In this document: piece after piece, positions 1 to 64,000 of the stretch
Layout: every line of letters starts with the position of its first letter
Numbering within the stretch: the stretch's first letter is position 1
Source: a phage
Length of the DNA stretch: 64,000 nucleotides
Direction: 5' to 3' (one strand)
Sequence record: PZ386965.1
The notes under the pieces: model-generated
Seen by the model: only the letters and a program-made list of their open reading frames with translations
The model's database searches: none
Told to the model about the DNA's origin: nothing
Program-made: the position numbers and the translations under genes

Positions 1-73
1 TAATTTCAGGGACAACGAGAAGATGTTGTCCGGTTGAATACTCCGCCATTATAAATCTCCGTGTTTAAAGCAA

Positions 74-81
74 TATAAATA
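74..81 (+). promoter_or_regulatory. T4-type late promoter candidate (TATAAATA)
   Basis: Exact TATAAATA 46 nt upstream of the ATG at 127; SD AAGGA at 113-117. Confidence 0.4.
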
Positions 82-126
82 GGTTTATCAATTTATCTGT
101 TGCTGTATCAAATAAGGATTTAGTAA

Positions 127-843
127 ATGAATTATAACTCAATATACGAAAAGCTTATTACCAATGCTAAATCAAGAAGTTTAGATGGTTATACAGAACG
201 TCATCACATTATACCACAATGTTTAGGTGGAAGTGATGATGCTTCAAACTTAGTAGACTTAACACCAGAAGAACATTATTTGGCACATCAACTGTTGGTA
301 AAAATCTATCCAGATAATGCCTCTTTAATATACGCTGCTCGTATGATGACCATATCATCTCCTAAAGCAGATAGAAGCAAAAACAAATTATTTGGATGGC
401 TTCGTCGTAAGAATCAAGAAGTTCAAAAGAACAAAGAATTCACGGCTGAAACCCGTAAGAAAATGTCCGAGTCTGCAAAAAATAAACCAAAGATTACCTG
501 TCCACATTGTGGTTTAACTGGAACTGAAGGAAACATGCGTCGTTGGCATTTTGATAATTGTAAACAAGGTCCAACGCCTAAAATAGTAAAATTATCTGAT
601 GATGAAAAACAGAGGATAAGTTCTAAACTTAAAACAATAGAGTGGAAACTCCACACATGTGTACACTGTGGTCTAGAAGGAAAAGCTTGCAATATAGTTC
701 CTCATGAGAAAAACTGCAAACTTAATCCTAATAGAATAAAACCTAATGTAACAATAGTGGAATGTCCATACTGCTCTAAAAGTGGTTCTATATCAAATAT
801 GAAAAGATGGCATTTCGATAATTGTAAATATAAGCCTCATTAA
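127..843 (+). CDS. HNH homing endonuclease with three C-terminal zinc-finger-like repeats
   Basis: 238 aa; N-terminal ERHHIIPxxxGG..N..EH..AH HNH signature; three CxxC...(R/K)RWHFDNCK-type repeats; ATG with SD; only plus-strand gene in the early region. Confidence 0.75.
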   Translation: MNYNSIYEKLITNAKSRSLDGYTERHHIIPQCLGGSDDASNLVDLTPEEHYLAHQLLVKIYPDNASLIYAARMMTISSPKADRSKNKLFGWLRRKNQEVQKNKEFTAETRKKMSESAKNKPKITCPHCGLTGTEGNMRRWHFDNCKQGPTPKIVKLSDDEKQRISSKLKTIEWKLHTCVHCGLEGKACNIVPHEKNCKLNPNRIKPNVTIVECPYCSKSGSISNMKRWHFDNCKYKPH

Positions 844-2528
844 GAGGCTTTCATCACAGTAAATCGTCCAACTTTGCTCATTTGAAGATGTTGTCCATAA
901 GCTTGTGGGTCATGGTCTCTGTGACTAATTATAAACACGTTTGCATCGGTTAGAGAGTTAAGAATTGTTGAAATAGCTTTAATACCTTCAGAATCAGTCG
1001 CGGAATCCATGACTTCGTCCATAATTAATGTATTGATTCTAACACCAGAGACCTTTTCAGCAATATCTCGCCATGTAAACAACAATGCGATATCGATACG
1101 TGCCTTTTCACCTTGACTAAATGAAGCATAACTGAACTCTTCACGGCCACGTGATTTTATAGATTCATTGAATTCTTCATCAATAGAAAACACGTAATCA
1201 GCTTCCATGATTTTAAGGTAATGGTTAATCTGCTTGTTGAACAGAGGCACATATTTTTTAATGATAGCACCTTTAATACCAGAATCTTTTAACATATCTG
1301 TGATAATACCACGATGGTATTTTTCAAGAACGATATCTGATTTTGTTTTAATGATTTTATCAAGTTCTTTTTGAAGCAAAGCTATCTCATCGGCATGGTC
1401 GATAAATTCCGCCGAGGCTTGTTCTATTGCAGCTTTAACTTTCTTAGCTTTATCAATAGTGGCAATCATTGCTTGTTTCTTGGTACGAATATCAGATGCA
1501 AGGTCCTGTTTAGTCTTAACATTAGCTCTATATTCGTCCACTAGGACACTCAGATTATCTCTGTGACATGTAAGTTGCTCGAATGAGTGATTACATTCAT
1601 GAAGCTTATCGGTAATCTTAGAGACAATAGGATCACCCTGGTGCAACTGTGATGCACAAGTAGGACATGTACCGCCATCATGATACATCTTAATAACTTT
1701 GTTATATGAGTCAATTTTAGATTTAATCAAGAATGCTTCTTGTCCGATCTTGTTGAATGCCTCAGTAGGGTCTTCGTCAAGAACGATATTAAGTAGACGC
1801 TCATTAGCTTCTTCGATTTCTGCTTTTAATGAACGAGCTTCTTTGGCTAGGTCGTCATACATATTCTGTAGACGCGCTACATTATCACCAGATAATTTCT
1901 TTTGACGTTCGATATTCTCGTTATAAATCTTAATTTGTTGGATAACACCATCTTTCTTGGCATCGAGAACTTGTCCCTGGGAATTAAGTTCTCGAACTTG
2001 AGACTTATTGATTTTATCCATTTCAGCAAGTGTGCCGACTTCTAAAAGGTCTTCGACAAGTTTTCTACGAGCAGGGGTGCTAAGAGCCATGAAAGGGGTA
2101 TACCCTGCCGTCCCAAGCACAACGATCTGTTTAAAAGACGCGTATGACATTCCGATGCTACGTTCAAATTCTTCTTGGAAGTCACGACTGCTGGCAGATT
2201 CATCGAGACGAACACCGTCAACGGAGATTTCGAAAATATTGGGCTTTTGGCCACGTTTAATGAAGTATTTTTTATCATCGAATTCCATCCAAAGCTCAAC
2301 TAAGAGCTCTTTCTTGTTCGTGCTATTAATGATTTGTCCTTTCTTAACATCACGAAATGGTTTACCGAAAAGTCCGAAAGTAATGGCTTCTAACATCGTA
2401 GATTTACCACCGCCATTTTTACCAGTGATTAATGTTTTTTGGACTTTATCTAATTGGATATCAATAGGATTCCCACCTACCGACATGATGTTTTGATAAC
2501 GAACACGATTTAATTTAAATGATTTCAT
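840..2528 (-). CDS. 46: recombination endonuclease subunit gp46 (Rad50/SbcC-like ATPase)
   Basis: 562 aa; Walker A GKNGGGKST; length and sequence match recalled T4 gp46; stop codon overlaps the convergent HNH stop. Confidence 0.93.
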   Translation of the reverse strand: MKSFKLNRVRYQNIMSVGGNPIDIQLDKVQKTLITGKNGGGKSTMLEAITFGLFGKPFRDVKKGQIINSTNKKELLVELWMEFDDKKYFIKRGQKPNIFEISVDGVRLDESASSRDFQEEFERSIGMSYASFKQIVVLGTAGYTPFMALSTPARRKLVEDLLEVGTLAEMDKINKSQVRELNSQGQVLDAKKDGVIQQIKIYNENIERQKKLSGDNVARLQNMYDDLAKEARSLKAEIEEANERLLNIVLDEDPTEAFNKIGQEAFLIKSKIDSYNKVIKMYHDGGTCPTCASQLHQGDPIVSKITDKLHECNHSFEQLTCHRDNLSVLVDEYRANVKTKQDLASDIRTKKQAMIATIDKAKKVKAAIEQASAEFIDHADEIALLQKELDKIIKTKSDIVLEKYHRGIITDMLKDSGIKGAIIKKYVPLFNKQINHYLKIMEADYVFSIDEEFNESIKSRGREEFSYASFSQGEKARIDIALLFTWRDIAEKVSGVRINTLIMDEVMDSATDSEGIKAISTILNSLTDANVFIISHRDHDPQAYGQHLQMSKVGRFTVMKAS

Positions 2529-2764
2529 ATGTATTCTCTTCGAATGAAGTCCTCTACATATTTTAACATGTCATCTCTATCAGCAAAATACTCATCTAGT
2601 TCTGCATACATAACAACACCTGGTGCGTACTCACAGGTAACATACATTGTTCCAAAGAAACGAGGAGTTGTCTCCTCGTAATTCTCAGTCCATTCAACGA
2701 TACCAATATAACCGTCACCAATACTAAATTCGTGACGATGGATTTCATAGTCAGTCTTCGTCAT
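2525..2764 (-). CDS. hypothetical protein (46.1-like position)
   Basis: ORF trimmed to in-frame ATG (MTKTDYEIH) with GAGGA SD 8 nt upstream; overlaps upstream gene by 13 nt. Confidence 0.4.
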   Translation of the reverse strand: MTKTDYEIHRHEFSIGDGYIGIVEWTENYEETTPRFFGTMYVTCEYAPGVVMYAELDEYFADRDDMLKYVEDFIRREYI

Positions 2765-3008
2765 TATACGCATCCTCGATACACGCTTCAGCCATTTTAA
2801 GAATAGAGCCAGGAGTATCATTGTCCATTATATTAAAGCTAAATTCAATAGCCCAGTCGGTACAGACATGAACGGCTTTAACTTCATTGCCTTCAACGCG
2901 TAATGGCTCAATCCAATACTTGATAGTGTTCTCGAATCCATCATCATCTTTAACGTCTATTTCAACTTCAAGCCCGAGCCCAGCATTATTAAATTCATCT
3001 AAAGTCAT
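2751..3008 (-). CDS. hypothetical acidic protein (46.2-like position)
   Basis: 85-aa ORF with ATG start, tightly packed between 47 and 46. Confidence 0.45.
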   Translation of the reverse strand: MTLDEFNNAGLGLEVEIDVKDDDGFENTIKYWIEPLRVEGNEVKAVHVCTDWAIEFSFNIMDNDTPGSILKMAEACIEDAYNDED

Positions 3009-4024
3009 TGTGTTGCCTCAATATAAAGTTCGTTGGAATATTTGACCAGCGCTTCTCTGTCTTCGTCTGAGATATCTGGAATAGCGTCAATATATTCTTT
3101 AATGATATCTTGAAGTGATTTAATCTCGATTTCCTGGTCATCATCAGATTCAACACTGTTATCAACTTTAGAAACCATACGAAGAGAGTGAACTACTTTT
3201 TCAAGTTCAGATTCAAACTTAGTCAACTCTGAATCAATTTCTGATACTATAACACGTACGGCTAGATTAGTATAATCAGAATAATTGATTTTGCCTTTAA
3301 ATGGATAAGTGATTCGTCGATGCCATGTTGTTTCATTAGGAATAAATTCCATACGTTCAACATCAGTGTCAAATACCCAGAATCCACGTGGGTCGTTCTC
3401 GTCACCTGCAGTAAGGGTCCATGGTGTCCCAATATATTTGACGTTAGCAGCTTCAGAGATTGTGTGGAAGTGGCCGGACCAGACTTGTTTATAGGTCTTT
3501 AAGAAATCAGGTTCAAGCCCATGGGACTTCATTCCTTTATAGAAATAAAAGCCGTTCAGTTCCCAGTGACCAACACAATACGCAGCAGAAGAAGTCTTGA
3601 TGTGCTCTAAGATTTCACCTGTATTTTCTTCACACATCCATGGAACGATATCAATCAGACATCCGTCAAAATCTACAGTAGTTGGATGCTCGTAAATAGT
3701 AAAGTTTTCAAATTGAGTTAACAATTCAGAAACAGTGTTAGGTGTTATTGTATTCTTAAACGCCATGTCATGGTTTCCTATCGTGACATGAACGTGAATG
3801 CCTGCTTTAGAAATCATATCAACGATTTCACGATTGAATTCCATTGTACGATGTGTTATTGCTTTACGGACGTCAAACCAATCACCGTACTGAATCCAAG
3901 TTTTAATCCCGTGTTTCTTAGAGTATTCAATTGCTTGTCGAATACCATCACGTTGAATATCTTGAACCCATGGGTCGTCTTGTTTGACTCCGATATGGAA
4001 GTCGCCTAAGTGCAAAATTTTCAT
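3005..4024 (-). CDS. 47: recombination nuclease subunit gp47 (Mre11/SbcD-like phosphoesterase)
   Basis: 339 aa; GDxHxG and GNHD phosphoesterase motifs; matches recalled T4 gp47; GAGGA SD. Confidence 0.93.
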   Translation of the reverse strand: MKILHLGDFHIGVKQDDPWVQDIQRDGIRQAIEYSKKHGIKTWIQYGDWFDVRKAITHRTMEFNREIVDMISKAGIHVHVTIGNHDMAFKNTITPNTVSELLTQFENFTIYEHPTTVDFDGCLIDIVPWMCEENTGEILEHIKTSSAAYCVGHWELNGFYFYKGMKSHGLEPDFLKTYKQVWSGHFHTISEAANVKYIGTPWTLTAGDENDPRGFWVFDTDVERMEFIPNETTWHRRITYPFKGKINYSDYTNLAVRVIVSEIDSELTKFESELEKVVHSLRMVSKVDNSVESDDDQEIEIKSLQDIIKEYIDAIPDISDEDREALVKYSNELYIEATQ

Positions 4025-4070
4025 ATTATTTCCTCATTAGTTAATTCATTCTATCATCCGTTTATAAAGC

Positions 4071-4094
4071 AAAAAAGGAACTCCGAAGAGTTCC
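4071..4094 (-). terminator. intrinsic terminator (GGAACTC-loop-GAGTTCC stem followed by T6 on minus strand)
   Basis: 7-bp GC-containing stem 4077-4094 with U-tract from 4071-4076 on the minus strand, directly after a small ORF. Confidence 0.5.
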
Positions 4095-4267
4095 TATCCA
4101 CATAGTACACCATACAGAGGCTCATTTGAACTTTTAAATCGAATTGGCTTGTATGTAATAGTTCCTTCGGCTTTAGCTTTATCATAAGACTCTTTAAAAC
4201 GTCTCATTCTTTCTGCTTTGCCTTTACGGATTTTATCAAAATTTTCAGAAGTCGGGATGTTCGTCAT
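4094..4267 (-). CDS. small basic protein, 57 aa (below ORF-track cutoff)
   Basis: ATG with GAGGTG SD; MTNIPTSENFDKIRKGKAERMRRFKESYDKAKAEG...; stop abuts terminator. Confidence 0.3.
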   Translation of the reverse strand: MTNIPTSENFDKIRKGKAERMRRFKESYDKAKAEGTITYKPIRFKSSNEPLYGVLCG

Positions 4268-4487
4268 GCATAAGCACCTCTCAGAAAATGCCTAAATCGA
4301 TTTCTCTCATCGTTTCCACCATTTCTTAACTTGAAATGAATCAACCCACACGAGTTGTTTTGGGTCTGCCTTTACAATAGGCGGACAAATTTCTGTAATA
4401 GAACCGTCGTGATATTCCTTTTCGGAAATTTTAACACAAAGAGGACCACCCAATTTAATGGTGAACCCTGCGTTCAGCTTCAGACGT

Positions 4488-4811
4488 TTAAACTTTGTTT
4501 GAACTAGCGCCATTAATGATGTCCTCAATAGCTTGACGAGTAGTAACCCACTGGATTTTAATTAACTTGTCATTATATGGTTGTCGTAGAATATCCCGAG
4601 ATTTCTTAATAGCATATTCGTAAGCTTCGAAGTTGTTTTGAATTGCTGCTTCTTGAGCATGAGCATAAAGACGGTTTAGTTCAAAACGGTTCTTTTTAAG
4701 AATCTTTTCGGATTTTTTACGTGCTTCAGCTTCATTTTTCTTTTGGATTTCTTGTAGCATTTTAGCTACTGCATCTTCTGCTTCTTTATTTTCAATAATC
4801 TCGGTAGTCAT
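4488..4811 (-). CDS. hypothetical protein
   Basis: 107-aa ORF, Lys/Glu-rich helical composition; occupies the position where T4 has a-gt region genes. Confidence 0.4.
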   Translation of the reverse strand: MTTEIIENKEAEDAVAKMLQEIQKKNEAEARKKSEKILKKNRFELNRLYAHAQEAAIQNNFEAYEYAIKKSRDILRQPYNDKLIKIQWVTTRQAIEDIINGASSNKV

Positions 4812-4812
4812 A

Positions 4813-5028
4813 TTATCTCATTAAATTAAAATAAAAACGTCCGTCCTCTTCAATACAGAACTCGTACTCAACTGGAGTCCCATTTATCGAAAATGACACG
4901 TCATGCGGGTTCAAAGGGTCGATGTCAAAATTAATTTTAAATTCTCGACCCAACAGTTTTACCAAATAAGGGATTGCTTCGTCAAAAGGTTCTTCTAAGT
5001 AGTTAGAGATGTCAATTGTCATCCTCAT
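4813..5028 (-). CDS. hypothetical protein
   Basis: ORF trimmed to internal ATG to limit overlap with gp55; start uncertain. Confidence 0.3.
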
Positions 5029-5569
5029 ATAAAAAATCCAAACTAGGCGAATCGCTAACAACTTCCTTCTTTTCAGCCCCAGGAGCTTTATAAGCGGATT
5101 CTTCATAATGCGTCATTTTATCGTAGATGTCTTGAATAAACGTTTCATCTACCAACGCTACCATATCATCGTCATGACTGTCGTAGACATTATGAACGAA
5201 GTAACTATATTTCTTTGCAACTTCCTTACGTTCTTTTTTGATACGTTGGACAAAAGCATTAAAACAAGCTCGAGTTATGTATGCATGTGGGTTATTGTAC
5301 TTAGTTTCGTCGAAATTATGAAGTCCCTTAATAGAGGCTTCAATCCCATCTGCAATCATCTCCTGCTTCCAAGACTGGGTATATCCTGAAAAGTTGAAAC
5401 GTTTGGACAGGCCTTCGGCGATAAGCATAATTGCTAAACCGATGGTATCATTCTGACGAATAATTTTGTTTGGGTCTTTATTATTTAAGAGCTCCTTTTT
5501 CCACTCGATTATAGCGGCGAGAAGCTCTTTATTATTCACATAGTTATTTTTAGGTTTTTGTTCAGTCAT
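5012..5569 (-). CDS. 55: late-transcription sigma factor gp55
   Basis: 185 aa from ATG ([17 protein letters not shown]) with AGAGG SD; matches recalled T4 gp55; ORF-track start is a TTG extension. Confidence 0.9.
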
Positions 5570-5641
5570 AAGTACCTCTTGGCTCAATTCATAGGTCTAT
5601 TATATCATAATATTTAGAGGCCTATCTTAAAGCACGAGATA

Positions 5642-5911
5642 CTATCGGAGCAAACAATACGCCTGGAATACTTTTTCCATTAAACGTTTGAACTCATGTA
5701 TATCAATATAAAGCTCGGTTAATCCAGCTCCATAAAGAAAATCTAAAAAGTTCTCATGTGTTTCGTTATAGTCGCCTTCGTTTAATTGAGATACATGAGT
5801 TTCCCAAAAACCGACACCTTTAACAAATGGAAAATACGTAACTTTCATAAAGTTGTCGACGTAAAATTCGCCCAGCTTTTCTTCAGTTATACTGATTCGA
5901 GTTAATTTCAT
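5642..5911 (-). CDS. hypothetical protein
   Basis: 89-aa ORF in 55.x region. Confidence 0.4.
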   Translation of the reverse strand: MKLTRISITEEKLGEFYVDNFMKVTYFPFVKGVGFWETHVSQLNEGDYNETHENFLDFLYGAGLTELYIDIHEFKRLMEKVFQAYCLLR

Positions 5912-6135
5912 TCTAGTTCCTTTGCCGCTTCAAGAGCAGCATCCAATGAATCAAATTGGTCAACGAAATCAATATTCAACGCATCGTCAACCGTAGCATA
6001 TAACCACCATTGTTTGAATTCGTATTCTAGAATAAATCCAAGCCCTTCAATCTGAGAAAGACCTAGACTATTTGTACCAACTTCGTAACCAGCTAGACGC
6101 AGGTCATTAATCAAAGCTTCTGTTAATACGCTCAT
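5908..6135 (-). CDS. hypothetical acidic protein
   Basis: 75-aa ORF, start overlaps upstream stop. Confidence 0.4.
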   Translation of the reverse strand: MSVLTEALINDLRLAGYEVGTNSLGLSQIEGLGFILEYEFKQWWLYATVDDALNIDFVDQFDSLDAALEAAKELE

Positions 6136-6464
6136 TTTACCGCCTTAACAATTTTCAGGTCAACGAATTTTTTCTTACGTTGATTTTTCATACGACGGAT
6201 AGTCTTTTCAGAGATTTCATGTTTCTGATAAGCTTTAGATTCAACACCAAATGCAGCAACGTCAAATTCAGAAAGAATATATTGTACTAGAATTTCACGA
6301 ATAGAATTACGTCCAATTTTCTGGTCGTGTTTTTGCATGATTTCATAAAGACGGAATTCCCAGGCGTCAAGAACTTGAGGAGTAACAATATTGCCAGATT
6401 CCAGAAGAGCAACAACTTTATCGAAAGCGAAAGAATTAACTACGTTTTTGATTTTAGTAGACAT
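6132..6464 (-). CDS. hypothetical protein
   Basis: Trimmed to ATG (MSTKIKNVV) with GAGGA SD; ORF-track N-terminus overlaps the promoter -10. Confidence 0.45.
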   Translation of the reverse strand: MSTKIKNVVNSFAFDKVVALLESGNIVTPQVLDAWEFRLYEIMQKHDQKIGRNSIREILVQYILSEFDVAAFGVESKAYQKHEISEKTIRRMKNQRKKKFVDLKIVKAVK

Positions 6465-6501
6465 ATTATTTTCCTCGGTTATTTTATTATCCAACGAGAG
6501 A

Positions 6502-6530
6502 ATTATACTCATCTCTCAAGAGTTTGTATA
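6502..6530 (-). promoter_or_regulatory. sigma70-type early promoter with hairpin around -10
   Basis: Minus strand TATACA-N17-TATAAT; GAGAG/CTCTC inverted repeat brackets the -10; near-copy at 36992-37020. Confidence 0.45.
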
Positions 6531-6770
6531 TTATTTTTTAAGCATGAAAAGTAAGTAATTTGTATCACGTGGAGTAATATCAACACCCATATCAAAGATG
6601 CCTTTATAGATTGGGTATTTGTTTTCGGTTGTATCGAAGCTGAAACTATTTCCATCACAACTAACAGTAATAGCATCTGTTAAAATGTCATACTCAATCC
6701 TAACAATTGAATCCCCAATTTTAACGTCGAGGTGTTTTTTGAATTTGATAAAATCTAATTCTTGGGCCAT
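6531..6770 (-). CDS. hypothetical protein
   Basis: 79-aa ORF. Confidence 0.4.
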   Translation of the reverse strand: MAQELDFIKFKKHLDVKIGDSIVRIEYDILTDAITVSCDGNSFSFDTTENKYPIYKGIFDMGVDITPRDTNYLLFMLKK

Positions 6771-6833
6771 GATATTTTCCTCATTTTAAGACGATAGGAA
6801 GATAATAACATGTCTTCCTATCGTTGTACATTA

Positions 6834-7046
6834 TTAACCGAACTTTTTAGCGCCTTTCCAGCCTTCGTACATAACTGCACAAGTCAATAGTACAGCATGT
6901 TGGCATTCTTTGTATTTGTAAATCCAGAACCAGCGTAAGAAGTCTTCATCCTCAACACCATTGAGTTTCATGTTGGCAAAGAATTCGGCACGTTCTTCAC
7001 GAAGCTTTTGCGATAACATAGATTCAGGATTCATTTTATATTCCAT
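6834..7046 (-). CDS. hypothetical protein
   Basis: 70-aa ORF. Confidence 0.4.
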   Translation of the reverse strand: MEYKMNPESMLSQKLREERAEFFANMKLNGVEDEDFLRWFWIYKYKECQHAVLLTCAVMYEGWKGAKKFG

Positions 7047-7165
7047 GCCCCATTTTCATCGATGAACTTAATCCAGTCATTTACAGACCATTTAGTTGTA
7101 TCACCCTTTGGATTAACATTTAAAGTATATAATCCCTGCTTAAAAAGCATTCGTTTGATATTCAT
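7031..7165 (-). CDS. small hypothetical protein (44 aa)
   Basis: Internal ATG with GAGG SD; longer ORF-track version overlaps neighbour. Confidence 0.25.
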   Translation of the reverse strand: MNIKRMLFKQGLYTLNVNPKGDTTKWSVNDWIKFIDENGAWNIK

Positions 7166-7172
7166 AATTTCC

Positions 7173-7466
7173 TCAACTGTAACGATAACATTCGTTAGCT
7201 TTACGTTTGGCTTCAGTATGAGAAGTATTATAATCATACTCTTCTTTACTGTAAACATCTTTTTTCAACTTACGAACTTCTTTGCGGAGTTGTCGATTCA
7301 TTTCATTCTTGACTTCAGAATCAACACCTTTCATACGTTTCCATTTATCTGAGCGGAAGATGTTTTCAACCATGTCTTTGTGGCTAACACCATCAGGAGC
7401 TTTACGCTTACCAAAATAGTCGTAATCGCGAACTTTCAAATCTTTACGACGATATGTTTTACCCAT
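7173..7466 (-). CDS. hypothetical basic protein
   Basis: Trimmed to ATG (MGKTYRRKDLK) with GAGG SD; Lys/Arg-rich. Confidence 0.4.
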   Translation of the reverse strand: MGKTYRRKDLKVRDYDYFGKRKAPDGVSHKDMVENIFRSDKWKRMKGVDSEVKNEMNRQLRKEVRKLKKDVYSKEEYDYNTSHTEAKRKANECYRYS

Positions 7467-7473
7467 AAGTACC

Positions 7474-7722
7474 TCAGAGGTTGATTGATACAATGCGTTT
7501 GATAAAATTCACTTCACTTACTGAAAGGTCTTTAAGACCGATTGATTCTAAACGCTGAGTAAGCGTCAACATCGGGATATAATCCCAATGAGTTTTATTT
7601 GCTTGATAAGTACGAACGCCATTAGCAATTTCAACATGCAAATCTGAAATGGTAACGAATACCAGACGCTCATCATTAACTTTAAGGGTTAGAACAACTT
7701 TCTTTGAATCTAAACTAATCAT
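7474..7722 (-). CDS. hypothetical protein
   Basis: 82-aa ORF. Confidence 0.4.
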   Translation of the reverse strand: MISLDSKKVVLTLKVNDERLVFVTISDLHVEIANGVRTYQANKTHWDYIPMLTLTQRLESIGLKDLSVSEVNFIKRIVSINL

Positions 7723-7901
7723 AGTTTAATTTCCTTCGCGATTGAACAGAAGATACCACGGTCACAAAGCAGTTCACCAATTTCTGGATATTTGATTGAA
7801 CGGTACCAAACATCCAGGCTTGAAATTCTGGTTATCTGTATTGCATTACCGTTGACAGAATAGTACTGGTCAACCTTAATTTCTTTATCTTCAATTGACA
7901 T
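7719..7901 (-). CDS. hypothetical protein
   Basis: Trimmed to ATG (MSIEDKEIK) with GAGGA SD. Confidence 0.4.
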   Translation of the reverse strand: MSIEDKEIKVDQYYSVNGNAIQITRISSLDVWYRSIKYPEIGELLCDRGIFCSIAKEIKL

Positions 7902-8068
7902 TTTGTTTTCCTCTGTGGTAGATGATGCTAATCTTAACATATCTATCGAGGATGTAAACTGTTTTATGAAAATATTTTTGATTTGAGAGGGGCACAAGGA
8001 GATAGTGAAGTGAAGATTCTAATGGATTATATTAGAAATAAGGATAAAGAAGACCAGGCGGCACCTGG

Positions 8069-8392
8069 TCAATCTTCTATGATATCAGAGTCGTATCCTA
8101 ATGAAATCAAGGACTTTTTAAACTCTGCAATATTCTTTTGTTTCTTATCATTTAAAAATATGACAGGATAACGAATATTAAGTGAAGTGAATCCTGCACG
8201 TTTAGCAAGAGATACGATTAAAGGACGATCATATTCAATCTTACCATTATTAGTGAGGACTTTATAAAATGTATAAGGAGCATTGAGCTCCTTTAAAAGT
8301 TTTGTAACGGTATAACATCCTGGACAACGTCCAACTTCTTCAGGGATGCCATAGACTTCAATCTTATTCTTTAAGTTCGAGTTTTGTTCCAC
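8069..8392 (-). CDS. thioredoxin-fold redoxin (NrdH/glutaredoxin-like, CPGC motif)
   Basis: KIEVYGIPEEVGRCPGCYTV redox-active CxxC after beta1; no in-frame ATG near the domain, so GTG start at 8392 is tentative. Confidence 0.5.
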   Translation of the reverse strand: MEQNSNLKNKIEVYGIPEEVGRCPGCYTVTKLLKELNAPYTFYKVLTNNGKIEYDRPLIVSLAKRAGFTSLNIRYPVIFLNDKKQKNIAEFKKSLISLGYDSDIIED

Positions 8393-8675
8393 GAGAAATA
8401 ATTCCTTGGTAAGCCCAATAAGGAGGATTAACAGAATCATCACCAGAATTTTCTTCAGGGAAATAAACCTGGATAACGAAGCCGGATTCATCAAAGGTGA
8501 AATAAGTAGTAGGCAGTTCACCTAACAAATCGGCACGAGCGTTGATTTCTTCGAGGTCTTGTTCACGTCCAGCCCAGAAGCTTGGGTTCAGACTACATTC
8601 ATAGAAATAATAGTCATTACCGAACATATCAAACCCCTTCCAACTCTCTACCACGTACTGCTCAAAACTAATCAT
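8364..8675 (-). CDS. hypothetical protein
   Basis: 103-aa ORF. Confidence 0.4.
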   Translation of the reverse strand: MISFEQYVVESWKGFDMFGNDYYFYECSLNPSFWAGREQDLEEINARADLLGELPTTYFTFDESGFVIQVYFPEENSGDDSVNPPYWAYQGIISRGTKLELKE

Positions 8676-8677
8676 AA

Positions 8678-8893
8678 TTAAGCCTTTTTATCAAGAACAG
8701 AATTCAGTTTGTTAGTAATTTTGTCCAGACGCTCATTGAACTCACTAGAAGATAAGCCCTTTTCTGGAGAAATTAAACTAATCACGAAAAATACACCAGT
8801 AAAAGGAATAAGAAAAATAGCTCCAACTGCCATAAACAAAAAGAACGTTACAGTTGTAAGAAAATCAGCTAAACCTTTACGAAATTTATACAT
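8678..8893 (-). CDS. small membrane protein
   Basis: 71 aa with one long hydrophobic segment. Confidence 0.4.
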   Translation of the reverse strand: MYKFRKGLADFLTTVTFFLFMAVGAIFLIPFTGVFFVISLISPEKGLSSSEFNERLDKITNKLNSVLDKKA

Positions 8894-9004
8894 ATTTACC
8901 CTTAATTAATTAACCAAGCGTTGATAAGCAAACAATATTGCGAATAAAATTCTGGACCAAAATGAAAAATCATATCATTTATAGTGTCCATAATGTAATT
9001 CAAT

Positions 9005-9475
9005 TTAATCATGTTTCCACACCCCATCGGTATTTGACCAAAGTCGCTGATTATCTGATCCTCGCCACAACTTTTTGGTCGGAAGATTTTTCTCATACTT
9101 ACCATCAATAATAACATCAACATATTTAAGCATTTCTAGTTGTTTAATATCTTCAAACTTATATCCTGTCCACAACCAAATGCTTTTACTGGGATAAAGA
9201 TTTTTAATAGTTTGAACCACAGAGTGAATCACATCTCTGTTATCAGGATAGAGAGGGTCACCTCCGGTTATAGTCAATCCTTCTATATAATCATTATTCA
9301 AACATTCAATTAATTGTTCTAGTGTCTCTCCGGTGAATGGAGCACCATTTCTAGCGTTCCATGTTGATTTATTATAACACCCTTCGCATTTATGCAAACA
9401 ACCTGTAACGAAAAGAACGACCCTGCAACCAGGGCCATTAACAAAATCGCAAGGATAAAATCTATCATAATTCAT
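9005..9475 (-). CDS. nrdG: anaerobic ribonucleotide reductase activating protein NrdG
   Basis: 156 aa; CxxxCxxC radical-SAM cluster motif (CLHKCEGC); matches recalled T4 NrdG. Confidence 0.9.
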   Translation of the reverse strand: MNYDRFYPCDFVNGPGCRVVLFVTGCLHKCEGCYNKSTWNARNGAPFTGETLEQLIECLNNDYIEGLTITGGDPLYPDNRDVIHSVVQTIKNLYPSKSIWLWTGYKFEDIKQLEMLKYVDVIIDGKYEKNLPTKKLWRGSDNQRLWSNTDGVWKHD

Positions 9476-11289
9476 TGGTGTTTAACCCTATGCATGATTT
9501 CTTTATTTTTACCGAGATTAAATCCGCGTTCGTTCGGATTTCCAAGATAACCGCATGTTCTTCTTATGGTGTTCATCTTTTTAGGATCAGTTTCTCCACA
9601 AACTGAACAAACAAATCCATTTTCAGTAGGAGTCATTTCATGAGTACTTCCGCATGTAAAACATTTATCCACTGGCATATTAACACCAAAATAATCTAAA
9701 TGTTGCGCAGCATAATCCCAGACAGCCTCAAGTCCCTTTAAATTGTTTTTCATATCTGGAAGTTCAACATAAGAAATGTGACCACCTGTCGCAATGAAAT
9801 GATACGGCGCTTCACGAGAAATCTTTTCAAACGGAGTAATATTTTCTTCTACTGAAACATGGAAACTATTAGTGTACCAGCCTTTATCGGTAACATCTTT
9901 TACGCTTCCATATTTTTCAGTATCAAGTTTACAGAAGCGATAACAAAGGTTTTCAGCAGGAGTAGAATATAAACTAAAAGCAAATCCAGTTCTTTCGGTC
10001 CACTGTTTAAGATGAGCATTCATTTTAGTTAAAATTTCTTGTCCAATATCACGACCAACAAGAATATTCAATTCATGAATACCAATGTATCCTAAAGACA
10101 CTGAACTTCTGCCGTTTTTAAATAACTCAATTATATCGTCATCAGGTTTAAGACGAACCCCGAATGCACCTTCTTGGTAAAGAATAGGAGCAACAGTCGC
10201 TTTAACTCCTTTTAAAGAACTAATTCTACACATCAAGGCTTCAAAACACAGATCCATTCGTTCATTAAATAGCTCAACAAATTTCTGTTCATTGAACTGT
10301 GTTCCAATATAAGAATCTAACGCGATACGAGGAAGATTCAGTGTTACAACACCAAGATTATTACGTCCATCAAGAATTTCATTACCAGTCGAATCTTTCC
10401 ATACGCTCAAGAAACTACGGCAACCCATTGGAGAAACAGGAACTGAAGAACCGGTAATAGCTTTATTATTCTTAACAGAAATAATGTCAGGATACATTCT
10501 TTTGCTTGCACATTCTAACGCAAGTTGTTTAATATCATAGTTTGGATCATCTTTATAAAGATTAACACCTTCTTCAACAAACATAACAAGTTTAGGAAAA
10601 ATAGGAGTTATTCCATCACGACCAAGACCTTTAATGCGGTTTTTAAGAATTGCCTTCTGAATCATTCGTTCAGTCCAGTCGGTTCCTGTTCCAAATGTTA
10701 TAGTAACAAAAGGAGTTTGCCCGTTTGAACTAAAAAGAGTATTTACTTCATATTCATAAGCTTGGAATGCATCGTATACGTCTTTTTCCGTTTTAGATTG
10801 AGCATAATTCAACGCATCAGCGATTTGCCATTTTTCTGCATCCTCAATATGTTTTGCATAGGTGCGTTTAACATAGGGAGAAAGTACTTTATCTACATTA
10901 GCAAAAGTCGTTCCGCCGTATTGATGGGAAGCAACTTGTGCAGTAATTTGTGCCATAATTGCAGTAGCAACACCAATCGATTTAGGCGTTTCGATTTGAG
11001 CATTGCCTAATTTAAAACCATTCTCAAGCATCCCCTTTAAATCGACTAAACAGCAATTAGTAAACGGAAGAGCAGGAGAATAATCAATATCATGCATGTG
11101 GATAATTCCACTTTCATGCGCATTCATAATAAAAGACGGGACCGTATTTTTGGCAATGTGCTTAGACACAATACCAGCCATAAGGTCCCGTTGAGTTGGA
11201 AAAACACGAGAATCTTTATTAGCATTCTCGTTCAAAAGATCTTTATTAGTTTTACGAATTAATCCTTCAATTTCTTTTTCAATTTTCAT
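9472..11289 (-). CDS. nrdD: anaerobic ribonucleoside-triphosphate reductase NrdD (uninterrupted, no intron)
   Basis: 605 aa continuous ORF; C-terminal glycyl-radical motif RRTCGYLG; matches recalled T4 NrdD. Confidence 0.95.
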   Translation of the reverse strand: MKIEKEIEGLIRKTNKDLLNENANKDSRVFPTQRDLMAGIVSKHIAKNTVPSFIMNAHESGIIHMHDIDYSPALPFTNCCLVDLKGMLENGFKLGNAQIETPKSIGVATAIMAQITAQVASHQYGGTTFANVDKVLSPYVKRTYAKHIEDAEKWQIADALNYAQSKTEKDVYDAFQAYEYEVNTLFSSNGQTPFVTITFGTGTDWTERMIQKAILKNRIKGLGRDGITPIFPKLVMFVEEGVNLYKDDPNYDIKQLALECASKRMYPDIISVKNNKAITGSSVPVSPMGCRSFLSVWKDSTGNEILDGRNNLGVVTLNLPRIALDSYIGTQFNEQKFVELFNERMDLCFEALMCRISSLKGVKATVAPILYQEGAFGVRLKPDDDIIELFKNGRSSVSLGYIGIHELNILVGRDIGQEILTKMNAHLKQWTERTGFAFSLYSTPAENLCYRFCKLDTEKYGSVKDVTDKGWYTNSFHVSVEENITPFEKISREAPYHFIATGGHISYVELPDMKNNLKGLEAVWDYAAQHLDYFGVNMPVDKCFTCGSTHEMTPTENGFVCSVCGETDPKKMNTIRRTCGYLGNPNERGFNLGKNKEIMHRVKHQ

Positions 11290-11759
11290 TTTAAACTCTT
11301 TCTAAGCTGCTTTTTGAATGAAGCTATTAATTGTGTTTTAGTATCAGATTCATTATATTCAAATCCTCTTTGAAGCATCTCGGCCATCATTTCCTCTTTA
11401 CCTAGTCTTGAGAACTCTTTAGTTTTGTCTGGAACAAAATTAGGATGGATATTATTATCAGAATAATCTTGTTTCAAATAAGCAAGAAGAGCTTCAAGCC
11501 ATTCTAAGTAGTCAACGTTTTGACCTTTCAAACCGGAACGGTTGAACTTATGCTTCATTTGACCTTCTGCTGCGTTGCACAGATTACAGAGTAATCCACG
11601 AACTCTACCGGCTTTTGGCCCATTTAATTCGTGGTCATGGTCAAGATGGTTACCTTGAACATCAGGGTCTAATTCACGGTGGCAAATAGGACACTTACCG
11701 TTCTGTGCATCATAAAATTTTTGTTTTTCTTCTTTATATTTTGCGCCTGATAATAACAT
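11286..11759 (-). CDS. 49: endonuclease VII (Holliday junction resolvase) gp49
   Basis: 157 aa; zinc-binding CPICHR...HLDHDH...CNLCN; matches recalled T4 endo VII. Confidence 0.95.
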   Translation of the reverse strand: MLLSGAKYKEEKQKFYDAQNGKCPICHRELDPDVQGNHLDHDHELNGPKAGRVRGLLCNLCNAAEGQMKHKFNRSGLKGQNVDYLEWLEALLAYLKQDYSDNNIHPNFVPDKTKEFSRLGKEEMMAEMLQRGFEYNESDTKTQLIASFKKQLRKSLK

Positions 11760-11788
11760 GATAAACCCTTACCTTAAATAGATAAGGG

Positions 11789-11796
11789 TATTTATA
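11789..11796 (-). promoter_or_regulatory. T4-type late promoter (TATAAATA) upstream of gene 49
   Basis: Exact TATAAATA on minus strand 30 nt upstream of the gene 49 ATG; gene 49 is known to have a late promoter in T4. Confidence 0.5.
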
Positions 11797-11798
11797 AT

Positions 11799-11978
11799 TT
11801 AGTAAACGTTATAAAAGTCTCGATGGAAACGCTTATACTGACGAATCATTCTTTTAGTAGGACGAGTTTCTGAAATAATTGAAGTCCTCATATTTGGATT
11901 GTTTGGGGCCCCAATCATAATAAATTTCCAAGATTTTTGACCGTTTGTTCTTTCGCCAAAAAATAACGCAGTTTTCAT
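11799..11978 (-). CDS. small basic protein S1, 59 aa (below ORF-track cutoff)
   Basis: ATG start; MKTALFFGERTNGQKSWKFIMIGAPNNPNMRTSIISETRPTKRMIRQYKRFHRDFYNVY; paralog of 12403..12573. Confidence 0.35.
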   Translation of the reverse strand: MKTALFFGERTNGQKSWKFIMIGAPNNPNMRTSIISETRPTKRMIRQYKRFHRDFYNVY

Positions 11979-11987
11979 AATAAGCCC

Positions 11988-12401
11988 TTAACTTAAACGT
12001 CTTTCTAAATATTCAATGTATTCCGCTGCGGCTTGCATCAGATTGCCTTCATAACCGTCATTATTTTCTTGACCAGCTAATTTAGCTAAAGCATAAGAAA
12101 TACGTTCACCTTCGAATTCGCCAAGTCCACCATCACAAACTACTTGGTCAATTTCTTCGAGTTCGTCTATTGAATGGGATTCCCAGAAGCACCAAAGAGA
12201 AGTATCACGGTCATAGATGCAAAGTTTCTCACCTGTGTTCAACATCACTTCGATAATGCCATGGTCGCCATAACCATCTTCGGTAGTAGTACCAATTACC
12301 TTGATGATTGTTCCTTTCTTTAATTCAGGAAACTTGTCTTGTAGTTCTTCGTCTTCTTTAACAATCTTGAACCATTTACCGCGAGTTTCAGAAATATTCA
12401 T
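11988..12401 (-). CDS. hypothetical protein
   Basis: Trimmed to ATG (MNISETRGKWFK); 137 aa. Confidence 0.45.
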   Translation of the reverse strand: MNISETRGKWFKIVKEDEELQDKFPELKKGTIIKVIGTTTEDGYGDHGIIEVMLNTGEKLCIYDRDTSLWCFWESHSIDELEEIDQVVCDGGLGEFEGERISYALAKLAGQENNDGYEGNLMQAAAEYIEYLERRLS

Positions 12402-12402
12402 A

Positions 12403-12573
12403 TCAATATTCTCTATAAAAGTTACGATGAGAACGTTTAGCTTTGCGAAGCTGACGTTTAGTAGGACGAACTGTAAATGGTTGTCCAGAGAAAAAATTCG
12501 GATCGGTTTTAATAAGCAAACACCAATCATGCTTGCCATTTTTTAATAAACGGTACAATAATTTAACTTGCAT
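12403..12573 (-). CDS. small basic protein S2, 56 aa (paralog of S1)
   Basis: ATG with GAAGAG SD; shares K..W..I....P....RPTKR..R..KR.HR.FY pattern with S1. Confidence 0.35.
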   Translation of the reverse strand: MQVKLLYRLLKNGKHDWCLLIKTDPNFFSGQPFTVRPTKRQLRKAKRSHRNFYREY

Positions 12574-12701
12574 AATAATCTCTTCCCATTTCCATATCAA
12601 TTAATTCATTTATTGAAGGTTCATCATAACATGGTTCTTCGTCGTTGTAAACCGTTTCGACGTCTGGCTCGACAGTCTCCCATCGAGCCGAATACCACGG
12701 T

Positions 12702-13058
12702 TTAACCCCGGAGTTTATTGAGCTCTTCATAATCAATCCAGGATTCTAGCCCTGATGGCAGGTCACATTCAATGTTCCACAGAAGCTCTTCAATGGCTTG
12801 CAGGCGATTATATTCTTCAACGGTAATGGTAACCATTGGTGCAACCGGTTCTGCCTTTTTAACCATCATATCGTTCATCAGGACGTAAAGGTCATCACGA
12901 ACGACAGTGTCGTTCCAACCCCATGATTTGGCTTCGTAAGCTAATGACGAAGGGAGCACATTTAAAACTTCAATAATAGATGGAGATTCAGGACCAAGCT
13001 CTGATACACAAACTTCGTATGCATCTTGGAAATCTTTAAGATTTAATGAATATGTCAT
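12702..13058 (-). CDS. hypothetical protein
   Basis: 118-aa ORF. Confidence 0.45.
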   Translation of the reverse strand: MTYSLNLKDFQDAYEVCVSELGPESPSIIEVLNVLPSSLAYEAKSWGWNDTVVRDDLYVLMNDMMVKKAEPVAPMVTITVEEYNRLQAIEELLWNIECDLPSGLESWIDYEELNKLRG

Positions 13059-13077
13059 TTAAAATATTCTCGCAGTT
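13055..13077. repeat. 23-bp direct repeat copy 1 (TCATTTAAAATATTCTCGCAGTT)
   Basis: Identical to 13370-13392; the pair flanks the single gene 13077..13373. Confidence 0.8.
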
Positions 13078-13373
13078 TATTGTTCTACCCAGGCACAGGA
13101 AACTTCGAAATCAGGACCACCGTATTCCCAGTGATATTCACCAACAGGAATCCAGTCACCGTGCTCGTTTTCTTCGTAGTCTTCAGGTTCAAGACCAACG
13201 AATCGCCATTGAACACCTATGATTCGATTACCCATTAATATACGAAATTCACCCCATGGATTATCGATAGCATATTGGATATCGTTCTTAGCACGAGAAC
13301 ACATTTCTTGATATAACAAAGCTTCTAATTCGCCCTGATCATAAGGGCCCGGGAAAGTTAAATCAATACTCAT
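13077..13373 (-). CDS. hypothetical protein (cassette gene bracketed by direct repeats)
   Basis: 98 aa; ATG overlaps nrdC stop (ATGA). Confidence 0.45.
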   Translation of the reverse strand: MSIDLTFPGPYDQGELEALLYQEMCSRAKNDIQYAIDNPWGEFRILMGNRIIGVQWRFVGLEPEDYEENEHGDWIPVGEYHWEYGGPDFEVSCAWVEQ

Positions 13374-13392
13374 TTAAAATATTCTCGCAGTT
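13370..13392. repeat. 23-bp direct repeat copy 2
   Basis: Identical to 13055-13077; here it encodes the nrdC C-terminus and stop. Confidence 0.8.
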
Positions 13393-13633
13393 GGTCAAAT
13401 CCACCAATATGACTTCCGTCAGGAGCAAATACTTGAGGCATAGTCAATCCAACTTGTGATTCACGTCCAAGCTTAACCAGAAGCTCAGCAATTTTTTCTT
13501 CATCGAATACACCTTTTTCTGGCATAATGTTGATAAATTCAAACGGCTGTTTCTTAACAGTCAGCAATCGTTTCGCATTATCGCAATAAATGCATTTATG
13601 AATAGTAGAGTCATACCCGTACACTTTAAACAT
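13370..13633 (-). CDS. nrdC: thioredoxin NrdC
   Basis: 87 aa from MFKVYGYDS...CIYC; matches recalled T4 thioredoxin; GAAAGG SD. Confidence 0.9.
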   Translation of the reverse strand: MFKVYGYDSTIHKCIYCDNAKRLLTVKKQPFEFINIMPEKGVFDEEKIAELLVKLGRESQVGLTMPQVFAPDGSHIGGFDQLREYFK

Positions 13634-14039
13634 TATTTTTCCTTTCATCGATTAAATATGCAACGCCAAATACAATACATGTAATAAAACCTGTGATACA
13701 GATAGAAACCAACAACACTGTACCAAAGAACCAAATCAAGTTATCTTTAGTAGTTTGTTTGATATCCATCTCACGAATTTCTATAGCTATCGTATCACCT
13801 TTATTCAGAAGCGTATAAAATGACGGTGATACACGCCTGTCAAAAACTCGTCCTTGCTCATCTTTATAGACTGCAATAAATTCTAATTTAGAATATTTTC
13901 CTGTAGATTGGCCTGAGATTAATTCCACTACCTCCACAGGAATTACTTTAGTTTCCATGTAAGTATTCTGGCTGTTCCAAATGAATGGAATAATAGCAAA
14001 AACTAAAGCTGCGATAAAACAACGAAGGCTATATCTCAT
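13626..14039 (-). CDS. membrane protein (two hydrophobic segments)
   Basis: 137 aa; N- and C-terminal hydrophobic stretches. Confidence 0.45.
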   Translation of the reverse strand: MRYSLRCFIAALVFAIIPFIWNSQNTYMETKVIPVEVVELISGQSTGKYSKLEFIAVYKDEQGRVFDRRVSPSFYTLLNKGDTIAIEIREMDIKQTTKDNLIWFFGTVLLVSICITGFITCIVFGVAYLIDERKNNV

Positions 14040-14344
14040 TATAATGTTCTCTCAAATTTGTGGAAGCATTTACGGCATTTCAATTTCAAGTTATCAGTGG
14101 TCCAGTTAACCAGTTGGACTTGGATAGTTCCACATTCCGGGCATGGATGTTTTGCTGCCGATTTGGCAGCATTTTCACGTCGTTCAACCATTTTCATTAT
14201 TTCGTTCCATGCTGGAGGAACGAACTCTTCTTCACCGTGGATTTTATCTCGCTGAACAAATTCAATCTTTGAACTATCGTCAATAAACTTAACCAAGCCA
14301 TGATTAGTGCTCATATCAATATCCTCTAAAAGACGTAGGTTCAT
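14039..14344 (-). CDS. zinc-ribbon protein
   Basis: 101 aa; CPEC...CRKC pair. Confidence 0.45.
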   Translation of the reverse strand: MNLRLLEDIDMSTNHGLVKFIDDSSKIEFVQRDKIHGEEEFVPPAWNEIMKMVERRENAAKSAAKHPCPECGTIQVQLVNWTTDNLKLKCRKCFHKFERTL

Positions 14345-15285
14345 TATAACACCTCAATGGCATTTCGTAAACCGTCCGCTTTCGCATTCAGAGCTTTTAA
14401 CGATTTAGTCTGTTCTTTAATCTGAGCTTCGACTTCTTTCAGACGAGATTTGAGATATTCACGTTCTTCGCTCAGGTTATCAACCTTTTCAACTTTAGGT
14501 TCTTTAGGCTTATACTCGTTAGGATTCTTCAGTTTAATTCGAATTCGAGAACTGAATAACATTGAACCGTTATCTTCGGTTTCGTCGAACATTTCAACAA
14601 CATCCATAGTCTGTAACATCACGCAGAGTTTATAAGACAACGAACGAATAGTTTTGTTGTGCTTATTAATTTCTTCGGCTTTCATGGCACCGAGATTACG
14701 TGAGTAGTAATAAGGAACCTGGATATCAATTGATAATGATGCGTTACCATTACCTGTTGGTTTGAATACTGCAGTAACCCAATCTTTAACATGAACTTTA
14801 TTTGTACGATCATCGCCGCCTGTGAATAATTTACGAGAATGTTTAAAAAGCATATTCACTTGGTTATTGAATTCACAAGCAAATTTATCAGCAAATTTAG
14901 TTTCAGGAATGGTAGATAACCAATCAGCCAAATGAGTCTTTTTAACATCATTAACAATAGTGAATTCAACCAAATCGGTTTTAGATGTCACAGATTTAAT
15001 AAAGCTCGGTTTCATAAAGTTTTTAATGTTATCGCGAGCTACAGTAGAAGATAATAAACGAGAACGTTTGAACCATTGAAGCAGCGTCCCTAATGAATGA
15101 GAATATGCATTTTGAGTATCTTTACAGATATGATTTTCTTGGTCCGTGTATGTACCAAAATCTCGAAGAATACCACTTACTACATCTCGGTGTGGAATAT
15201 CAAATCCTAGTGCACCAGAAGCGCGCTGAGCATGAACGTTAGCGATAAGACCGGCAAAGTATTCAATGTAATGTGAACGTGTCAT
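14344..15285 (-). CDS. hypothetical protein with C-terminal coiled coil
   Basis: 313 aa; ATG with GAGGA SD; preceded by promoter 15314-15342. Confidence 0.5.
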   Translation of the reverse strand: MTRSHYIEYFAGLIANVHAQRASGALGFDIPHRDVVSGILRDFGTYTDQENHICKDTQNAYSHSLGTLLQWFKRSRLLSSTVARDNIKNFMKPSFIKSVTSKTDLVEFTIVNDVKKTHLADWLSTIPETKFADKFACEFNNQVNMLFKHSRKLFTGGDDRTNKVHVKDWVTAVFKPTGNGNASLSIDIQVPYYYSRNLGAMKAEEINKHNKTIRSLSYKLCVMLQTMDVVEMFDETEDNGSMLFSSRIRIKLKNPNEYKPKEPKVEKVDNLSEEREYLKSRLKEVEAQIKEQTKSLKALNAKADGLRNAIEVL

Positions 15286-15313
15286 AATATTTTCCTCTCG
15301 TTAAGATAGAAAG

Positions 15314-15342
15314 ATTATACTCTAACCATCCTTGGTTGTAAA
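15314..15342 (-). promoter_or_regulatory. sigma70-type early promoter (CCAAGGATGG-spacer family)
   Basis: Minus strand TTTACA-N17-TATAAT; spacer contains CCAAGGATGG shared with 16334-16362. Confidence 0.5.
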
Positions 15343-15347
15343 CTGAT

Positions 15348-16307
15348 TTATGATTTTAATGCATTCATTGCGTTAAAAAGTTTAGAGTATTGCAACTGGA
15401 GATTGGTCACCACCTGTTGAGCATCACGAAGCTTAGCTTGTGCCTTATCAAGTTCAGCAGACAGTTGGTCTACAGTAGCCTTGATTTGATTGTAATAATA
15501 ATCTTCAGCCGGAAGAAGGTCATTAGAAACATTTAGTTTTACTGCCGACAGTTTGCACACATTTGGCAAACCTTTAAACATACCAGATTGTGCTGGAGAA
15601 TATGCACCTAGAACCTCTGCATTACCGACTGGTGTTGCTGTAATATTGCCTTCAAACAATGCATTTTCCTTTTTAAGATTTTGATAGTATTCAGAGTCTT
15701 TGTGCCACCATGGTGCAGGAACCTTTTTACCAATAGATACACGAGCTTGGATAGCGATATGGCCCTTATTCTTGATAAGGTCGACAATATTAAGCTCACG
15801 AGAATAAATTGCTTTAATCTGGTGGATATTATCACCTAAAACTTCCAACGCTTGGTGGAATACACGAGCAACGTTATCATTCTTAGGTTTATACGTAAGA
15901 GTGAACTCATTCTCACTGATAACCATGATTTCCAACTTATCGTAAGTATATTTCAAATGTTTCATGTTAATTGCTTGAGGACGAATACGAGAAGCAATGG
16001 CCATCAGATTGTTAAGGTTATTCCGGAACTGCTTAGCGAAATATTGTCCTTCACCGCCAATACAAAAATTACGAAGTTTCTGTTTGGCCAGTAAACGACT
16101 GAACTCGCCATTTTTAATGAACTCTTTAACGGGTGTGTTAGTAACGCATTCAAATTGAGTAAACTTACGAGAATTAATCCCATAATACGAACAGATTTCT
16201 TCAATCTCTTCAGGAGTCTTTACAGGCATACGGATAGGATTAGGTCCTGGGGTATATGCGTTCGAGGTAAATTCTTTGATAAGTTCTCTACGTGTAATAA
16301 AAGCCAT
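15348..16307 (-). CDS. hypothetical protein with C-terminal coiled coil
   Basis: 319 aa; ATG with GAGGA SD. Confidence 0.5.
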   Translation of the reverse strand: MAFITRRELIKEFTSNAYTPGPNPIRMPVKTPEEIEEICSYYGINSRKFTQFECVTNTPVKEFIKNGEFSRLLAKQKLRNFCIGGEGQYFAKQFRNNLNNLMAIASRIRPQAINMKHLKYTYDKLEIMVISENEFTLTYKPKNDNVARVFHQALEVLGDNIHQIKAIYSRELNIVDLIKNKGHIAIQARVSIGKKVPAPWWHKDSEYYQNLKKENALFEGNITATPVGNAEVLGAYSPAQSGMFKGLPNVCKLSAVKLNVSNDLLPAEDYYYNQIKATVDQLSAELDKAQAKLRDAQQVVTNLQLQYSKLFNAMNALKS

Positions 16308-16333
16308 TTTATATTCCTCATGTTGAAAAATTT

Positions 16334-16362
16334 ATTATACTCCAACCATCCTTGGTTGTACA
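16334..16362 (-). promoter_or_regulatory. sigma70-type early promoter (CCAAGGATGG-spacer family)
   Basis: Minus strand TGTACA-N17-TATAAT; near-identical to 15314-15342. Confidence 0.5.
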
Positions 16363-17358
16363 TCATTCCTTAAGAAGTTTTACTACTTGAATAAGATTAG
16401 CTCGTTCTGTTTTATTTTTACCATTTAAGCCTGCTAATCGTGAGATTTCATCGTCAGTCTGTTGAATAGTTACATTAAGTTCGTTAATCAAAGCTTCAAA
16501 GTATTTGATTTGCTCAGCATGTTTTGATTCAAATTTCTGAACCGGAATAACGTCTTGGTTTAGTTCGTCAATAAGGTCTTTAAGAGCATCTTCTTGGTTG
16601 ATATCGTATTCAACTTCTTTTATTTCTTCAACTAGCTCGTCTTTATATCTAACGTCTTTTAGTCCTGGTGCTGGTCCTGAAATCTCTTCTTTAAGAGTAC
16701 AAACATACCCAATACGGTATCCAGTGCCGTCTCGCTTGATATCAACTTCGTCGATAAATCCACAATGTTTGAGACCAGAGCCGATTAGGTCAAAATATCC
16801 TTGACGACGTCCTTCAAACGTTACACGAACTACTAAGACAGTTTTGCCTGCAATCTTTTGAAGCTCACATTTATAAAAGTCAGTTGAACCTGAATAACGT
16901 GGATGAGTTTTAAAGTTCATCTGACGATCTAGGCCCATTTGTAAACGTGCTGTTACGGCCATAAAACGTGTTTGGTTCTCGTTAAGATGAGCAACAATCC
17001 ATTTCAAAGGCATTTTACACTGTTCACGACCGAACAAATCAGTACGTCCTAGATTACGCAGGATGTTGTTAGAGTTAATCATCGACAGAACGTTAAGTTT
17101 ATTCAGCGCGCTGAAGATTCCATCAGCCATTGATTTTCCGTAGCCTTTACACGCTTTAATAAGCGCTCGCGGTAGATTAGTATAGATTTCAGACGGCATA
17201 TGAAAATCAAATTTACTAACCAGTAATTGATGAACTTGGATAGCAATTCGTTCATAATTAAGCGCTCTGCGATCATTATGGTCTTTAAACCACACTTTAA
17301 TCTGTGAAGCACATAAACCGTTAATTTCATGTTTTATCGCATCAGATGTAATGCTCAT
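16363..17358 (-). CDS. hypothetical protein with C-terminal coiled coil
   Basis: 331 aa; ATG with GAGGA SD. Confidence 0.5.
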   Translation of the reverse strand: MSITSDAIKHEINGLCASQIKVWFKDHNDRRALNYERIAIQVHQLLVSKFDFHMPSEIYTNLPRALIKACKGYGKSMADGIFSALNKLNVLSMINSNNILRNLGRTDLFGREQCKMPLKWIVAHLNENQTRFMAVTARLQMGLDRQMNFKTHPRYSGSTDFYKCELQKIAGKTVLVVRVTFEGRRQGYFDLIGSGLKHCGFIDEVDIKRDGTGYRIGYVCTLKEEISGPAPGLKDVRYKDELVEEIKEVEYDINQEDALKDLIDELNQDVIPVQKFESKHAEQIKYFEALINELNVTIQQTDDEISRLAGLNGKNKTERANLIQVVKLLKE

Positions 17359-17420
17359 AACTATTTCCTCAGATTGAATTGGAACTCAAAACCATTATAA
17401 CCCGTCCTTGGGTAAAGCGT

Positions 17421-17948
17421 TTATGCGTGAACCGTCTTTAAACGTTCTTCAAATTTCCGAAGAGTACTAATACGTTCTGCTTTCTGTTTTGTATAGTTTG
17501 CAATACGTTCTGAAGTGAGAGCGTATCGTTCGTTTACTGTTTCTTTCATGAAGTCAGGGATTTCACGAGAAGCTTTAATTTCATCAAACTTGTCGAGTAC
17601 TGCCTGGTCTTCAGCGATTAAATTTTCATACATCTCGATATCTTTCTTGATAAACTCGATATCTTCCTGAGTTACTTTGGATAAACGAGATGCTTTATCC
17701 TTTTTGTACTGCTCGTTAGTTTCACGAGACCAGAATAATGTACGTTTTTTGTTAGTGTTTTTGTAGACTTCCACAATTCCAACTGAATCGATGATAACAA
17801 TCCAATTCCAGCGAGATTTGAAAATCTGACCTCCATCCACAGTAATCTCGTTACCATAAGCAACGTCATTAAAGAACTTGCTCTGTGCTTCAGATTTAAA
17901 TTTACCGTCGTTATAATTTACCAGGTTGAAAATATCTTTAGCGTTCAT
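17421..17948 (-). CDS. hypothetical protein
   Basis: 175 aa; ATG with GGAGG SD. Confidence 0.45.
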   Translation of the reverse strand: MNAKDIFNLVNYNDGKFKSEAQSKFFNDVAYGNEITVDGGQIFKSRWNWIVIIDSVGIVEVYKNTNKKRTLFWSRETNEQYKKDKASRLSKVTQEDIEFIKKDIEMYENLIAEDQAVLDKFDEIKASREIPDFMKETVNERYALTSERIANYTKQKAERISTLRKFEERLKTVHA

Positions 17949-17975
17949 GTTTTACCTCCAGTAGTTGATAGGTCT

Positions 17976-18003
17976 ATAATAACATAACCATAGACCTTGT
18001 AAA
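17976..18003 (-). promoter_or_regulatory. sigma70-type early promoter with stem-loop
   Basis: Minus strand TTTACA-N16-TATTAT with TG extension; AGGTCTAT/ATAGACCT inverted repeat. Confidence 0.45.
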
Positions 18004-18006
18004 CAA

Positions 18007-18294
18007 CTAAAAGAAACTTTTTTCGGTATTTTTTCCACTGAACCAAACAGACTTCGGGATTTTTTGTAATTTTTCAGATTTAAGTTTCTCTTCCTGTTCT
18101 TTCTTATATACACTCTTGTCGTACTGGAGCATCTCTATGGCATTCTTTTGCAAATGATCTAAGGTAATTAAGGCTTTAGTTTTTCCTTTCAAGGAAGAGT
18201 CCTGGCGAACCTCCTCGCTATATTGCATTGTAGAACTAACCATACGATGTGCATAGAGTTCGACTGCGGCTTTAATTTTTTGCATAAAATCCAT
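18007..18294 (-). CDS. hypothetical protein
   Basis: 95-aa ORF. Confidence 0.35.
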   Translation of the reverse strand: MDFMQKIKAAVELYAHRMVSSTMQYSEEVRQDSSLKGKTKALITLDHLQKNAIEMLQYDKSVYKKEQEEKLKSEKLQKIPKSVWFSGKNTEKSFF

Positions 18295-18432
18295 AACATA
18301 TCCTCTTTGATTTGTACATCATTATTTTTAAATATTTCTATGCCCTCAGTAGGTTCCTGGTGTCCTTCTTTGAGGTAAGCCATATGATTATTCATCTTTA
18401 TGGCTTTTGTTACCTCAGAACTTCCTATAAGC

Positions 18433-19413
18433 TTATTTCAGTAAAGTAACTTCCGAGATTTCTTCCCAACCATCTTTATCAGTTGAAATAAAATCTGCTA
18501 CATAAAGAGCCGTACGTAATGATACATTGCGAAGACGAGATACGTTAGCCTTCATCCAGGACAATGCTTTATACGTTTCTGCATCCGTCAGACCACGTTT
18601 CTGCATCATGTCAGTAGATAATATTACATCTTCAACTCGAACCATAATCTCTTCATTAGAGTGTACTCCAAGGTCGAGATACACTGAACGAGATACTAAA
18701 GCTTGAAGGTGTGGAGCAAGTTTCGAACCCCGTTCTAACTCTTTATCGATATCAACGTTTGTAATGAAAACGATAGTACCTTCAAACTCAAATTCTTTAT
18801 CAATACCCTTATCCTCGAGATAAGATGACGCAGTGCTCCAACAAACTTTGCGTTTATCTCCGGTATCTAATGCGGCTTTAAGAAGGTTCAGGATGTCCAT
18901 ATCTGAGAATACGTCAACGTCATCGATTAAGAGAACGCTGTCTGCATCACGGTTGAGCCAAAGTTGTTCGTAAAGGCCAATACCAGAGATTTTACCATTA
19001 ATGCTTTTGTATTTGATGAAACCATTATCATTAGCATTACTAAGTGCTTTATCCAGAGAATACGTCTTACCAATACCAGCTGCACCTGAAATAATGAGTG
19101 AACGAATTTTGCCATCGATAATGCCATTCGTCATCATGTTCATTACTTTAAAGCGTTTGTTGATACGAGTTTTCATATCTTCAGTGCTTTCAACAACTGC
19201 AACTGGTGATGTCTCAACTCCTTCCATTACGATGTCTGATTTGAAGACCCATACTCCACGTTCAGAACCATCAATCATAACGAAAATTTTACCGTCACCT
19301 AAGTGAGAACATTCAGGATTAAGCTTTGCCGGGAACCAGGTCTTTGTGGCAACATAAGAACCAGAGATTTCGTTATTACGATAGATACCTTTTTTGATTT
19401 GAACGTTGAACAT
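18433..19413 (-). CDS. AAA+/P-loop ATPase
   Basis: Walker A GAAGIGKT, Walker B VLLIDDVD, sensor-like FITN; start trimmed to ATG with GGAGA SD. Confidence 0.55.
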   Translation of the reverse strand: MFNVQIKKGIYRNNEISGSYVATKTWFPAKLNPECSHLGDGKIFVMIDGSERGVWVFKSDIVMEGVETSPVAVVESTEDMKTRINKRFKVMNMMTNGIIDGKIRSLIISGAAGIGKTYSLDKALSNANDNGFIKYKSINGKISGIGLYEQLWLNRDADSVLLIDDVDVFSDMDILNLLKAALDTGDKRKVCWSTASSYLEDKGIDKEFEFEGTIVFITNVDIDKELERGSKLAPHLQALVSRSVYLDLGVHSNEEIMVRVEDVILSTDMMQKRGLTDAETYKALSWMKANVSRLRNVSLRTALYVADFISTDKDGWEEISEVTLLK

Positions 19414-19451
19414 TTTATTCTCCAATTTACTCATTTCGTTTCGATAGGTCT

Positions 19452-19479
19452 ATAGTATCATATCCTAAAAGCATGTACA
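19452..19479 (-). promoter_or_regulatory. sigma70-type early promoter
   Basis: Minus strand TGTACA-N16-TACTAT with TG extension; GATAGGTCTATAGTA core. Confidence 0.45.
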
Positions 19480-19531
19480 CTACTTTTTAAAAATATTTTA
19501 ACCCCCTAAAGGGACCCGAAGGTCCCCACAT

Positions 19532-19798
19532 TTACTTATCACACTTAGCAACATAATTAGGCATATCACAGAATACGGAGCGTGTAACTACTCGACCCTT
19601 TGACCATGCTTCAGTTGCTTGTCCGGCCGTGCTATTAATATAGCTTGATTTGATATTCTCAATACCCTGAGAATGTGATGCATTTACCGAACCGTTAGAA
19701 GGCGCAGAAGACTGGTTACCACCAGCTCCTGTACCTGTGGTAGCACCAACAGAGAATGCCATCATTACTGCGAATAAACCAATTACTAATTTTTTCAT
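19532..19798 (-). CDS. small secreted protein (signal peptide)
   Basis: 88 aa; MKKLVIGLFAVMMAFSVGA signal-like N-terminus; Ser/Gly/Asn-rich. Confidence 0.5.
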   Translation of the reverse strand: MKKLVIGLFAVMMAFSVGATTGTGAGGNQSSAPSNGSVNASHSQGIENIKSSYINSTAGQATEAWSKGRVVTRSVFCDMPNYVAKCDK

Positions 19799-19829
19799 AT
19801 TTACCTCAAGTTAATGGTTATTTATCTAC

Positions 19830-20819
19830 TTATTTATAGTAAGAATTATGATTTTCGAGATAGACTTGCTCAAGGAAATCATCCCAGAAACTCATATCTA
19901 CTTTTTGTTGCATACCATTCTTGGCAGCTTGTTCTGACGCATGTTCAACTTGGTCAACGATATCTTCTAGGAATTCTTGTACAGTTTTAAACGTATGTTT
20001 ACCAAGCTTAACATCGAGAATAAATGGAGCATCTTGAAGTGGGTAAACCAGGTCGCCGGTTTTGTAAATTTCCAATAATTGAAGTCCACCACGACATGCA
20101 TGACTCAATGCTTTCCAGTCAATACCTTCGTTAGCTTCTGCCTTACGAGCACGTTCACCATAGTTCTCTTCTAGTTTAACCAGGATGGCATTGAACTCTT
20201 TATTGGTTAACGTGTCTTGGAATTTACGGTCTAACAGATTATAGAATGTTTGCTTACCTGTTTTCTCGTTTTCGGTTTCAACCCACGAAGCAAATTCACC
20301 TACAGGCAGAACATTCTTCATATGTGATAAACGAATTACTGCACCATTATCAAAGTATTGTCCCCATTCATTAGAACGTTTAAGGGCTTGACGAAGAACA
20401 GCCAGTCGAGAACCCTTGACACCGTATTTAGAAGCTTGCTTACGGACATACCCTAAATAAGATTTCATGTTAGTGGTATAGAAACGAGACCTGTTATCTT
20501 GAATATACTTCCATACATCAGGCAAATCAGATTTAACTACTAGACTTGGTGGAGTGTGAAGCATATCTAATGCGACGGTTTCACCATCCGCAGCTAGTTT
20601 AAAGAAATATTTGAGACTATACAACTCATGGTCTACGTCGTCTTTTGTGTTCTTAGAAGATGTGTTATTCGTGTTCTTGCTCATGTGTTCTTTAACGTTA
20701 CCGGTCAAGATATCACGAGCATGAGGGACATAAATTTCTTTAAAATCGACGTCAGATTCAGGAGTAGACGTTCCATAAAGGTGGCTACCAAAGTAGCTTT
20801 TCATAATTGTTTTCATCAT
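19830..20819 (-). CDS. nucleotidyltransferase-fold protein (Pol-beta superfamily signature)
   Basis: 329 aa; FGSHLYGTSTPESDVDF matches [GS]-x10-D-x-D minimal NTase motif; start uncertain among several ATGs. Confidence 0.5.
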   Translation of the reverse strand: MMKTIMKSYFGSHLYGTSTPESDVDFKEIYVPHARDILTGNVKEHMSKNTNNTSSKNTKDDVDHELYSLKYFFKLAADGETVALDMLHTPPSLVVKSDLPDVWKYIQDNRSRFYTTNMKSYLGYVRKQASKYGVKGSRLAVLRQALKRSNEWGQYFDNGAVIRLSHMKNVLPVGEFASWVETENEKTGKQTFYNLLDRKFQDTLTNKEFNAILVKLEENYGERARKAEANEGIDWKALSHACRGGLQLLEIYKTGDLVYPLQDAPFILDVKLGKHTFKTVQEFLEDIVDQVEHASEQAAKNGMQQKVDMSFWDDFLEQVYLENHNSYYK

Positions 20820-21289
20820 TTAGCCTTATATTCAAGAGTAGGACAGACTTTTTCTTTACGAGCTTTAAGGTATTCACCTATTAATGATTTCTTACGTTCA
20901 ATAGGTTCAAGTCCATTTTTAATTCGTTCTTGGTTTTGCGCAATGAGCTCAATTTCTTTATAATATTTTCTGTCGTTATATTTGTCTAATAACCAAGATG
21001 GACCAATTACCGCCCCGACAGCAATAAGAACCATTACTGATATTGTTAAAATGCCTATACCAATTGAAGCAGGAACTAATGTCCATAAACTACTAAAGAC
21101 AAAGAATTTAGTTAAAATTTCTTGGCCAATGATTGCGGCACCTGCTAAAGTTGCAAATCCAACAATTGAAACAGCCAATACCGGAATAAACGTTTTCCAA
21201 AAATAAGCACATAATGTTTTCGGACGATTCCATGTACTATTGAACGTGGCATAAATTTTAAAGTGCCAAGAGTTTTCATTGATAATCAT
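20816..21289 (-). CDS. membrane protein (two TM segments)
   Basis: 157 aa; two long hydrophobic helices; start overlaps NTase stop. Confidence 0.45.
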   Translation of the reverse strand: MIINENSWHFKIYATFNSTWNRPKTLCAYFWKTFIPVLAVSIVGFATLAGAAIIGQEILTKFFVFSSLWTLVPASIGIGILTISVMVLIAVGAVIGPSWLLDKYNDRKYYKEIELIAQNQERIKNGLEPIERKKSLIGEYLKARKEKVCPTLEYKAK

Positions 21290-21298
21290 AATAATTCC

Positions 21299-21829
21299 TT
21301 ATTTCAAAGTCGGGATAATAGAATCGAGATAAGCTTTAAGAGCAACTGCTTCATCTTTGTCTAATGTAATGATATGTTGACGAAGGTCGTCAATTTGACG
21401 AATAACTACAACATCACCGTCTTCATAAGAAGGATTAACGCTCAGGACTGTTGTATAGTCAGGGTTGTCCTGATTTGTAATAAAAGCATTACGACATTTA
21501 GCCCATTGAAGTTTGGCCTTTTTGGCTGTTTCAGATTCCATGAATTCTTTCACTTTAGCGACGAATGTTTTCCAATTATTAATAGAAAAACATTCGTCTT
21601 CTGTTTCGATATTAACCCCACTATAAAGTCCGTGATAAAAACGAACTTGAAGGTCTTCATCAATGTTAATTACAGATGCATGGCCTGGTGGATTGAGTTT
21701 CAAAATCTTGTCCAGTTCCATAGGAAGAATAGTAACAGCATCATCTTCTTGCGTCAGAACGTAAGCATAACCGCGTTTTTCAATACATAAATCACCAAAC
21801 AATTCAGTTGTTTCAATTACAGTTTTCAT
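21299..21829 (-). CDS. hypothetical protein
   Basis: Trimmed to ATG (MKTVIETTE), 1 nt after upstream stop. Confidence 0.5.
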   Translation of the reverse strand: MKTVIETTELFGDLCIEKRGYAYVLTQEDDAVTILPMELDKILKLNPPGHASVINIDEDLQVRFYHGLYSGVNIETEDECFSINNWKTFVAKVKEFMESETAKKAKLQWAKCRNAFITNQDNPDYTTVLSVNPSYEDGDVVVIRQIDDLRQHIITLDKDEAVALKAYLDSIIPTLK

Positions 21830-21830
21830 A

Positions 21831-22010
21831 TTATTCACCAATTAAAGTTTCAACAAAATTCACCAAAGCATTCTGGCAAGCGTCAACCTGATTTTCATAA
21901 AAGTCTCCGTTATCATTTACCGCATGATAAGCTACATCATTCAAATCTGAATCGGCTTCACGTAAGTCATGGATAAGGTCCATCAATTTATTAGCTTGTT
22001 CACGGGTCAT
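21831..22010 (-). CDS. small acidic protein, 59 aa (below ORF-track cutoff)
   Basis: ATG start; MTREQANKLMDLIHDLREADSDLND...; stop 1 nt before next ATG. Confidence 0.3.
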   Translation of the reverse strand: MTREQANKLMDLIHDLREADSDLNDVAYHAVNDNGDFYENQVDACQNALVNFVETLIGE

Positions 22011-22145
22011 TTTACCATACTCGTTTCAATAAGATTCACTATGCCGTTTACCATGTTATAAGTAAACATCGGATAATTGTATTGTACTACAACATAAGCG
22101 ATAAGCAAAAGTTTCATTTTGTTCTCCGTTCGTTTTGATAGGACT

Positions 22146-22174
22146 ACTATAACATAGTCCTATCAAGTTGTAAA
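22146..22174 (-). promoter_or_regulatory. early promoter within 28-bp palindromic promoter-stem-loop element
   Basis: Minus strand TTTACA-N17-TATAGT; perfect 10-bp inverted repeat GATAGGACTA/TAGTCCTATC (22137-22164) spans the -10. Confidence 0.5.
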
Positions 22175-22384
22175 CTACCGATTGTGTTTTAAATGTTGAT
22201 AAAGTTCTTCAACTTGTTTAGGGTCCAAAACAATTAAGTCATTTTCTTGACGAAGATAAATCCATCCCTTATCCCCAGGGCCATTTTTACAAAACATCAC
22301 CGTCGTCATATCGTCATCTTCAGCGCTTTCAGGTAAAAGTTCAAGTACACCATCTTCAGATTTTCCAGTATAATCGTAAAGCAT
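22175..22384 (-). CDS. hypothetical acidic protein
   Basis: Trimmed to ATG (MLYDYTGK) with GAGGA SD. Confidence 0.4.
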   Translation of the reverse strand: MLYDYTGKSEDGVLELLPESAEDDDMTTVMFCKNGPGDKGWIYLRQENDLIVLDPKQVEELYQHLKHNR

Positions 22385-22391
22385 AATATCC

Positions 22392-22571
22392 TCACATAAT
22401 CTCGTTAACATACATTTGCAATTCGGTGTGCGTATCAGCCATCTTTTTCATAGCTCTGTTAATGTCGATGTCTCCATCTTCGCAACCATGAGCATTTTCC
22501 CAATCAGATACCGCATTAGCGTACTCTTCAATCAAAAACATTAACTTAGAAATTTTTTCTTTACGTGACAT
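22392..22571 (-). CDS. hypothetical protein
   Basis: Trimmed to ATG (MSRKEKISK) with AGGAG SD. Confidence 0.4.
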   Translation of the reverse strand: MSRKEKISKLMFLIEEYANAVSDWENAHGCEDGDIDINRAMKKMADTHTELQMYVNEIM

Positions 22572-22598
22572 AACGTTCTCCTCTAGTAAGTAAGGTCT

Positions 22599-22627
22599 AC
22601 TATAACACAACCTGAGGAAAAGTAAAC
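22599..22627 (-). promoter_or_regulatory. sigma70-type early promoter
   Basis: Minus strand GTTTAC/-10 TATAGT with 16-17 nt spacer, immediately downstream of terminator. Confidence 0.45.
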
Positions 22628-22638
22628 TGCTAAATGCC

Positions 22639-22666
22639 AAAAAGCCCCAACCTTTCGGAAGGGGCT
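22639..22666 (-). terminator. intrinsic terminator after rI
   Basis: GC-rich hairpin AGCCCC...GGGGCT followed by T5 on minus strand; same hairpin sequence recurs at 38916-38944. Confidence 0.6.
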
Positions 22667-22672
22667 ATTAAA

Positions 22673-22975
22673 TTAGATAGATGTAGGCTCTAATTTTATT
22701 TTCATGAACTCAGCAAATTGTCTGGCGGTTTTTATGCCTTGTTCATGACATTCAAATGCATCATCACAGGGACTATTTTTGTAATGCTTTGCCATATACT
22801 TATAGAATTTTTCAGAATTCTCGACATTTTGAATTTCAAACAAAGTATATACGTTTTTAATCCCTGATTCCATAAAGTTATCAAAATATGGGTCGATATG
22901 TGCAGTACCAACGATAGGAGTTGTTGCTGCAAAAAACCCCAGCATCGCTATGACAGCTATCGCTCTTAAGGCCAT
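22673..22975 (-). CDS. rI: lysis inhibition regulator rI (periplasmic)
   Basis: 100 aa; signal-anchor N-terminus; DPYFDNFMESGIK... matches recalled T4 RI; AGGAGG SD. Confidence 0.85.
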   Translation of the reverse strand: MALRAIAVIAMLGFFAATTPIVGTAHIDPYFDNFMESGIKNVYTLFEIQNVENSEKFYKYMAKHYKNSPCDDAFECHEQGIKTARQFAEFMKIKLEPTSI

Positions 22976-22987
22976 ATAGGCCTCCTG

Positions 22988-23200
22988 TTAATTTTGGCCA
23001 GTATTTATTTTTCGCCTTTGGACGGCCTTAACATCTGTGAGGTATTTTTCCAGCTTGCGCTTGCGTGTATAATCAGCTTTAGAACCAGTTTGACGGATAT
23101 CCTCATTTAAATGAGAAATAGAATGTCCTAATTCTCTTCGGATTTCATCCAATTGGGTTACAGTAAGATTACGAAGTTGTCTTTCGTTTAATTGCTGCAT
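22988..23200 (-). CDS. hypothetical protein (rI.1 position)
   Basis: 70-aa basic helical ORF between rI and tk. Confidence 0.5.
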
Positions 23201-23227
23201 ATATACCTCTTGGTTAGATATTAGTAT

Positions 23228-23809
23228 TTATAACAACCCTGTCAAATCATTCCAATGCTTCCGGCATAATGACACGTATCTATCAGTATCACCAATTTCA
23301 ATTTGACTGCCATCTGTAATTGGAAGTCCGTCTTCCGTGACTCTAGCTACCATTGTGGCCTTTTTACCACAATGACAGACACCTTTAAGTTCAACAAGCT
23401 TATCGGCAATAGCCATTAATGCTTGAGAACCTTCAAATAGATTACCTTTAAAATCTGTTCGTAGTCCATATGCCATTACTGGCACATTGTATACGTCAAC
23501 AATACGACTAAGTTGATACACCTTTTCAGTAGTTAAGAACTGAGCTTCGTCAACAAATACACAATGAATATCCTTTTGTGCTGCAGCCCATTTATAGAAT
23601 TCAAAGATGTCCATGTCTTTTGTAATTATATTGGCATCCTGACGAATACCAATACGAGAGACTATTTCACCTTTTGAATCACGAGTATCAATAGCCGGTT
23701 TAAGAACTAATACACCCATGCCACGTTCTTTATAGTTATGTGCAGCAGTAAGTAATGAAGCAGACTTACCGGCATTCATAGCGGCATATGTAAAAATTAA
23801 ACTAGCCAT
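23228..23809 (-). CDS. tk: thymidine kinase
   Basis: 193 aa; P-loop YAAMNAGKS; zinc ribbon CHCGKKA...C; matches recalled T4 Tk. Confidence 0.95.
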   Translation of the reverse strand: MASLIFTYAAMNAGKSASLLTAAHNYKERGMGVLVLKPAIDTRDSKGEIVSRIGIRQDANIITKDMDIFEFYKWAAAQKDIHCVFVDEAQFLTTEKVYQLSRIVDVYNVPVMAYGLRTDFKGNLFEGSQALMAIADKLVELKGVCHCGKKATMVARVTEDGLPITDGSQIEIGDTDRYVSLCRKHWNDLTGLL

Positions 23810-23818
23810 AAGAGTCCC

Positions 23819-24001
23819 TTATAGTGAATTCACGTAGTCAATGAGTTCTTGTTCTTTCCTGTCAAATGATTCCATCAATGCGTGATATTCTTCGTCCGTC
23901 AAAGGAGCATATTCATCGTACGCATTGGTGGCTGCTTGTTCATCCAATAGGTCATGGATAAGTTCGAACAGTTTAGCTTTCTCTTCTTTAGTTAATTTCA
24001 T
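23819..24001 (-). CDS. hypothetical acidic protein
   Basis: 60-aa ORF. Confidence 0.4.
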   Translation of the reverse strand: MKLTKEEKAKLFELIHDLLDEQAATNAYDEYAPLTDEEYHALMESFDRKEQELIDYVNSL

Positions 24002-24210
24002 TTAGGTTCACCTTCTTTAACGAAATCTGGGTAAGGGTAAAATCCTGAGTAAAATCCTTCACCTTTATGATTGCTACAACCTTTGTTCGAACAGTAACAC
24101 CAATAATCAAAATCACAAGCCATTTCGTCATTGCATAAAGCAAAAACTACAGGCCATTCGCATTTTTCGCATTTAGCACCTGTAAGAATTTTTGTTTGGC
24201 TCATAACCAT
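23998..24210 (-). CDS. cysteine-rich small protein
   Basis: 70 aa with about 10 Cys (CEKCEW...CNDEMACDFDYWCYCSNKGC). Confidence 0.4.
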   Translation of the reverse strand: MVMSQTKILTGAKCEKCEWPVVFALCNDEMACDFDYWCYCSNKGCSNHKGEGFYSGFYPYPDFVKEGEPK

Positions 24211-24428
24211 GTCACCTTTAAGCAGTATTCTTCTACATGCTGTTTACGACCTTTCTTATCAATAAAGGTATATTCAACGAATGTTCCAATGTAGTCTTTA
24301 TCTACGTCATGTGGACTATTAATTGGACATTTAGTACGACAAATGCGTTCCCATTGACGAATAATTACTGCTTTATTTTTAGGATCAAACGGATGTGGGT
24401 AATGCACATTCATAATAATGGTTCCCAA
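24201..24428 (-). CDS. hypothetical protein
   Basis: 75-aa ORF. Confidence 0.4.
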   Translation of the reverse strand: MGTIIMNVHYPHPFDPKNKAVIIRQWERICRTKCPINSPHDVDKDYIGTFVEYTFIDKKGRKQHVEEYCLKVTWL

Positions 24429-24877
24429 TCAACAATCACAATTTCTAGTTTAGTGGAATATGTATCAAGAATTTCTTCAATGATATCCCAGTTTCCACCA
24501 CCTATACCTGCACCAATTCTTGGCATATAAATTACAGGCTTTGTTATCTTATTTTTTCCGAATTCATTTAATTCTATTATACAATTCATTAAAGCATAGT
24601 ACTCAAAATTAGGTCCCGGCTCAAACTGTGTATAAAGATTAAAGCAATAAGCTTTATGGGTCTTAAAATATTTTTCATAAACCGAATAAGTCCCGAGTTT
24701 AGACTCATCTCCGAATTCGGTTTGAAGTTTATCGGCTTCTAAAATTTTTGGATAAGCCTTTGCCAATTGACCTGCTACACCGGCGCCCATTGTATGAAAA
24801 CAATTGCACCCATGAGCAATATTATTACCTTTAGAAAACAGGGCGATATTGTCGCCCTTGATATAGTTTTTAATCAC
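24410..24877 (-). CDS. macrodomain-like protein (putative ADP-ribose binding/hydrolase)
   Basis: 155 aa; N-terminal GxNxxHGCNC..MGAGVAG and C-terminal RIGAGIGGGNW glycine-rich motifs resemble macrodomain diphosphate-binding loops. Confidence 0.5.
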   Translation of the reverse strand: MIKNYIKGDNIALFSKGNNIAHGCNCFHTMGAGVAGQLAKAYPKILEADKLQTEFGDESKLGTYSVYEKYFKTHKAYCFNLYTQFEPGPNFEYYALMNCIIELNEFGKNKITKPVIYMPRIGAGIGGGNWDIIEEILDTYSTKLEIVIVDWEPLL

Positions 24878-25217
24878 TTGCTACAAGTCCTCTAGTATAA
24901 GAGTCAACTAGACGGTCCACCATAGAATTGCATGCTGCCTTATCTTTAGGTTCCGCCACCGAGCATTCTAATATTTGCCATTTTTTATAGTATCTTTTAA
25001 TTAAAGTAGACGCCTTGAACCTACTAGACGCCCCATCTTTTTCTCCGTCTTTATATGCATATAACAATTTTTGTGAAAAATCTACTTTACACTCTTGACT
25101 TTTACCACAATAATCAGACGCCGTTCTGTTTGTATACTCCGTTACATCAGTATATGTAGTATTAGCAAGAGCGTTAAATGAAACCAAGCCAACTATTAAA
25201 GCCAACATTTTGGTCAT
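24870..25217 (-). CDS. secreted protein (signal peptide)
   Basis: 115 aa; MTKMLALIVGLVSFNALA signal peptide; several Cys. Confidence 0.5.
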   Translation of the reverse strand: MTKMLALIVGLVSFNALANTTYTDVTEYTNRTASDYCGKSQECKVDFSQKLLYAYKDGEKDGASSRFKASTLIKRYYKKWQILECSVAEPKDKAACNSMVDRLVDSYTRGLVASD

Positions 25218-25756
25218 TCTTTTATTTCCAGTAGTTTATTTGATTTAAGGTAATTAGCCTTTTCTAGGACTTCAGAAGCATATTTACTTCCAGCACTTGT
25301 CTTCCATCCCGCATTATATGAGGATATAGCTTTTCTTATATCCCCGTTATGTATATTTAACCAATAAGAAAATTCGATATAAGCCCATCTGGTTGAATTA
25401 GACCGCTTAGATAGCATTTTCTTAATTTGGGCATCAGACATATTATAACCAAGCTGGTTAATTCTTGCCCTCATTGTTGGTAGATAATTTTGGAACATTC
25501 CATACGCATGGTGACCTTTCTTATCTTTAAGATTAATACCGGCAGATGATTCCTGCCATAGTATTGCGGCCATTATGTATCCAAGTCCTTTCTTATGCAT
25601 ATTTTCATGCGTTTTAAATTTTCCATCCTTAGAAAACTGTTCCCCAAACTGATAAGCATAATTCAAGTTATCGAGTTGGACATTACTAAAAGTATGCTCG
25701 GAGCTATGTGCTGATAATGAAAGAGCAAATAGACCAGCGAGTAGTGCTTTTCTCAT
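25214..25756 (-). CDS. secreted lytic transglycosylase-like protein (SLT domain)
   Basis: 180 aa; signal peptide; AILWQESS catalytic Glu-Ser and SSYNAGW motifs typical of SLT family. Confidence 0.65.
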   Translation of the reverse strand: MRKALLAGLFALSLSAHSSEHTFSNVQLDNLNYAYQFGEQFSKDGKFKTHENMHKKGLGYIMAAILWQESSAGINLKDKKGHHAYGMFQNYLPTMRARINQLGYNMSDAQIKKMLSKRSNSTRWAYIEFSYWLNIHNGDIRKAISSYNAGWKTSAGSKYASEVLEKANYLKSNKLLEIKE

Positions 25757-25764
25757 GTTTACCT

Positions 25765-26223
25765 CTAGATTTTAATCACTGCTTTAGAAGCTTTTCCTGG
25801 TAGTCGTTTATTGTTAATAATAGCCATTCTGCATTGAAGAGTCTTCATTTTGAATGCTGGATTTTCGCGACAAACTGTAAGTCCTAACCAAAGATTTCCA
25901 TCAGTTATTTCTAAACGGCCTGGGCGATATTCGACACCTTCGACAAAATCTTCATCAACATCTGGACGTGCCGGCATTGATAAAAATTCTGCAACTTCTT
26001 TAACATGATTTTTTACTTTACGAAATAATTCAAAAACGTAATTCTCATCTATTTCTCTCTGGATGGCACGATCTAAGAGATGTTGAGAATACTTGATATG
26101 AAAGCCCGGTAGTCCAAGAGACTTTGCAGCATCTTTTATACTGGCATTTATTTTGCGGAACTCCGTTTCAAAGATTCGACGGAGTTTATTGCGGCGGATA
26201 AAAACGTCTGAATTGATAGTCAT
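25765..26223 (-). CDS. regB: endoribonuclease RegB
   Basis: 152 aa; MTINSDVFIRRNKLRR...YSQHLLDRAIQREIDE matches recalled T4 RegB; GGAGA SD. Confidence 0.9.
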   Translation of the reverse strand: MTINSDVFIRRNKLRRIFETEFRKINASIKDAAKSLGLPGFHIKYSQHLLDRAIQREIDENYVFELFRKVKNHVKEVAEFLSMPARPDVDEDFVEGVEYRPGRLEITDGNLWLGLTVCRENPAFKMKTLQCRMAIINNKRLPGKASKAVIKI

Positions 26224-26251
26224 TTTGATTTCTCCTCTAGTTGACAGGTCT

Positions 26252-26280
26252 ATAGTAACACAACTAGAGGAGAAGTAAAC
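26252..26280 (-). promoter_or_regulatory. sigma70-type early promoter with 12-bp inverted repeat
   Basis: Minus strand GTTTAC-N16-TACTAT; CTCCTCTAGTTG/CAACTAGAGGAG inverted repeat flanks the -10. Confidence 0.5.
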
Positions 26281-26579
26281 TACTCTTTGAAAGGAATTAA
26301 CTTTTTAACTGCTTTAGATACTTCGTCACGAACCTGGTGGAAGTTCTTGAGCTGTTCAAGGCGTTGTTCGTAATACGCAATCTCATCTTCTTCAAGACAA
26401 TCGTCAGCGTCTTCTTTCAGATATGCCTTGTACTCATTAAAGAGGGCCCATAGGCGATTCTCAAAGTCATCAAGGCTTTGAATTTTCTTGTGCTTCGGAA
26501 CAAGGCCAAAAGGATTGCTTTCAGTTATGCGTCGAGATGCTTCATAATGAGTTCCAAAGCCTGATAGGATTTGAGCCAT
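26280..26579 (-). CDS. hypothetical protein (vs.3-like position)
   Basis: Trimmed to ATG (MAQILSGF); 99 aa. Confidence 0.45.
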
Positions 26580-26824
26580 TAGTATTTTTCCTCTGGTTGA
26601 AATACCGCACGACAAGCCCACATACTAGCTTCCTTTAGGCGTTCTTTAGCACAGTTCAATTGGGACAAAGCCGTCAGAGCTTCAGGAGTATTTGCTGATA
26701 ATGCTTCTTCTGCCAGGGCGTCTAGAATAAGTCCTAAACGAACTTCGGCATCTTTAATAGCGTTCACTTTACCGATTTTATCATCGGTATGCGGCTTGTA
26801 GCCTTTGATGTCTTCAATCGACAT
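26579..26824 (-). CDS. hypothetical helical protein (vs.4-like position)
   Basis: Trimmed to ATG ([12 protein letters not shown]) with GAGGAA SD; 81 aa. Confidence 0.45.
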
Positions 26825-27038
26825 AAGGAATTTCCTCATCTGTGGCAAGGTCATATTCGACCAATTGGATAGGCTCATTAATACCATATCCACGTACAGT
26901 GATATCAGTTGTCGGATAGTTTCCAGTAATATCACCCATTCTAAATGCTTCAATGAATGATTGCTCGCCTGAGCAACTAAACCAGGCGGCAAAACATTTT
27001 AAAACATCTTCAGACCCTTCTATAATCAATTTAGTCAT
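26814..27038 (-). CDS. hypothetical acidic protein
   Basis: 74-aa ORF; start overlaps upstream stop. Confidence 0.45.
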   Translation of the reverse strand: MTKLIIEGSEDVLKCFAAWFSCSGEQSFIEAFRMGDITGNYPTTDITVRGYGINEPIQLVEYDLATDEEIPYVD

Positions 27039-27400
27039 TATAGACTCTCGGTAAAGGTACGAGCGATAACGTCGCGCTGCTGTTCCGGAGTCAGAGAGTT
27101 AAAGCGAACTGCATAACCGGATACACGGATGGTCAGCTGCGGATATTTTTCCGGATGCTTAACTGCATCTTCCAGAGTTTCACGACGCAGAACGTTAACG
27201 TTCAGGTGCTGACCACCTTCAATTTTAACTTTAGGTTGATGTTCAATTTCAATTTCACGAGCATTCAAACCGTAGAAAATTTCTGGATCTACAATAGCGT
27301 CTTCTTTAAAAGTCTTAGAGACAATAATCCGGGCTTGAGTACCGTCTTCAAAATAAATAGTGCCTTTATGTTCACCTTCAAGAATTTGATATGCTTTCAT
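27038..27400 (-). CDS. autonomous glycyl-radical cofactor (GrcA/YfiD-like)
   Basis: 120 aa; C-terminal ...[32 protein letters not shown] identical in pattern to E. coli GrcA glycyl-radical domain. Confidence 0.85.
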
Positions 27401-27406
27401 ATAACC

Positions 27407-27715
27407 TCAATTAGAAAATAAATTTATCCAAGTTTTTTCTTTAATCAAAAATGGGTCGGAATTAAACGCCATTAAACTTTGGGTGATTAATCCTTTAAAT
27501 GGCCCATCAATAAATTCCATTTTGAAATGCGGAATACTAGTCATCAACCGTGCATTAGGAGCGGTACAAAGAACCTGCTGCCCTGCGAACGGACCTTTAG
27601 TCAAACGGTATCGTTTAGGTTTAAAATGGTAAATCTCATAATTTTCTACAAGTGCCCTTTTATTGCATACTGGACTGTTATAACAATATTCAAAAACTTC
27701 AATAGTTGTCATCAT
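27407..27715 (-). CDS. hypothetical protein
   Basis: Trimmed to ATG overlapping upstream stop (ATGA). Confidence 0.4.
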   Translation of the reverse strand: MMTTIEVFEYCYNSPVCNKRALVENYEIYHFKPKRYRLTKGPFAGQQVLCTAPNARLMTSIPHFKMEFIDGPFKGLITQSLMAFNSDPFLIKEKTWINLFSN

Positions 27716-28251
27716 TGCATTCCAATCACAAAAAATTGAGGACGAGCAATACCACCGATGCAATATTTGCTTTTGCAACAGTGTTGGACTGTTTTAATAT
27801 GGATGTCGTAAATCTTATCCATATCAGGAGCTTTAATAGGCTCGTCAATTATGTACAGAATACGAGAAAGTGTTAATCCACGGAATTTATGTCCTTCATT
27901 ACCAATAAAACTACGGACAGAATCAGTAAATAAACGGAATCGAATATCATCGCTAGAATATCGAGAAAATTCTTTTTCAATGTTGCCAGCAGAAATTTTA
28001 GCATAAGCTGAAGTATTAGAAAGAACAATAACCGTTCCGCCATCATACAACCAATTAGCAGCAAAATTAGTCACAGCAATTGATTTACCTGATTGTCGGC
28101 CGCCGTCTAAACGAAGTGTACAGTACTGCTTGAGTACGTCTTCAAATGGTGGGACATAACCGTTCTTACAAATTTCTTCTACTCTAGCATCAGAATGGTG
28201 TGTAAAAGCATTCATCAGGGATAGATAAGGTCCAGTTAAAAATGTTCTCAT
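27712..28251 (-). CDS. P-loop-containing protein
   Basis: Trimmed to ATG (MRTFLTGPYL); GGRQSGKS Walker-A-like motif; ORF-track start is GTG. Confidence 0.45.
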   Translation of the reverse strand: MRTFLTGPYLSLMNAFTHHSDARVEEICKNGYVPPFEDVLKQYCTLRLDGGRQSGKSIAVTNFAANWLYDGGTVIVLSNTSAYAKISAGNIEKEFSRYSSDDIRFRLFTDSVRSFIGNEGHKFRGLTLSRILYIIDEPIKAPDMDKIYDIHIKTVQHCCKSKYCIGGIARPQFFVIGMQ

Positions 28252-28423
28252 ATTATTTCTCTTAAGGTTTGGGCCATTCCGTGGCACATGTTAGGTCCTT
28301 CGACTCGCTATGTAAACCCATTACCGCATTGCGCTCGACCTTATTACAGGTTGGAAAAGGTACATCACTCAGAGGACTCGACGTTCATGAGGAGAGGTTG
28401 CGTTTCCCTTTATTAGGCAAGAA

Positions 28424-28753
28424 TTATACTCTAGGCTTTTGAGCTTGTTTGGTATTGGATTCCCATGCGGCTTTGGTAATTTTGTTAGCGGCATAACCAA
28501 AGGCATTAGATAGAACACCTTTAGAGTTGAATACATCCAATCCAATAAGTACACCGGCTGCGTTAAATTTAGGAGCAAAGTACGCATTAGTTTTAGAAAG
28601 AGCTTTTTTCAATTCAGGGTCTTGAACCAAGCCATCAAAAACGCCTTTACTATTTACTTTATATGTTACTTTGGGATTCTTACCTTCTTCGATAGCAGCT
28701 TTCTGTTCCGCAGATAATGTAACTTCAGTGATAAACTCCTGATATGTTTTCAT
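28424..28753 (-). CDS. internal protein (capsid-targeting sequence MKTYQEFITE)
   Basis: 109 aa; N-terminal MKTYQEFI..E leader typical of T4 IPI/IPII/IPIII precursors processed by the gp21 prohead protease. Confidence 0.6.
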   Translation of the reverse strand: MKTYQEFITEVTLSAEQKAAIEEGKNPKVTYKVNSKGVFDGLVQDPELKKALSKTNAYFAPKFNAAGVLIGLDVFNSKGVLSNAFGYAANKITKAAWESNTKQAQKPRV

Positions 28754-28778
28754 TTTGTTCCTATTGTTTTAATTTATG

Positions 28779-29093
28779 TTATTCTTTAGGGAAGTTTTTA
28801 GAGTATGCATCATAAAGTTTATTACCAATACGACGGAAGACTTTAGCTGCAAAACGGTTTTCAGGGTTTTTAATCATGATTTGCATCATGTAAGTTCCTG
28901 CATCCGAAAGAGCTTCTTCATAGTACCCATTAATTTCTTTAAGAGTCCTACGTTTACCACCAGGACCGTCAACAGTAATTTTCCATTTACCTGTAGAAGT
29001 GCGGCTCGGTGGCTCAACTTGTTCAATCCAAATATAACCACCTTCAACGCGTTGGTTGGCGGATTCTGCAATAAATTCTTTATACGTTTTCAT
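28779..29093 (-). CDS. internal protein (capsid-targeting sequence MKTYKEFIAE)
   Basis: 104 aa; CTS leader; own early promoter at 29125-29154. Confidence 0.6.
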   Translation of the reverse strand: MKTYKEFIAESANQRVEGGYIWIEQVEPPSRTSTGKWKITVDGPGGKRRTLKEINGYYEEALSDAGTYMMQIMIKNPENRFAAKVFRRIGNKLYDAYSKNFPKE

Positions 29094-29124
29094 TTTTTGT
29101 TTCCTTGTTTGTTTTGATAGAGTA

Positions 29125-29154
29125 ATTATACCATATTAATACTTAAGCGTAAAC
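29125..29154 (-). promoter_or_regulatory. sigma70-type early promoter
   Basis: Minus strand GTTTACG-N17-TATAAT upstream of internal-protein gene. Confidence 0.5.
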
Positions 29155-29157
29155 AAT

Positions 29158-29418
29158 TTAAGCTTTACCTCCAGAAATAATTCCGAAGTTGTTAAAATCG
29201 TATCCAATATCGTCAACATCTACTTTAGGACTTACTACAACATAAGCAATTTCACTACGTTTTGCATAGGTGTTGATTTCTTTACCATCGCCACCTAAGA
29301 AAGAATACCCATTACGTTTTAATGAGCCAAAGTCTTCCGCATCACCAATGAAAGCTTTAACTTTAAATTTGGGGTCTTTGGCATCTGCTTCAATGATAAA
29401 TTCTTGATACATTTTCAT
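29158..29418 (-). CDS. internal protein (capsid-targeting sequence MKMYQEFIIE)
   Basis: Trimmed to ATG with AAGGA SD; 86 aa. Confidence 0.55.
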   Translation of the reverse strand: MKMYQEFIIEADAKDPKFKVKAFIGDAEDFGSLKRNGYSFLGGDGKEINTYAKRSEIAYVVVSPKVDVDDIGYDFNNFGIISGGKA

Positions 29419-29425
29419 TTTTTCC

Positions 29426-29839
29426 TTAGTAAATTGATTTACCATAGTATTTGTACCAAGACGGCCGTTGAGCAATTTTTTCATCTAAGCGTGCTTGACT
29501 TATCGCAATGGACGCTTCGGACGGGACGTAATTATTACGAAATTCTACAGGAATGTCGGAAATATCCTGGACAGTCGTGTCCTTGATTTTGAAACCACGT
29601 TTCAAGCATTCAGCGATTAGCTCGATTTGACGTAAACGTAAAAATTCGAGTTTGTCGTAAAAGAATGTTACGTGACCTGTGCCTAAGATAAATGTTGGAG
29701 AGATTTTAAAATCCTTTACACGTTTACCGTTTTGAACATGTTTACGGACTGCACCAAATACGCGTGGTAATTCACGATACTCGGCCATAAGATGTTGGTC
29801 GGCCAGTTCAGAAACAAGTGTTAAATTGATACGGGTCAT
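29426..29839 (-). CDS. denV: endonuclease V (pyrimidine-dimer DNA glycosylase) DenV
   Basis: 137 aa from [29 protein letters not shown]; matches recalled T4 DenV. Confidence 0.95.
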
Positions 29840-29866
29840 AATTTCCTCCAAGTAGTTGATGAATGT

Positions 29867-29896
29867 ATAGTATCAAAACTCTTGGAGGAAGTAAAC
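29867..29896 (-). promoter_or_regulatory. sigma70-type early promoter upstream of denV
   Basis: Minus strand GTTTAC-N18-TACTAT. Confidence 0.4.
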
Positions 29897-29897
29897 A

Positions 29898-30179
29898 CTA
29901 TTTTTCTGAAGCGCCTGAAATATATTTTTCAAGACGTTGTTTCATCAGCGAGCCGTTCTTAGCAATTTCTTCCGGTTTATCGCACATGCGCAACAATGCT
30001 TCAAGCTTAACGATATCACTGGTACGTTCAAATTTGCGAGTATCTATCTTACTAGCAAGTTCAGAAATACGTGCTAATAGACTTTCAGCTTCAACCAAAG
30101 CTGCACCTAGCTTAGTTGCAAATGTGTCAGTAGCTTCGTTAAGAATAGATTCTGATAAAAATTCACTATATGTTTTCAT
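29898..30179 (-). CDS. internal protein (capsid-targeting sequence [10 protein letters not shown])
   Basis: Trimmed to ATG; start codon overlaps lysozyme stop (ATGA); 93 aa. Confidence 0.55.
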
Positions 30180-30664
30180 ATATACGCTTTCCAAGTTCCT
30201 GTTTTAAATGTTGAGATTACGCGTTTCGCTCGATTAGGTGTCTGACGATACCATTTAGATTGGGCTAGATTTACTGCCGCCTCGTCCCAACGTTTCTGTT
30301 GAAGCATACGAAGAGAATTAGTAAAACCGGCAACGCCTGCTACACCCATTTGGAAGACCATATTGATCAATGCACATCGACGAACCGCATCTAAAGAATC
30401 ATATACCGGTTTAAGTTTAGCATTACCCAAGATTCCTCGAACGGCTTTATCAACGTCTTCATTAAATAGCTTTTCAGCCTCATCAAGGGTAATTGTACCG
30501 TTGCATTTACGACCGATCATTCTGTCAAGTTCAGCTTTAGCTACGGCTAAAGACGGGTTCTTTGTTACTAAATGGCCTATGCCAATCGTCCAAAAGCCTT
30601 CAGTGTCTTTATATAAAGTCAGTCTAAGACCTTCGTCATTACGAAGCATTTCAAATATATTCAT
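30176..30664 (-). CDS. e: lysozyme (endolysin, T4 e type)
   Basis: 162 aa from [32 protein letters not shown]; catalytic E11/D20/T26 context conserved; matches recalled T4 lysozyme. Confidence 0.95.
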
Positions 30665-30666
30665 AA

Positions 30667-30690
30667 TACCTCCCACGTTTATAGGAGGTA
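30667..30690 (-). promoter_or_regulatory. RBS-sequestering hairpin of gene e with embedded late-promoter-like sequence
   Basis: Perfect 7-bp stem TACCTCC/GGAGGTA with 10-nt loop; the GGAGG SD of e lies in the 3' arm; AATAAATA and TATAAACG late-promoter-like octamers overlap the 5' arm and loop. Confidence 0.6.
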
Positions 30691-30698
30691 TTTATTAC

Positions 30699-31157
30699 TT
30701 ATAGGATGGTAGTGAGCACCTTATATAACGATTTGCCCATTACATATTCCCATTGAGAAGGTTTAATTAAAGCGAATGCATCAAATTCAGGAATCTGACG
30801 TCCGTCTGGGAATGTATGATAGGAATTACAAACACTGTTTCTGAATTGCTCGTGCTCTACAGGGATGGTATATAGGAACAGATGAATATTCTTATTGTCT
30901 GAGTAATGATGTTCACCTAGGTCTTTCAGGAAGGCAGGGTCATATTGTGTAAACCCAGTTTCTTCTTCGCATTCACGAATAGCGGCTTCGATAGGAGATT
31001 CACCTGGCTCGACACGGCCTTTAGGAATATCCCACCGATGAGCTAAAGAACCTTTAGGACGAGAACCAGTTACACGCCCCATGAATAATTCTTTATCTTC
31101 GGTAAGGAAAATAATACCGGCTGATAGTTCTTTCACTTTATTTTTCTTACTCATCAT
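30699..31157 (-). CDS. nudE: Nudix hydrolase NudE
   Basis: 152 aa; Nudix box GRVEPGESPIEAAIRECEEETGF. Confidence 0.85.
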   Translation of the reverse strand: MMSKKNKVKELSAGIIFLTEDKELFMGRVTGSRPKGSLAHRWDIPKGRVEPGESPIEAAIRECEEETGFTQYDPAFLKDLGEHHYSDNKNIHLFLYTIPVEHEQFRNSVCNSYHTFPDGRQIPEFDAFALIKPSQWEYVMGKSLYKVLTTIL

Positions 31158-31383
31158 CTCGGTCCCATGATTTAGCCATTAATTCGGACATAAATTCTTC
31201 AATGCGCGTTTCTTTAGATGGACTTTCACTATTAGAGACCGCAAGTTTGTAATCTGCAATAGGACAGAACATATCAAGGTCCGTATTAAGGTCGTCTTTG
31301 ATTTTTTCTTCTGACACATCTTTATCGTATGTGTACAGATAACTATCACATGATTCTGATTTAATGTAAATTGCTATACTCAT
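31147..31383 (-). CDS. hypothetical acidic protein
   Basis: Trimmed to ATG (MSIAIYIKSE) overlapping upstream stop. Confidence 0.4.
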   Translation of the reverse strand: MSIAIYIKSESCDSYLYTYDKDVSEEKIKDDLNTDLDMFCPIADYKLAVSNSESPSKETRIEEFMSELMAKSWDRDDE

Positions 31384-31871
31384 CTCAAATTCCTGCATTC
31401 GGTAATAAAACGTTCAACTTCATTATTCTTGGCCTTTATCTTGTCTTTACGTTCCTGTAAACTACTTTTAACAAGATTAATAATGATGGCGGCGGTACCG
31501 CCGCCAATGATGCCACCAACAACACTTATGATACTAGATGCTAATAAGATAGCAATAATATCAACAAAACCGAAAGAACTCACCTTAGTACTGAAAAACC
31601 ATACCGACGGTACAAATATAATCCATCCTGTTATCCATTGGCACTTATTGAAAAACTTTTCAAGCTCAGCTTGAGTTGTTCGTATTACTTCATCGATAGG
31701 TTGATATCCATTAATGTATCTGTTCACGATAATACCTGCTGGCTGGTCGATTTTAAATTCTTGGCAAATACGTTTCACTAAGTAGGATGGACATCCTGTC
31801 CAATCTACTGAATAGTATGAAATACCTTCGTTGCCATCGTCTATATTAGACCAATATGTTTTGTTAATCAT
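31380..31871 (-). CDS. membrane protein with C-terminal ERFITECR motif
   Basis: 163 aa; two hydrophobic helices including Gly-rich IISVVGGIIGGGTAAIIINL; ends ...ERFITECRNLR. Confidence 0.45.
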   Translation of the reverse strand: MINKTYWSNIDDGNEGISYYSVDWTGCPSYLVKRICQEFKIDQPAGIIVNRYINGYQPIDEVIRTTQAELEKFFNKCQWITGWIIFVPSVWFFSTKVSSFGFVDIIAILLASSIISVVGGIIGGGTAAIIINLVKSSLQERKDKIKAKNNEVERFITECRNLR

Positions 31872-32557
31872 TACCAGCCTTCCATAGGGAATTCTAGATA
31901 AACTTGAGCGTTGACACGAATTTCATTGGTAATCTTTTTAACTCGGTCTGTATTACGAGATACACGTCCGAACCAACGCCATCCATTACTAATTGCACGA
32001 GAACCAGTGTGCCATGTTTGCCAATCAAACTGAAGAAGAGTACGGTCTGGAGCTTCCCATTTCTCTAGTTCACCTTTTTCAATTTTTTCGAGGACTTCTT
32101 TGTGCCACTGGCGATAGATAAGTTCGCCATCAGGAATCTGACTGAACTCTGCAGTTCCTGTTGCAAAATGAGTAGGACACACGTCAGCGTTAACAAGACC
32201 AAGAATATGTTCAGAATGGTAACGAGGGTTATCATAGTCAGGTTGTCCTGCAGTAATAAAGTGTTGGCCGACTGGAATATCAGGGCGAGGAACATCGTCA
32301 TGGTGGTATCCAGGAATAGCAGGATACCAACCAGGCATAAGCATATGAACACGTGAATCGAATACTACTTCATTAGTGTTCCAGTCATCAGGCAGATTCA
32401 TGATGAAAGAACGAGTGATAGGACCGCCGTTATCAAAAGCAAACTTCAGGTTGCAGTTGAAGAACATAGGCTCATTTTTAATTTTATCATTACTGATACG
32501 GCCAGCGAAACCACCTACTGCACGAGCTTGACTATTAAACACTTTAGAACTATTCAT
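31871..32557 (-). CDS. hypothetical protein
   Basis: 228 aa; His/Asp-rich central region (HHDDVP, HSEH). Confidence 0.5.
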   Translation of the reverse strand: MNSSKVFNSQARAVGGFAGRISNDKIKNEPMFFNCNLKFAFDNGGPITRSFIMNLPDDWNTNEVVFDSRVHMLMPGWYPAIPGYHHDDVPRPDIPVGQHFITAGQPDYDNPRYHSEHILGLVNADVCPTHFATGTAEFSQIPDGELIYRQWHKEVLEKIEKGELEKWEAPDRTLLQFDWQTWHTGSRAISNGWRWFGRVSRNTDRVKKITNEIRVNAQVYLEFPMEGW

Positions 32558-32558
32558 A

Positions 32559-32864
32559 TTATTTTCCTCGACATTCTTTAATGAAATTTTCTAGATTGGT
32601 AGATTCAATAGCTTTTTTACGAGCTTCAGCGTGTTCTTCTTCAGTTAATCTACGTTTAAACTTGACCCAAACATTATGGTCGAAACCTGTTGTCGCGTAT
32701 AATAACAGAGCACCAACGAATAACAAAAACGGTGATAAAAATACACAACCAGGAACACCATCCATATCGTAAGCCTTTTGTAATACTGCAACAGAAAGAG
32801 CTGCGTAAAAAGGTGATGCAAATATTGTTAAAAGACCAATTCGGTTGGTTTCGCCTAATTTCAT
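32559..32864 (-). CDS. membrane protein with C-terminal ENFIKECR motif
   Basis: 101 aa; two TM segments; ends ...LENFIKECRGK; ATG with GAGGAG SD. Confidence 0.45.
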   Translation of the reverse strand: MKLGETNRIGLLTIFASPFYAALSVAVLQKAYDMDGVPGCVFLSPFLLFVGALLLYATTGFDHNVWVKFKRRLTEEEHAEARKKAIESTNLENFIKECRGK

Positions 32865-32892
32865 AATATTCTCCTCATGTTTTAATAGGACT

Positions 32893-32921
32893 ACTATAAC
32901 ATAGTCCTATCTTGTTGTAAA
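32893..32921 (-). promoter_or_regulatory. early promoter within 28-bp palindromic promoter-stem-loop element
   Basis: Same element as 22137-22164 (ATAGGACTACTATAACATAGTCCTATC); TTTACA-N17-TATAGT. Confidence 0.5.
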
Positions 32922-32934
32922 CAGTTTTGTGAAG

Positions 32935-33891
32935 TTATTTGAAAGGTTTTACCATATGAAAATTTTGTTTGAAACGCTTGACGTAATCGTCGTGTCCTAA
33001 GCTTTGATACATACTTACTACTTTGCCATAGTTCTCCCAGGCATACTCACGGAACCAGCCTGATGTGATTGAAGTACAGACCTTTTCTAATGCCATCATA
33101 AAACTATCACGAGGATGGATTTCAAAGCCATTAGGAATCTGAGAACGTTCTAATGCTAGTACACATGATTCTTCGTATACGCCGGCCAATTTGACCATTT
33201 CCGGTAATGATTCGAACTTCTCGCGTGAGGTCATGACTTCAGAACCATCTTTCATATAAAATGTATACGCTGGACGGTCTGTTAGTGCAATGGCTTCGTG
33301 AATAGTATCATGGTCATACGTATAGATGTCATCTTTAAAGAATGCGCTTTTAGAAGTGTCAAGAACCGGGTGAGCATAGTTCAAGGTTTCTTTCTGGCGT
33401 TTCAGCATAATTTCAGTAAGTTCATCGTCCAGTGTAACACCTTTACCACGAAGATACTGAATATGGTTCATAGTCTTTAAAAAGAATGGATTATTTTTCT
33501 TGAAACGATGAGACATCTTAATTGCAAGACACATCTCAGGAGTTGCCCAGTAAAACCCGTTCAAACGGTCTTTAGTCAAATTTTTCTTGGCGTATTTTAA
33601 AAGGTCATAAGAAGACGTGAAATCTTCAGGAGTGAGTTCACCGACTAATTCACGGACATTAGTGATTGCCGGAACAATGTATGCTTCAAAATGAGTTTCG
33701 CGTCCGTTATGGAAGCATTTGAAAACTTGGACATCAGGGTTATCTTGGTGAACATATACACCCATCATTTGATTTTTGAATACATTCCAAGAACCTTGGT
33801 CCGCAATAAAGTCCCAATCACTATTTTTGATAGCGCTAGAATCAATAAGGCCGTGATAGTGAAGTGCACGAGAACCAATAACCAACATCAT
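32935..33891 (-). CDS. hypothetical protein
   Basis: 318-aa ORF. Confidence 0.5.
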   Translation of the reverse strand: MMLVIGSRALHYHGLIDSSAIKNSDWDFIADQGSWNVFKNQMMGVYVHQDNPDVQVFKCFHNGRETHFEAYIVPAITNVRELVGELTPEDFTSSYDLLKYAKKNLTKDRLNGFYWATPEMCLAIKMSHRFKKNNPFFLKTMNHIQYLRGKGVTLDDELTEIMLKRQKETLNYAHPVLDTSKSAFFKDDIYTYDHDTIHEAIALTDRPAYTFYMKDGSEVMTSREKFESLPEMVKLAGVYEESCVLALERSQIPNGFEIHPRDSFMMALEKVCTSITSGWFREYAWENYGKVVSMYQSLGHDDYVKRFKQNFHMVKPFK

Positions 33892-33916
33892 AATAATTTC
33901 CTCGAATTTAGATTAC

Positions 33917-34168
33917 TTAAATTTCGCGACATGCGATATTATATTCATCCCAGAGGTCGTCATGTGAAGCCTCTACCAATGGAACGATTGTGCCGTTTAT
34001 GTCTTCATTATAAGGGCAAATTGTACAGTGCGCATCTTCGAATCGGATGCCTTTGTGTTCAGATTTTTTATAACGCATATCGAATATCTTTGCAAACTTT
34101 TCACGAGTAATAGTTTTAGCAACTACTTCGGTTCCGATACTTTCGTAATAAATCATTGTAGACTCCAT
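33917..34168 (-). CDS. hypothetical protein
   Basis: 83-aa ORF; CTIC...C pair. Confidence 0.4.
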   Translation of the reverse strand: MESTMIYYESIGTEVVAKTITREKFAKIFDMRYKKSEHKGIRFEDAHCTICPYNEDINGTIVPLVEASHDDLWDEYNIACREI

Positions 34169-34184
34169 TTAATTTGATAGGACT

Positions 34185-34213
34185 ACTATAACATAGCCCT
34201 ATCTTGTTGTAAA
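34185..34213 (-). promoter_or_regulatory. early promoter within 28-bp palindromic promoter-stem-loop element (1 mismatch)
   Basis: GATAGGACTACTATAACATAGCCCTATC; TTTACA-N17-TATAGT. Confidence 0.5.
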
Positions 34214-34218
34214 CTGTT

Positions 34219-34416
34219 TTAGCAAGAATAACTAGATGATACCCAGCCTTGAACAGTAATACTATTATTTGATAACGAGATTGCGTCCTGGAGATTAAGA
34301 CCTGCGTTATCTTCAATCCACAATGTAACTTCTTCACGCTCTTCGGTTGCAATCTGGAACAGGTTTTCTAGGGCAGCTACTGCTGTACGTACAGCACAAT
34401 CTAATTCACGAGACAT
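34219..34416 (-). CDS. small protein, C-terminal GWVSSSYSC (paralog family member 3)
   Basis: 65 aa; shares terminal G-x-W-V-S-S-S-x-x-C with the two genes upstream. Confidence 0.45.
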   Translation of the reverse strand: MSRELDCAVRTAVAALENLFQIATEEREEVTLWIEDNAGLNLQDAISLSNNSITVQGWVSSSYSC

Positions 34417-34425
34417 ATGATTTCC

Positions 34426-34698
34426 TTAACAAGTGTGAGAAGATGCAACCCAACCGCCATCTTCAAGGCTCAAGTTGTAGTCGTATTGGTAAACATCGGC
34501 CCATTCAGCATAACCGTTTTTTGTACAACGTTCAAGATCGGCTTTAAGATGTCCTGGCGAATGATAGGTTCCACCCATGCCATAAGCTGGATACAAGTCG
34601 AATGTTGTGTTTTGTTTATCAGCAATTTCTTTGGCAGCCTCAATAGCTGCATAGATTTTTGCTACGGCTTCAGCCAGTTCGGTTTGTTCTTTAGACAT
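34426..34698 (-). CDS. small protein, C-terminal GGWVASSHTC (paralog family member 2)
   Basis: 90 aa; MSK start; YPAYGMGGTY core; terminal Cys. Confidence 0.45.
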   Translation of the reverse strand: MSKEQTELAEAVAKIYAAIEAAKEIADKQNTTFDLYPAYGMGGTYHSPGHLKADLERCTKNGYAEWADVYQYDYNLSLEDGGWVASSHTC

Positions 34699-34707
34699 AA
34701 TGATTCC

Positions 34708-35013
34708 TTAGCACAACGCAGAAGACGAAACCCAAGCACCTTCAGTAATAACGTAACCATTACCTTCACGCTTAACGTCGCCACCATTATTTTCAATTTC
34801 ATTTTTCATCCACTGGGATACGATTTCACCCTTAGGATAATAAGTACGACCGCTACCATAATCACCTACAGAAAACGATACAGCGTATTGGTCTGCGATC
34901 TTTGTTGCTTCTTCTTCGATACGTTCAGCTTGATTCAGAAGTTTATAAATTGCATCTGAAGCGGATTTGGCATCATTAAACTCTGGTACTTTAATTTCAA
35001 TAATCTTACTCAT
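34708..35013 (-). CDS. small protein, C-terminal GAWVSSSALC (paralog family member 1)
   Basis: 101 aa; MSK start; DYGSGRTYYPKGE core; terminal Cys. Confidence 0.45.
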   Translation of the reverse strand: MSKIIEIKVPEFNDAKSASDAIYKLLNQAERIEEEATKIADQYAVSFSVGDYGSGRTYYPKGEIVSQWMKNEIENNGGDVKREGNGYVITEGAWVSSSALC

Positions 35014-35369
35014 TTTCTACATTCCTTAATAAAGTTTTCGATTGTTTCATTTTCACGTCTAGCTAGGAGTTCATTATAACTAATCATTTGAGAAGCGTAA
35101 ACCTTTTTATTTTTCTTGTTATGGTTTATAAAATCGTAGTAAAAATAGACTACAGTACAAAAGGATGCTATTGATGCAAAGGCTTGGGTATACCGTAAGT
35201 CCTGCCATTGGTCTGTGAATCCACCGGTGTTACCTATAAATCCTAACACAACGCCATCAATAAGAAATCCAACTAATCCAAAGGCAAATCCCATGCCAAT
35301 ACTCATAATAAAAATTAGAATGTTCTCGCCAAGAGAAGGCCATACGGTTAAGAGTTGAGGCTTTTGCAT
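35010..35369 (-). CDS. membrane protein with C-terminal ENFIKECR motif
   Basis: 119 aa; multiple TM segments; ends ...ETIENFIKECRK; stop overlaps next ATG. Confidence 0.45.
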   Translation of the reverse strand: MQKPQLLTVWPSLGENILIFIMSIGMGFAFGLVGFLIDGVVLGFIGNTGGFTDQWQDLRYTQAFASIASFCTVVYFYYDFINHNKKNKKVYASQMISYNELLARRENETIENFIKECRK

Positions 35370-35773
35370 CTTATTTCCTTAACGAATTCCATAGCTTCTT
35401 CATATTCATACTTTTTAACAGCTTCAACATACTGAGCTTGGGCTTTTGCGCACTGAACTTTCCACTCGCGAACTCGAGCTCTGTGATGACGGCCTTGGTG
35501 CCAATATCCTGCCCAATTAATAGGCATTAATAAAAACGGTACAATAAGTGGTGCGACGAACATTAATGAAAACGCTGCATCAGACGATATAACTTTATTG
35601 GAATCTAAAATAGCTCCTATAATCATAAAGATTAAAAATGCTAAAGCTAAAATAGGGCCAAATAGTACTTCGTTTGGGATTAATTTACGTTTGTATTCGT
35701 ATGCCCAGGGCTTAATTGGCATGTACAGGGTTGGCTTTGACATATTCTCTACATTCCATAATAAATTGCTCAA
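35348..35773 (-). CDS. membrane protein with C-terminal EFVKEIRCK motif
   Basis: 141 aa; two TM segments; His/Arg-rich cytoplasmic loop. Confidence 0.45.
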   Translation of the reverse strand: MSNLLWNVENMSKPTLYMPIKPWAYEYKRKLIPNEVLFGPILALAFLIFMIIGAILDSNKVISSDAAFSLMFVAPLIVPFLLMPINWAGYWHQGRHHRARVREWKVQCAKAQAQYVEAVKKYEYEEAMEFVKEIRCKSLNS

Positions 35774-36308
35774 GGATTAAATTGTTAGTGAAATTAGGAC
35801 TAACAACCATAGTTTCATAAAGCGCATCAATAGCACTTAAAGCATCAACTCTTTTAAGCAAAGGCTTGCCTTCATACATAGTTTCAGAATCGATGATTAA
35901 CGTAAAGTAATATTTTTTATTATCGACTAGAACTTCTGTATCGATATAAAACATATTAGACCTCAGAAGCTTATCTCTAAAACCATAATAATCTTCTGAA
36001 CGTTCGCTGATATATTCCCATTCAGTGTTTAAACAACAAACAGACCATGTAGGAGCAACGAAATCAGTGAATCTAATATCATGGTCTGCAACTAGTTTAG
36101 CAATAGCTCCGATATCATGAATCATAATACCTGGGGCTAATAAAGATTTTCGGCGATTTGCGTATTCAGTTGTCTCATAAGAAGCTGACCAGTACCATTT
36201 ACGTCCAGTTGCAACATATCGTAATGAATCAACTAAAGACGTAGGTGGATTTACCTTATCTCGGAACTCTTCGAACATTGAGTCAATATCATTATTTTGG
36301 TTTCGCAT
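35712..36308 (-). CDS. hypothetical protein with EQFIMECR motif
   Basis: Trimmed to ATG (MRNQNNDIDS) with AGGAG SD; soluble; motif 8 aa from C-terminus. Confidence 0.45.
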   Translation of the reverse strand: MRNQNNDIDSMFEEFRDKVNPPTSLVDSLRYVATGRKWYWSASYETTEYANRRKSLLAPGIMIHDIGAIAKLVADHDIRFTDFVAPTWSVCCLNTEWEYISERSEDYYGFRDKLLRSNMFYIDTEVLVDNKKYYFTLIIDSETMYEGKPLLKRVDALSAIDALYETMVVSPNFTNNLILEQFIMECREYVKANPVHAN

Positions 36309-36326
36309 GTTAACTCCTTTATTATC

Positions 36327-36349
36327 CAAAAGGAGGACCGGAGTCCTCC
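36327..36349 (-). terminator. intrinsic terminator candidate
   Basis: 7-bp stem GGAGGAC/GTCCTCC with 4-nt loop followed by T4 on minus strand, just after stop of 36358..36951. Confidence 0.45.
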
Positions 36350-36357
36350 GTATTATT

Positions 36358-36951
36358 TTATTTCAAAGAGTTAATATATTCTTGTACATCAGCAGAAGTG
36401 GTTTCGACACCGGCTGGAGTACCATTGAACGTTTCAACACGAGTCAGAGTGTCTTCGATATCAACCTTGGTCAGTGCAGCAATTTCGATCACATCATCGG
36501 CCGTAGAGATACCAAGGGCATTGGCTGCTCGAGTTTCGCGGATGTATTCAAGTTTGATTGCCAGATTCTGACGAGCATCGTCAAGTTCAACCACCTTACG
36601 AGCAATTTCAATTCGCATAGCGGCATAACCGTCAGCTTTTGTATTAAGTTGTTCGGCAGTTCGACGATACAGAAGACCAAGCTTAGCATGCATGGTAACA
36701 TCTTGTCCTTCAGCCAGGAGCTTACGAATTTCACGTTCCTTAGAAGCGGCTTGCTTGTTCTTTTCATTAACAAGTTCGCGAATACGTTTTTCTTCATTAA
36801 TAGATTTAACAGAAGCCGTTTTTAGTTCTTTGATTTGGGTAATCAACTTATCTGCGGCTGCGTTATACTGTTCTTCGACAGTCAGATTTTTAGCCATAGC
36901 AGTACCCAGTTTAGTGCGGATGAATTCAACAAGTTTCTTCAGTGTGTTCAT
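36358..36951 (-). CDS. coiled-coil protein
   Basis: Trimmed to ATG ([10 protein letters not shown]); 197 aa, heptad-rich Ala/Glu/Lys/Arg composition. Confidence 0.45.
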
Positions 36952-36991
36952 ATTATTACCTTTCAATTGGTGGTTTATTATCCATGAGAGC

Positions 36992-37020
36992 ATTATACTC
37001 TGCTCTCAAGAGTTTGTACA
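36992..37020 (-). promoter_or_regulatory. sigma70-type early promoter with hairpin around -10
   Basis: Minus strand TGTACA-N17-TATAAT; GAGAGC/GCTCTC inverted repeat; near-copy of 6502-6530. Confidence 0.45.
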
Positions 37021-37021
37021 C

Positions 37022-37270
37022 TTATTTGTACGAATTAATAATCTCTTCCATTTTATCCAGAACATGGATATCGATTATACGAGGAAGTGCCGAAAGATTA
37101 GAACCGTCGAAAGATTTAAGGTCTTCCAAAATAATATTTTCAATGGCCTTTAAAGCTTCCGCAGATTCTGATGCAGAATTAAATTCAGGAATTTCTCCAA
37201 AAAGACGTAAGAATGAACCAAAGTATTCTGCGGCGATTTCTTTAGCTTGTTCGATATCAGACTTAAACAT
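37022..37270 (-). CDS. hypothetical acidic protein
   Basis: Trimmed to ATG (MFKSDIEQAK) with GAGGA SD; ORF-track start overlaps promoter. Confidence 0.4.
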   Translation of the reverse strand: MFKSDIEQAKEIAAEYFGSFLRLFGEIPEFNSASESAEALKAIENIILEDLKSFDGSNLSALPRIIDIHVLDKMEEIINSYK

Positions 37271-37298
37271 TTTGTTTTCCTCATTTGTTGGTGGAGTA

Positions 37299-37327
37299 AT
37301 CATATCACCATCCTTGGCGTTTGTACA
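37299..37327 (-). promoter_or_regulatory. sigma70-type early promoter (CCAAGGATGG-spacer family)
   Basis: Minus strand TGTACA-N17-TATGAT; spacer contains CGCCAAGGATGG. Confidence 0.4.
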
Positions 37328-37555
37328 TTATTTTTTAATCAAGTTGACATAAAATTCTGCATCTTCAGGGTGCATGCCTTCGCAGTATTCTTCAACCATG
37401 AACTTCTTAACAGCTTCATAAGGACCGCTCAGATTAAGTTCAGTTGTCCAGAACTTGGAATCTTGAACCGAATCGATACGAACTTCAGGGTGTCGGTTGC
37501 GAATAACTTCTTCGGTGTATTCATAATCAACTACATCAATACTAACTTTAGCCAT
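37328..37555 (-). CDS. hypothetical acidic protein
   Basis: 75-aa ORF with ATG. Confidence 0.4.
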   Translation of the reverse strand: MAKVSIDVVDYEYTEEVIRNRHPEVRIDSVQDSKFWTTELNLSGPYEAVKKFMVEEYCEGMHPEDAEFYVNLIKK

Positions 37556-37601
37556 TTTGTTTTCCTCTTGATTTGATGTGATTACTATAACATAAACTTA
37601 C

Positions 37602-37766
37602 TTAGATGTAAATTATTTCAACGTCACCTTTAGCTGCTTTATAACCTTCAGCCCAAGATACAACAGAGTTTTTATCTGAGGATTCAAATTCAGGCATTGG
37701 ACTTTCACCAATATTCACACAGTATGTTTCTTCATTTTCATCGAACCAAATAATTAAAGTAGTCAT
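37602..37766 (-). CDS. small hypothetical protein
   Basis: Trimmed to ATG (MTTLIIWFDENEE) with GAGGAG SD; ORF-track extension overlaps promoter. Confidence 0.4.
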   Translation of the reverse strand: MTTLIIWFDENEETYCVNIGESPMPEFESSDKNSVVSWAEGYKAAKGDVEIIYI

Positions 37767-37796
37767 TTTGTTTACTCCTCTGTAGTTGATAAGTCT

Positions 37797-37825
37797 ATAG
37801 TAACACCGTCCTTGGTGTTTGTACA
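37797..37825 (-). promoter_or_regulatory. sigma70-type early promoter (CCAAGGACGG-spacer family)
   Basis: Minus strand TGTACA-N17-TACTAT; spacer contains CACCAAGGACGG. Confidence 0.45.
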
Positions 37826-37835
37826 TCATTTATTT

Positions 37836-38141
37836 TTAATTTTTCCAACTTAACAACTTGTAGTGTCCTTCATTCGTACGAGGTTTATCCCAAGAAATAC
37901 TAATATATGATTCGCCATCAATAGAAGTCGCCGGGTTTTTCTCTACTGTAAGACCTTCACTTTCCAGCCATTCAATAGTATTTGCGCATAAATCGGAAGA
38001 ACACCTCATCGGAAACTGGCAAGATTTTTCACCTTTAGCTGCAGTGTTATACATCTTTTCTAAAATACGCTTTTGCACGTTTTTAAAAATAGTTTCAGCA
38101 GATTCTTCAGATTTTTTATTCAGTTCAGTGTAAAGACTCAT
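37836..38141 (-). CDS. hypothetical protein
   Basis: 101 aa; ATG with GAGGA SD. Confidence 0.4.
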   Translation of the reverse strand: MSLYTELNKKSEESAETIFKNVQKRILEKMYNTAAKGEKSCQFPMRCSSDLCANTIEWLESEGLTVEKNPATSIDGESYISISWDKPRTNEGHYKLLSWKN

Positions 38142-38169
38142 AACATTTTCCTCATGTTTTGATAGGTCT

Positions 38170-38198
38170 ATAGTAACACATCTATGGAAGAAGTAAAC
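38170..38198 (-). promoter_or_regulatory. sigma70-type early promoter
   Basis: Minus strand GTTTACT-N16-TACTAT; GATAGGTCTATAGTAACAC core shared with 26252 and 19452 elements. Confidence 0.45.
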
Positions 38199-38250
38199 AA
38201 CTTTTTCAGTAAGTTATAGACCCCCTAATGGGGACCGAAGTCCCCATTCT

Positions 38251-38871
38251 TTACTTACGAGTTTTTGCATACTGAGCAGCGTCAGCAGCCAAACGACCTG
38301 CCTGACGAAGTTTTTCTTTAATCTCATCATGAAGTGGTTGAGTATACTTCAAACCTTCGATAGTCAAATAAAGACGATAAAGGTCTGGGGTGTCAAGGTT
38401 GTTGATATGTTGGCCATTACGAAGAATATTGAATTCACGAACGAGTGAAGATGTATCAGATTCAATATCACGAACAAGCGAAGATAGTTGTTTATATTTT
38501 TTTTCCAGGCTAGAAGTATCAAACTTAAGAGCAGGAGCTTTAGGAGCTGCTTTTACTTCCGGCTTAGGCTCAGGTTTTGCTTTAGGGGTCGCAGGTTTAG
38601 GAATGGTAGGAGCAGGTTTTACTTTAGGCGAACCAGATTTAGCAGAAACACCACCACTAACAATATCTTTGAATGCTTTAGAAGCTCTGTAATATTCTTT
38701 TTGGCTGGAAGTGTCGATACCATACATGGCTTGAACGTTTTTGAAAAACTCTGTACTAGTTTTTGTACCAGAAATAGCATCGTAAGCAGCTTGCCATTTC
38801 TCTTTTGTCATGCGTACACCGGCTTCGGTGATTACTTCCGTTTCGGCTAAAAATTCATTAAAAGTATACAT
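38251..38871 (-). CDS. internal-protein-like protein with CTS-like leader (MYTFNEFLAETE) and Pro/Lys-rich linker
   Basis: 206 aa; AAGGA SD; KPAPTIPKPATPKAKPEPKPEVKAAPKAPA low-complexity linker; late promoter 36 nt upstream. Confidence 0.5.
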   Translation of the reverse strand: MYTFNEFLAETEVITEAGVRMTKEKWQAAYDAISGTKTSTEFFKNVQAMYGIDTSSQKEYYRASKAFKDIVSGGVSAKSGSPKVKPAPTIPKPATPKAKPEPKPEVKAAPKAPALKFDTSSLEKKYKQLSSLVRDIESDTSSLVREFNILRNGQHINNLDTPDLYRLYLTIEGLKYTQPLHDEIKEKLRQAGRLAADAAQYAKTRK

Positions 38872-38906
38872 TGATGGTCCTTAGAAAGTAGGTTTATTGT
38901 TTACTA

Positions 38907-38914
38907 TATTTATA
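38907..38914 (-). promoter_or_regulatory. T4-type late promoter (TATAAATA)
   Basis: Exact TATAAATA on minus strand between terminator and the 206-aa CTS gene. Confidence 0.45.
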
Positions 38915-38915
38915 C

Positions 38916-38944
38916 AAAAAAGCCCCAACCTTTCGGAAGGGGCT
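38916..38944 (-). terminator. intrinsic terminator after tRNA/stable-RNA cluster
   Basis: Same AGCCCC...GGGGCT hairpin as 22639-22666, followed by T5-6 on minus strand. Confidence 0.55.
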
Positions 38945-38986
38945 TTATACCTTGTTGGGGTTTCCACCTACTAGGTAAGTGTTTGT

Positions 38987-39078
38987 ACGAAACGCCGGGA
39001 TTTGAACCCGGTTATTAAGTAGTTGACGCTACTCAATATTTTTAAAAGGCCATATCTCGACCATATCCGAACGTTCCG
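38987..39078 (-). ncRNA. tRNA-like stable RNA (perfect 7-bp acceptor stem and T-arm, non-canonical core)
   Basis: 5' CGGAACG pairs with 3' CGTTTCG; T-arm CCGGG-TTCAAAT-CCCGG; D and anticodon arms do not fold canonically; could correspond to T4 species 1/2 RNA. Confidence 0.35.
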
Positions 39079-39246
39079 TCAAAAACGCTACTCGGCTTAC
39101 GGCAAAGATATTTCCTCGAATCGTTAATTAGGTGCGCCGTTTCTGCTGTGATGTAAGGGGATATTAACAAATCGTAAAGATTTATTAAGACCAGTCCTTA
39201 CTCAGGGAACATCAGTCCGACGACTTGCCGGTAGCGACCCGGCTTC

Positions 39247-39591
39247 TTATTTTGGCATATCATCAATTTGCTCTCGACGCCGACGCCATAGATTAATCGC
39301 TTCATAAACACATTCAGCATTTGGTATATGGCGACAATAGTATAGTGATTCGCGTTTCTGGAACCGATGTTGTAATGGAATTTCGTTTAAAAGGTCTTTA
39401 CGGTCAAAGTATTCAAAACTAGTTAACCCGGAACGGTTTTTAAGAAACTTCCAATGTCCGAATTCATTTTTAAAATAAACGTAATCAGCGTGTTGATATA
39501 ACGAATTAATCAACCGGTCGGAAATAACTGTATCTTGTTCGTTAAAATAAAACGTTAAATCATGAACTACTAAGTAAACATTACCTTTCAT
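39247..39591 (-). CDS. hypothetical protein (tRNA-region ORF)
   Basis: Trimmed to ATG (MKGNVYLVVHD) with GAGGAAAA SD; ORF-track extension would overlap tRNA-Arg. Confidence 0.4.
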   Translation of the reverse strand: MKGNVYLVVHDLTFYFNEQDTVISDRLINSLYQHADYVYFKNEFGHWKFLKNRSGLTSFEYFDRKDLLNEIPLQHRFQKRESLYYCRHIPNAECVYEAINLWRRRREQIDDMPK

Positions 39592-39609
39592 ATTTTCCTC
39601 ACTTAAAGT

Positions 39610-39686
<77 letters not shown>

Positions 39687-39692
39687 AATATA

Positions 39693-39766
39693 TGACCCAG
39701 ACCAGATTCGAACTGGTAACCTTTCCCTTATGAGGGGACTGCTGCTAACCATTGAGCTACAGGGCC
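39693..39766 (-). tRNA. tRNA with CAU anticodon (Met or lysidine-type Ile)
   Basis: Manual fold: acceptor 6/7 bp, T-arm ACCAG-UUCGAAU-CUGGU, anticodon loop CUCAUAA; D-stem only 3 bp; no encoded CCA. Confidence 0.6.
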
Positions 39767-39862
39767 TAAATAACTTTCTATTATGAAAGGCACTTGAGGG
39801 AGCACCTTTGGTAATAGAGGGTAGATTAATAATAACACATAATTCTTAAAGCAAATTACGTT

Positions 39863-40153
39863 TTACCGTACCATATTAATGTAGTTATATTCAATGCAAC
39901 GTAATTTCAAAGGGTTCTTGAAAATATCATATTCAAGAGGGCCTGATTCAGTTTCAATAAAGAAATCAAAGTTCACACTATTAAATTTGCGGTCTTCCCA
40001 AAGTAATTTAACCTGTGAAGATGAACGGTCGACGTAAACCTTTTCAACCTCAAAGTTAGTCAGAATACCGTAGTCATCGACTAGTGCTTTAGCTGCACGT
40101 CGGTCACTTTCATATCCATTCTCAACGGATTTTACCTTAGCATAAAGAATCAT
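39863..40153 (-). CDS. hypothetical protein
   Basis: 96-aa ORF with ATG. Confidence 0.4.
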   Translation of the reverse strand: MILYAKVKSVENGYESDRRAAKALVDDYGILTNFEVEKVYVDRSSSQVKLLWEDRKFNSVNFDFFIETESGPLEYDIFKNPLKLRCIEYNYINMVR

Positions 40154-40512
40154 GAATGTTCCACCACTTCGAAGGTATGAGCATCAACAATATGATACCA
40201 GTCAAAATTTTCTTCTGCGTTTTTATAAATTTCGCGAAGAGCATCCACAGTTTTTCCTGTAGCAACAAGGTCGTCAATACCACCAAGAGGATAACAGTCA
40301 TAACCAGCAAACAGAAGGAAATTAATAGTTTCTGTAGGTTCTGGATGCAGTGTACCATTGTCATCGACTACTTCAAAGAACATATAACCAGGCGATTTAG
40401 TTTTAATCCAAGCCCATGCTTGAGCCGCTGAATCAAATGGTCTGCGTATCAAACGACAATCAGTGTCTTTAGAAGGATTTGCTTCAAAATCCGCATATAC
40501 ATGATATTTCAT
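40150..40512 (-). CDS. hypothetical protein
   Basis: 120-aa ORF with ATG; start overlaps upstream stop. Confidence 0.45.
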   Translation of the reverse strand: MKYHVYADFEANPSKDTDCRLIRRPFDSAAQAWAWIKTKSPGYMFFEVVDDNGTLHPEPTETINFLLFAGYDCYPLGGIDDLVATGKTVDALREIYKNAEENFDWYHIVDAHTFEVVEHS

Positions 40513-40719
40513 TTACTCACCTTTTGCAATTTTATCCATAACGATAGCGATTAAGCCGATTAGAAATGCTACTACCAATGAGATAGAATTTTCGGTTGTT
40601 GTCAGTAGTCCGCAAATGAATCCTACAAACATCGAAAAACTAAAAGCCATTGAAGCAATTACTACAGCAACATTACGAATCAGTTCAGCGCGTTTCATTT
40701 TATTTCTCCATTTACTCAT
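40513..40719 (-). CDS. small membrane protein
   Basis: 68 aa; two TM segments. Confidence 0.4.
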   Translation of the reverse strand: MSKWRNKMKRAELIRNVAVVIASMAFSFSMFVGFICGLLTTTENSISLVVAFLIGLIAIVMDKIAKGE

Positions 40720-40735
40720 TTGTTTTGATAGGACT

Positions 40736-40764
40736 ACTATAACATAGTCCTATCGGCATGTAAA
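40736..40764 (-). promoter_or_regulatory. early promoter within 28-bp palindromic promoter-stem-loop element
   Basis: Exact copy of GATAGGACTACTATAACATAGTCCTATC; TTTACA-N17-TATAGT. Confidence 0.5.
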
Positions 40765-40768
40765 CTAC

Positions 40769-41056
40769 TTACAGAAGAGTTTTTGCAATAATTTTAAGTT
40801 GAGCTACAGAAATATGCTTAGCTTTAAACAGTGCGGTCTCTTCAGCCGGAGAGATAACAATAGTAGCGCCATCTTTCTTAGCAGACCATCCATCCCCTAA
40901 GTAAACAGTACCTTTTACTTCTTCGCCGTCAACCAGACTAATCATTGGTTTACCCTCACGGCCTTTGTTTGCTTTAATAACTTCGGAAGTAAGGGTTGCT
41001 TCGGTCAGAGTAGAAACGTTAGCAACAGGTGATATAAATTCTTTATAGGTTTTCAT
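40769..41056 (-). CDS. internal protein I-like (capsid-targeting sequence MKTYKEFI)
   Basis: 95 aa; CTS leader; position between tRNA region and 57B matches T4 ipI. Confidence 0.6.
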   Translation of the reverse strand: MKTYKEFISPVANVSTLTEATLTSEVIKANKGREGKPMISLVDGEEVKGTVYLGDGWSAKKDGATIVISPAEETALFKAKHISVAQLKIIAKTLL

Positions 41057-41090
41057 TTTATTTCCTTGAGGTTGTTTATTTGATAGGATG

Positions 41091-41120
41091 ATAGTAACAC
41101 ACCATCATCCTTATGTAAAC
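41091..41120 (-). promoter_or_regulatory. sigma70-type early promoter with stem-loop
   Basis: Minus strand GTTTACA-N17-TACTAT; GGATGAT/ATCATCC inverted repeat. Confidence 0.45.
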
Positions 41121-41133
41121 CATTTTGTGAAAA

Positions 41134-41819
<686 letters not shown>

Positions 41820-41823
41820 TTTA

Positions 41824-42558
41824 TTACCTTAAGATTGTTTCAATTTTAGAATAAAGCTCTTCTAAAGAGCCGTCGTTTGTAATAACTAAATCGCCTTCTT
41901 CAATAGGCAACCCAGCTTCTGTAATATGTTTATCAGTGGATTCCGTACCAGAGCGAACCACATGAATAACTGTAGCACCCATCGCTCTAGCGGTTTCCAT
42001 TTCATGGACTTGGCGTGTATCGGTTACAACATAGTAATCGAAATCACTTCCAATATAATCCATATAATTTAATGCAAAAAGTTTAACCCAATACATACGG
42101 TCAAATAAATTAACGACAACATCCGTACCGAGGGCTTGCATAAGACGGCGGATTGACCATGTGTCGTTGATATTATTTATAGCTTCACGCAGGGCTTCAT
42201 ATGGTTTAATATCTAGATACGAATATCCACCTTCTAACGATGATAATACTTTAACATTATTAATTGGTAAATATTGACTTTGTAAATAAATTAACGCTTC
42301 TTCCAATAATTCAATAACATCCAACTTATTGAGATTTAATGGCGTTTCACGGTCGTATCCAATGCCTTCAAAGTATTCGTATTTCAACTCTGTGAATACA
42401 TCAGGATTTTCAGCATGCCTACGTCCCCAGGCTATTGCTAGAGCGTCTTTAATCGGATATGCCAATTGGTATTTTACGGATTTAAAGTTTGAATTGATGT
42501 AATCAGCAGTAGTGTCTTTACCACTACGTTTGATGCCGCTTAAAAAGATTAGCTCCAT
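41824..42558 (-). CDS. 1: deoxynucleoside monophosphate kinase gp1
   Basis: 244 aa; P-loop GIKRSGKDT; position and length as T4 gene 1. Confidence 0.9.
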   Translation of the reverse strand: MELIFLSGIKRSGKDTTADYINSNFKSVKYQLAYPIKDALAIAWGRRHAENPDVFTELKYEYFEGIGYDRETPLNLNKLDVIELLEEALIYLQSQYLPINNVKVLSSLEGGYSYLDIKPYEALREAINNINDTWSIRRLMQALGTDVVVNLFDRMYWVKLFALNYMDYIGSDFDYYVVTDTRQVHEMETARAMGATVIHVVRSGTESTDKHITEAGLPIEEGDLVITNDGSLEELYSKIETILR

Positions 42559-42611
42559 AGGTTTTCCTCATATAATTTATGAGTGATTATAACATACGGA
42601 GCTAGAAGCGA

Positions 42612-43196
42612 TTATCGCAAGGAAGGGTGTCTAGAAATGGATTTAGATTCGACTGCTTGACGTGGTTGTTGAGATACAATGACTTCGCCATCCTTTTCTA
42701 TCGTCATATACGCGTAGTGAATAGTTGCTACGCACGTAACGGCAGGGTCAGAGTCTTCAGTGTAACTAAATTCAATTTCACTCAAATCAGAAATCCATGG
42801 TTTATAGAAATTTGCCGTCAAAACTACTTCGGTCTTATTGTTGTTTAAAATGTGCAAAGTAACAAACTCAGGACCATCTGAGTGGGCCGTATTATGTCCG
42901 GTTATATAGTTATTAGTGCTGAGCATCCATTTATACATGTTCATCCAGGACGTCATGTCTTCATCAACTATAAATCGTACAACAAAAGGGTCATATTCAA
43001 ATGTGGTGCCTGCACGCATTGCACGTCCTAACCCCATTGTGCCTGTCACAGTTTCAACAACAGGAATTCTCACACCTGGCAATGGTGCCGTTTGGGCATT
43101 GAGCACAAAACCTGAAGTTCGTGTACTATCCGGGATATCCACAACAAAGTTTGTTATATTTGTTTGGTTAAAAATCTGTCTCGCTGGACGAGTCAT
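42612..43196 (-). CDS. 3: tail completion / sheath stabiliser gp3
   Basis: Trimmed to ATG (MTRPARQ) with GAGGTG SD; gene order 1-3-2-4 as in T4. Confidence 0.75.
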   Translation of the reverse strand: MTRPARQIFNQTNITNFVVDIPDSTRTSGFVLNAQTAPLPGVRIPVVETVTGTMGLGRAMRAGTTFEYDPFVVRFIVDEDMTSWMNMYKWMLSTNNYITGHNTAHSDGPEFVTLHILNNNKTEVVLTANFYKPWISDLSEIEFSYTEDSDPAVTCVATIHYAYMTIEKDGEVIVSQQPRQAVESKSISRHPSLR

Positions 43197-43298
43197 AAGC
43201 ACCTCAAAAACGCTTTAATAAAAATGCAGTATAATGGTTTTAGGTCTCTTCCATTAATCCGGTTCAACAGAATATCAGAAGAACGGAAGAGAATAGAA

Positions 43299-44120
43299 TT
43301 AAGATTTCCAAACAGTATTCGCGGAGAAACGTTTTCCTTTTGACATAAACTGCTGAGTAGGTAACATGATTATGTTAGCCCAGTCTTTAGGAGCTATTTC
43401 TGTTATTGTTCCTCTAATGTGGCCTGGCAGGTATGCTTTAATCATTTTGTCAGCACCTTGAAATCCTTTCACCTTGCTCCAGTCTATCTTCAACTTCGTG
43501 TTATTAGTAATAGTAGTTGTGCTAGCATATTGCTTCAGCAATTCTTCAAGAAACTGTTGTCGTGCTTTAGGTGGGATATAGTGCAAGTTTAACCCATACA
43601 TCAAATTATGTTTACCCAATCCTAAATAAATAATCAAAGGATATCTGTCCCAATACGGCAGAGTATCTTTATGTTTAGCATCATACACGTAAGTATAAAT
43701 TTTGCCTGGCGTAGGCTTGACTACTTTATGACCTTTTACACTTTTCTTAATTGTTTCAACAAACCACTTAGATGATTTGTTGTTTACTGCTGCGCCTTCA
43801 TTTCTAATCTTTTCTCGTATTGAACTGCGAAACGAGTTTATCATCAGAAGTTGACGTTCTTGCTTATTAAGTTTATTTTTAGGTTTAGATTCAAGCGTTT
43901 CAATTTTCTGTGCAGTCTTAATAGATGATGCATATCTAGACATTGCAGATGTAAACGACGAGTATTTTATTCCTTTTGATTCTGCAAATGCTTTTGCAGT
44001 GATTCCTTTCTCTTTAGCTTTCTTGTATTCTAATCCTATCTCAATCCATTTTCTTTCATTCATAGACTGAGCAATCTTAGGGGCTTGTACGCCTTCAGAT
44101 ATAATTTGGAATATGCTCAT
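43299..44120 (-). CDS. 2: DNA end-protector protein gp2
   Basis: 273 aa; length and position as T4 gp2. Confidence 0.8.
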
Positions 44121-44767
44121 TCAACTTTCCTCATTTTACAATTATCACCATGCCAACGTTTATAAGGCGCAGGTTTACATTCTATACCGCAGTATTGGCA
44201 TATCTTATTAGGAGTATTTAAGTATCCTAATCTCATGTTTTCCTTTTCTTCAGGAGTTCTATTTCGTCCCGTAAGAGTATTTTTTATTTTGTCTCTAATC
44301 TCTTTAGGCATTATCCTGCCTCGGCCTGCTTTACCTATTTTAGCTTTATGCTCTTCGGATAATTTCTTACCCTTCTTAGCTAAACTCATTTTCTTTTTAG
44401 ATTCTTCGGAAATAGGACCTAATTTTCTACCTCTGGATGAATCGCCTATTCTTTTTCGCACATCAATAGAACGGCCTCGTCCTCCCTTTCCTCCTAGGTC
44501 TATATTATATGTATCTTCTCTATCCACAAAAGATTGATCAACTAATTCTGCTTCCTTTTGGAAAGCCATTTCTTCATTTAGTAATTCGTCACCGGTATCA
44601 TACACATATAATACTTCTTTTACAAAATTATCTAATCCGTATTTAGCATGGGCTTTTAAGATAATTTTACCTGTTCCTTTATAAGAATCATCCGGGTTAT
44701 TAGTTTTATGAACACCTATATAAATTTTATTATTTACGATGTTAGTTATTTTATATACAGTATACAT
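44117..44767 (-). CDS. GIY-YIG homing endonuclease (seg-like) with C-terminal zinc-finger module
   Basis: 216 aa; N-terminal [16 protein letters not shown] (GIY...YIG) with conserved R and E; C-terminal CQYCG...KRWHGDNCK module shared with the HNH gene at 127-843; wedged between genes 2 and 4 with overlapping stops and starts. Confidence 0.75.
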
Positions 44768-44768
44768 A

Positions 44769-45218
44769 TCATCCCTTATATCCTAAACGACGTAAACCGT
44801 CTTCTGTGAGAATTCTGAATTTAATATTTCTTTTAGCCGCTAATGCTGACGCAGCTTTCCATTTGTCGCAGTTCACAGACCACACGTAGATCTCGTTCAT
44901 ATAACGTTTCTTTGCTGCAGTAGTAAGATTTGCAGGCTTAATAGGCGGTTGAGTTTCTTTCTTTGGTTTTATTTCTACAAAAAACTCTTGACCTGATGCA
45001 TCTTTCATCCATATGTCCATATAGTATCGACGTTTCTTACCTTCTGCGTTACAGAAATATGGAATTACTGCTGTTTCACTACCCCATGCAATAATTTCTG
45101 GATTTTTATCTAACCATTCGAAAAAGAATTTTTCCCAGTTTGAACGATACGTTATTTTGGTATGGTCTCCACGGTATTTTTTTAAATTTTTCGGGACCCA
45201 TTTACCAGAGTAGGCCAT
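44769..45218 (-). CDS. 4: head completion protein gp4
   Basis: 149 aa from MAYSGKWVPKNLKKYRGD with AAGGAGG SD; ORF-track N-terminal extension rejected. Confidence 0.85.
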   Translation of the reverse strand: MAYSGKWVPKNLKKYRGDHTKITYRSNWEKFFFEWLDKNPEIIAWGSETAVIPYFCNAEGKKRRYYMDIWMKDASGQEFFVEIKPKKETQPPIKPANLTTAAKKRYMNEIYVWSVNCDKWKAASALAAKRNIKFRILTEDGLRRLGYKG

Positions 45219-45229
45219 GTTGTCCTCCT

Positions 45230-45237
45230 TATAAATA
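45230..45237 (+). promoter_or_regulatory. T4-type late promoter (TATAAATA) for gene 53 operon
   Basis: Exact TATAAATA on plus strand 43 nt upstream of gene 53 start. Confidence 0.5.
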
Positions 45238-45244
45238 GTATTAT

Positions 45245-45252
45245 TATTTATA
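45245..45252 (-). promoter_or_regulatory. T4-type late promoter (TATAAATA) for gene 4
   Basis: Exact TATAAATA on minus strand 27 nt upstream of gene 4 ATG; divergent from the gene 53 promoter. Confidence 0.5.
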
Positions 45253-45279
45253 CCAATTTCATATTGGAAGGAGACTATC

Positions 45280-45855
45280 TTGTTATTTACATTCTTCGAC
45301 CCAATAGGATATAGTGCTAAAACAGTTGATAAGAATGCACCTACTATTCCTATGACAGACATATTTCGTAACTATAAAGAGTACTTTAAGCGTGTGGCTG
45401 CCAATTATAGATTACGTTCTTATTACATTAAAGGCTCTCCACGTCCTGAAGAACTAGCAAACATAATTTATGGCAACCCGCAATTATACTGGGTTCTTTT
45501 GATGTGCAACGATAACTACGACCCGTATTATGGTTGGATTACATCTCAGGAAGCAGCGTATCAAGCGTCTATTCAGAAATATGCAAATGCTGGTGGAGAC
45601 CAAATTCTTTACCATATTAACGAGAACCGTGAGAAATTTTACAATTTAGTTTCATATCCGGATGAGCCTTTAGTGTGGTATGATAAAGGTGATGAAGCTC
45701 GTAAGTATCCACAATATAAAGGACCTTTAGCTGCAGTAGATACTTATGAAGCGGCAGTATTAGATAATGAAAAACTTCGTAAAATAAAAATTGTTGCAAA
45801 AGAAGATATAAACTCGTTTATTACTGATTTGATTCGTGAGATGGAGATTGCATAA
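45280..45855 (+). CDS. 53: baseplate wedge protein gp53
   Basis: 191 aa; begins at a TTG codon with AAGGAG SD 6 nt upstream (no in-frame ATG upstream); position before gene 5. Confidence 0.8.
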   Translation: MLFTFFDPIGYSAKTVDKNAPTIPMTDIFRNYKEYFKRVAANYRLRSYYIKGSPRPEELANIIYGNPQLYWVLLMCNDNYDPYYGWITSQEAAYQASIQKYANAGGDQILYHINENREKFYNLVSYPDEPLVWYDKGDEARKYPQYKGPLAAVDTYEAAVLDNEKLRKIKIVAKEDINSFITDLIREMEIA

Positions 45856-47588
45856 TGGAAATGATTAGCAGTAGCCTTAATTGGTTCGTGGGTGTTGTCG
45901 AGGACAGAATGGACCCATTAAAACAAGGACGAGTTCGAGTTCGAGTCGTTGGTCTTCATCCGGCACAGAGAGCACAAGGTGATGTACAAGGTATTCCTAC
46001 AGAAAAACTTCCATGGATGACTGTTATTCAACCTATTACGTCTGCGTCAATGTCAGGTATTGGTGGTTCTGTTACAGGTCCTGTTGAAGGAACTCGAGTA
46101 TATGGTCATTTCTTAGACAAATGGAAAACAAACGGGATTGTACTTGGTACATACGGCGGGATTGTACGTGAAAAGCCTAATAGACTTGAAGGTTTTTCTG
46201 ACCCTACAGGTCAATATCCACGACGTTTAGGTAATGATACGAACGTATTAAACCAAGGTGGTGAAGCTGGTTATTATTCAAACTCTAACGTAATTCAAGA
46301 TAACAACTTGGATTATGGTATAAACCCAGATGATACAGATTTAGCAAATATTCCAGAAGATGACGACCCTAATTTTACAATAACAGAAATGTTACGTCGT
46401 GACGAAGGTCTTCGTGATAAAGTGTATTGGGACCATCTCGGGTATCCTACAGTAGGTATTGGACACCTTATCGTAATGGAAAAGACCCGAGATATGTCTC
46501 GAATTAATAAATTGTTATCCGATCAAGTAGGGCGTGAAGTAACAGGAAATCCCGGGACTATTACATTAGAAGAAGCAACAGCGTTATTTGAGAAAGACCT
46601 TGCTAAGATGCAGAAAGACATTCGTTCTAATTCTAAAGTAGGTCCTGTTTATGCTAAAATGAACAGGTCTCGCCAAATGGCATTAGAAAACATGTGTTTC
46701 CAAATGGGCGTTGGTGGTGTAGCAAAATTCAATACTATGCTTAAAGCAATGGCCACAGGTGATTGGAAAACAGCATACAAATCTGGGCGTGATTCATTAT
46801 GGTTCCAACAGACTAAAGGTCGTGCTTCACGCGTAACAACAATTATTTTAACTGGTAACATGGAATCGTACGGTGTTCCTGTTAAAACACCACCTTCACC
46901 AGGAGTCGGTGCCGATTTAGTTACTAGAAATACCGATTCAGAAGACCCGGCCGGTCCTCCTGTTCCATTAGATTCACGTATCCTTTTTAAAGAACCGGAA
47001 TCAAGTTATCGCGGTGAGTATCCATACGTTCATGCTATGGAAACAGAAAGTGGTCATATCCAAGAATTTGACGATACTCCAGGTAATGAACGTTATCGAT
47101 TAGTTCATCCAACAGGGTCATATGAGGAAGTTTCTCCGTCTGGGCGTCGTACTCGTAAAACTGTAGAAGACCTTTTTGACATCACTAATGGTGATGGGAA
47201 CTTCTTGATTTCCGGTGATAAACTTGTTAACGTTGGTGCTAATGAAATATATTATAACATGGCAGACCGCCTCCATCAAATAGACGGCAATGACACAATC
47301 TTTATTCGTGGTAACCAAACTAAAACTGTTGAAGGCGATGGAACTCTTTACGTTAAGGGCAATATCAAAATAGTTGTTGACGGAAATGCAGATATTCTTG
47401 TTAAAGGTGATGCTAAAACTCAGGTTGAAGGGAACCATGATTACACCGTCAACGGAAACGTTAAATGGACTGTTAATGGTAATGTTGATATGACTGTTGC
47501 CGGGGATTGGGCAGAAACGATGTCCACAATGAGCTCAGTAGCTTCAGGACAATACACTGTTGACGGATCTCGTATTGATATTGGGTAA
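45855..47588 (+). CDS. 5: baseplate hub / cell-puncturing tail lysozyme gp5
   Basis: 577 aa; N-terminal OB domain, central lysozyme domain (DEGLRDKVYWDHLGYPTVGIGHL), C-terminal beta-helix VxGxxxxx repeats. Confidence 0.95.
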   Translation: MEMISSSLNWFVGVVEDRMDPLKQGRVRVRVVGLHPAQRAQGDVQGIPTEKLPWMTVIQPITSASMSGIGGSVTGPVEGTRVYGHFLDKWKTNGIVLGTYGGIVREKPNRLEGFSDPTGQYPRRLGNDTNVLNQGGEAGYYSNSNVIQDNNLDYGINPDDTDLANIPEDDDPNFTITEMLRRDEGLRDKVYWDHLGYPTVGIGHLIVMEKTRDMSRINKLLSDQVGREVTGNPGTITLEEATALFEKDLAKMQKDIRSNSKVGPVYAKMNRSRQMALENMCFQMGVGGVAKFNTMLKAMATGDWKTAYKSGRDSLWFQQTKGRASRVTTIILTGNMESYGVPVKTPPSPGVGADLVTRNTDSEDPAGPPVPLDSRILFKEPESSYRGEYPYVHAMETESGHIQEFDDTPGNERYRLVHPTGSYEEVSPSGRRTRKTVEDLFDITNGDGNFLISGDKLVNVGANEIYYNMADRLHQIDGNDTIFIRGNQTKTVEGDGTLYVKGNIKIVVDGNADILVKGDAKTQVEGNHDYTVNGNVKWTVNGNVDMTVAGDWAETMSTMSSVASGQYTVDGSRIDIG

Positions 47589-47591
47589 TAT

Positions 47592-48107
47592 ATGGCACAA
47601 ATACTTCCTTTAAATACCGACTTAGGAGAAGACATGGAAGGGGCGTCTATTGACGTCCTTTTTACTCCACAGTTAGAAACAACCGAAACTTTAGTGTCAA
47701 TAAATATAACAGATTATGAACCGACACAAGGCATTACGGTAGATGGTAATCGTTTATATGGAACATATGAAAGTGTGTTTAGCTTTTCTTCGGATGCATT
47801 GAAATACCGATTAAATGATGATTTTGAAACCGCATCTTCATGGGATGATTTACCGAAAGATGAATCCACACAGTTATATTTGTGGAGAGCTCCTCAGAAT
47901 CTTCGTAAAGTGTTTAGTTATACGGTTGAAATGATTTATAACTACCAAGAAGAAAGTTCATCAGGCGGCACAAGAAGTGACTCTGGTACAGAACCTCCAC
48001 CGGCTCCAGTACAAAAAACTCTTACTAAGGTTTATACAAAAACTATAGTAGGAAATTGGAGCAAATGGGCACAACAATTACGAAACTATGTTTATATGAG
48101 GCCATAA
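47592..48107 (+). CDS. 5.1: hypothetical protein gp5.1
   Basis: 171-aa ORF immediately after gene 5. Confidence 0.6.
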
Positions 48108-48109
48108 AA

Positions 48110-48403
48110 ATGTCTGGCTTAAGTTACGACCAGTGCGTTACAACAGGTCATGAAGCATGGCCTCCTACGGTAATTAACGCTTCTCAATCTAAAGTATTCA
48201 CCGGTGGTATTCCTGTTCTTGTAGCAGGAGACCAAATAACACCTCATACAGAAATTAAAAAACCATACGAGACTCATGGAGGTGTTACTGAACCTCGTAC
48301 ATCTAAAGTATACGTCACCGGTAAAAAGGCCGTTCAAATGGCTGACCCAATTTCATGCGGGGATACTGTTTCTCAGGCCTCGTCAAAAGTCTTTATAAAA
48401 TAG
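48110..48403 (+). CDS. 5.4: PAAR-repeat spike tip protein gp5.4
   Basis: 97 aa from [19 protein letters not shown]; matches recalled T4 gp5.4. Confidence 0.85.
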
Positions 48404-48411
48404 GAATTAAA

Positions 48412-50385
48412 ATGGCAAACACTCCTGTAAATTATCAATTAACCCGAACAGCGAATGCTATTCCCGAGATTTTTATCGGGGGCACATTTGCCGAAATCAA
48501 ACAAAACATTATCGAATGGCTCCACGGGCAGAATGAATTTCTTGATTATGATTTTGAAGGTTCACGCTTAAACGTATTGTGCGACCTTTTAGCATATAAC
48601 ACTCTTTACATCCAACAGTTCAGTAATAGTGCAGTGTATGAAAGTTTTATGCGTACGGCAAACTTGCGTAGTTCTGTTGTACAAGCGGCTCAAGATAACG
48701 GATATCTGCCTTCATCTAAATCAGCAGCACAAACAGAAATTATGCTCACATGTACGGATGCATTAAATAGAAACTATATCACCATTCCACGTGGCACTCG
48801 TTTCTTAGCATACGCTAAAGATACTTCTGTTAACCCGTATAACTTTGTTTCTACTGAAGATGTCATTGTAGTTAAAGACAAAAATAATCAATATTTCCCA
48901 CGTCTTCGATTAGCTCAGGGTCGTATTGTTCGCACTGAATTAACATTTGATAAATTAAAACCTATCATTATTCGTGATAAGAACATTGACCGTAATTTGG
49001 TTAAGTTGTATGTTGACGGGGCAGAATGGATTAACTGGACTCGTAAGTCGATGGTTCACGCCGGTTCTACATCAACAATCTATTATATGCGTGAAACTGT
49101 TGATGGTAACACCGAATTTTATTTTGGTGAAGGCGAAATCTCTATTAACACATCAGAGGGTGCGTTAACATCTAACTATATTGGTGGCCTTAAACCTGTT
49201 CAGGGTTCTAAAATCGTAATTGAGTATATTTCTACTAATGGTGCAGATGCTAACGGAGCTGTAGGATTTTCTTATGCTGATACATTAGCTAATATCACGG
49301 TAATCGATATTAACGAGAACCCTAGCAATAACCCAGACTTTGTTGGGGCTGACGGTGGTGGTGACCCTGAAGATATTGAACGTATCCGCGAATTAGGCAC
49401 AATTAAACGCGAAACTCAACAACGTTGTGTAACCGCTTCCGACTATGACACATTCGTTTCTGAGCGGTTTGGTTCTATTATTCAAGCAGTTCAAACATTC
49501 ACAGATTCATCTAAACCAGGGTACGCATATATTGCCGCTAAGCCTAAATCTGGATTGTATTTGACTTCTGTCCAACGTGATGATATCAAAAATTATTTGA
49601 ATGATTATAACTTAGGGACTATTACACCTGTTGTTATTTCGCCTGATTATTTGTTTATCAAAATGAATATCAAAGTTACATACGCGTTGAATAAACTTCA
49701 AGAATCAGAGCAATACCTTGAAGGACAGATTATTAATAAAATTGACCGTTATTATATCGAAGATGTAGAAATTTTTAACTCATCGTTTGCAAAATCTAAA
49801 ATGCTAACTTATGTCGATGATGCAGATATTTCTATTATTGGTTCTTCGGCTACTATTCAAATGGTTCGCGAAGTACAGAACTTTTATAAAACGCCTGAGG
49901 CCGGTATTAAATACAATAATCAGATTAAAGATAGATCGATGGAATCTAATATATTCTCGTTTGATTCACACAGACCTAATCCAGAAAATGCAAACGAAAC
50001 TATTAAATACGGCGTTCGCATAGTATCTTCTGACCGTAATGACCGTGGCATAGGTCAAGTTATTATTGGTCCATTTGCAGACGGTGATGTTGTTGAAAAC
50101 GAAAATATACAACCTTATACAGGTAATGATTTTAATAAACTTGCTGTTACTGACGGACGAAACAAATACTATTCAATTGGTGAAGTGAATTATCCTGCCG
50201 ATTCGATTTATTGGAACATTGCTAAAATTGACCTCACTTCAGACCGTTTTGAAGTTCAAACAATTGAACTTTATTCCGACCCTGCAGATGATATTATTTT
50301 TACAAAGGATGGTTCTTTAATCGTATTTGAAAATGACTTACGTCCTCAGTACTTAACTATAGATTTGGAGCCTATTTCACAATGA
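48412..50385 (+). CDS. 6: baseplate wedge protein gp6
   Basis: 657 aa from MANTPVNYQLTRTANAIPEIF; ORF-track extension rejected. Confidence 0.9.
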   Translation: MANTPVNYQLTRTANAIPEIFIGGTFAEIKQNIIEWLHGQNEFLDYDFEGSRLNVLCDLLAYNTLYIQQFSNSAVYESFMRTANLRSSVVQAAQDNGYLPSSKSAAQTEIMLTCTDALNRNYITIPRGTRFLAYAKDTSVNPYNFVSTEDVIVVKDKNNQYFPRLRLAQGRIVRTELTFDKLKPIIIRDKNIDRNLVKLYVDGAEWINWTRKSMVHAGSTSTIYYMRETVDGNTEFYFGEGEISINTSEGALTSNYIGGLKPVQGSKIVIEYISTNGADANGAVGFSYADTLANITVIDINENPSNNPDFVGADGGGDPEDIERIRELGTIKRETQQRCVTASDYDTFVSERFGSIIQAVQTFTDSSKPGYAYIAAKPKSGLYLTSVQRDDIKNYLNDYNLGTITPVVISPDYLFIKMNIKVTYALNKLQESEQYLEGQIINKIDRYYIEDVEIFNSSFAKSKMLTYVDDADISIIGSSATIQMVREVQNFYKTPEAGIKYNNQIKDRSMESNIFSFDSHRPNPENANETIKYGVRIVSSDRNDRGIGQVIIGPFADGDVVENENIQPYTGNDFNKLAVTDGRNKYYSIGEVNYPADSIYWNIAKIDLTSDRFEVQTIELYSDPADDIIFTKDGSLIVFENDLRPQYLTIDLEPISQ

Positions 50386-53300
50386 CAGTAAAAGCGCCAG
50401 CAGTCACAAGTCTCAGAATATCCAAGTTGTCCGCTAACCAAGTTCAAATACGCTGGGATGACGTTGGTGCTAATTTCTACTATTTCGTAGAAATCGCTGA
50501 GACTAAAACGGCAGACGGGGAAACAATTCCTCCTGCCAGCTACAGATGGATAAATTTAGGATATACTCCTAATAGCAACTGGTTCGAAAGTAGCTTAGAC
50601 CCATTAACTTCTTATATTATTCGTGTATCAACTGCCGCTGAAGGCTTCGAGAGATCTGATTGGGTATATACCGAAATATTTGAATCATTTCAGACTAACG
50701 CGTATACATTTCAACATATGATTGAAATGCAATTGGCTAACACTTTTATTAGAGAAAAATTTACAAATAACAACACGGCTTATGTCGATTTTAATAACGA
50801 CACTATAATGGCAGCTCTAATGAATGAATCGTTCCAATTTAGCCCTGCTTATGCGGATATTTCATCTATTAAAAATTTCATTATTGGCGAAAATGAGTAT
50901 CATGAAATTCAAGGTTCGATTCAACAGGTGTGTCATGATATAAACCGTGTTTATTTGATGGAATCTGAAGGAATTCTTTATTTGTTTGAACGGTATCAGC
51001 CTGTGGTTAAAGTCTCTAATGATAAGGGACAAACCTGGAAATCGGTTAAATTGTTTAATGACCGTGTAGGGTACCCTGTATCAAGAACAGTGTATTACCA
51101 AACAGGTTATACCACGTATGTTCTTGGGTATGATAAATTATTTTACGGCCGTAAATCAACTGACGTTCGTTGGTCTGCTGATGATGTGAGATTTAGTTCT
51201 CAAGATATAACATTTGCTAAAATTGGTGACCAGTTAAATTTAGGATTTGATGTAGAAATATTTGGTAACTACGCATCATTACCTGCTAACGTATCACGTA
51301 TTGCAGAAGCTATCGTTTGCAACGACGATTATGTATACGTTGCTGCTCGAGATAAAGTTCGTTTTATTAAAACTAGCAATGCCCCTATTGATTCAGACCC
51401 GTTATCTCCGACATATTCCGAACGTTTGTTTGAACAAGAAACATTTAACATCACAGGTAACCCTAAGGCAGTTTGCTATAAAATGGATTCTGTTGGCGGT
51501 AAAATATTTGCACTGATTATCGGCGAAGTTGTTAATCTTAATGACGACCCGAGGACCACTCCTATTGTTGATTCTGCTGATAAGGGCGTTTACGTTCTAG
51601 ACCATGATGCTGGCACATTTAAACGTGTGTTTGGTAATACTGAAGAAGAACGCCGTCGTATTGAACCTGGGTACACCAGTATGTCTACTGATGGTGTTGA
51701 GTTATCTATTTCATCTAGTAATTTTAAATTTCTAGAATCGGATATTGTTGATGACCCAAAAACACAAATCAAGTACGGTTTAATCGGTGCTGTTAAATAT
51801 GAGTATCCTCGCGAATGGTTGGCTGATAAACATTATCATATGATGGCATTTATTTCAACTGAAGACTCTCAATGGGAATCGTTCACTCCCCAACCAATGG
51901 AATACTACGCTGAGCCATTCTTTAGTTATTCTAGAAAGTCTGGTACTCGTTGTTGGATTAATAACTCGGACAAGGCCGTTGTAATTTATTCTGATTTACT
52001 TTACACTAAGGTTATTGAGAATCATCCACTTAGTTCTTCAGACCGTGAAGTTCATGAATATTGGAAGGACGGTGACTGTACAATAGTGATGCCTAACGTG
52101 GATTTCACCGGATTTAAAAAATATGCATCCGGCATGATTTTCTATAAATCATCGGGTGAGATTATTTCTTATTATGATTTTAGTTATCGTGTTAGAGATA
52201 ATGTTTCTATAATTTGGAAGCCTACTAATATATTCTTAACAGCATCGTTACAAAACCAAGAAAAAGATACCACATGGACTCCTGTAGAAGAGAACGGCAT
52301 TGCGGACCCAGATTTACGACCATTGCTCACTACAATGATGCCGGAGTCTTATCTTTTAGATAATACAAACTTCGAAGCATTCTGCGAGGCTTATATTCAG
52401 TATCTTTCTGACGGTTATGGGACCCATTATAACAACCTTTTGAATCTTATTAAAAATCAATATCCGCGAGAAGAACATGCGTGGGAATATTTATGGTCTG
52501 AGATTTATAAACGAAACATTTACTTAAACGCCGAAAAACGCGATTTAGTGTCTCGTTTCTTTGAATCAAGAAGTTATGACTTCTATTCAACTAAAGGAAC
52601 TGAAGCGTCATATAAATTCTTGTTTAAAGTGCTTTATAATGAAGATGTTGAAATTGAAATTGAATCTAGTTCCGGGACCGAATATGATATCATCATTGAA
52701 TCTGATTCGTTGACAGAAGATTTGGTCGGACAAACCATATACACCGCTACAGGACGTTGTAATGTGACGTATATCGAGAGAAGTTACTCTAAAGGTAAAT
52801 TACAATGGACTGTAACAATTCACAACCTCTTAGGTCGTTTAATCCAAGGACAGGAAGTTAAAGCTGAAAGACTCCCGGGTTTTGAAGGTGAAATTGTTCG
52901 TGGTATTAAAGGTAAAGAGCTTTCTCAGAACAACATCGATTACATAAATCGTGGTAGAGCATACTACGTAATGAAGATTAAATCTAAACTTCCATCATCT
53001 CGTTGGAAATCAGACGTATTACGTTTTGTTCATCCGGTTGGATTTGGATTTATCGCAATTACCCTTCTCACAATGTTTATTAACACCGGATTAACACTTA
53101 AACATGTTGAAACCATTATTAATAAATACAAAAACTATAAGTGGGATTCTGGATTACCGACTAAATATGCAGACCGAGTGGCTAAATTAGACCCACAAGG
53201 AAATGTTGAGTTTGACCCTATTACAGGTAAAGCGATATATGAAATAGGCCCTATGGCCGGTCAAGATTATCCATTGCCTGAAGATTATAACGCTGAAAAC

Positions 53301-53480
53301 AATAACTCCATATTTCAAGGTCAACTTCCATCGGAACGACGTAAACTGATGAGCCCATTATTTGATGCGTCCGGAACAACATTCTCTAGATTTAGAGATT
53401 TGGTTGAACAACGGTTAATCGATAATGTAGGAAATCCAAGAGACCCCGTGAATCCACCACAGGTTAAATTAGATGAATGA
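50382..53480 (+). CDS. 7: baseplate wedge initiator gp7
   Basis: 1032 aa, same length as T4 gp7; start overlaps gene 6 stop. Confidence 0.9.
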   Translation: MTVKAPAVTSLRISKLSANQVQIRWDDVGANFYYFVEIAETKTADGETIPPASYRWINLGYTPNSNWFESSLDPLTSYIIRVSTAAEGFERSDWVYTEIFESFQTNAYTFQHMIEMQLANTFIREKFTNNNTAYVDFNNDTIMAALMNESFQFSPAYADISSIKNFIIGENEYHEIQGSIQQVCHDINRVYLMESEGILYLFERYQPVVKVSNDKGQTWKSVKLFNDRVGYPVSRTVYYQTGYTTYVLGYDKLFYGRKSTDVRWSADDVRFSSQDITFAKIGDQLNLGFDVEIFGNYASLPANVSRIAEAIVCNDDYVYVAARDKVRFIKTSNAPIDSDPLSPTYSERLFEQETFNITGNPKAVCYKMDSVGGKIFALIIGEVVNLNDDPRTTPIVDSADKGVYVLDHDAGTFKRVFGNTEEERRRIEPGYTSMSTDGVELSISSSNFKFLESDIVDDPKTQIKYGLIGAVKYEYPREWLADKHYHMMAFISTEDSQWESFTPQPMEYYAEPFFSYSRKSGTRCWINNSDKAVVIYSDLLYTKVIENHPLSSSDREVHEYWKDGDCTIVMPNVDFTGFKKYASGMIFYKSSGEIISYYDFSYRVRDNVSIIWKPTNIFLTASLQNQEKDTTWTPVEENGIADPDLRPLLTTMMPESYLLDNTNFEAFCEAYIQYLSDGYGTHYNNLLNLIKNQYPREEHAWEYLWSEIYKRNIYLNAEKRDLVSRFFESRSYDFYSTKGTEASYKFLFKVLYNEDVEIEIESSSGTEYDIIIESDSLTEDLVGQTIYTATGRCNVTYIERSYSKGKLQWTVTIHNLLGRLIQGQEVKAERLPGFEGEIVRGIKGKELSQNNIDYINRGRAYYVMKIKSKLPSSRWKSDVLRFVHPVGFGFIAITLLTMFINTGLTLKHVETIINKYKNYKWDSGLPTKYADRVAKLDPQGNVEFDPITGKAIYEIGPMAGQDYPLPEDYNAENNNSIFQGQLPSERRKLMSPLFDASGTTFSRFRDLVEQRLIDNVGNPRDPVNPPQVKLDE

Positions 53481-54477
53481 TTCAAGTGTTATCTATCGTG
53501 CAATAGTTACATCAAAATTTAGAACAGAGAAAATGCTGAATTTTTATAATTCGGTTGGGGATGGAGATGATAAGAACTCCATTTATATTACGTTTGGGCG
53601 TTCAGAGCCTTGGGCGTCAAATGAAAATGAGGTGGGCTTCGCCCCACCTTATCCTACAGATTCTGTTCTTGGTGTTACTGATATGTGGACCCATATGATG
53701 GGTACCGTTAAAGTTTTACCTTCAATGTTAGATTCTGTTATTCCTAGGCGTGATTGGGGAGATGTGCGATATCCAGACCCTTACACGTTTAGAATTAACG
53801 ATATAGTCGCATGTAATACTGCTCCATACAACGCGACAGAAGTTGGAGCCGGTTGGTTAATTTACCGTTGTTTAGACGTCCCTGACGTAGGGCTCTGTTC
53901 AATAGAATCTTTAGATAATAAAGATGAATGTCTTAAATTAGGTGGTAAATGGACCCCGTCTGTTCGTTCTATGTCTCCTCCTGAAGGCAGAGGCGATGCT
54001 AATGGGGTTATCGAAACCGGTGATGGATATATTTGGGAATACCTTTATGAGATTCCTGCCGATGTGTCAATTAACCGTTGCACTAATGAATATCTTGTAG
54101 TTCCATGGCCGGAAGAAATTAAAGAAGACCCTACGCGTTGGGGATACGAAAATAACTTAACTTGGCAACAAGATGACTACGGCTTGATTTACCGTGTTAA
54201 AGCCAATACGATGCGGTTTAAAGCATATTTTGATTCTGTTTATTTCCCTGAGGCAGCTTTGCCTGGTAACAAGGGTTTTAGACAGATATCAATTATCACA
54301 AACCCATTAGAAGCTAAGAAAAATCCAAATGACCCTAATGTTAAAGCAGAAAAGGATTATTACGACCCTAGAGACCTGCAACGTCATTCAGGTGAAATGA
54401 TTTATATGGAAAACCGACCACCTGTTATTATGGCAATGGACCAAACAGAAGAAATTAACATTTTGTTTATGTTTTAA
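53473..54477 (+). CDS. 8: baseplate wedge protein gp8
   Basis: 334 aa, same length as T4 gp8. Confidence 0.9.
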   Translation: MNDSSVIYRAIVTSKFRTEKMLNFYNSVGDGDDKNSIYITFGRSEPWASNENEVGFAPPYPTDSVLGVTDMWTHMMGTVKVLPSMLDSVIPRRDWGDVRYPDPYTFRINDIVACNTAPYNATEVGAGWLIYRCLDVPDVGLCSIESLDNKDECLKLGGKWTPSVRSMSPPEGRGDANGVIETGDGYIWEYLYEIPADVSINRCTNEYLVVPWPEEIKEDPTRWGYENNLTWQQDDYGLIYRVKANTMRFKAYFDSVYFPEAALPGNKGFRQISIITNPLEAKKNPNDPNVKAEKDYYDPRDLQRHSGEMIYMENRPPVIMAMDQTEEINILFMF

Positions 54478-54480
54478 TTA

Positions 54481-54504
54481 GGGAGCCTTCGGGCTCCCAT
54501 TTTT
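54481..54504 (+). terminator. intrinsic terminator after gene 8
   Basis: GGGAGCC-TTCG-GGCTCCC hairpin followed by ATTTTT. Confidence 0.65.
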
Positions 54505-54509
54505 GTATC

Positions 54510-54517
54510 TATAAATA
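54510..54517 (+). promoter_or_regulatory. T4-type late promoter (TATAAATA) for gene 9
   Basis: Exact TATAAATA 33 nt upstream of gene 9 ATG, just after terminator. Confidence 0.55.
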
Positions 54518-54549
54518 GAATATAATATCGGACAACAAAAGGCAGAATT

Positions 54550-55422
54550 ATGGCATTTTTTAAGCAAACTCCTAAACAATTAATCGATACCGGCGAAATT
54601 GGTAATGCCTCAACAGGCGATATCTTATTCGACGGTGGTAATAAAATAAATGACGATATCAATGCTATTTACAATGCATTTGGCGATCAACGTAAAATGG
54701 CCGTAGCAGATGGAACCGGACCTACAGGTCAAACTATTCATGCCACAGGTTATTATCAAAAAGGAAAGGCAGCCGATTATCAAACTCCTATTAAACCAGG
54801 CACTATGCATGATATTGATGCTTCTGATGGTGGTGTGATTGTTATTATTGACCGTCCTGAATTAGGTGACTCTGTAGAATTCATAAACTCTAATGGGTCT
54901 ATTTCTGTTAACAATCCTTTAAGTATCCAAGTAACCGATGGTTCGATTAAAGGTGTTCTTAATAATCTTGTTATTTCCACACCTTATACCCATGTTGTTC
55001 TTCGTTGTGTTGAAATTAATGGGCCAACTTCAGTATGGAATTATTCTACTGATAGCATGTTTGGACAGAAAGAATCTCCTGTTGATGGGACTTGGAGTCT
55101 TACAGGAAACACAGTTTCTATTCCTCTGTTTTATCGCACGGATTATAACATGGCTAAATTGCTTGTTACATGCCAATCTGCTGACGGTAGAAAAATAAAA
55201 ACATGCGAAATAAATATTCTAATAGATACAATTAACTCAGAAGTTCTTTCTACCGAATTTGCAGTAATGCGAGTTGGTAATGTGGATGAAACAGACGAGA
55301 TTGCTAATATTAGCTTTAGTATTATTAACAACTTTGCTACTATGACGATTACATCCGATATTATTGGATTACGTTCAGCAGTTAAAATTATCTCAACTCA
55401 GAAAATTGGGGTCGCTCAATAA
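54550..55422 (+). CDS. 9: baseplate protein gp9 (long tail fibre socket)
   Basis: 290 aa; position and length as T4 gp9. Confidence 0.85.
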   Translation: MAFFKQTPKQLIDTGEIGNASTGDILFDGGNKINDDINAIYNAFGDQRKMAVADGTGPTGQTIHATGYYQKGKAADYQTPIKPGTMHDIDASDGGVIVIIDRPELGDSVEFINSNGSISVNNPLSIQVTDGSIKGVLNNLVISTPYTHVVLRCVEINGPTSVWNYSTDSMFGQKESPVDGTWSLTGNTVSIPLFYRTDYNMAKLLVTCQSADGRKIKTCEINILIDTINSEVLSTEFAVMRVGNVDETDEIANISFSIINNFATMTITSDIIGLRSAVKIISTQKIGVAQ

Positions 55423-57227
55423 TGAAACAAAATATTAAAATTGGTAACGTCGTTGATGACGGACAAGGCGATTACCTTCGTCGAGGTGGTGAAAAGATAA
55501 ATGAGAACTTTGACGAAATCTATTATGAATTAGGTGATGGTGAAGTTCCTTATGCCGCCGGCGCATGGAAGACTTATGATGCGGCTGATGGTCTTAATCT
55601 TAATGCTGCTTGGGGTAAATCTTATGCAATTAATACTACTTCTGGACGAGTTTCAGTAAATCTTCCTAAAGGGACAATTGCAGACTATAATAAAGTTATT
55701 CGTGCTCGTGACGTATTTGCAACTTGGAACATTAACCCTGTTACTTTAATTCCGGCAAACGGAGACACGATTAAAGGTTCTTCATCTCCGGTAGAAATTA
55801 ACGTCCAGTTCTCTGATTTAGAATTAGTTTATTGTGCTCCTGGACGTTGGGAATACATCAAGAACAAACAAATTGATAAAATAGTTAGCTCTGACATTAG
55901 TAATGTTGCTCGTAGAGAATATCTGGTTGAAACCCAAGGTCAGACCGATTTCATGGATGTTTTTAACGGGACATCTTATAACGTTAACAACATTCGCGTA
56001 AAACATCGTGGCAACGAATTGTATTATGGCGATGTATTCAGTGATAATAGTGATTTTGGTTCACCAGGCGATAATCCTGGTGAACTGGTTGCACTTGATG
56101 GATTTAATATTAGATTACGCCAACCATGTAACGTTGGGGATACTGTACAAATTGAGACATTCCTAGATGGTGTTTCTCAGTGGCGTAGTTCATATACTCG
56201 TCGCCAAGTTCGCATTTTAGATAGTAAATTGACCGCTAAAAAGTCTATTGACGGAAGTATTTACGTCACTGATTTGAGTACGTTCAGGTCTATTCCATTT
56301 ACAGCATTTGGTATTAACCCTACAGAACCACCTAACCCGAATTCATTAGAAGTTCGCTTCAATGGTATTCTCCAAGAATTAGCTGGTACTGTTGGAACTC
56401 CTATTTTCCGTTGTGAAGGTGTGGATGCTGATTCTGAAGAGTCATGCACTAATCTCGGTGGGACGTGGACTCAATCGTATACAGATTATGCGATTGAATA
56501 TACTGATAATATCCCTAGCGCAATTCTATTTGACCGTCAATTTGAAGACCAAGACATTATTACCATCACATGGTTTAATAACGATTTAGGAACTCTTCTT
56601 GAAATGGAAGAAATCCTTGATGTCGCTGATGAGAAATATGTTTCTCAAGGGTCTAACATTGAAATTACTGGTGACGTTGCATTAACTGATTTCGATAAAA
56701 TTGGATGGCCTAATGTAGAACCTGTTCCTAAGTATGAACGTGAATTCTCGACTATCTCAGCAATATTTGATACAATTTATCCTGTCGGGACTATTTACGA
56801 AAATGCGGTTAACCCTAATAATCCGGCCACTTATTTAGGTTTTGGTTCGTGGAAAATTTGGGGACAAGGCAAAGTATTAGCCGGTTGGAATGATGACGCA
56901 TCGGATCCTAATTTTGCATTAAATAATAATGACCTTGACATCAATGGTAACCCTACTCATACCGCAGGTGGTACCGTTGGTGTAACAACTATCACATTAG
57001 AAAATGCTGATTTACCAGCTACACAAACCGATGAAAAGGTTCTTATTTCTGATGATAATGGTACAGTAATTATAGGCGGTTGTCAATATGACCCAGATGC
57101 AGAAGGTCCTATTTACACTAAATATCGTGAAGACCATGCAAAGACTAATGGATCTCATGTTCCAGCACGTTCTATAACTAATATTCAGCCATCTATAACT
57201 GTATACCGTTGGGTAAGGATTGCATAA
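55422..57227 (+). CDS. 10: baseplate wedge / short-tail-fibre attachment protein gp10
   Basis: 601 aa; position and length as T4 gp10. Confidence 0.9.
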
Positions 57228-57886
57228 TGACTGTACTTAATACAAAGGCGGGAGTTATTTCCCGTCATGCTGATTTTTTGAATTACAGAAAAAATCCAGC
57301 TCAAATCGATGTTTTAAACAACCAAGCTGTAGGTTCCGTGACTATTTCTCAGTTAGCTCGCGGTTTTTATGATGCTAACGTAGAATCTGCAATAAATGAT
57401 GTCCATAATATGGCACGAGCTGATATTGGTACTGTTGTCACAAACACTTCAGGCGTATCGCCTGAAGGTGCAGCACAAGTTGATTATTGGACTTTTTCCG
57501 GTGATGTTCTCGACGATACTTTGGACACTGGAACGCCAGTCGTTATTAACGTATTTGGACTTGCCGTTAAAGCAACAATCGGTATGACTGATAACGAATT
57601 AACGGCACAAGTTCGTATAGCTTTACAAGAGGCCATTGCTAATCAAATCGCTATTTCTTCTTATAAAGACCATCCAACTGAAGGTAATAAACTTCAGGTG
57701 ACATATTTAGATAACCAACGTCATGTGTTGCCAACATATGCTTCGTTTGGTGTAACAATTTCGCAAGAAATTTTGTCTGAAGCAAAATCCGGATACGGAA
57801 CATGGAATTTATTGGGTGCCCAAACGGTTACTCTTGATAACCATGATACTCCTACCGTTTTCTACCACTTTGTGAGAGCCTCATGA
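57227..57886 (+). CDS. 11: baseplate wedge protein gp11
   Basis: 219 aa from [18 protein letters not shown]; ATG overlaps gene 10 stop (TAATG). Confidence 0.9.
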
Positions 57887-59466
57887 GTAATAACAATACA
57901 TACCAACACGTTTCAAACGAATCCATTTACGTTGAATTCGACCCTACGGGGACGAATTTTCCAGATACAGTCACTAATGTCCAAGCCGCATTAGCTGCTA
58001 TTTCTCCTTCAGGTGTTAATGGTGTACCGGAAGCAACAACTACTACACCAGGAATTATTCAAATAGCTACTCCACAAGAAGTTATTGATGGATTAGATAA
58101 TAATAAAGCTGTTACTCCAGCATCACTGAATGCTCGTCTACAATATCCTAATGCAACCGAAACTCAATATGGCTTAACTCGTTATGCTACTGAAGATGAA
58201 GCAGTAACCGGAACTATTGACGATGCATCAATTACTCCGCTTAAATTGAATCAAAAAATAGACAATGTATTTCAGACAAAAGTGTCAACAGAAGCAACAA
58301 ATGGTGTAATTAAAATTTCAACTTCTGCTGCCGCATTAGCTGGTTCTGATGATACAACGGCAATGACTCCGTTAAAAACGCAACAATTAGCAATTAAACT
58401 TATTTCACAAATTGCTCCAAATAATAGTGACGCCACCGAATCTATTACAGGTGTTGTTCGTTTGGCTACAGTTGCTCAAGCACAACAAGGCACCCTGCGT
58501 GAAGGCTATGCAATTTCGCCTTATACCTTTATGAATTCAGTAGCATCAGAAACTAATAAAGGCGTCGTTAAACTAGGGACACAGACTGAAGTAAATAGTA
58601 ACAACTCTTCAGTTGTAGTGACCGGCGCAACATTAAACGGGCGTGGGGCTACAACTTCTTTACGTGGAGTTGTTCGTTTAACTACACAAGCGGGTAGCCA
58701 ATCAGGTGGTGATGGTTCTTCTGCTCTTGCTTGGAATGCTGATGTTATCCACCAACGAGGCGGACAAACTATTAATGGCACACTTCGCATTAATAATACG
58801 TTGACGGTTGGTTCTGGCGGCGCTAATATAACTGGTAATGTCAATATGACAGGTGGTTATATTCAAGGCAATCGTATTGTGACTCAAAATGAATTAGACC
58901 GAATTCTTCCAGTTGGCGCTATTACAATGTGGGCTGCAGATAGTTTACCGAGTTCCGACTGGCGCTTCTGTCACGGTGGGACTGTTTCTGCTTCAGAATG
59001 TCCAGTATATGCTTCCAGAATTGGGACACGATATGGTGGTAGTTCTTCTAACCCAGGCTTGCCTGATATGCGTGGATTATTTGTTCGTGGCTCAGGTCGT
59101 GGCTCTCACTTAACAAATCCAAATGTTAATGGTAATGACCAGTTTGGTAAGCCTAGATTAGGTGTAGGTTGTACTGGTGGATATGTTGGTGAAGTACAGA
59201 AACAACAGATGTCTTATCATAAACACGCTGGCGGATTTGGTGAGCATGATGATTCTGGAGCATTCGGTAATACCCGTAGATCAAATTTTGTTGGTACACG
59301 TAAAGGACTTGACTGGGATAACCGTTCATACTTCACCAATGACGGATATGAAATTGACCCGGCATCACAACGAAATTCCAAATATACATTAAATCGTCCT
59401 GAATTAATTGGAAATGAAACACGCCCATGGAACATTTCTTTAAACTATATCATTAAGGTAAAATAA
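57883..59466 (+). CDS. 12: short tail fibre protein gp12
   Basis: 527 aa, same length as T4 gp12; N-terminal repeat-rich shaft and C-terminal receptor-binding region with HxH-like motifs. Confidence 0.9.
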
Positions 59467-60914
59467 TGGCTGATATATCTCTGGTAGATTTACCATATGT
59501 TGACGGCCCGCCAGACGCGGGTCAGAGTCGTATTGAATGGATTAAAAACGATGAAGAAATAACAGGTGCCGACACAAAATACGGTTCTGAAGGTGTAATG
59601 AACCGTCCTATTGTTGAAGTTCAACGTAACGTAGAAGCGTTAGATGTTAATATTAAAACTATAGCATCTTCTTTGAATACGGCCAATGAAGATATCAAAG
59701 TTATTCAAGGTATTTTAGATGTTTCTGGGGATGTTGATGCTCTTGCACAGATAGGCCAGAACACCCAAGATATCGATGTCATTAAAGTCACAGTTCAAAC
59801 TCATGCCAGTGAATTGAATGATTTGAATGAACATATTGATGCGAATACTGATGATATTGGTGTTTATAATCAGGAAACAGATTCAGTTTATAGAACGGTT
59901 CGTAATGACCTGCTTTGGATTAAAAATGAATTAGGACAATATACTGGTCAAGATATTAATGGGGTTCCTACTCCAGGAAATGATAGCACTGGTATGAAAC
60001 GCCGTATTATGACTAATAGCTCCGTAATTGTTGACCACGGCGTTCGATTAACTGATTTAGAAACTAAATTTGCTGATTCTGACGTCGGCTCTTTAACTAT
60101 TGAAGTCGAACGCTTACGCGAAGAAATGGGACCTCGTACTTCTTTCACTACTCCAGTGTTTAGTCGTCTTTCCGGTATTGATTTAACCTTGTCGCGTCAA
60201 AATGCTGACTTGGACGGCATTAAACAGTCTATTGGATATCCTAATACGACTTCTATTATTACTACCACTAATGCAAATAGTTCAGCAATAAATGACATTA
60301 ATCTTGAGCTCAATCAATCAGGTGGTATTAAACCTCGTTTGACTACAGTAGAAACTGCCATTGGCGCTGATGATTTGCCTACTACAATCCAAGGTCGTAT
60401 TAAACTCAATACTGATGCTATCGGAGCATTGAACACTGTTGTCGGCTCTGATTCTTCGTCAGGATTGCGTTTTAATGTGTCATGGTTAAATAACGTAGTT
60501 GGTGTTGACGCTTCAGGTGGGAAACCGGAACCAGCCGGCTCTTTGCTTTATCGTACTCGAGAGCTTGAAGGAACTATCAGTGGGATGAGTAATGACATTC
60601 AGAACATTCAAACTGATGTTGGGACTACTACCACAGGAATTAAGGGTTCTGTAAACACATTAAATACTCTTATAAATGGCACCAACCCAAATGGTTCGAC
60701 TGTTGAAGAACGCGGTATATTGCCTACAGTTAAAAGTCATGATACGACAATTAATAGTTTAACTTCTAGAATTGCTACTCTTGAAACTGATTTGGCCGCT
60801 GCAGAAGCTGAAATCCAAACTCTTAAGGAAGCTGGATATATTGAAGATGCTCCTTCAGACGGTAAATTCTATGTTCGCAAAGATGGTGCATGGGTTGAAC
60901 TTCCTACAGCTTAA
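59466..60914 (+). CDS. wac: fibritin (whisker antigen control, neck whiskers)
   Basis: 482 aa coiled-coil; C-terminal foldon-like GYIEDAPSDGKFYVRKDGAWVELPTA. Confidence 0.9.
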   Translation: MADISLVDLPYVDGPPDAGQSRIEWIKNDEEITGADTKYGSEGVMNRPIVEVQRNVEALDVNIKTIASSLNTANEDIKVIQGILDVSGDVDALAQIGQNTQDIDVIKVTVQTHASELNDLNEHIDANTDDIGVYNQETDSVYRTVRNDLLWIKNELGQYTGQDINGVPTPGNDSTGMKRRIMTNSSVIVDHGVRLTDLETKFADSDVGSLTIEVERLREEMGPRTSFTTPVFSRLSGIDLTLSRQNADLDGIKQSIGYPNTTSIITTTNANSSAINDINLELNQSGGIKPRLTTVETAIGADDLPTTIQGRIKLNTDAIGALNTVVGSDSSSGLRFNVSWLNNVVGVDASGGKPEPAGSLLYRTRELEGTISGMSNDIQNIQTDVGTTTTGIKGSVNTLNTLINGTNPNGSTVEERGILPTVKSHDTTINSLTSRIATLETDLAAAEAEIQTLKEAGYIEDAPSDGKFYVRKDGAWVELPTA

Positions 60915-60946
60915 TGAAAAGGGCCTTCGGGCCCTAAAGGATTTAT

Positions 60947-61873
60947 ATGTCAGGTTATAATGCACAAAACCCTAAAGAATTAAAGGACGTAATATTACGT
61001 CGTTTAGGCGCTCCTATTGTAAATGTTGAATTAACTACAGACCAAATTTATGATTGTATTTCACGAGCGTTAGAACTTTATGGCGAATACCATTTTGACG
61101 GGTTGAATAAAGGTTTCCATGTATTTTTTGTTGATGACGAAGAAAAATACCGTCACGGCGTATTTGATATGCGTGGTTCTAATGTATTTGCTGTAACAAG
61201 AATTATAAGAACAAATGTTGGCTCTATTACTTCAATGGATGGTAATGCAACTTATCCATGGTTCACTGATTTCCTTTTAGGAATGGCAGGTGTTTCAGGT
61301 GGTATGGGTAGTAATTGTGGTAAATTCTACGGACCGAACGCTTTTGGCGCTGACCTCGGGTATTATTCTCAATTAGTATCTTATATGGGTATGCTTCAAG
61401 ATATGATTGCTCCTATTCCGGATTTTTGGTTTAACTCTGCAAACGAGCAATTAAAAGTAATGGGTAACTTTAGACAGAAAGATGTCATTATCGTTGAATC
61501 GTACGTTCGCTCTTATATCGAGACCCATAAGATGGTAGGAAATACAGTAGGGTACGGTCAGGTAGGTCCTCGTGATTCATGGTCTATTTCTGAACGTTAT
61601 GATAATCCGGACCATAATTTGGTCGGACGACGAGTTGGTGAAGATCCTGCAACTAAACAAGGCGCATATAACAACCGCTGGGTTAAAGATTATGCAACTG
61701 CATTAGCTAAAGAGCTTAATGGACAAATTCTTGCTAAACATCAAGGTATGATGTTACCGGGTGGCGTCACTGTTGATGGTGTTCGATTAATTGAAGAAGC
61801 TCGTTTAGAGAAAGAAGCTTTACGAGAAGAGTTATATTTACTGGACCCTCCTGCAGGTATTTTGGTAGGTTAA
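60947..61873 (+). CDS. 13: neck protein gp13
   Basis: 308 aa; position and length as T4 gp13. Confidence 0.85.
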
Positions 61874-61874
61874 T

Positions 61875-62639
61875 ATGGCAACTTATGATAAAAATCTTTT
61901 CGCCAAACTAGAAAATCGTGGTGGGTATTCTCAGACAAATGAGACCGAAATCCTCAATCCATTTGTCAATTTTAATAACTATGAGAATAGTCAGACATTA
62001 GCCGATGTTCTAGTGGCAGAAAGCATACAGATGCGCGGTATTGAATGTTTTTATGTTCCACGTGAATATGTTGCCGTGGACCTTATCTTTGGTGAGGACC
62101 TTAAAAATAAATTTACTAAAGCATGGAAATTTGCTGCATATCTGAACTCTTTTGAAGGTTATGAAGGAGCGAAATCGTTCTTCAGCAACTTCGGAATGCA
62201 AGTTCAAGACGAAGTTACATTATCTATTAACCCGGGTCTTTTCAAACACCAGGTCAACAATCAGGAGCCTAAGGAAGGTGATTTAATATACTTCCCAATG
62301 GACAACAGTTTGTTTGAGATTAACTGGGTTGAACCATATGACCCATTCTATCAAGTAGGTAAAAATGCGATTCGTAAAATTACTGCAGGCAAGTTTATTT
62401 ACTCTGGTGAAGAAATCAATCCGGTGCTTCAGAAAAATGAAGGTATCAATATACCTGAATTTAGTGACTTGGAACTTAACCCTGTTAGAAATCTTGACGG
62501 TATCCATGACATTAATATCGATGAATATTCTGAAGTTGAGCAAATCAATTCAGAGGCAAGTGAATACGTTGAGCCGTATGTAGTAGTTAACAACCGTGGT
62601 AGACAAAATTCACCATTTGATGATGGGTTTATGAATTAA
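61875..62639 (+). CDS. 14: neck protein gp14
   Basis: 254 aa; position and length as T4 gp14. Confidence 0.85.
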
Positions 62640-62688
62640 TAAATAGATAAGATAAAGCAAACACCGGTCGAAAGGCCGGTTAGGAGAA

Positions 62689-63513
62689 ATGATGTTTGGT
62701 TATTTTTACAACTCGTCGTTCAGGCGATATATCACAATGATGGGCGATTTGTTTTCAAATATCCAAGTTAACCGTCAATTGTCTACAGGCAATAAATTAA
62801 TTAGAGTTCCTATTACGTATGCATCTAAAGAGCACTTTATGATGAAACTTAATAAATGGACCTCTATAAACTCACAAGAAGATGTGGCTAAAGTCGAAAC
62901 TATTCTACCACGTATAAATCTCCAAATGGTAGATTTCGTTTATAACCCAACGTTTAAAACGAATATATTGAATAACTCTCTTTTGAGTAAATCGACTAAG
63001 GATATTGTAGACCAATACAACCCATCACCAATTAAAATGATTTTTGAACTGAGCATCTTTACTCGTTATGAAGATGATATGTTCCAAATCGTTGAGCAAA
63101 TTATTCCATATTTTCAGCCGCATTTTAATACGACTATGATTGAGCAATATGGGCAGGATATTCCATTTGAAAGGGATATTAAAGTCGTATGGATGGCAGC
63201 AGCAATGGATGAACAAATAGACGGCGATAATTTATCTCGTCGACGTTTAGAGTGGTCATTAACATTTGAAGTAAATGGATGGATGTATCCTCCGGTAGGC
63301 GCAGCTGAAGGCCTTATTAAAACGACTTATCTTGATTTTCATGCTAATGAACGAGACCTTCAAACAGCCGCCAGTGTTTTTGAATCAGTTGATACAGAAA
63401 TTAAACCGAGAGACGTTGAAGCACAAGATTGGAATGGCGAAGTTGAACAAACTTATACTCATGATATTCCAATCCCGACTCCACCAACCCCTCCTGGTCC
63501 TAGAAAACAATAA
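62689..63513 (+). CDS. 15: tail sheath stabiliser / tail terminator gp15
   Basis: 274 aa (possibly from second Met); MFGYFYNSSFRRY; position as T4 gp15. Confidence 0.85.
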   Translation: MMFGYFYNSSFRRYITMMGDLFSNIQVNRQLSTGNKLIRVPITYASKEHFMMKLNKWTSINSQEDVAKVETILPRINLQMVDFVYNPTFKTNILNNSLLSKSTKDIVDQYNPSPIKMIFELSIFTRYEDDMFQIVEQIIPYFQPHFNTTMIEQYGQDIPFERDIKVVWMAAAMDEQIDGDNLSRRRLEWSLTFEVNGWMYPPVGAAEGLIKTTYLDFHANERDLQTAASVFESVDTEIKPRDVEAQDWNGEVEQTYTHDIPIPTPPTPPGPRKQ

Positions 63514-63522
63514 GAGGTAAAT

Positions 63523-64000
63523 ATGGAAGGTCTAGATATTAATAAGCTTTTAGATATCTCTGACCTCCCTGGAATATCTGGGGAGGAAGTAGAGGTATAT
63601 GCTCCTTTACAATTGGTGGAAGTTCAGAGTAATCCTCAAAACCGCACCCCGGATTTGGAAGATGACTATAGCGTTGTTCGTAAGAATATGCACTTCCAAC
63701 AACAAATGTTAATGGACGCTGCCAAGATTTTTCTTGAGACGGCTAAAAATGCCGATTCTCCTCGTCACATGGAAGTATTTGCAACTCTTATGGGGCAAAT
63801 GACTACGACGAACAAAGAAATACTGAAGCTTCATAAAGATATGAAAGAAATCACATCTGAACAGGTTGGCACTAAAAGTACTGCTCCATCTAGTCAGATG
63901 AATATCCAAAATGCTACAGTGTTCATGGGCTCTCCAACAGAATTAATGGAAGAAGTAGGAGATGCTTACGAGGCTCAAGAAGCTCGTGAGAAGGTGATTA
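63523..64000 (+). CDS. 16: terminase small subunit gp16 (3' partial, runs off window)
   Basis: ATG at 63523 with GAGG SD; [22 protein letters not shown]...; ORF continues past window end. Confidence 0.8.

What the first reader, a model, noticed from the sequence alone, without database searches (positions are those of the whole stretch)
24410..24877. Macrodomain-like protein between tk and regB
Two glycine-rich loops (HGCNC..MGAGVAG and RIGAGIGGGNW) fit the ADP-ribose diphosphate-binding motifs of macrodomains. T-even phages encode ADP-ribosyltransferases, and host defence systems use ADP-ribose-derived signals or ADP-ribosylation, so a phage macrodomain could be counter-defence or regulatory.
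Basis: partly seen in the sequence, partly recalled or inferred. Interest (0 to 1): 0.45.

Follow-up and report, generated by a model that had tools for sequence, protein, structure and literature searches.

The report
Phage macrodomain that counters DarTG2 defence

Summary

It is the syntenic orthologue of T4 Tk.4 (83% identity, no gaps). A 2025 preprint showed that deleting T4 tk.4 sensitises T4 to DarTG2 and renamed the gene adfM. The counter-defence idea therefore holds, but it is already known.

Two refinements came out of this work:
- **Active site.** It is not DarG-like. The catalytic Lys of DarG and TARG1 is an invariant Gln (Q84), as in Streptomyces SCO6735, a thymidine-ADP-ribose DNA hydrolase. 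The protein also has no DarT-binding domain.
- **Closest characterised relative.** This is Vibrio phage Gary Adpp (34% identity), an ADP-ribose-1''-phosphate phosphatase that works with the NAD+ rebuilding pathway NARP1. Neither this window nor a near-identical Mosigvirus genome has a detectable homologue of the NARP1 genes. The Tk.4 clade also lacks Adpp's loop arginine and its 7-residue insertion.

Best reading: it hydrolyses DarT2's ADP-ribose-thymidine adducts on phage DNA. The main rival is a phosphatase activity.

The parts
24410..24877 (-). tk.4 / adfM orthologue: single-domain macrodomain protein, 155 aa, GTG start
   Evidence: ORF. 83% identical over 155 aa, without gaps, to T4 Tk.4. 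Pfam Macro above cut-off. AF2 pLDDT 96.1. dN/dS 0.08.
24767..24817 (-). Loop 1 (substrate-binding loop), residues 21-37 AHGCNCFHTMGAGVAGQ. It holds His22, Asn25 and the G31-x-G33 motif. Ala32 sits where SCO6735 has Lys34 and Adpp has Arg.
   Evidence: G23, N25, G33 and A35 are invariant and H22 is at least 90% conserved in 117 homologues. Mutating the equivalent Asn nearly abolishes (SCO6735 N27S) or reduces (PhiKZ gp104 N23A) activity.
24626..24640 (-). End of the central beta-strand, N80-L-Y-T-Q84. Gln84 occupies the position of the catalytic Lys84 of TARG1 and Lys80 of DarG, and of Gln85 of SCO6735.
   Evidence: The HMM alignment to BT1257 and TARG1 and hhalign to SCO6735/BT1257/ALC1 place it there. 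Q84 is invariant in 116/116 database homologues and 79/79 bacterial homologues, and in 82/83 viral loci. The SCO6735 Q85A mutant is inactive.
24488..24523 (-). Loop 2 (diphosphate-binding loop), residues 119-130 PRIGAGIGGGNW. Gly122 and Gly124 match SCO6735 Gly126 and Gly128. Gly126 sits where TARG1 has the catalytic Asp125.
   Evidence: P119, I121, G122 and G124 are invariant. SCO6735 G128E loses activity.
24870..24877 (-). 8-nt overlap between the end of vs and the GTG start of tk.4 (translational coupling)
   Evidence: Sequence and ORFs. T4 has an ATGA overlap at the same junction.
24410..24413 (-). ATGA overlap between the tk.4 stop (TGA) and the tk.3 start (ATG)
   Evidence: Sequence. The tk.3 orthologue is annotated at the matching position in MZ234025.1.
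24870..25217 (-). Context: vs (valyl-tRNA synthetase modifier), the upstream gene in the same transcription direction
   Evidence: ORF. Annotation of MZ234025.1 and T4.
24201..24413 (-). Context: tk.3 orthologue, the downstream gene

Best explanation
The gene encodes the Mosigvirus (RB69-like) orthologue of T4 Tk.4/AdfM. This is a free-standing macrodomain of the ALC1/TARG1/DarG-like class that acts as an orphan 'antitoxin-like' enzyme.

Shown by tools here:
- It has a macrodomain fold with both ADP-ribose-binding loops.
- It is the syntenic orthologue of T4 Tk.4.
- It is co-oriented with vs and tk.3 and overlaps both, which suggests translational coupling within the regB-vs.1-vs-tk.4-tk.3 gene chain.

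Shown in the literature for the T4 orthologue:
- Loss of tk.4 makes T4 sensitive to DarTG2. The DarT2 toxin of that system ADP-ribosylates thymidine in single-stranded DNA and blocks replication.

Inferred mechanism:
- The protein binds the ADP-ribose adduct in the cleft between loop 1 (H22-G-C-N25...G31-A-G33) and loop 2 (P119-x-I-G-A-G).
- It hydrolyses the C1''-N3(thymine) bond, restoring replicable phage DNA.
- The chemistry is not DarG-like. There is no catalytic lysine, and Gln84, held by Asn25, is predicted to position the distal ribose for attack by water, as proposed for Streptomyces SCO6735.
- It has no DarT-binding domain, so any direct inhibition of DarT2 would have to come from the macrodomain itself.
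For: - **Match to DarG models.** The only PADLOC family matched is DarG (1e-7). The only NCBIfam match is the DarG macro region.
- **Orthology.** 83% identity over 155 aa with no gaps, in the same position between vs and tk.3.
- **Genetics in T4.** tk.4 was the single significant hit under DarTG2, and the knockout was sensitised. T4 lacking adfA and adfN is still DarTG2-resistant, so another factor had been expected.
- **Active site.** Q84 aligns with SCO6735 Gln85, TARG1 Lys84 and DarG Lys80. It is invariant in 116/116 and 79/79 homologues. N25, G122 and G124 are also conserved, and the equivalent SCO6735 mutants N27S and G128E lose most activity while Q85A is dead.
- **Precedent for the chemistry.** SCO6735, a Gln-type enzyme with no DarT partner, removes DarT's thymidine-ADPr faster than DarG and rescues cells from DarT. 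A different phage macrodomain, PhiKZ gp104, has been shown biochemically to remove DarT2 adducts from DNA.
Against: - There is no biochemistry on T4 Tk.4 or on this protein. The T4 result is genetic and comes from a preprint.
- The closest biochemically characterised relative by sequence is not a DNA hydrolase. It is Adpp, an ADP-ribose-1''-phosphate phosphatase (34% identity, BLASTP 6e-23; hhalign 1e-33, against 5e-16 for SCO6735/BT1257/ALC1 and 9e-9 for PhiKZ gp104).
- The two lysines that position DNA in SCO6735 (K34 and K89) are not conserved. Position 32 is Ala, and the loop after Gln84 is 5-6 residues shorter.
- The allele in this window was not itself tested, and the 26 substitutions against T4 could matter.
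Confidence: 0.65

Rival explanations
1. It is mainly an ADP-ribose-1''-phosphate phosphatase (Adpp/Poa1p-like). It would convert the ADPR-1P made by RES-domain NAD+ phosphorylases (aRES defence), or by RNA-repair side reactions, back into ADP-ribose.
For: Vibrio phage Gary Adpp has been shown to dephosphorylate ADPR-1P (bioRxiv 10.64898/2026.01.28.702374). It is the nearest characterised relative: 34% identity and hhalign probability 99.9%, E 1e-33. It shares H22, N25, D49, K60, N80, Y82, Q84, G122 and G124. RefSeq T4 and PHROG 335 call the protein 'phosphatase'. Poa1p is among the top structural hits. Both reactions break a bond at C1'' of the distal ribose, so one site could plausibly do both.
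Against: Adpp works only as part of the Adps-Adpp-Namat operon, which I confirmed in phages Gary and phi 3. tblastn finds no homologue of Adps or Namat in the window or in a near-identical Mosigvirus genome. Only 1 of 80 Tk.4-type viral loci has Namat nearby, against 3 of 3 Adpp-type loci. Adpp-type proteins carry Arg at position 32 and a 7-residue insertion after Gln84. The Tk.4 clade has Ala, Ser or Gly there in 116/116, 79/79 and 76/80 sequences, and usually the short loop. The T4 phenotype is against DarTG2, which makes no ADPR-1P.
Confidence: 0.15
2. It protects mainly by binding and blocking DarT2 ('interaction-inhibition'), not by catalysis.
For: Catalytically dead SCO6735, DarG and TARG1 macrodomains all inhibit DarT in vitro, and SCO6735 does so most strongly. 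The phage factors AdfA and AdfB act by toxin binding.
Against: The full set of catalytic-site residues (N25, Q84, G122, G124) is invariant across hundreds of phage and bacterial homologues, including bacteria with no DarT2 homologue detected within 4 kb. That pattern points to selection on enzyme activity. The protein lacks DarG's C-terminal DarT-binding domain.
Confidence: 0.1
3. It erases protein ADP-ribosylation or deacetylates O-acetyl-ADP-ribose. For example, it might tune the phage's own Alt, ModA and ModB modifications or reverse a host protein-targeting transferase.
For: T-even phages encode Alt and Mod transferases; both are annotated in the near-identical genome. TARG1 and SCO6735 also hydrolyse Glu/Asp-linked ADP-ribose. 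Some databases label homologues 'O-acetyl-ADP-ribose deacetylase'.
Against: By established knowledge, Alt, ModA and ModB modify arginine, a linkage this macrodomain class is not known to cleave. This was not tested here. In T4 the only tk.4 phenotype the preprint reports is under DarTG2. Wild-type T4 is still blocked by the mRNA ADP-ribosyltransferase CmdT, so Tk.4 is not a general eraser.
Confidence: 0.07
4. It degrades ADP-ribose-derived immune signals such as the Thoeris gcADPR or His-ADPR.
Against: There is no specific similarity to any known signal-degrading or signal-binding protein. The known anti-Thoeris proteins mentioned act by blocking the defence protein's NAD+ site, not through macrodomain hydrolysis.
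Confidence: 0.03

Closest known systems
T4 Tk.4 = AdfM (anti-DarT factor Macrodomain), bioRxiv 10.1101/2025.11.20.689424
   Same: 83% identical over the same 155 aa, in the same slot between vs and tk.3, with all conserved residues the same. This is the same gene in a sister genus.
   Different: 26 substitutions, none at an invariant position. The start is GTG with an 8-nt overlap rather than T4's ATGA. The anti-DarTG2 phenotype has been shown only for the T4 allele.
Streptomyces coelicolor SCO6735 and Bacteroides BT1257 (PDB 5E3B, 2FG1/2AFC)
   Different: Identity is only 22-30%. The SCO6735 residues Lys34 and Lys89, which contact DNA, are not conserved. Tk.4 also lacks the 5-6-residue 'mobile loop' insertion after the Gln.
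Adpp of Vibrio phage Gary (KNV71_gp137), the NARP1-associated ADPR-1''-phosphate phosphatase
   Same: It is the closest characterised sequence relative: 34% identity, and hhalign E 1e-33 to the Tk.4-family profile. It has the same HxCNCF, D49, K60, NxYxQ and IGxGxxGG signature.
   Different: Adpp sits in an Adps-Adpp-Namat operon, and tblastn finds no homologue of Adps or Namat here. Adpp has Arg where Tk.4 has Ala32, and a 7-residue insertion after the Gln. Its demonstrated substrate is a small molecule, not DNA.
DarG, the macrodomain antitoxin of DarTG2 (PDB 5M3E, 5M3I, 7OMU)
   Different: The catalytic Lys80 is replaced by Gln. There is no C-terminal DarT-binding domain (28 bits against a cut-off of 250, covering only model positions 19-146 of 338). 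It is not encoded next to a DarT.
PhiKZ gp104, also named AdfM (Cell Rep 2026, PMC13309987)
   Same: A phage macrodomain that counters DarTG2. It has been shown to remove DarT2 adducts from DNA, and its conserved Asn matters for activity.
   Different: It belongs to a different clade: 19% identity and hhalign E 9e-9. Its FPTKDNW motif resembles the T-K of TARG1's LITK, so I read it as Lys-type like DarG, though the alignment in that region is low-confidence. The shared name hides two different active-site types.
Human TARG1 (OARD1) and yeast Poa1p
   Same: Both are top structural matches. TARG1 also reverses DarT's DNA adducts. Poa1p shares the H-x-C-N-C and YPK..D motifs.
   Different: The TARG1 residues Lys84 and Asp125 correspond to Gln84 and Gly126 here. 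Poa1p has Ser at the Gln position and acts on ADPR-1''P.

Membership tests
Macrodomain (Pfam PF01661) | Sequence score above the curated Pfam cut-off | tested here: met
   28 bits against a cut-off of 22, covering residues 22-136 of the protein and positions 2-117 of the 118-position model.
Macrodomain (Pfam PF01661) | Three-layer alpha/beta/alpha macro fold | tested here: met
Macrodomain (Pfam PF01661) | Two glycine-rich ADP-ribose-binding loops (GxG after strand 2; IGxG before the last helix) | tested here: met
   G31-A-G33 and I121-G-A-G124 are invariant or nearly so in 117 homologues. They align with the loops of TARG1 and BT1257.
Macrodomain (Pfam PF01661) | Binds ADP-ribose | not testable with these tools
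   Needs ITC, a thermal-shift assay or a co-crystal.
T4 Tk.4 / AdfM orthologous group | Full-length high identity to T4 Tk.4 | tested here: met
   129 of 155 residues identical with no gaps, E 1e-102.
T4 Tk.4 / AdfM orthologous group | Conserved position between vs and tk.3 in the tk-regB cluster | tested here: met
   vs is found next to the gene in 27 of 83 related viral loci, and tk.3 in 19 of 83.
T4 Tk.4 / AdfM orthologous group | Required for growth on DarTG2 hosts | not testable with these tools
   Shown only for T4.
DarG (DarTG2 antitoxin, NCBIfam NF048014) | Score above the equivalog cut-off; two-domain architecture with a C-terminal DarT-binding domain | tested here: not met
   28 bits against a cut-off of 250. 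Only model positions 19-146 of 338 are matched, and the protein ends at residue 155.
DarG (DarTG2 antitoxin, NCBIfam NF048014) | Catalytic lysine (Lys80 in T. aquaticus and M. tuberculosis DarG) | tested here: not met
   The equivalent position is Gln84. This follows from the alignment to TARG1 Lys84 and the published equivalence of Lys84 and Lys80.
DarG (DarTG2 antitoxin, NCBIfam NF048014) | Encoded next to a DarT toxin | tested here: not met
   Its neighbours are vs and tk.3. tblastn with one P. aeruginosa DarT2 query found no DarT2 homologue in 80 bacterial loci or 83 viral loci that hold relatives. A single query has limited sensitivity.
SCO6735/BT1257-type (Gln-type) ALC1-like macrodomains | Gln at the catalytic-Lys position, held by the conserved Asn; Gly in the phosphate loop | tested here: met
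   Q84, N25 and G124 align to Q85, N27 and G128 and are invariant.
SCO6735/BT1257-type (Gln-type) ALC1-like macrodomains | Long 'mobile loop' and the DNA-positioning Lys34 and Lys89 | tested here: not met
   BT1257 has a 6-residue insertion relative to the Tk.4 profile. Position 32 is Ala.
Adpp (NARP1-AP phosphatase) | Located in an Adps-Adpp-Namat operon | tested here: not met
   tblastn finds no Adps or Namat homologue in the window or in the near-identical genome MZ234025.1.
Adpp (NARP1-AP phosphatase) | Sequence homology to Gary Adpp | tested here: met
   34% identity, E 6e-23; hhalign probability 99.9%.
Adpp (NARP1-AP phosphatase) | ADPR-1''-phosphate phosphatase activity | not testable with these tools
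   Needs an LC-MS assay as. Tk.4 differs at position 32 (Ala against Arg) and lacks the insertion, but those features have not been shown to define the activity.

The most novel reading that the evidence does not exclude
The Tk.4/AdfM-Adpp family may be a single 'lysine-free' group of C1''-hydrolases built on the Asn25/Gln84 pair. In it, two small switches would decide whether the enzyme erases DarT2's thymidine-ADP-ribose on DNA or dephosphorylates ADPR-1''P. The switches are the loop-1 residue (Ala, Ser or Gly against Arg) and a 7-residue insertion after the Gln. The T-even enzyme might do both, which would make one small protein a counter to two unrelated NAD+-based defences, DarTG2 and RES-type NAD+ phosphorolysis.
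Probability: 0.25. Interest if true: 0.45.

Novelty: already known. Interest (0 to 1): 0.2.

Why it matters
The gene belongs to the layered anti-DarTG toolkit of T-even phages, alongside AdfA and AdfN. Its presence helps predict which therapeutic or model phages can grow on DarTG2-carrying E. coli. That much is already in the literature for T4.

What this analysis adds is modest but testable:
- The T-even enzyme is not a DarG copy. It is a Gln-type macrodomain whose nearest characterised relative is a phage ADPR-1''-phosphate phosphatase.
- Homologues occur in about 5.6% of sequenced phage genomes, under three different labels ('macro domain', 'phosphatase', 'hypothetical').
- Two unrelated clades now share the name AdfM.

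Working out which residues set DNA specificity against small-molecule specificity would let thousands of phage macrodomains be annotated correctly.

Tried and rejected
- **Structure job.** I re-ran it without that row.
- **Small MAFFT alignment.** An alignment of six diverse macrodomains misplaced the central strand. I relied instead on the HMM, hhalign and larger anchored alignments.
- **DarG sequence.** I could not obtain one to align directly, so the Lys80 equivalence rests on the TARG1 alignment plus the published structure-based alignment.
- **Captured-antitoxin idea.** I asked whether the phage gene is a captured DarTG antitoxin. In 80 bacterial loci the homologues are single-domain. They have no DarT2 homologue within 4 kb by tblastn with one query. 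They sit among housekeeping genes such as a class-I tRNA synthetase, rpoC and a PLP enzyme. I therefore rejected direct descent from a canonical two-domain DarG.
- **NARP1 linkage.** tblastn with the Gary and phi 3 Adps and Namat proteins found nothing in the window or in the rest of a near-identical genome. It is not supported.
- **Promoter and terminator scan.** The counts were no better than in shuffled sequence, so no transcription unit could be defined.
- **Single-protein scan of IMG/VR with Gary Adpp.** It found only 3 close relatives. The Arg32 and insertion association with NARP1 therefore rests on one phage lineage.
- **General RNA ADP-ribose eraser.** Rejected, because CmdTAC still blocks wild-type T4.

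Full report
**Observation**

The window holds an ORF on the minus strand at 24410-24877 that encodes 155 aa from a GTG start.

The window is a T-even phage of the genus Mosigvirus (RB69-like). It is 98-99% identical over 3.5 kb to several Escherichia phages. The gene order tk, tk.1-tk.3, this ORF, vs, vs.1, regB is the same as in T4, where the gene in this position is tk.4.

The start codon lies 8 nt inside the end of vs, and the stop codon overlaps the ATG of tk.3 as ATGA. T4 has an ATGA overlap at the vs/tk.4 junction. The gene therefore looks translationally coupled to both neighbours.

The reading frame is under strong purifying selection. dN/dS is 0.08 against T4 and 0.09 against a 95%-identical Mosigvirus. 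One GenBank record starts its copy at Met30. That call is almost certainly too short, because the N-terminal strand and the His22/Asn25 motif align with T4 Tk.4, BT1257 and TARG1 from residue 1-5 onward.

**What it is**

The protein passes the Pfam Macro cut-off (28 against 22 bits) and hits PHROG 335 'phosphatase' at 3e-64. An AlphaFold2 model built on 117 homologues is very confident (pLDDT 96.1, pTM 0.91).

The structure searches agree with each other:
- Foldseek against the PDB puts TARG1, Poa1p, DarG, BT1257, T. africanus DarTG and SCO6735 at the top.

This is the ALC1/TARG1/DarG-like class of macrodomains. The only defence-system model matched in PADLOC is DarG (1e-7), and the only NCBIfam model is the DarG equivalog. 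That second match scores 28 bits against a cut-off of 250 and covers only the macro part of the model.

**What is already known**

The protein is 83% identical, without gaps, to T4 Tk.4. A preprint of November 2025 (HIDEN-SEQ, 10.1101/2025.11.20.689424) reports three things. tk.4 was the single significant transposon hit when a T4 library was grown on a DarTG2 host. A clean knockout sensitised T4. The authors renamed the gene adfM, and they inferred, but did not test, enzymatic removal of ADP-ribose from DNA.

This fits an earlier observation that T4 lacking both adfA and adfN remains DarTG2-resistant.

An unrelated-clade macrodomain, PhiKZ gp104, was independently given the same name. It was shown biochemically to remove DarT2 adducts (PMC13309987). 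Near-identical phages already carry the labels 'macro domain protein' or 'phosphatase'.

**Active site**

The family alignment of 117 sequences has these invariant positions: G23, N25, G33, A35, D49, G62, N80, Y82, Q84, P119, I121, G122 and G124.

The profile alignments to solved structures place the key residues as follows:
- Q84 sits on the Gln of BT1257 (NMIGQ) and on Lys84 of TARG1 (LITK).
- Window Gly126 sits on TARG1 Asp125.
- hhalign against SCO6735/BT1257/ALC1 gives the same register.

According to PMC9411070, TARG1 Lys84, DarG Lys80 and SCO6735 Gln85 are structurally equivalent. In SCO6735, Q85A is dead, N27S is nearly dead and G128E is impaired. SCO6735 has no partner toxin, yet it removes DarT's thymidine-ADP-ribose faster than DarG and rescues cells from DarT.

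The window protein keeps the equivalents N25, Q84 and G124. It does not keep the DNA-positioning Lys34 (Ala32 here) or the long 'mobile loop' that holds Lys89. Q84 is invariant in 116/116 database homologues and 79/79 bacterial homologues, and in 82/83 viral loci.

Tk.4 is therefore a Gln-type enzyme, not a DarG-type (Lys) enzyme. PhiKZ gp104 carries FPTKDNW, which looks Lys-type. It is only 19% identical to the Tk.4 family (hhalign E 9e-9), and the alignment in that region is low-confidence.

**A serious rival found on the way**

A January 2026 preprint (10.64898/2026.01.28.702374) shows that some phages add a Poa1p-like macrodomain, Adpp, to the NAD+ rebuilding pathway NARP1. Adpp dephosphorylates ADP-ribose-1''-phosphate, the product of RES-domain NAD+ cleavage (aRES defence). 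The biochemistry was done on Vibrio phage Gary KNV71_gp137.

I located that gene and its phi 3 homologue. Both lie between a ribose-phosphate pyrophosphokinase-like gene (Adps) and a nicotinamide phosphoribosyltransferase gene (Namat).

Gary Adpp is 34% identical to the window protein (E 6e-23). It matches the Tk.4 family profile at hhalign E 1e-33. That is closer than SCO6735/BT1257/ALC1 (5e-16) or any PDB entry (best 2.5e-17). It shares every invariant residue, including Gln84.

The best-characterised close relative is thus a phosphatase, in line with the old T4 note 'A1pp phosphatase motif'.

Several results argue against that role here:
- tblastn finds no Adps or Namat homologue in the window or in the rest of a near-identical genome.
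- Only 1 of 80 Tk.4-type viral loci has a Namat nearby, against 3 of 3 Adpp-type loci.
- Adpp-type proteins have Arg at position 32 and a 7-residue insertion after the Gln. Tk.4-type proteins, including stand-alone copies in Suspvirus, Seunavirus and Kuttervirus phages, have Ala, Ser or Gly at position 32. Most have the short loop, although the Seunavirus copy carries a 5-residue insertion.

The Adpp sample comes from a single phage lineage, so these differences are suggestive and not proven determinants. Both reactions break a bond at C1'' of the distal ribose, so dual activity cannot be excluded.

**Origin and spread**

tblastn finds a match in 2832 of 50,697 phage records, mostly large myoviruses of enterobacteria, Klebsiella, Vibrio, Pseudomonas, Acinetobacter and Aeromonas.

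Bacterial relatives at 35-46% identity occur in Rhodobacterales, Hyphomicrobiaceae, Verrucomicrobia, Planctomycetes and Desulfobacteraceae. They share three properties:
- They are single-domain proteins of about 150 aa.
- tblastn with one DarT2 query found no DarT2 homologue within 4 kb.
- They sit among housekeeping genes.

The phage gene therefore resembles the stand-alone SCO6735-like 'genome-protecting' macrodomains more than a captured two-domain DarG antitoxin.

**Mechanism proposed**

Steps shown here by tools:
- The protein has a macrodomain fold with both ADP-ribose loops.
- It is the orthologue of T4 Tk.4.
- It has a Gln-type active site.
- It has no DarT-binding domain.

Step shown in the literature for T4:
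- The gene is needed to grow on DarTG2.

Steps inferred:
- The protein binds ADP-ribose attached to N3 of thymidine in single-stranded phage DNA.
- Gln84, held by Asn25, positions the distal ribose.
- Water cleaves the glycosidic bond, releasing ADP-ribose and restoring replicable DNA.

I put this at about 0.65. The rivals are:
- Phosphatase as the main function, 0.15.
- Toxin binding without catalysis, 0.10.
- Protein or OAADPr eraser, 0.07.
- Thoeris-signal degradation, 0.03.

Wild-type T4 is still blocked by the mRNA ADP-ribosyltransferase CmdT, so the enzyme is not a universal eraser.

**Verdict**

The gene is the RB69-group orthologue of T4 tk.4/adfM. Interest is low (0.2).

The residual value lies in three points. 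The active site is Gln-type and not DarG-type. The family is sister to the Adpp phosphatases, which opens the question of dual or switchable specificity. Annotation is inconsistent, with one truncated gene call, three different labels, and one name shared by two clades.

Noticed in passing
window 24791-24877 (first 29 codons); L001 3292-3378: GenBank MZ234025.1 annotates its copy as 126 aa starting at the internal Met30. That would delete the first beta-strand and the conserved His22/Asn25. The full 155-aa GTG-start frame is intact there and is under purifying selection.
   Followed up: yes
window 24840-24858, minus strand: A terminator-like hairpin (7 bp stem, 5 G-C pairs, followed by GTTTTCTAAA) lies inside the 5' end of the coding region, at about codons 7-13. 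Across the region there were 5 such sites against 2.6 +/- 1.5 in shuffles, so it may be chance.
   Followed up: partly
window 24870-25217 (vs gene): The HIDEN-SEQ preprint reports that the neighbouring gene vs (valyl-tRNA synthetase modifier) was the most strongly depleted T4 gene in M9-glucose against LB. tk.4 is coupled to it by overlapping codons.
   Followed up: no
PhiKZ gp104 (sequence from PMC13309987) compared with window 24410-24877: Two groups gave the name AdfM to different macrodomain clades. T4 Tk.4 is Gln-type (LYTQ), while PhiKZ gp104 (FPTK) looks Lys-type. They share only 19% identity.
   Followed up: yes
L011, L021, L033, L034, L062, L076 (about 640-3960); L015, L059, L077 (about 10-3860): In Hyphomicrobiaceae the bacterial homologue sits directly downstream of a class-I aminoacyl-tRNA synthetase gene. 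In Ruegeria it sits downstream of rpoC. These are housekeeping contexts, not defence islands. The aaRS link is probably a coincidence with T4's vs neighbour.
   Followed up: partly
L089 2995-3777 (phage mistaenkt); L091 2950-3555 (phage SeKF_19): Some stand-alone phage homologues carry extra parts. The Suspvirus protein has a C-terminal extension of about 100 aa. The Kuttervirus protein has an insertion of about 30 aa before the last strand.
   Followed up: no
one of the viral loci L092-L174 (not identified), alignment: One of the 83 viral homologues shows Lys instead of Gln at the position of Q84. It could be a natural Lys-type member of this clade or an alignment artefact. I did not identify which locus it is.
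   Followed up: no
L148 (IMGVR_UViG_3300046457_000084), 3501-3962 and flanks: This is the only Tk.4-type viral locus with a Namat homologue within 3.5 kb. It has no Adps hit, Gly at position 32 and the short loop. It may be an intermediate arrangement between the AdfM and Adpp contexts.
   Followed up: partly
window 38204-38910 and 44120-44793: These stretches had no megablast match to the otherwise 93-98% identical Mosigvirus MZ234025.1. They are probably variable or inserted segments.
   Followed up: no

Follow-up and report, generated by a model that had tools for sequence, protein, structure and literature searches.

The window, a stretch of 64,000 nucleotides of phage DNA (sequence record PZ386965.1) to which all coordinates refer, comes from an E. 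coli Mosigvirus (Straboviridae, T-even group). The 1.8-kb stretch around the three small open reading frames (ORFs) considered here shares 99.3% identity with Escherichia phage vB_EcoM-pEK20 and 97–99% with many other E. coli Mosigvirus phages. Every gene between 24.4 and 28.3 kb occupies the minus strand, in the T4-like order tk.4-vs-vs.1-regB-vs.3-vs.4-vs.5-vs.6-vs.7-vs.8, and a tblastn comparison of T4 proteins with the window shows strict colinearity for tk.4, vs, vs.1, regB, vs.3, vs.4, vs.6, vs.7 and vs.8. The regB gene at 25765..26223 (minus strand) is recognized by Pfam REGB_T4 at 1.9e-69. The three ORFs lie at 26280..26579, 26579..26824 and 26814..27038, all on the minus strand, exactly where a preliminary description of this DNA had drawn them. 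The same description placed them after regB, which is correct in coordinates only; in the direction of transcription the three ORFs lie upstream of regB.

We read this interval, with a probability of about 0.9, as three translationally coupled early Mosigvirus genes on the minus strand, transcribed towards regB, that would encode an Acb2 sponge, the vs.5 product and a long-form TadIV-1.

Gene integrity and a candidate early promoter

Each of the three ORFs begins at a plausible ATG that matches the N-termini of homologues (MAQ... and M(S)IEDIKGY...), and GAGGA-type ribosome-binding sites are found upstream of vs.4 and of vs.3. The genes are tightly packed, with TAATG stop/start overlaps at the vs.6/vs.5 and vs.4/vs.3 junctions and an overlap of 11 nt between vs.5 and vs.4. 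Homologues of the vs.4 ORF are present in 1233 phage records and those of the vs.5 ORF in 989, and the codons that differ in the N-terminal block of vs.4 are largely synonymous (8 synonymous versus 3 non-synonymous in comparison with ATK47; 10 versus 2 with JS09). Given the widespread homologues of vs.4 and vs.5 and the synonymous excess in the N-terminal block of vs.4, we judge the three ORFs to be real genes and not chance ORFs. Longer versions of 113 aa (from a GTG at 26621) and 137 aa (from a TTG at 26992) were rejected because the homologues start at the internal ATGs; the N-terminal extension of the 137-aa version moreover overlaps vs.5.

A consensus scan found a sigma-70-like promoter match (TTTACA-17-TAACAT) at 28288..28316 on the minus strand; the ATG of vs.8 (28251) follows approximately 37 nt downstream. 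Between this match and vs.4, the only other promoter-like sites on the minus strand lie inside vs.8/vs.7. In T4, the 'promoter of vs.8' has been used to drive Vs.3-Vs.8 (PMC13243611). The scan returned 10 sites compared with 6.9 +/- 2.6 in shuffled sequence, a number not above expectation; it is by its position and the T4 literature that the match at 28288..28316 is likely to be the early promoter for the vs.8-vs.3 unit.

The Vs.4/Acb2 orthologue and its predicted ligand

From synteny with T4 (regB-vs.3-vs.4-vs.5-vs.6), the preliminary description had expected one of the three ORFs to be the counterpart of vs.4, or Acb2, and had named beforehand a BLASTP comparison with T4 Vs.4 as the test by which this expectation could be refuted. 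The middle ORF, at 26579..26824 (minus strand; 81 aa), aligns with T4 Vs.4 over 87 positions, 60 of them identical (69%, E 6e-39), and the expectation is upheld. In a search of the whole PDB, the only significant match of this protein was 7UQ2, 'Vs.4' (E 7.8e-30). It scores 65.5 bits against Pfam PF24729 Acb2_Tad1_hairpin (curated cutoff 27; 4.9e-18) and matches PHROG 717, a set of Vs.4 homologues according to Jenson et al. 2023 (PMC10097602), at 1.6e-25. A profile constructed from 50 homologues reaches PaMx33 Acb2 (p26, 8IXZ/8H2J) with an E value of 5.5e-4, and this alignment brings Y11 and K26 of the PaMx33 protein into register with Y9 and K24 of the window protein. On these matches we assign 26579..26824 as the Vs.4/Acb2 orthologue of the phage. 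That another of the three ORFs might instead be the Acb2 counterpart is a reading that we exclude: nothing beyond position in the interval speaks for it, neither flanking ORF matches PF24729 or 7UQ2, and the two align instead to T4 Vs.3 (26280..26579) and to the T4 vs.5 region (26814..27038). The synteny on which the preliminary description relied is thereby borne out on both sides of vs.4.

Structure prediction, which had been proposed as a check on the helical fold, agrees with this assignment. The AF2 single-chain model of the 81-aa protein is a two-helix hairpin (helices 14–44 and 47–74; mean pLDDT 87), so that the protein has the small (~80–95 aa) two-helix hairpin form of the Acb2 family. 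When the model was compared with the PDB using Foldseek, the best matches were chains of 7UQ2 (E 2e-7, TM 0.74), followed by PaMx33 8H2X/8H2J, with a probability of 0.99–1.0 against PaMx33 Acb2. Confidence in the monomer is low at both termini, the parts that make up the ligand pocket (block pLDDT 59 and 63). Such low terminal values are expected of an Acb2 monomer, since the pocket forms only in the oligomer.

The residues on which the T4 protein depends are conserved almost without exception. In T4 Vs.4, Y8 and F82 stack cGAMP, and Y8, H11, K23 and R79 contact it through hydrogen bonds or salt bridges; loss of function has also been observed at S74 (S74N disturbs the cGAMP contacts), at the helix cap T12 and at the interface residue A77 (PMC10097602). 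A global alignment equates T4 Y8, F82, H11, K23, R79, S74 and T12 with window Y9, F75, H12, K24, R72, S67 and T13, all identical. The T4 hexamer requires L29, A66, A73 and A77, and is destabilized by F33A, F33 being a milder interface residue (PMC10097602). At the sequence level, L29, A66, A73 and A77 are identical to window L30, A59, A66 and A70, and of the T4 positions tested only F33 differs, its counterpart being L34. Among 121 cluster representatives of the homologues, 43 have Leu in this column, and none departs from Y9, H12, K24, A59, S67, R72 or F75. The dinucleotide pocket is hence complete in its residues, as is the hexamer interface save for L34 in place of F33. The comparisons establish, for the window Acb2, its homology and fold, the conservation of its residues, its synteny and the integrity of its gene.

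PaMx33 Acb2 possesses a second pocket (R67, T74 and a kinked helix) that binds cA3/cAAG at nanomolar affinity. In these trinucleotide-pocket columns, PaMx33 R67/T74 correspond to T4 D61/T68 and to window S54/E61, so that the window protein carries neither of the two residues of a PaMx33-type dual-pocket Acb2. An Arg at the R67-equivalent column is found in none of the 121 T-even-type homologues, and T4 Acb2 does not bind cA3, even as D61R. Because the trinucleotide-pocket residues are absent, we predict that the window Acb2 is a dinucleotide-only sponge, like that of T4, and would bind neither cA3 nor cAAG.

Compared with T4 Vs.4 (7UQ2), the window protein thus shares the slot between vs.3 and vs.5, the two-helix hairpin, the cGAMP contacts and the hexamer interface (F33 = L34 excepted), with near-identical N-terminal (1–34) and C-terminal (59–81) blocks. 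Neither protein carries both trinucleotide residues, although T4 keeps the Thr (T68) where the window has E61, the clade consensus. The two differ further in length (88 aa in T4, 81 aa in the window) and in the hairpin tip, which comprises 31 and 24 residues, respectively, of unrelated sequence. PaMx33 Acb2 (8H2J/8H2X/8IXZ; Huiting et al. 2023; Cao et al., PMC10312549) has the Pfam family, the fold and the Y11/K26 = Y9/K24 correspondence in common with the window protein, but is only ~19% identical to it and is set apart by its second pocket.

The structures and biochemistry of the T4 and PaMx33 proteins allow the oligomeric state, ligand binding and anti-defence phenotype of the window Acb2 to be predicted by analogy. 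The 81-aa chain would fold into a two-helix hairpin, and six hairpins would interlock via the conserved L30/A59/A66/A70 interface. Between each pair of protomers, a pocket would then form for a cyclic dinucleotide of the 3',3'-cGAMP type: Y9 and F75 would stack against its bases, and H12, K24, S67 and R72 would bind its phosphates and riboses. The hexamer would hold three dinucleotides without degrading them and so bring the free signal below the threshold of the CBASS effectors; these effectors would stay inactive, and the phage would in consequence escape abortive infection.

The gap that such a sponge would leave for cyclic trinucleotides would be covered by the nuclease Acb1. The preliminary description had expected Acb1 to accompany Acb2 in this phage, and we concur: 57B, at 41134..41589 (minus strand), scores 196.8 bits against PF23474 Acb1 (cutoff 27; 1.8e-58), spanning model positions 1–144 of 144, and is flanked by ipI (PF11634) and 57A (PF17594), the arrangement known from T4. 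T4 likewise encodes both factors, and the window phage has a T4-like pair of sponge and nuclease. Acb1 degrades signals, being a 2H-type phosphodiesterase, and has neither sequence nor mechanism in common with the Acb2 sponge.

The flanking genes vs.3 and vs.5

The ORF at 26280..26579 (minus strand; 99 aa; PHROG 2037) is 59% identical to T4 Vs.3 (E 1e-37). It also matches PDB entry 9WIW over its full length (residues 1–99; E 1.6e-35), with 67 of 97 positions identical. This entry is the UPEC07 homologue (U07) of T4 Vs.3, which has been renamed TadIV-1 (Chen et al., Nat Commun 2026, PMC13243611). The type IV Thoeris TIR-Caspase system signals through N7-cADPR, which dimeric TadIV-1 sequesters with a KD of ~216 nM, and T4 without vs.3 is sensitized to this system (PMC13243611). 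The interval in which an anti-CBASS sponge was sought thus holds a second gene whose family is itself a characterized anti-defence sponge.

Homologues of TadIV-1 come in two lengths: the long proteins, of >80 aa, are active, and the short ones, of ~70 aa, are inactive and lack the flexible N-terminal loop that forms the pocket (PMC13243611). At 99 aa, the window protein belongs with the long ones, and residues 1–34 of U07 are matched by its first 32. Residues implicated in N7-cADPR binding by U07 are R18, R19, S21, S23, N24, K34 and E58, together with a basic patch of K57, K60 and H83; the ligand-bound structure of the family is a model only (PMC13243611). U07 R18, R19, S23, N24, K34, K57, E58 and H83 are retained as window R16, R17, S21, N22, K32, K55, E56 and H81. 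The departures are U07 S21 (T19 in the window, a conservative change), K60 (A58) and S16, which faces a gap. The window vs.3 product thus shows the homology, the long form and the N7-cADPR-binding residues of TadIV-1, K60 not being kept. Like T4 Vs.3 and UPEC07 TadIV-1, it adjoins regB and combines the long form with the RR...SN...KK motif and with E56, K55 and H81; it differs from U07 in having A58 and T19 where that protein has K60 and S21. We assign 26280..26579 as the Vs.3/TadIV-1 orthologue, in the active-type long form. Its product would be a dimer that sequesters N7-cADPR with the help of a flexible N-terminal loop and would thereby block the type IV Thoeris TIR-Caspase system.

An 'endoribonuclease' label has been attached to this family in the 9WIW deposit, and the pEK20 gene is annotated as 'endoribonuclease RegB domain-containing protein'. 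We reject this label, given that the window protein does not match REGB_T4 and that the paper accompanying 9WIW describes a sponge (PMC13243611). Since the vs.3 ORF has no RegB domain, the pEK20 name is an annotation error.

The vs.5 ORF (26814..27038, minus strand; 74 aa) matches PHROG 1986 at 1.1e-38 and has no match in Pfam, PADLOC, NCBIfam or the PDB; searches of the three proteins against PADLOC and NCBIfam returned only a sub-threshold TagK match (16 bits, cutoff 200). By BLASTP, only its first 18 residues align with the annotated T4 Vs.5 (58 aa). Residues 14–72, however, find their tblastn match in a different frame of this T4 DNA, at 68% identity and ending at the start of vs.4, and the 72–74-aa form is full-length in 984 phage records. 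This alignment across two frames indicates that the T4 reference annotation is frameshifted relative to the 72–74-aa form. We therefore set aside non-orthology as an explanation of the weak BLASTP match to T4 Vs.5, since the frame difference in the T4 reference accounts for it. The close relatives of vs.5 form six protein clusters, and AF2 run on this shallow alignment gave a model too poor to use, with a pLDDT of 51.7. A literature search on vs.5 and vs.6 returned nothing. The gene is intact, and an anti-defence role read from its place among sponge genes is a guess only.

The assignments provide a firm annotation for genes that are called 'hypothetical protein' in public records and that in one case bear the erroneous endoribonuclease name. 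They outline an early anti-signalling set in this Mosigvirus, in which the predicted cyclic-dinucleotide sponge Acb2 and the predicted N7-cADPR sponge, long TadIV-1, would act with the Acb1 nuclease encoded 14 kb away. Knowing this set helps to predict host range where bacteria carry CBASS, type IV Thoeris or Panoptes-type guards, for example in the choice of therapeutic phages. Guards of the Panoptes type are triggered once their decoy, 2',3'-c-di-AMP, has been drawn down by Acb2, and the predicted sponge activity of Acb2 should expose the phage to systems of this kind.

Allelic mosaicism at the sponge genes

The Acb2 assignment is known biology, its family being already represented in Pfam and PHROGs, and no concept is changed by it. 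What our analysis adds is an assignment for all three ORFs, recognition of the long form of TadIV-1 and the allelic mosaicism of both sponge genes; the only lead beyond the literature consulted lies in the acb2 tip cassette and in the long/short dimorphism of tadIV-1 among near-identical phages. In JS09, which is this species' type phage, the vs.3 position encodes a 71-aa short form. As this form is of the inactive type, the vs.3 locus is dimorphic within Mosigvirus.

In vs.4, the variation is concentrated in codons 35–58 (26651..26722, minus strand), a middle block of variable sequence and length that encodes the hairpin tip. Over the 121 cluster representatives, mean pairwise identity is 0.32 in the tip, compared with 0.84 in the N block (1–34) and 0.87 in the C block (59–81). 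The tip ranges from 24 to 41 residues and has at least 31 in 117 of the 121 homologues; with 24 residues, the window allele falls in the shortest class (3 of 121). Comparison with ATK47 reveals how local the change is. The two phages differ at 0 of 300 nt in vs.3, 1 of 225 in vs.5, 4 of 363 in vs.6 and 3 of 459 in regB. Within vs.4, a patch from ~26811 to 26634 is dense in mostly synonymous changes, and the middle of the gene is wholly different and unalignable (72 nt in the window versus 93 nt in ATK47). JS09 has a vs.4 of the ATK47 type, but a different vs.3. The window-type cassette is confined to 31 phage records, all of them E. coli Mosigvirus-like phages; blastn searches outside Mosigvirus found no donor of the short-tip cassette, and other genera matched the conserved flanks only. 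The pattern in vs.4 is what a short recombination tract leaves behind, and such a tract appears to have replaced the tip cassette. That the tip is a hypervariable, recombining cassette, with the window allele in its shortest class, is only a mildly new point.

Variation of this kind may mean that an exposed tip is under little constraint, or that selection tunes ligand binding or favours evasion of recognition. In its strongest form, the selective reading would make the tip an exchangeable module under diversifying selection, swapped as a patch of ~180 bp between phages with identical flanking genes; its alleles, the shortest one of the window among them, could tune a second ligand pocket on the three-fold axis or evade host factors that recognize Acb2. 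In a related proposal, vs.5, which is conserved and co-transcribed, would be a third anti-defence factor. We hold this combined proposal to be unlikely.

The same cassette bears on how the Acb2 assignment is to be understood. Some members of the Acb2 family bind 3'cADPR and not cGAMP, and family membership alone therefore does not fix the ligand. The middle ORF might then encode an Acb2-family protein with a shifted or widened ligand spectrum, accepting, for example, 3'cADPR, or another signal via a second pocket shaped by the tip. Among 46 Acb2 homologues tested, 10 bind 3'cADPR and inhibit type I Thoeris, and the family tree records several switches of ligand specificity; in addition, it is beside the three-fold pocket position (S54) that the hypervariable cassette is swapped by recombination. 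Yet every residue by which T4 Vs.4 contacts cGAMP is identical in the window and invariant across the T-even clade, whereas the 3'cADPR-binding Acb2_43 relies on other N-terminal residues (L6/V7 on a beta strand). The missing Arg at the R67-equivalent column throughout the T-even clade, and the failure of T4 D61R to gain cA3 binding, argue in the same direction. We consider a shift in ligand very improbable, and a dinucleotide sponge of the T4 type remains our reading of the middle ORF.

The short tip could also be taken for a defect, the 81-aa allele being a weakened or inactive deletion derivative that is kept because active Acb2 triggers guards such as Panoptes. T4 acb2 loss-of-function mutants do escape Panoptes, the window tip is in the shortest length class described above, and the neighbouring tadIV-1 offers a comparable dimorphism of active long and inactive short forms among close relatives, with the 71-aa form of JS09 as its example. 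The ORF, however, is intact, its ligand and interface residue sets are complete, and its N-terminal block differs from those of other alleles mainly by synonymous changes. The shortened hairpin, moreover, is modelled at a pLDDT of 96–98 through the tip, and the short-tip allele persists in the 31 phages that carry it, which were isolated independently. A weakened allele thus seems to us extremely improbable, and we favour an active Acb2 with a short tip. In T4, escape from Panoptes arose via frameshifts, stops and pocket mutations (F82C), not via changes in the tip.

Length forms and labels of tadIV-1/vs.3

Among close Mosigvirus relatives, tadIV-1/vs.3 is dimorphic: the window (26280..26579), pEK20 and ATK47 carry a long form of 99 aa, and JS09 (L003 1767..1982) carries a short form of 71 aa. 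The JS09 version is of the short type that, according to PMC13243611, shows no activity against type IV Thoeris.

The names attached to this protein are misleading, both in GenBank (pEK20 MZ868638, CDS 3581..3880, 'endoribonuclease Regb domain-containing protein') and in the PDB, where the molecule in 9WIW is called 'Endoribonuclease'. The protein itself lacks a RegB-family match.

The regB leader and the vs.5 frame

Between vs.3 and regB lies a 14-bp hairpin (26231..26275, minus strand), with an RNA minimum free energy of -23.2 kcal/mol over a 71-nt stretch (z = -3.5). One arm lies in the spacer of an early promoter of the T4 type (GTTTAC-17-TACTAT here, GTTTAC-17-TATAAT in T4), and it pairs with the regB Shine-Dalgarno sequence GAGGAG. 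We compared this leader with those of T4 (L002:4730-4812), JS09 (L003:1970-2056) and a further record (L005:1965-2050); in T4 the pairing is retained, although the arm sequences differ (CCTCTTGACTG / CAGTTAAGAGG). Because the promoter spacer itself pairs with the Shine-Dalgarno sequence, the regB ribosome-binding site would be masked in read-through transcripts arriving from upstream, but left unmasked in transcripts that start at the regB promoter.

Comparison of vs.5 in the window (26814..27038) with T4 (NC_000866, 5344..5558) indicates that the annotated 58-aa T4 gene looks frameshifted, as judged from sequence. Other T-even phages have a conserved Vs.5 of 72-74 aa. In the annotated T4 frame this protein aligns only to residues 1-18 of T4, whereas its residues 14-72 match T4 in another frame, with 68% identity, up to the start of vs.4.

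Further candidate anti-defence genes

The acb1 gene is flanked, as in T4, by ipI (40769..41056, minus; Pfam IPI_T4, 1.3e-50), which encodes the injected nuclease inhibitor, and 57A (41589..41819, minus; GP57, 5.9e-23); the acb1 region therefore carries additional anti-defence cargo. In T4 denV directly follows vs.8, whereas in the window two small minus-strand ORFs (28424..28753 and 28779..29093) lie between vs.8 and denV (29429..29839). Their N-termini, MKTYQEFI and MKTYKEFI, share a motif with ipI, which suggests that both are internal-protein-like genes.

Four genes downstream of the vs.4/Acb2 and vs.3/TadIV-1 sponges is the Tk.4 orthologue (24410..24877, minus; 83% identical to T4). It is a stand-alone Macro-domain protein by its Pfam match (Macro, 2.3e-06), and its PHROG is labelled 'phosphatase'. 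Since Macro domains act on ADP-ribose derivatives, a link between Tk.4 and ADP-ribose-based immune signalling is conceivable.

Follow-up and report, generated by a model that had tools for sequence, protein, structure and literature searches.

A T4 vs.6 ortholog in a Mosigvirus-type phage: a probable spare glycyl-radical domain for host pyruvate formate-lyase, with a core that appears to derive from host grcA

The 64-kb window analysed here (the whole stretch of phage DNA) carries, at 27038..27400 on the minus strand, a gene for a 120-aa autonomous glycyl-radical cofactor (GrcA-like spare part), which, judged by alignment and gene order, is the ortholog of T4 vs.6 (protein Y06I), in a Mosigvirus-type T4 relative. 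Very probably, its product is a 14-kDa spare part that would re-arm the pyruvate formate-lyase (PFL) of the host, and the region encoding its radical domain would have been overwritten recently by the host's grcA gene. That a phage can encode a GrcA-like spare part with a T4 homolog is already known, the T4 protein having been characterised in 2001 and such proteins being routinely annotated as GrcA in phages. No paper describing the mosaic structure of vs.6 was found in a search that did not extend to the T4 genome review (PMC150520) and Wagner et al. 2001.

The gene was identified from the open reading frame list, Pfam and PHROG matches, and the alignment with T4. Its reading frame is intact and runs over 120 codons from an ATG to a TAA stop. 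A Shine-Dalgarno sequence, GAGG (27405..27408, minus strand), read directly in TAATTGAGGTTATATG, precedes the ATG by 4 bases and shares nucleotides with the TGA stop of the vs.7-like gene upstream, which is of unknown function (27407..27778, minus strand, PHROG 2049). At the other end, the last four codons and the stop (27038..27052, minus strand, ACCGAGAGTCTATAATG) show four synonymous differences from E. coli grcA in the codon alignment. The stop and the next gene's ATG overlap as TAATG, and a GAGAG stretch within 27038..27052 would serve as the ribosome-binding site of this downstream gene; in phage Mineola, an annotated ribosome-binding site for the next gene occupies the equivalent position. 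The downstream gene, at the position of T4 vs.5, encodes 74 aa of unknown function (26814..27038, minus strand, PHROG 1986). An 88-aa open reading frame on the opposite strand (27155..27421, plus strand), also taken from the list and antisense to vs.6, is likely a non-coding shadow. Promoter and terminator scans between 25.5 and 30.5 kb returned counts no higher than in shuffled sequence.

Only one domain match was obtained for the 120-aa protein, to Pfam Gly_radical, of which the final 43 positions are covered (E=2e-18; 67.3 bits, the cutoff being 22.2), a score well outside what chance would give. The protein is small (about 14 kDa) and free-standing, and lacks the catalytic barrel of glycyl-radical enzymes. 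The glycyl-radical fingerprint RVxG[FWY] reads R92-V-S-G95-Y96, with the glycine intact, and opens the motif RVSGYAVRF (residues 92-100). The predicted radical site, Gly95 (codon GGT, 27116..27118, minus strand), corresponds in the alignment to GrcA Gly102 and PflB Gly734. Among solved structures, the best phmmer match is E. coli YfiD (PDB 6owr, E=2e-42, residues 21-120 aligned), with phage residues 21-60 facing YfiD 27-67, and the second is PflB residues 696-759 (E=3e-26), in which 49 of 64 positions are identical to the phage C-terminus, which is thus a duplicate of the C-terminus of PflB. The radical loop is the same as in PflB (PDB 1H16, 2PFL), but the ten-stranded barrel and the catalytic Cys418/Cys419 of this enzyme are missing from the free-standing phage protein.

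In a three-way alignment, phage residues 61-120 are identical to E. coli GrcA 68-127 at 60 of 60 positions. The original prediction, made from the letters of the DNA, had recognized the GrcA/YfiD pattern in the C-terminal 60 residues, including RVSGYAVRF, and this identity bears it out. It had also named the absence of the radical glycine from a correct alignment as the result that would speak against it; aligned with GrcA and T4 Y06I, the glycine is present, Gly95 facing Gly102. Compared with E. coli GrcA/YfiD (P68066; NMR structure 6OWR), the phage protein shares the radical domain residue for residue, homology is seen from residue 21 onward, and identity over the whole protein is 71%. Nevertheless, it is seven residues shorter, its first 60 residues are only about 25-30% identical (an estimate from the alignment) and are encoded by AT-rich DNA, and its gene is expressed from a phage transcription unit, not from the host grcA promoter. 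The top NCBIfam match is TIGR04365 spare_glycyl (E=6e-47), to which only residues 18-120 align; the score of 159.1 bits falls under the equivalog cutoff of 170 bits because the N-terminal 20-60 residues of the phage protein differ from those of bacterial GrcA. PHROG 1209, a phage subfamily, is matched over the full length (6e-63).

The T4 homolog named in the original prediction, Y06I, is the product of vs.6, 93% identical to the window protein over 120 aa and found in the same gene order. T4 Vs.6 (NP_049730, NC_000866 63557..63919) also counts 120 aa, and seven of the eight amino-acid differences between the two proteins fall within the first 57 residues; residue 73 is His in T4, and Arg in both the window phage and E. 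coli. In T4, the neighbours of vs.6 are vs.7 and vs.5, with denV further upstream and regB further downstream. This order is the same in the window, where denV is found at 29426..29851 (minus strand), a vs.8-like gene at 27712..28287, and regB at 25765..26223. The T4 product is annotated 'autonomous glycyl radical cofactor GrcA' in NC_000866. The 2.5 kb around vs.6 are 97-98.6% identical to Mosigvirus-type coliphages, and many Mosigvirus records name the ortholog 'autonomous glycyl radical cofactor'. Homologs were detected by tblastn in 1,589 phage records, most of them Straboviridae of enterobacteria, Aeromonas, and Vibrio, and also in T5-like Demerecviridae and one jumbo Erwinia phage. Nolan et al. 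2006 (PMC1524935) counted vs.6 among a small set of T4 ORFs without known function that every T4-like genome in their comparison retains.

The genomic location of the homologs varies. In two distant phages, Aeromonas phage 31 and Salmonella phage Spc35, the homolog sits directly downstream of tRNA genes (101..175 in the phage 31 locus, 29..274 in the Spc35 locus) instead of in the T4 vs cluster, so that relocation or separate acquisition must have taken place in different phage groups. Other features were seen upstream of vs.6 in the window. The denV open reading frame is listed from a TTG; translation probably begins four codons further on, at an ATG (MTRINL...), as it does in T4 endonuclease V, a protein of 138 aa by the T4 coordinates. 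Four open reading frames of about 100 aa, all on the minus strand (28424..28753, 28779..29093, 29158..29484, and 29898..30194), show motifs including MKTYQEFI, MKTYKEFIAE, and MKMYQEFIIE, which we take to be of the N-terminal capsid-targeting type of T4 internal proteins. Three of the four lie between denV and the vs.8-like gene, where T4 is gene-free, and this region, which exceeds its T4 counterpart by about 1 kb, resembles a variable locus for internal proteins.

The function of the window protein rests on its orthology to Y06I. Andorfer et al. 2021 (PMC8683613), citing Wagner et al. 2001 (BBRC 285:456), present YfiD and T4 Y06I as the only two 'spare part' proteins validated so far: PFL activase puts a glycyl radical on YfiD or Y06I, and the activated protein binds oxygen-cleaved PFL, of which the activity is restored. 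They also describe the N-terminal 60 residues of YfiD as disordered, and the N-terminal region as important for radical installation. A 2026 review (PMC13450708), also citing Wagner et al. 2001, gives the same picture. Because the radical domain is identical to that of E. coli, the same rescue mechanism is the best supported for the window protein. The host activase PflA would install the radical on Gly95; once oxygen has cut the host PflB at Gly734, the activated phage protein would dock into the damaged enzyme and restore the production of acetyl-CoA and formate. The phage shuts down host expression and degrades the host DNA, so that host GrcA would not be replenished during infection, and it is for this reason that the phage would need its own copy. 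In the microaerobic gut, a PFL kept alive in this way would sustain the energy supply, as well as the formate that is the reductant of the phage NrdD.

The client best supported by these comparisons is, thus, host PFL, possibly with TdcE as a second one, and the best-supported activase is host PflA. The proposal that host PFL is served, already part of the original prediction, appears likely, given the biochemical validation of both Y06I and YfiD (PMC8683613). The phage-specific N-terminus may confer activation kinetics or a control differing from those of GrcA. No in vivo phenotype of a vs.6 mutant was found in the searchable literature. An opposite role can also be considered, in which the protein would be a take-over decoy, titrating host PflA or occupying PflB, and thereby redirecting or shutting down fermentation. 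Many small early T4 proteins modify the host, and the N-terminal region, which governs activation in YfiD according to Andorfer et al. (PMC8683613), is phage-specific and conserved among phages. But the T4 ortholog restores PFL activity in vitro (PMC8683613, citing Wagner et al. 2001), and the radical domain is kept identical to the functional one of the host, with its glycine intact, while a decoy would have no need of a working radical site. Such a role is, therefore, improbable, and the repair of host PFL is the reading retained below.

The window also encodes an anaerobic ribonucleotide reductase, NrdD (9472..11289, minus strand; Pfam NRDD, 8.5e-171, plus Gly_radical), and its radical-SAM activase, NrdG (9005..9475, minus strand; Pfam Fer4_12, 7e-49, plus Radical_SAM). 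A further possibility is that the vs.6 protein is a spare radical domain for this NrdD, activated by NrdG and forming a module with both genes. Like PFL, NrdD is a glycyl-radical enzyme and is cut by oxygen at its glycine, and both NrdD and NrdG are encoded by the phage. On the strength of the common Pfam domain, Nolan et al. 2006 (PMC1524935) guessed at a role in nucleotide metabolism, and Andorfer et al. 2021 (PMC8683613) speculate on spare parts for other glycyl-radical enzymes. The sequences, however, point elsewhere. BLASTP of the vs.6 protein against the phage NrdD, C-terminus included, gave no similarity (E=6.3). The radical loop of NrdD, TIRRTCGYLG (Gly580), follows a Cys-rich zinc motif, and the vs.6 protein has neither this RRTCGYLG-type loop nor the zinc motif, both of which would be expected of a spare part for a class III reductase. 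It carries instead a PFL-type loop, with the 49 of 64 positions shared with PflB 696-759 and the 60 of 60 shared with GrcA, and its core is copied from host grcA, not from nrdD.

The location of the genes leads to the same conclusion. The nrdD/nrdG pair lies 15,749 bp downstream of vs.6, with about 25 ORFs in between, a distance that rules out an operon or module. The placement of the gene in the same region as nrdD/nrdG, as originally described, thus holds only loosely: both genes are in the window, but 15.7 kb away. The repair module proposed at the same time has to be given up, the genes forming neither a physical nor a transcriptional unit, and NrdG being the activase of NrdD rather than a repair factor. 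The phage's own NrdD, the other client then suggested, is unlikely as such, and the whole scheme of a spare part for NrdD is highly improbable. A metabolic link between vs.6 and NrdD is nevertheless plausible: formate, which class III reductases use as their reductant, is produced by PFL, the formate source of the cell. In the class III reductases characterised so far, formate supplies both reducing equivalents, and the presence of a formate site in T4 NrdD has been a matter of discussion (PMC4493059). The repair of host PFL, thus, remains the role assigned to vs.6 in what follows.

The second feature of the gene is its mosaic structure. A host-identical core, codons 61-116 (27053..27220, minus strand), encodes the glycyl-radical domain and was compared with grcA in a 168-nt codon alignment. 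The first 60 codons (27221..27400, minus strand) form a 5' half of phage type, as seen from GC content, comparison with T4 and with Klebsiella phage TU02, and megablast. The core is identical to grcA of E. coli strain 1190 at 167 of 168 nt, the one difference being synonymous, and to that of E. coli O157:H7 PV15-279 at 168 of 168; identity of at least 99% was found for 2,823 of 5,432 E. coli records, and some strains reach 100%. A megablast search of the 64-kb window against 5,426 complete E. coli genomes gave a single matching stretch, 27038..27222, while the 5' half had no megablast match to E. coli. GC content is 33% in the first 177 nt versus 49-51% in the 3' part. These first 177 nt are 88% identical to T4 and 75% to TU02.

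T4 vs.6 is divided in the same way, with a 5' half of phage type and a 3' core of E. coli type, and this core differs from grcA of strain 1190 by one non-synonymous change. Between the window phage and T4, the core is 98.8% identical and the neighbouring genes 71-88%; the contrast between 5' half and core is significant (Fisher p=4e-5). These comparisons indicate that 168-185 nt of the radical domain were recently overwritten by homologous recombination with host grcA. For the gene as a whole, the best explanation would be a capture that took place long ago, the 5' half showing the composition and phylogeny of the phage; that the whole gene was captured anciently is argued from protein-level homology, which starts at residue 21.

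Near-identity of the 3' half to grcA could also have been produced by selection at the nucleotide level (codon usage, mRNA structure), or by contamination with host reads. In favor of selection, grcA codons are typical of highly expressed genes, and the domain hardly varies in protein sequence across Enterobacterales. The comparison was, therefore, extended to grcA of 80 other Enterobacterales and Pasteurellales species. In these species, the same 168 nt are 75-93% identical to E. coli, even though they encode nearly the same residues. Bacteria with the identical 56 residues differ at 7-16% of nucleotides (identity to E. coli being 92.3% for Citrobacter amalonaticus and 83.9% for Erwinia amylovora), Salmonella enterica stands at 82.7%, and only another Escherichia species attains 98.8% in the core. 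Phages of other genera behave alike, their DNA having diverged under a domain that is unchanged or nearly so: Margaery has identical residues in the core at 85.7% nucleotide identity, and identity to whichever host was tested lies within 71-86% for VAC66, Kc304, Phi1, Aeromonas phage 31, Spc35, and Vibrio phage QD01. Nucleotide-level constraint is, thus, ruled out as the cause of the identity by the 80 bacterial genes and by phages with diverged DNA and the same residues. Selection and contamination are both opposed by the occurrence of the pattern in T4, as well as in some 640 independent phage records at a level of at least 95%, and by the fact that Klebsiella phages have the allele of K. 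pneumoniae in place of that of E. coli. Within the reach of sequence comparison, both explanations are already contradicted and retain next to no probability; recombination with host grcA is, hence, preferred.

The core allele follows the host species. In Klebsiella phage TU02 (Jiaodavirus), vs.6 from nt 181 onward is 95.4% identical to K. pneumoniae grcA versus 85.7% to E. coli grcA, and the cores of Klebsiella Jiaodavirus phages are 95-98% identical to the K. pneumoniae gene. At the 20 core positions that differ between E. coli and K. pneumoniae grcA, the window phage, of which the usual host is E. coli, has the E. coli base at 19 and the K. pneumoniae base at 1, and T4, with the same usual host, at 20 and 0. 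For phages usually infecting K. pneumoniae, the corresponding counts are 1 and 18 (TU02), and 3 and 16 (Mineola). The 5' halves of these four phages are mutually homologous and AT-rich, with 72-75% identity between E. coli and Klebsiella phages. An E. coli-type core was found in 252 phage records at no less than 99% identity and in 386 at 95-99%, the carriers being almost all E. coli or Shigella phages among the sampled rows. Another 107 phage records are 95-99% identical to the K. pneumoniae core (up to 98.2%), nearly all from Klebsiella phages among the matches listed. No core in the phage database reached 95% identity to S. enterica grcA, so no Salmonella-tracking lineage was seen.

Some individual records deserve mention. 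Salmonella phage PSE-D1 (ON550260.1) carries a K. pneumoniae-type core (97.6%), and Pseudomonas phage vB_PSGBLB0006 (PV654520.1) an E. coli-type core (99.4%); these alleles may record a recent host other than the named one, or the host label may be questionable. On the bacterial side, the reading frame of grcA in Klebsiella aerogenes NCTC10006 'plasmid 2' (200..523) is broken by a frameshift immediately ahead of the radical motif, and the annotated CDS is shorter; the probable cause is a sequencing error, in what would be a piece of chromosome deposited as a plasmid. Among PLSDB entries, several 'plasmids' of 0.3-5 Mb with grcA or pflB likewise resemble chromosomal sequence.

Regarding the direction of transfer, the divergence of E. 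coli grcA from its relatives is equal in the 5' part and in the core. The host gene has, therefore, been passed on in one piece, and the phage was the recipient; the reverse direction is ruled out by this even divergence, together with the host GC content of the core. Homologous recombination between T4-type phages and homologous DNA present in the cell is well established. The two host-specific alleles indicate, to the point of essentially demonstrating it at the level of sequence comparison, that at least two independent host-to-phage gene conversions of the 3' segment have occurred. Conversion would be confined to the segment where protein constraint has kept enough DNA homology, which would explain why the 5' edge lies at codon 60/61 in both phage lineages.

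The cores have also changed after conversion. Seven cores of E. coli phages show 1-5 scattered differences each from E. coli, and 11 of the 15 distinct private changes in such cores run from GC to AT, versus 4 from AT to GC. In a comparison of two Mosigviruses, O157 typing phage 13 and FP43, in both of which vs.6 occupies 21..383 of the locus, no difference is seen in the 5' 177 nt, while the core shows 9 in 168 nt (Fisher p=0.0014 for 5' half versus core). These changes would fit a GC-rich foreign patch drifting toward phage composition. Other host species were considered as the source of the private substitutions and rejected, as no single donor fits the scattered, mostly GC to AT changes. 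Three of the four E. coli polymorphic sites sampled (codons 64.3, 73.3, and 94.3) show the same alternative base in some phages, the probability of this sharing arising by chance being put by a rough hand estimate at 0.01-0.15, with a small sample and one site biased by strain choice. The shared polymorphisms hint at several exchange events.

Taken further, these data make it somewhat probable that T4-type phages repeatedly overwrite some 170-185 nt of vs.6 with the grcA allele of their current host species (the E. coli allele in Tequatrovirus and Mosigvirus, the K. pneumoniae allele in Jiaodavirus), the patch decaying AT-ward between conversions. A single conversion in each host species, with later spread among the phages, would account for these data as well. 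That conversion is ongoing and adaptive, matching the phage protein to the PflA and PflB of the host, is hypothetical.

Host-phage exchange of the cyanophage gene psbA was reportedly described by Zeidner in 2005 and Sullivan in 2006. This is likewise a phage-borne metabolic gene of host origin that recombines intragenically with host alleles. Unlike psbA, vs.6 shows a patch of about 170-185 nt inside a 363-nt gene, in a strictly lytic coliphage that degrades host DNA, and this patch matches the host at the species level (E. coli versus K. pneumoniae). The vs.6 mosaic would, thus, be a new instance of a known phenomenon. The evolutionary side is the part worth a short follow-up, the core being the only host-matching stretch in 64 kb and falling within the allelic diversity of E. 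coli.

For the biology of these viruses, the presence of vs.6 would mean that T4-type coliphages invest in the anaerobic pyruvate metabolism of their host under oxygen stress, which fits the microaerobic gut. If recurrent exchange is true, vs.6 would naturally report gene conversion from host to phage, in a virus that is strictly lytic and breaks down the DNA of its host, and its core allele would mark recent host history. Should recurrence be confirmed, the gene would offer, in the best-studied phage-host pair, a simple system for measuring the frequency of recombination between lytic phages and their hosts, and the same system could tell whether metabolic genes track hosts.

What the first reader, a model, noticed from the sequence alone, without database searches (positions are those of the whole stretch)
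28424..30179. Expanded set of capsid-targeted internal-protein genes flanking denV
Four ORFs begin with the T4 capsid-targeting leader pattern ([40 protein letters not shown]) but have unrelated bodies. T4 internal proteins are injected with the DNA, and IPI is known to block a host restriction system. A fifth CTS gene sits at the ipI position (40769..41056) and a sixth atypical one at 38251..38871. The bodies differ from what I recall of T4 IPII/IPIII, so these may be new injected anti-defence payloads.
Basis: partly seen in the sequence, partly recalled or inferred. Interest (0 to 1): 0.65.

Follow-up and report, generated by a model that had tools for sequence, protein, structure and literature searches.

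The report
Internal-protein gene cassettes of RB69-like phage
This RB69-like phage encodes six small proteins that share the T4 leader for packaging into the phage head but differ after it; this is a known kind of gene set, present nearly unchanged in RB69 and many sequenced relatives, and five of the six still have no known function.

Summary
The window is a Mosigvirus, 97.8% identical to RB69 over this region. It holds exactly six ORFs that start with a T4-type capsid-targeting sequence (CTS); none is expected by chance. Four flank denV, one lies between the tRNA genes and e.8, and one is an IPI orthologue (88% identical to T4 IPI).

All six keep the residues shown in T4 to drive targeting (4 and 7) and gp21 cleavage (8 and 10, or 17-19 in IPI). 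The bodies are unrelated to each other, including by profile-profile comparison. They are also unrelated to T4 IPII, T4 IPIII and the McrBC inhibitor Bas37_0260.

The genes are not new:
- All four denV-flanking genes are in RB69, and each body family occurs in 91-497 deposited phage genomes.
- IpB belongs to the family annotated Ip10. IpD belongs to the family annotated Ip5.
- RefSeq already labels two of the RB69 orthologues "internal head protein".
- The idea of diverse injected anti-restriction payloads behind a shared CTS is already published.

Packaging, cleavage and injection are strongly inferred but not shown. An anti-defence role is plausible by analogy only. Interest is low to moderate. 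What remains open is the function of five uncharacterised payloads in a phage with arabinosylated DNA.

The parts
28424..28753 (-). IpA: CTS-headed ORF, 109 aa, leader MKTYQEFITE. Mature form after Glu10 is about 10.6 kDa, pI 9.7. Orthologue of RB69ORF123c, which is annotated hypothetical in every record seen.
   Evidence: The body has 91 phage records, mostly Mosigvirus at 96-100%, and 32% matches in 04086, PSD9, E33 and ESCO10; the one locus examined, PSD9_187 (Dhakavirus), also has a CTS and also lies next to denV. Exhaustive HMMER over 1.84 billion representatives finds only its own cluster plus one cluster at 39% identity. No Pfam, NCBIfam or PADLOC hit. The AF2 model is unusable, pLDDT 57.
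28779..29093 (-). IpB: CTS-headed ORF, 104 aa, leader MKTYKEFIAE. Mature form about 10.8 kDa, pI 9.6. Member of the Ip10 family. The RB69ORF124c orthologue is truncated by a frameshift in the RB69 reference.
29125..29154 (-). T4-type early-promoter-like site (GTTTAC, 18 nt, TATAAT) just upstream of IpB.
   Evidence: It scores 10 of 12 in the sigma-70 scan. It is one of ten GTTTAC...TAYWAT sites in the window, all on the minus strand, against 0.32 expected.
29158..29418 (-). IpC: CTS-headed ORF, 86 aa, leader MKMYQEFIIE. Mature form about 8.2 kDa and acidic, pI 5.2. Orthologue of RB69p125 ('internal head protein'). The ATG lies 7 nt after the denV stop, behind an AAGGA Shine-Dalgarno sequence.
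   Evidence: PHROG 2667 'internal head protein' at 1.5e-21. 218 phage records, including Shigella and Salmonella phages at 68-74%.
29426..29839 (-). denV (endonuclease V, pyrimidine-dimer glycosylase). It is the conserved landmark between the cassettes and is not itself a CTS protein.
   Evidence: Pfam PF03013 at 6.6e-14; PHROG 1183 at 4e-62.
29867..29896 (-). Early-promoter-like site (GTTTAC, 18 nt, TACTAT) between IpD and denV. It sits inside an inverted repeat, ttcctccaag...cttggaggaa, that also covers the denV Shine-Dalgarno sequence.
29898..30179 (-). IpD: CTS-headed ORF, 93 aa, leader [10 protein letters not shown]. Mature form about 9.2 kDa, pI 6.3. Member of the Ip5 family and orthologue of RB69p127 ('internal head protein'). 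Its ATG overlaps the stop codon of e (ATGA), which suggests translational coupling to the late-expressed lysozyme gene.
   Evidence: PHROG 3499 'internal head protein' at 1.2e-46. 47% identical, E 2e-20, to RB33 Ip5, which is bas37_0261.
30176..30664 (-). e (T4-type lysozyme), the conserved landmark upstream of IpD. Its leader holds a CCTCC...GGGAGG hairpin over the Shine-Dalgarno sequence, and near-consensus late boxes (AATAAATA, TATAAAC).
38251..38871 (-). IpE: atypical CTS-headed ORF, 206 aa, leader MYTFNEFLAE then TEVITE. Mature form about 21 kDa, pI 9.7. It has an N-terminal domain, a Pro/Lys/Ala-rich linker (about residues 80-113) and a C-terminal domain.
   Evidence: PHROG 2280, unknown function, at 8e-58. 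144 phage records. Homologues in JS98 (66%), CBH8 (60%), Marfa (36%) and PG7 (31%) all keep a CTS-like leader ending in (I/L)xE directly before the conserved ERMTKxKWQAA body; e.8 lies just downstream in JS98 and PG7, and tRNA genes just upstream in Marfa.
38907..38914 (-). Perfect T4 late-promoter box TATAAATA. Its last base is 35 nt before the IpE ATG.
38916..38946 (-). Terminator-like hairpin (AAAGCCCC...GGGGCTTT followed by a T run) directly before the late box. It would insulate IpE from upstream transcription.
   Evidence: Read directly from the sequence. Not scored by a tool.
40769..41056 (-). ipI orthologue, 95 aa. The long leader MKTYKEFISPVANVSTLTE predicts cleavage after Glu19, giving a 76-aa mature IPI*.
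   Evidence: Pfam PF11634 IPI_T4 at 1.3e-50, covering residues 20-95. 88% identical to T4 IPI over the full length. The mature part is identical to RB69 IPI.
41091..41120 (-). Early-promoter-like site (GTTTAC, 18 nt, TACTAT) upstream of ipI, within an inverted repeat GGATGAT...ATCATCC.

Best explanation
The six ORFs are internal-protein (ip) genes of an RB69-like Mosigvirus.

Proposed mechanism, step by step:
1. Targeting (inferred from sequence rules established in T4). The N-terminal decapeptide acts as a capsid-targeting sequence. It binds the scaffolding core of the assembling prohead and carries the attached body inside.
2. Processing (inferred). The prohead protease gp21 cuts after the Glu of the (I/L)-x-E motif. 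That is residue 10 in IpA-D, residue 10 and/or 16 in IpE, and residue 19 in IPI. The mature proteins would be about 8-11 kDa, or about 21 kDa for IpE, and stay in the head with the DNA.
3. Delivery (inferred by analogy). The mature proteins are ejected into the cell together with the DNA, so they act before any phage gene is expressed.
4. Function. This is shown only for the IPI family; for the other five it is an analogy. Each body most likely neutralises one specific early-acting host defence, most probably a modification-dependent (type IV) nuclease. Candidates are a GmrSD/BrxU subtype or McrBC, enzymes that attack the arabinosylated cytosine DNA of these phages.
5. Evolution (shown by comparison). 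The genes behave as cassettes. They are gained, lost and moved between a few fixed slots: around denV and e, between 57B and tRNA.4, and between the tRNA genes and e.8.
For: Leader rules:
- All six leaders have an aromatic residue at 4 and Phe at 7, the targeting determinants. They also have I/L at 8 and Glu at 10, the processing determinants, or LTE at 17-19 in IPI. The rules come from PMC9026906.
- Six occurrences against 0 expected.
- The leader is kept while the body diverges. M1 K2 T3 Y4 E6 F7 E10 are invariant in Ip10-family members only 53-58% identical to IpB. The (I/L)xE site is kept directly before the conserved body in the four IpE homologues compared, which come from four other genera.

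Position and expression:
- Positions match the T4 ip loci: denV-ipII-ipIII-e, and 57B-ipI-tRNA.4.
- IpE has its own terminator followed by a TATAAATA late promoter.
- The IpD start overlaps the stop codon of the late gene e.

Cassette behaviour:
- phi25-307 has two 'internal virion protein' genes of ipII and ipIII size (303 and 579 nt) inserted between the IpA and IpB homologues.
- The Ip10-type gene sits after denV in SP18 and CC31, but between e and denV in PS49 and fGh-Ecl04.
- RB69 has an extra Ip7-type gene beside ipI that the window lacks.
- p000y carries a different gene in the IpE slot.

Function by analogy:
- T4 Ip1, Ip2 and Ip3 each block a different GmrSD enzyme (PMC12373910).
- Bas37_0260 blocks McrBC (bioRxiv 10.1101/2025.11.20.689424).
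- RB69 and other Mosigvirus DNA is cut by GmrSD-family enzymes (PMC6024577; PMC13390438).
Against: - There is no direct evidence of packaging, cleavage or injection for any of these proteins. I found no virion proteomics of a Mosigvirus.
- No body is related to any functionally characterised Ip other than IPI.
- No body hits Pfam, NCBIfam, PADLOC or PDB sequences.
- The only confident model, IpB, has no informative structural neighbour.
- ip4-10 gave no reproducible inhibition of the GmrSD variants tested. If the numbering matches the GenBank notes, that set would include the Ip5 and Ip10 types.
- A Mosigvirus (NP) is still sensitive to BrxU, and RB69 is still sensitive to the UTI89 GmrSD. The set is therefore not a general shield.
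- IpA, IpB and IpC have no late promoter of their own. Late synthesis would need read-through from e. IpB and IpA also sit behind an early-type promoter.
- IpC and IpD are acidic to neutral, unlike the basic T4 internal proteins.
- The RB69 reference carries lesions in three of the four genes. The genes are therefore dispensable on laboratory hosts, unless the lesions are sequencing errors.
Confidence: 0.62

Rival explanations
1. The proteins are packaged, but their main role is inside the head. They would neutralise DNA charge, aid packaging, or help core and prohead assembly, as reported for part of T4 IPIII's phenotype. They would not counter host defences.
For: IpA, IpB and IpE are basic and lysine-rich, with mature pI 9.6-9.7. 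T4 internal proteins are abundant, basic and in contact with DNA phosphates, and IPIII mutants show slower head assembly and more polyheads (PMC3012670 and PMC9026906). Among the phages examined, IpE has a conserved slot and its own late promoter, which fits a structural accessory better than a shuffled cassette.
Against: IpC and IpD are acidic to neutral. Presence or absence varies between close relatives, and the RB69 reference shows lesions; both argue against a needed structural role. All four CTS proteins with a known function are defence inhibitors. T4 lacking all three internal proteins is viable.
Confidence: 0.15
2. The proteins are injected effectors that reprogram the host (transcription, translation, envelope or metabolism), in the way T4 Alt does, rather than inhibitors of immune systems.
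For: T4 also packages and ejects Alt, an ADP-ribosyltransferase that acts on host RNA polymerase. Arriving with the DNA suits any very early function. ip4-10 failed to inhibit any additional GmrSD group.
Against: The mature proteins are 8-11 kDa and hit no Pfam or NCBIfam family, enzymatic or otherwise. The IpB model is a small single domain and its best structural matches are not enzymes. Strain-level gain and loss is more typical of arms-race genes.
Confidence: 0.13
3. Some of the genes, especially IpA, IpB and IpC, are not packaged in useful amounts. The leader would be an inherited relic of cassette shuffling, and the proteins would act, if at all, as ordinary early cytoplasmic proteins.
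For: An early-type promoter directly precedes IpB and IpA, and the denV cluster has no exact late box. The RB69 reference has a garbled IpD leader and E10A in IpA, yet the genes persist there. T4 IPIII still works when expressed in the host without its CTS (PMC9391042).
Against: The leader residues are invariant across family members whose bodies have diverged to about 53-58% identity, or to 31-66% in the IpE family. That implies selection on the leader itself. From my own knowledge, not checked here, T4 ip genes are also transcribed both early and late. No minus-strand terminator-like site lies between e and IpA, so late read-through is possible.
Confidence: 0.1

Closest known systems
[quoted passage not shown]
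   Same: They share the N-terminal leader and cleavage motif, the genomic slots (denV-e, and 57B-tRNA.4), small size and non-essentiality. The window's IPI is a true orthologue (Pfam IPI_T4 at 1.3e-50; 88% identical).
   Different: The bodies of IpA-E have no detectable similarity to IPII or IPIII. IpC and IpD are acidic or neutral rather than basic. The phage DNA carries arabinosyl rather than glucosyl cytosine modifications. No target is known.
The polymorphic Ip4-Ip13 set of T-even phages (Repoila et al. 1994, EMBO J), as annotated in RB33 (Ip5, Ip7, Ip9) and SP18 (Ip10)
   Same: IpB is 71% identical to SP18 Ip10, whose record cites 'Ip10 of Bacteriophage Pol'. IpD is 47% identical (E 2e-20) to RB33 Ip5. 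The Ip7 type is RB69p156, which this window lacks.
   Different: In Tequatroviruses such as RB33 these cassettes sit at the ipI locus. Here the Ip5-type and Ip10-type genes flank denV. IpA, IpC and IpE matched no numbered Ip that I could retrieve. I could not read the 1994 paper.
Bas37_0260, a CTS-bearing inhibitor of McrBC at the ipI locus of Tequatrovirus Bas37/KarlGJung (HIDEN-SEQ preprint, 2025)
   Same: It has the same leader (MKTYQEFIAE) and the same cassette logic. Its neighbour bas37_0261 is the Ip5-type homologue of IpD.
   Different: Its body shows no similarity to any window protein.
Phage P1 Dar (defence against restriction) proteins packaged in the head
   Same: Functional analogy: antirestriction proteins are carried in the capsid and delivered with the DNA (PMC12810830 abstract).
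   Different: Dar proteins are an unrelated set, associated with head morphogenesis in P1. From general knowledge, not tested here: they are much larger, have a different packaging hierarchy, lack the MKTYQEFIAE leader and target type I systems.

Membership tests
T4-type CTS internal (ejected) proteins | N-terminal capsid-targeting decapeptide with the targeting determinants: an aromatic residue at 4 and Phe at 7 | tested here: met
   All six have Y or F at 4 and F at 7. The rule is from PMC9026906.
T4-type CTS internal (ejected) proteins | gp21 processing motif (I/L)-x-E at the end of the leader (residues 8-10, or 17-19 in the IPI type) | tested here: met
   ITE, IAE, IIE, LSE and LAE (with a second ITE at 14-16) at 8-10 in IpA-E; LTE at 17-19 in IPI.
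T4-type CTS internal (ejected) proteins | Gene lies in a known ip hot spot (between vs.8 and e around denV, or between 57B and tRNA.4) | tested here: met
   IpA-D flank denV and IPI lies between 57B and tRNA.4, as in T4. IpE occupies a third slot, between the tRNA genes and e.8. T4 has no protein-coding gene annotated there; it has rnaC and rnaD.
T4-type CTS internal (ejected) proteins | Synthesis during late infection, when proheads assemble | tested here: inconclusive
   IpE has a perfect TATAAATA box whose last base is 35 nt before its ATG. The IpD ATG overlaps the stop of the late gene e. IpA-C have no exact late box and would depend on read-through, and an early-type promoter precedes IpB. 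No transcript data.
T4-type CTS internal (ejected) proteins | Mature, N-terminally processed protein physically present in virions | not testable with these tools
   No Mosigvirus virion proteome was found in the literature searched.
T4-type CTS internal (ejected) proteins | Ejection into the host cell with the DNA | not testable with these tools
   Needs experiment.
IPI (Pfam PF11634, GmrSD inhibitor) | Sequence match to the IPI* domain | tested here: met
   Met only by the 40769-41056 ORF: E 1.3e-50 and 169.7 bits against a cut-off of 25. IpA-E have no hit.
T4 IPII / IPIII (GmrSD-ECOR21 and GmrSD-ECOR17 inhibitors) | Homology of the mature body | tested here: not met
   The best BLASTP E-values for IpA-E against IPII or IPIII bodies are 1.1 or worse, in databases of 9 and 17 sequences.
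Bas37_0260 (McrBC inhibitor) | Homology of the mature body | tested here: not met
   The best match is 9 residues at E 2.2.
Ip10 family | Full-length homology to a protein annotated Ip10 | tested here: met
   The IpB body is 71% identical to SP18 Ip10 over 94 residues (tblastn E 1e-40). The profile search returns the same protein, P0004, named Ip10.
Ip5 family | Homology to a protein annotated Ip5 | tested here: met
   IpD body against RB33 Ip5 body: 47% over 74 residues, E 2e-20.

The most novel reading that the evidence does not exclude
One or more of the five uncharacterised payloads could act outside the GmrSD and McrBC classes already known for this protein family. It could inhibit a defence that specifically senses arabinosylated cytosine DNA, or a system that is not type IV at all. 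The best candidates are the acidic IpC and IpD, or the larger two-domain IpE, which has its own late promoter and homologues in four other genera. That would extend the CTS cargo system from 'anti-type-IV' to a general platform for delivering counter-defence before gene expression starts.
Probability: 0.25. Interest if true: 0.55.

Novelty: new member of a known kind. Interest (0 to 1): 0.28.

Why it matters
Injected proteins act before any phage gene is expressed, so they decide whether modified-DNA phages survive the first seconds against restriction. Four CTS proteins now have known targets: three GmrSD subtypes and McrBC. Dozens of other CTS cargo families have none.

Mosigviruses are common in phage-therapy and biocontrol collections. 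Their DNA carries an arabinosyl modification that GmrSD-family enzymes still cut. Knowing what their five uncharacterised payloads block would help explain and predict host range.

As a discovery, though, this adds little. The genes, their leaders and the hypothesis are already in the databases and the literature. The useful outputs are a clean list of payload families, their slots, and which of them are not yet labelled as internal proteins (IpA, IpE, and mostly IpB).

Tried and rejected
- **IpA and IpB as remote paralogues.** PHROGs place both in phrog_3966 at about 1e-33. I rejected this: hhalign of the CTS-less family profiles gives probability 0.2% and BLASTP gives E 1.8. The PHROG looks composite.
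- **Function from family libraries.** Pfam, NCBIfam, PADLOC and PDB sequence searches gave nothing for IpA-E.
- **Function from fold.**
  - The IpA model is too poor to search, pLDDT 57.
  - The afdb50 library was unavailable.
- **IpD family as the new McrBC inhibitor.** Rejected. Bas37_0260 is the neighbour of the Ip5-type gene bas37_0261 and is unrelated to every window protein.
- **Deeper homologue sets.** The word-indexed search returned only 2-10 proteins per family. Exhaustive HMMER on IpA added one real cluster; its other hits were multi-stretch matches to giant repetitive proteins, which I judged spurious.
- **Literature.**
  - Repoila 1994 is not held.
  - The Silas 2025 supplements give no ip4-10 sequences.
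  - One search on Ip numbers returned only unrelated papers.
  - No Mosigvirus virion proteome was found.
- **Faster sequence evolution of the ip genes than of denV between the window and RB69.** Not evident by eye in the alignment. Variation is by cassette content, not by substitution rate. No formal dN/dS was done.
Full report
**What the window is.** The 2.5-kb region around the finding is 99.2% identical to Escherichia phage p000y and 97.8% identical to RB69. Of the records that match, 74 carry at least 80% of the stretch in one place; every one examined is a Mosigvirus. Gene order follows RB69 and T4: vs.8, ip cassettes, denV, ip cassette, e, nudE ... e.8, tRNAs, tRNA.2-4, ipI, 57B, 57A, gene 1. 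All of these are on the minus strand.

| Name used here | Coordinates | Length | Leader |
|---|---|---|---|
| IpA | 28424-28753 | 109 aa | MKTYQEFITE |
| IpB | 28779-29093 | 104 aa | MKTYKEFIAE |
| IpC | 29158-29418 | 86 aa | MKMYQEFIIE |
| IpD | 29898-30179 | 93 aa | [10 protein letters not shown] in error; correct reading [10 protein letters not shown] |
| IpE | 38251-38871 | 206 aa | MYTFNEFLAE |
| IPI | 40769-41056 | 95 aa | MKTYKEFISP...LTE |

(The IpD leader is [10 protein letters not shown], as.)

A six-frame scan of all 64 kb for M[KY][TM][YF]xEF[IL]x[EP] returns these six and no others. Shuffled sequence gives 0.0 for this pattern and 0.055 for a looser one. denV lies between IpC and IpD (Pfam Pyr_excise at 6.6e-14; PHROG endonuclease V at 4e-62).

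**Bodies.**
- With the first ten residues removed, no two window proteins are similar. The best pair is IpA and IpB at E 1.8 in a 17-sequence database.
- PHROGs assign IpA and IpB to one family, phrog_3966. I therefore built CTS-less family alignments and compared the profiles. hhalign gives probability 0.2%, so the PHROG is a composite.
- None of IpA-E resembles T4 IPII, T4 IPIII or the McrBC inhibitor Bas37_0260.
- The ORF at the ipI position is an IPI orthologue. It matches Pfam IPI_T4 at 1.3e-50 and is 88% identical to T4 IPI. Its mature part is identical to RB69 IPI.

**Do the leaders satisfy what is known of the CTS?** Mutational work on IPIII, summarised in PMC9026906, places targeting mainly at residues 4 and 7 and processing at residues 8 and 10. 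All six leaders have Y or F at 4 and F at 7. IpA-E have I or L at 8 and Glu at 10. IPI instead has LTE at 17-19, which matches the start of the Pfam IPI* domain at residue 20.

The leader is conserved independently of the body:
- In the Ip10 family, M1 K2 T3 Y4 E6 F7 E10 are invariant in sequences only 53-58% identical to IpB.
- In the IpE family, the leaders of JS98, CBH8, Marfa and PG7 vary. Each still ends in (I/L)xE immediately before the conserved ERMTKxKWQAA body.

This is the strongest sequence-level argument that the leaders are functional.

**Expression signals.**
- IpE: a terminator-like hairpin with a T run (38916-38946) is followed at once by a perfect late box, TATAAATA (38907-38914). 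The last base of the box is 35 nt before the ATG.
- IpD: its ATG overlaps the stop codon of e (ATGA). e keeps the T4-like hairpin over its Shine-Dalgarno sequence and near-consensus late boxes.
- IpC: it starts 7 nt after the denV stop.
- The denV cluster has no exact late box. T4-type early-promoter-like sites (GTTTAC, 16-19 nt, TAYWAT) precede denV, IpB and ipI, and one follows IpE. The window has ten such sites, all on the minus strand, against 0.32 expected.
- No minus-strand terminator-like site lies between e and IpA. Late read-through from e is therefore possible but not shown.

**Are they new?** No.
- RB69 (NC_004928) has orthologues of all four: p123, p124, p125 and p127. Their bodies are 95-100% identical over the matched parts.
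- tblastn of the CTS-less bodies against 50,697 phage records finds:

| Body | Records | Notable matches |
|---|---|---|
| IpA | 91 | Mostly Mosigvirus at 96-100%, plus 32% matches; the locus examined, PSD9_187 (Dhakavirus), is CTS-headed and lies beside denV |
| IpB | 190 | 71% to SP18 'Ip10', noted as 'similar to Ip10 of Bacteriophage Pol'; 48-55% in Karamvirus |
| IpC | 218 | — |
| IpD | 497 | 47%, E 2e-20, to the RB33 gene noted Ip5, identical to bas37_0261 |
| IpE | 144 | JS98 66%, CBH8 60%, Marfa 36%, Karamvirus about 31% |

- RefSeq calls RB69p125 and p127 'internal head protein'. A UniRef cluster names the IpB protein 'IpII internal head protein'.
- IpA and IpE are 'hypothetical' in every record I saw.
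- Exhaustive HMMER over 1.84 billion representatives finds only two genuine IpA clusters. These families appear confined to T4-like phages.

**Cassette behaviour.**
- Mosigvirus phi25-307 has two 'internal virion protein' genes of ipII and ipIII size inserted between its IpA and IpB homologues.
- The Ip10-type gene lies after denV in SP18 and CC31. In PS49 and fGh-Ecl04 it lies between e and denV, overlapping the end of e.
- RB69 has an additional Ip7-type gene (p156) beside ipI that the window lacks.
- p000y, the closest genome over the denV cluster, carries an RB69p149-type gene where the window has IpE.
- Between the window and RB69, substitutions are spread evenly over the ip genes and denV. 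Diversity here comes mainly from gene content.

**Function.** Family libraries give nothing for IpA-E: Pfam, NCBIfam, PADLOC and PDB sequences.

Structure prediction:
- IpB folds confidently with a 10-sequence alignment (pLDDT 84.5, pTM 0.77) into a compact domain of three strands, a helix and two strands.
- IpA could not be modelled (pLDDT 57).

Predicted mature chemistry differs between proteins. IpA, IpB and IpE are basic (pI 9.6-9.7). IpC has pI 5.2 and IpD pI 6.3.

The functional assignment therefore rests on analogy:
- T4 Ip1, Ip2 and Ip3 each inhibit one GmrSD subtype (PMC12373910; PMC9391042).
- Bas37_0260 inhibits McrBC (bioRxiv 10.1101/2025.11.20.689424).
- Reviews already describe T-even internal proteins as a diverse set of defence proteins sharing only the CTS (PMC3012670).

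The target class is relevant to this phage:
- RB69 DNA is restricted by GmrSD enzymes, and its IPI protects against the CT596 enzyme but not the UTI89 enzyme (PMC6024577).
- Mosigvirus 5-arabinosyl-dC DNA is cut by BrxU (PMC13390438).

Against a simple extension of the analogy, ip4-10 showed no reproducible inhibition of further GmrSD groups.

**Verdict.**
- That these are CTS cargo genes is well supported by sequence. I put the probability that they are packaged and processed at about 0.85-0.9.
- That they are anti-defence payloads is the best available hypothesis, at about 0.55.
- The specific guess that they target type IV nucleases I put at about 0.35.
- They are not newly discovered genes, and the concept is established.

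I rate the finding 'new member of a known kind'. Five payload families are uncharacterised, and two of them are not annotated as internal proteins anywhere I looked. Interest is 0.28.

Noticed in passing
window 28380-30230 compared with L001 (RB69 NC_004928) 12681-14531: The RB69 reference differs from the window, and from most Mosigvirus records, by lesions in three of the four cassettes. A -1/+1 indel pair garbles the IpD leader (MKTYMNFYQNLSLNE instead of [15 protein letters not shown]). A +1 G insertion truncates IpB (90 instead of 104 aa). T9A and E10A remove the first cleavage site of IpA. These are either decay in the laboratory stock or errors in the 2003 sequence.
   Followed up: partly
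window 31380-31871, 32559-32864, 35010-35369, 35348-35773, 35712-36329 (all minus strand): Five neighbouring ORFs in the e.2-e.5 area end in a shared C-terminal peptide motif, F(I/V)xE(C/I)R, lying 1-11 residues before the stop. The motif occurs nowhere else in the six-frame translation. In three of the ORFs (31380-31871, 32559-32864, 35010-35369) the same DNA supplies the Shine-Dalgarno sequence and the start codon of the next gene.
   Followed up: partly
window 34219-34416, 34426-34698, 34708-35013 (minus strand): Three tandem small ORFs (65, 90 and 101 aa) all end in G(x)WV(x)SSxxC. They look like a locally duplicated family with a conserved Cys at the C-terminus. Function unknown.
   Followed up: no
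window about 38930-39200 (minus strand), between the ORF at 39247-39639 and IpE: A non-coding stretch of about 270 nt contains a tRNA-like T-arm (GGTTCAAATCC) and ends in the terminator hairpin before the IpE late promoter. T4 has the small stable RNAs rnaC and rnaD at this position. ARAGORN and Rfam (E up to 0.1) report nothing here.
   Followed up: partly
window-wide, for example 29125-29154, 29867-29896, 38170-38198, 41091-41120: Ten GTTTAC-N16-19-TAYWAT early-promoter-like sites occur, all on the minus strand, against 0.32 expected. At least two (upstream of denV and of ipI) sit inside inverted repeats. From memory, these resemble the 'promoter-early stem-loop' cassettes proposed as recombination points in T4-type genomes; I did not check the literature. 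Four of the ten bracket the ip cassettes.
   Followed up: partly
PHROG phrog_3966, matched by window 28424-28753 and 28779-29093: The PHROG profile matches both IpA and IpB at about 1e-33 over their full length. Yet profile-profile comparison of the two CTS-less families finds no relationship (probability 0.2%). The PHROG appears to merge two unrelated cargo families.
   Followed up: yes
window 39610-39766; L010 (p000y) 23937-24768: The window has only two tRNA genes (Arg-tct and Met-cat), as RB69 does. p000y, its closest relative over the denV cluster, has ten. The window also lacks RB69's Ip7-type gene beside ipI, and it has a different gene from p000y and RB69 in the IpE slot. The window is therefore mosaic relative to its nearest sequenced relatives.
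   Followed up: partly
window 30664-30720 (minus strand), leader of gene e: The Shine-Dalgarno sequence of e (GGGAGG) can pair with an upstream CCTCC, and near-consensus late boxes lie in and before the loop. From memory, this is the arrangement described for T4 e, where early transcripts hide the ribosome-binding site.
   Followed up: no
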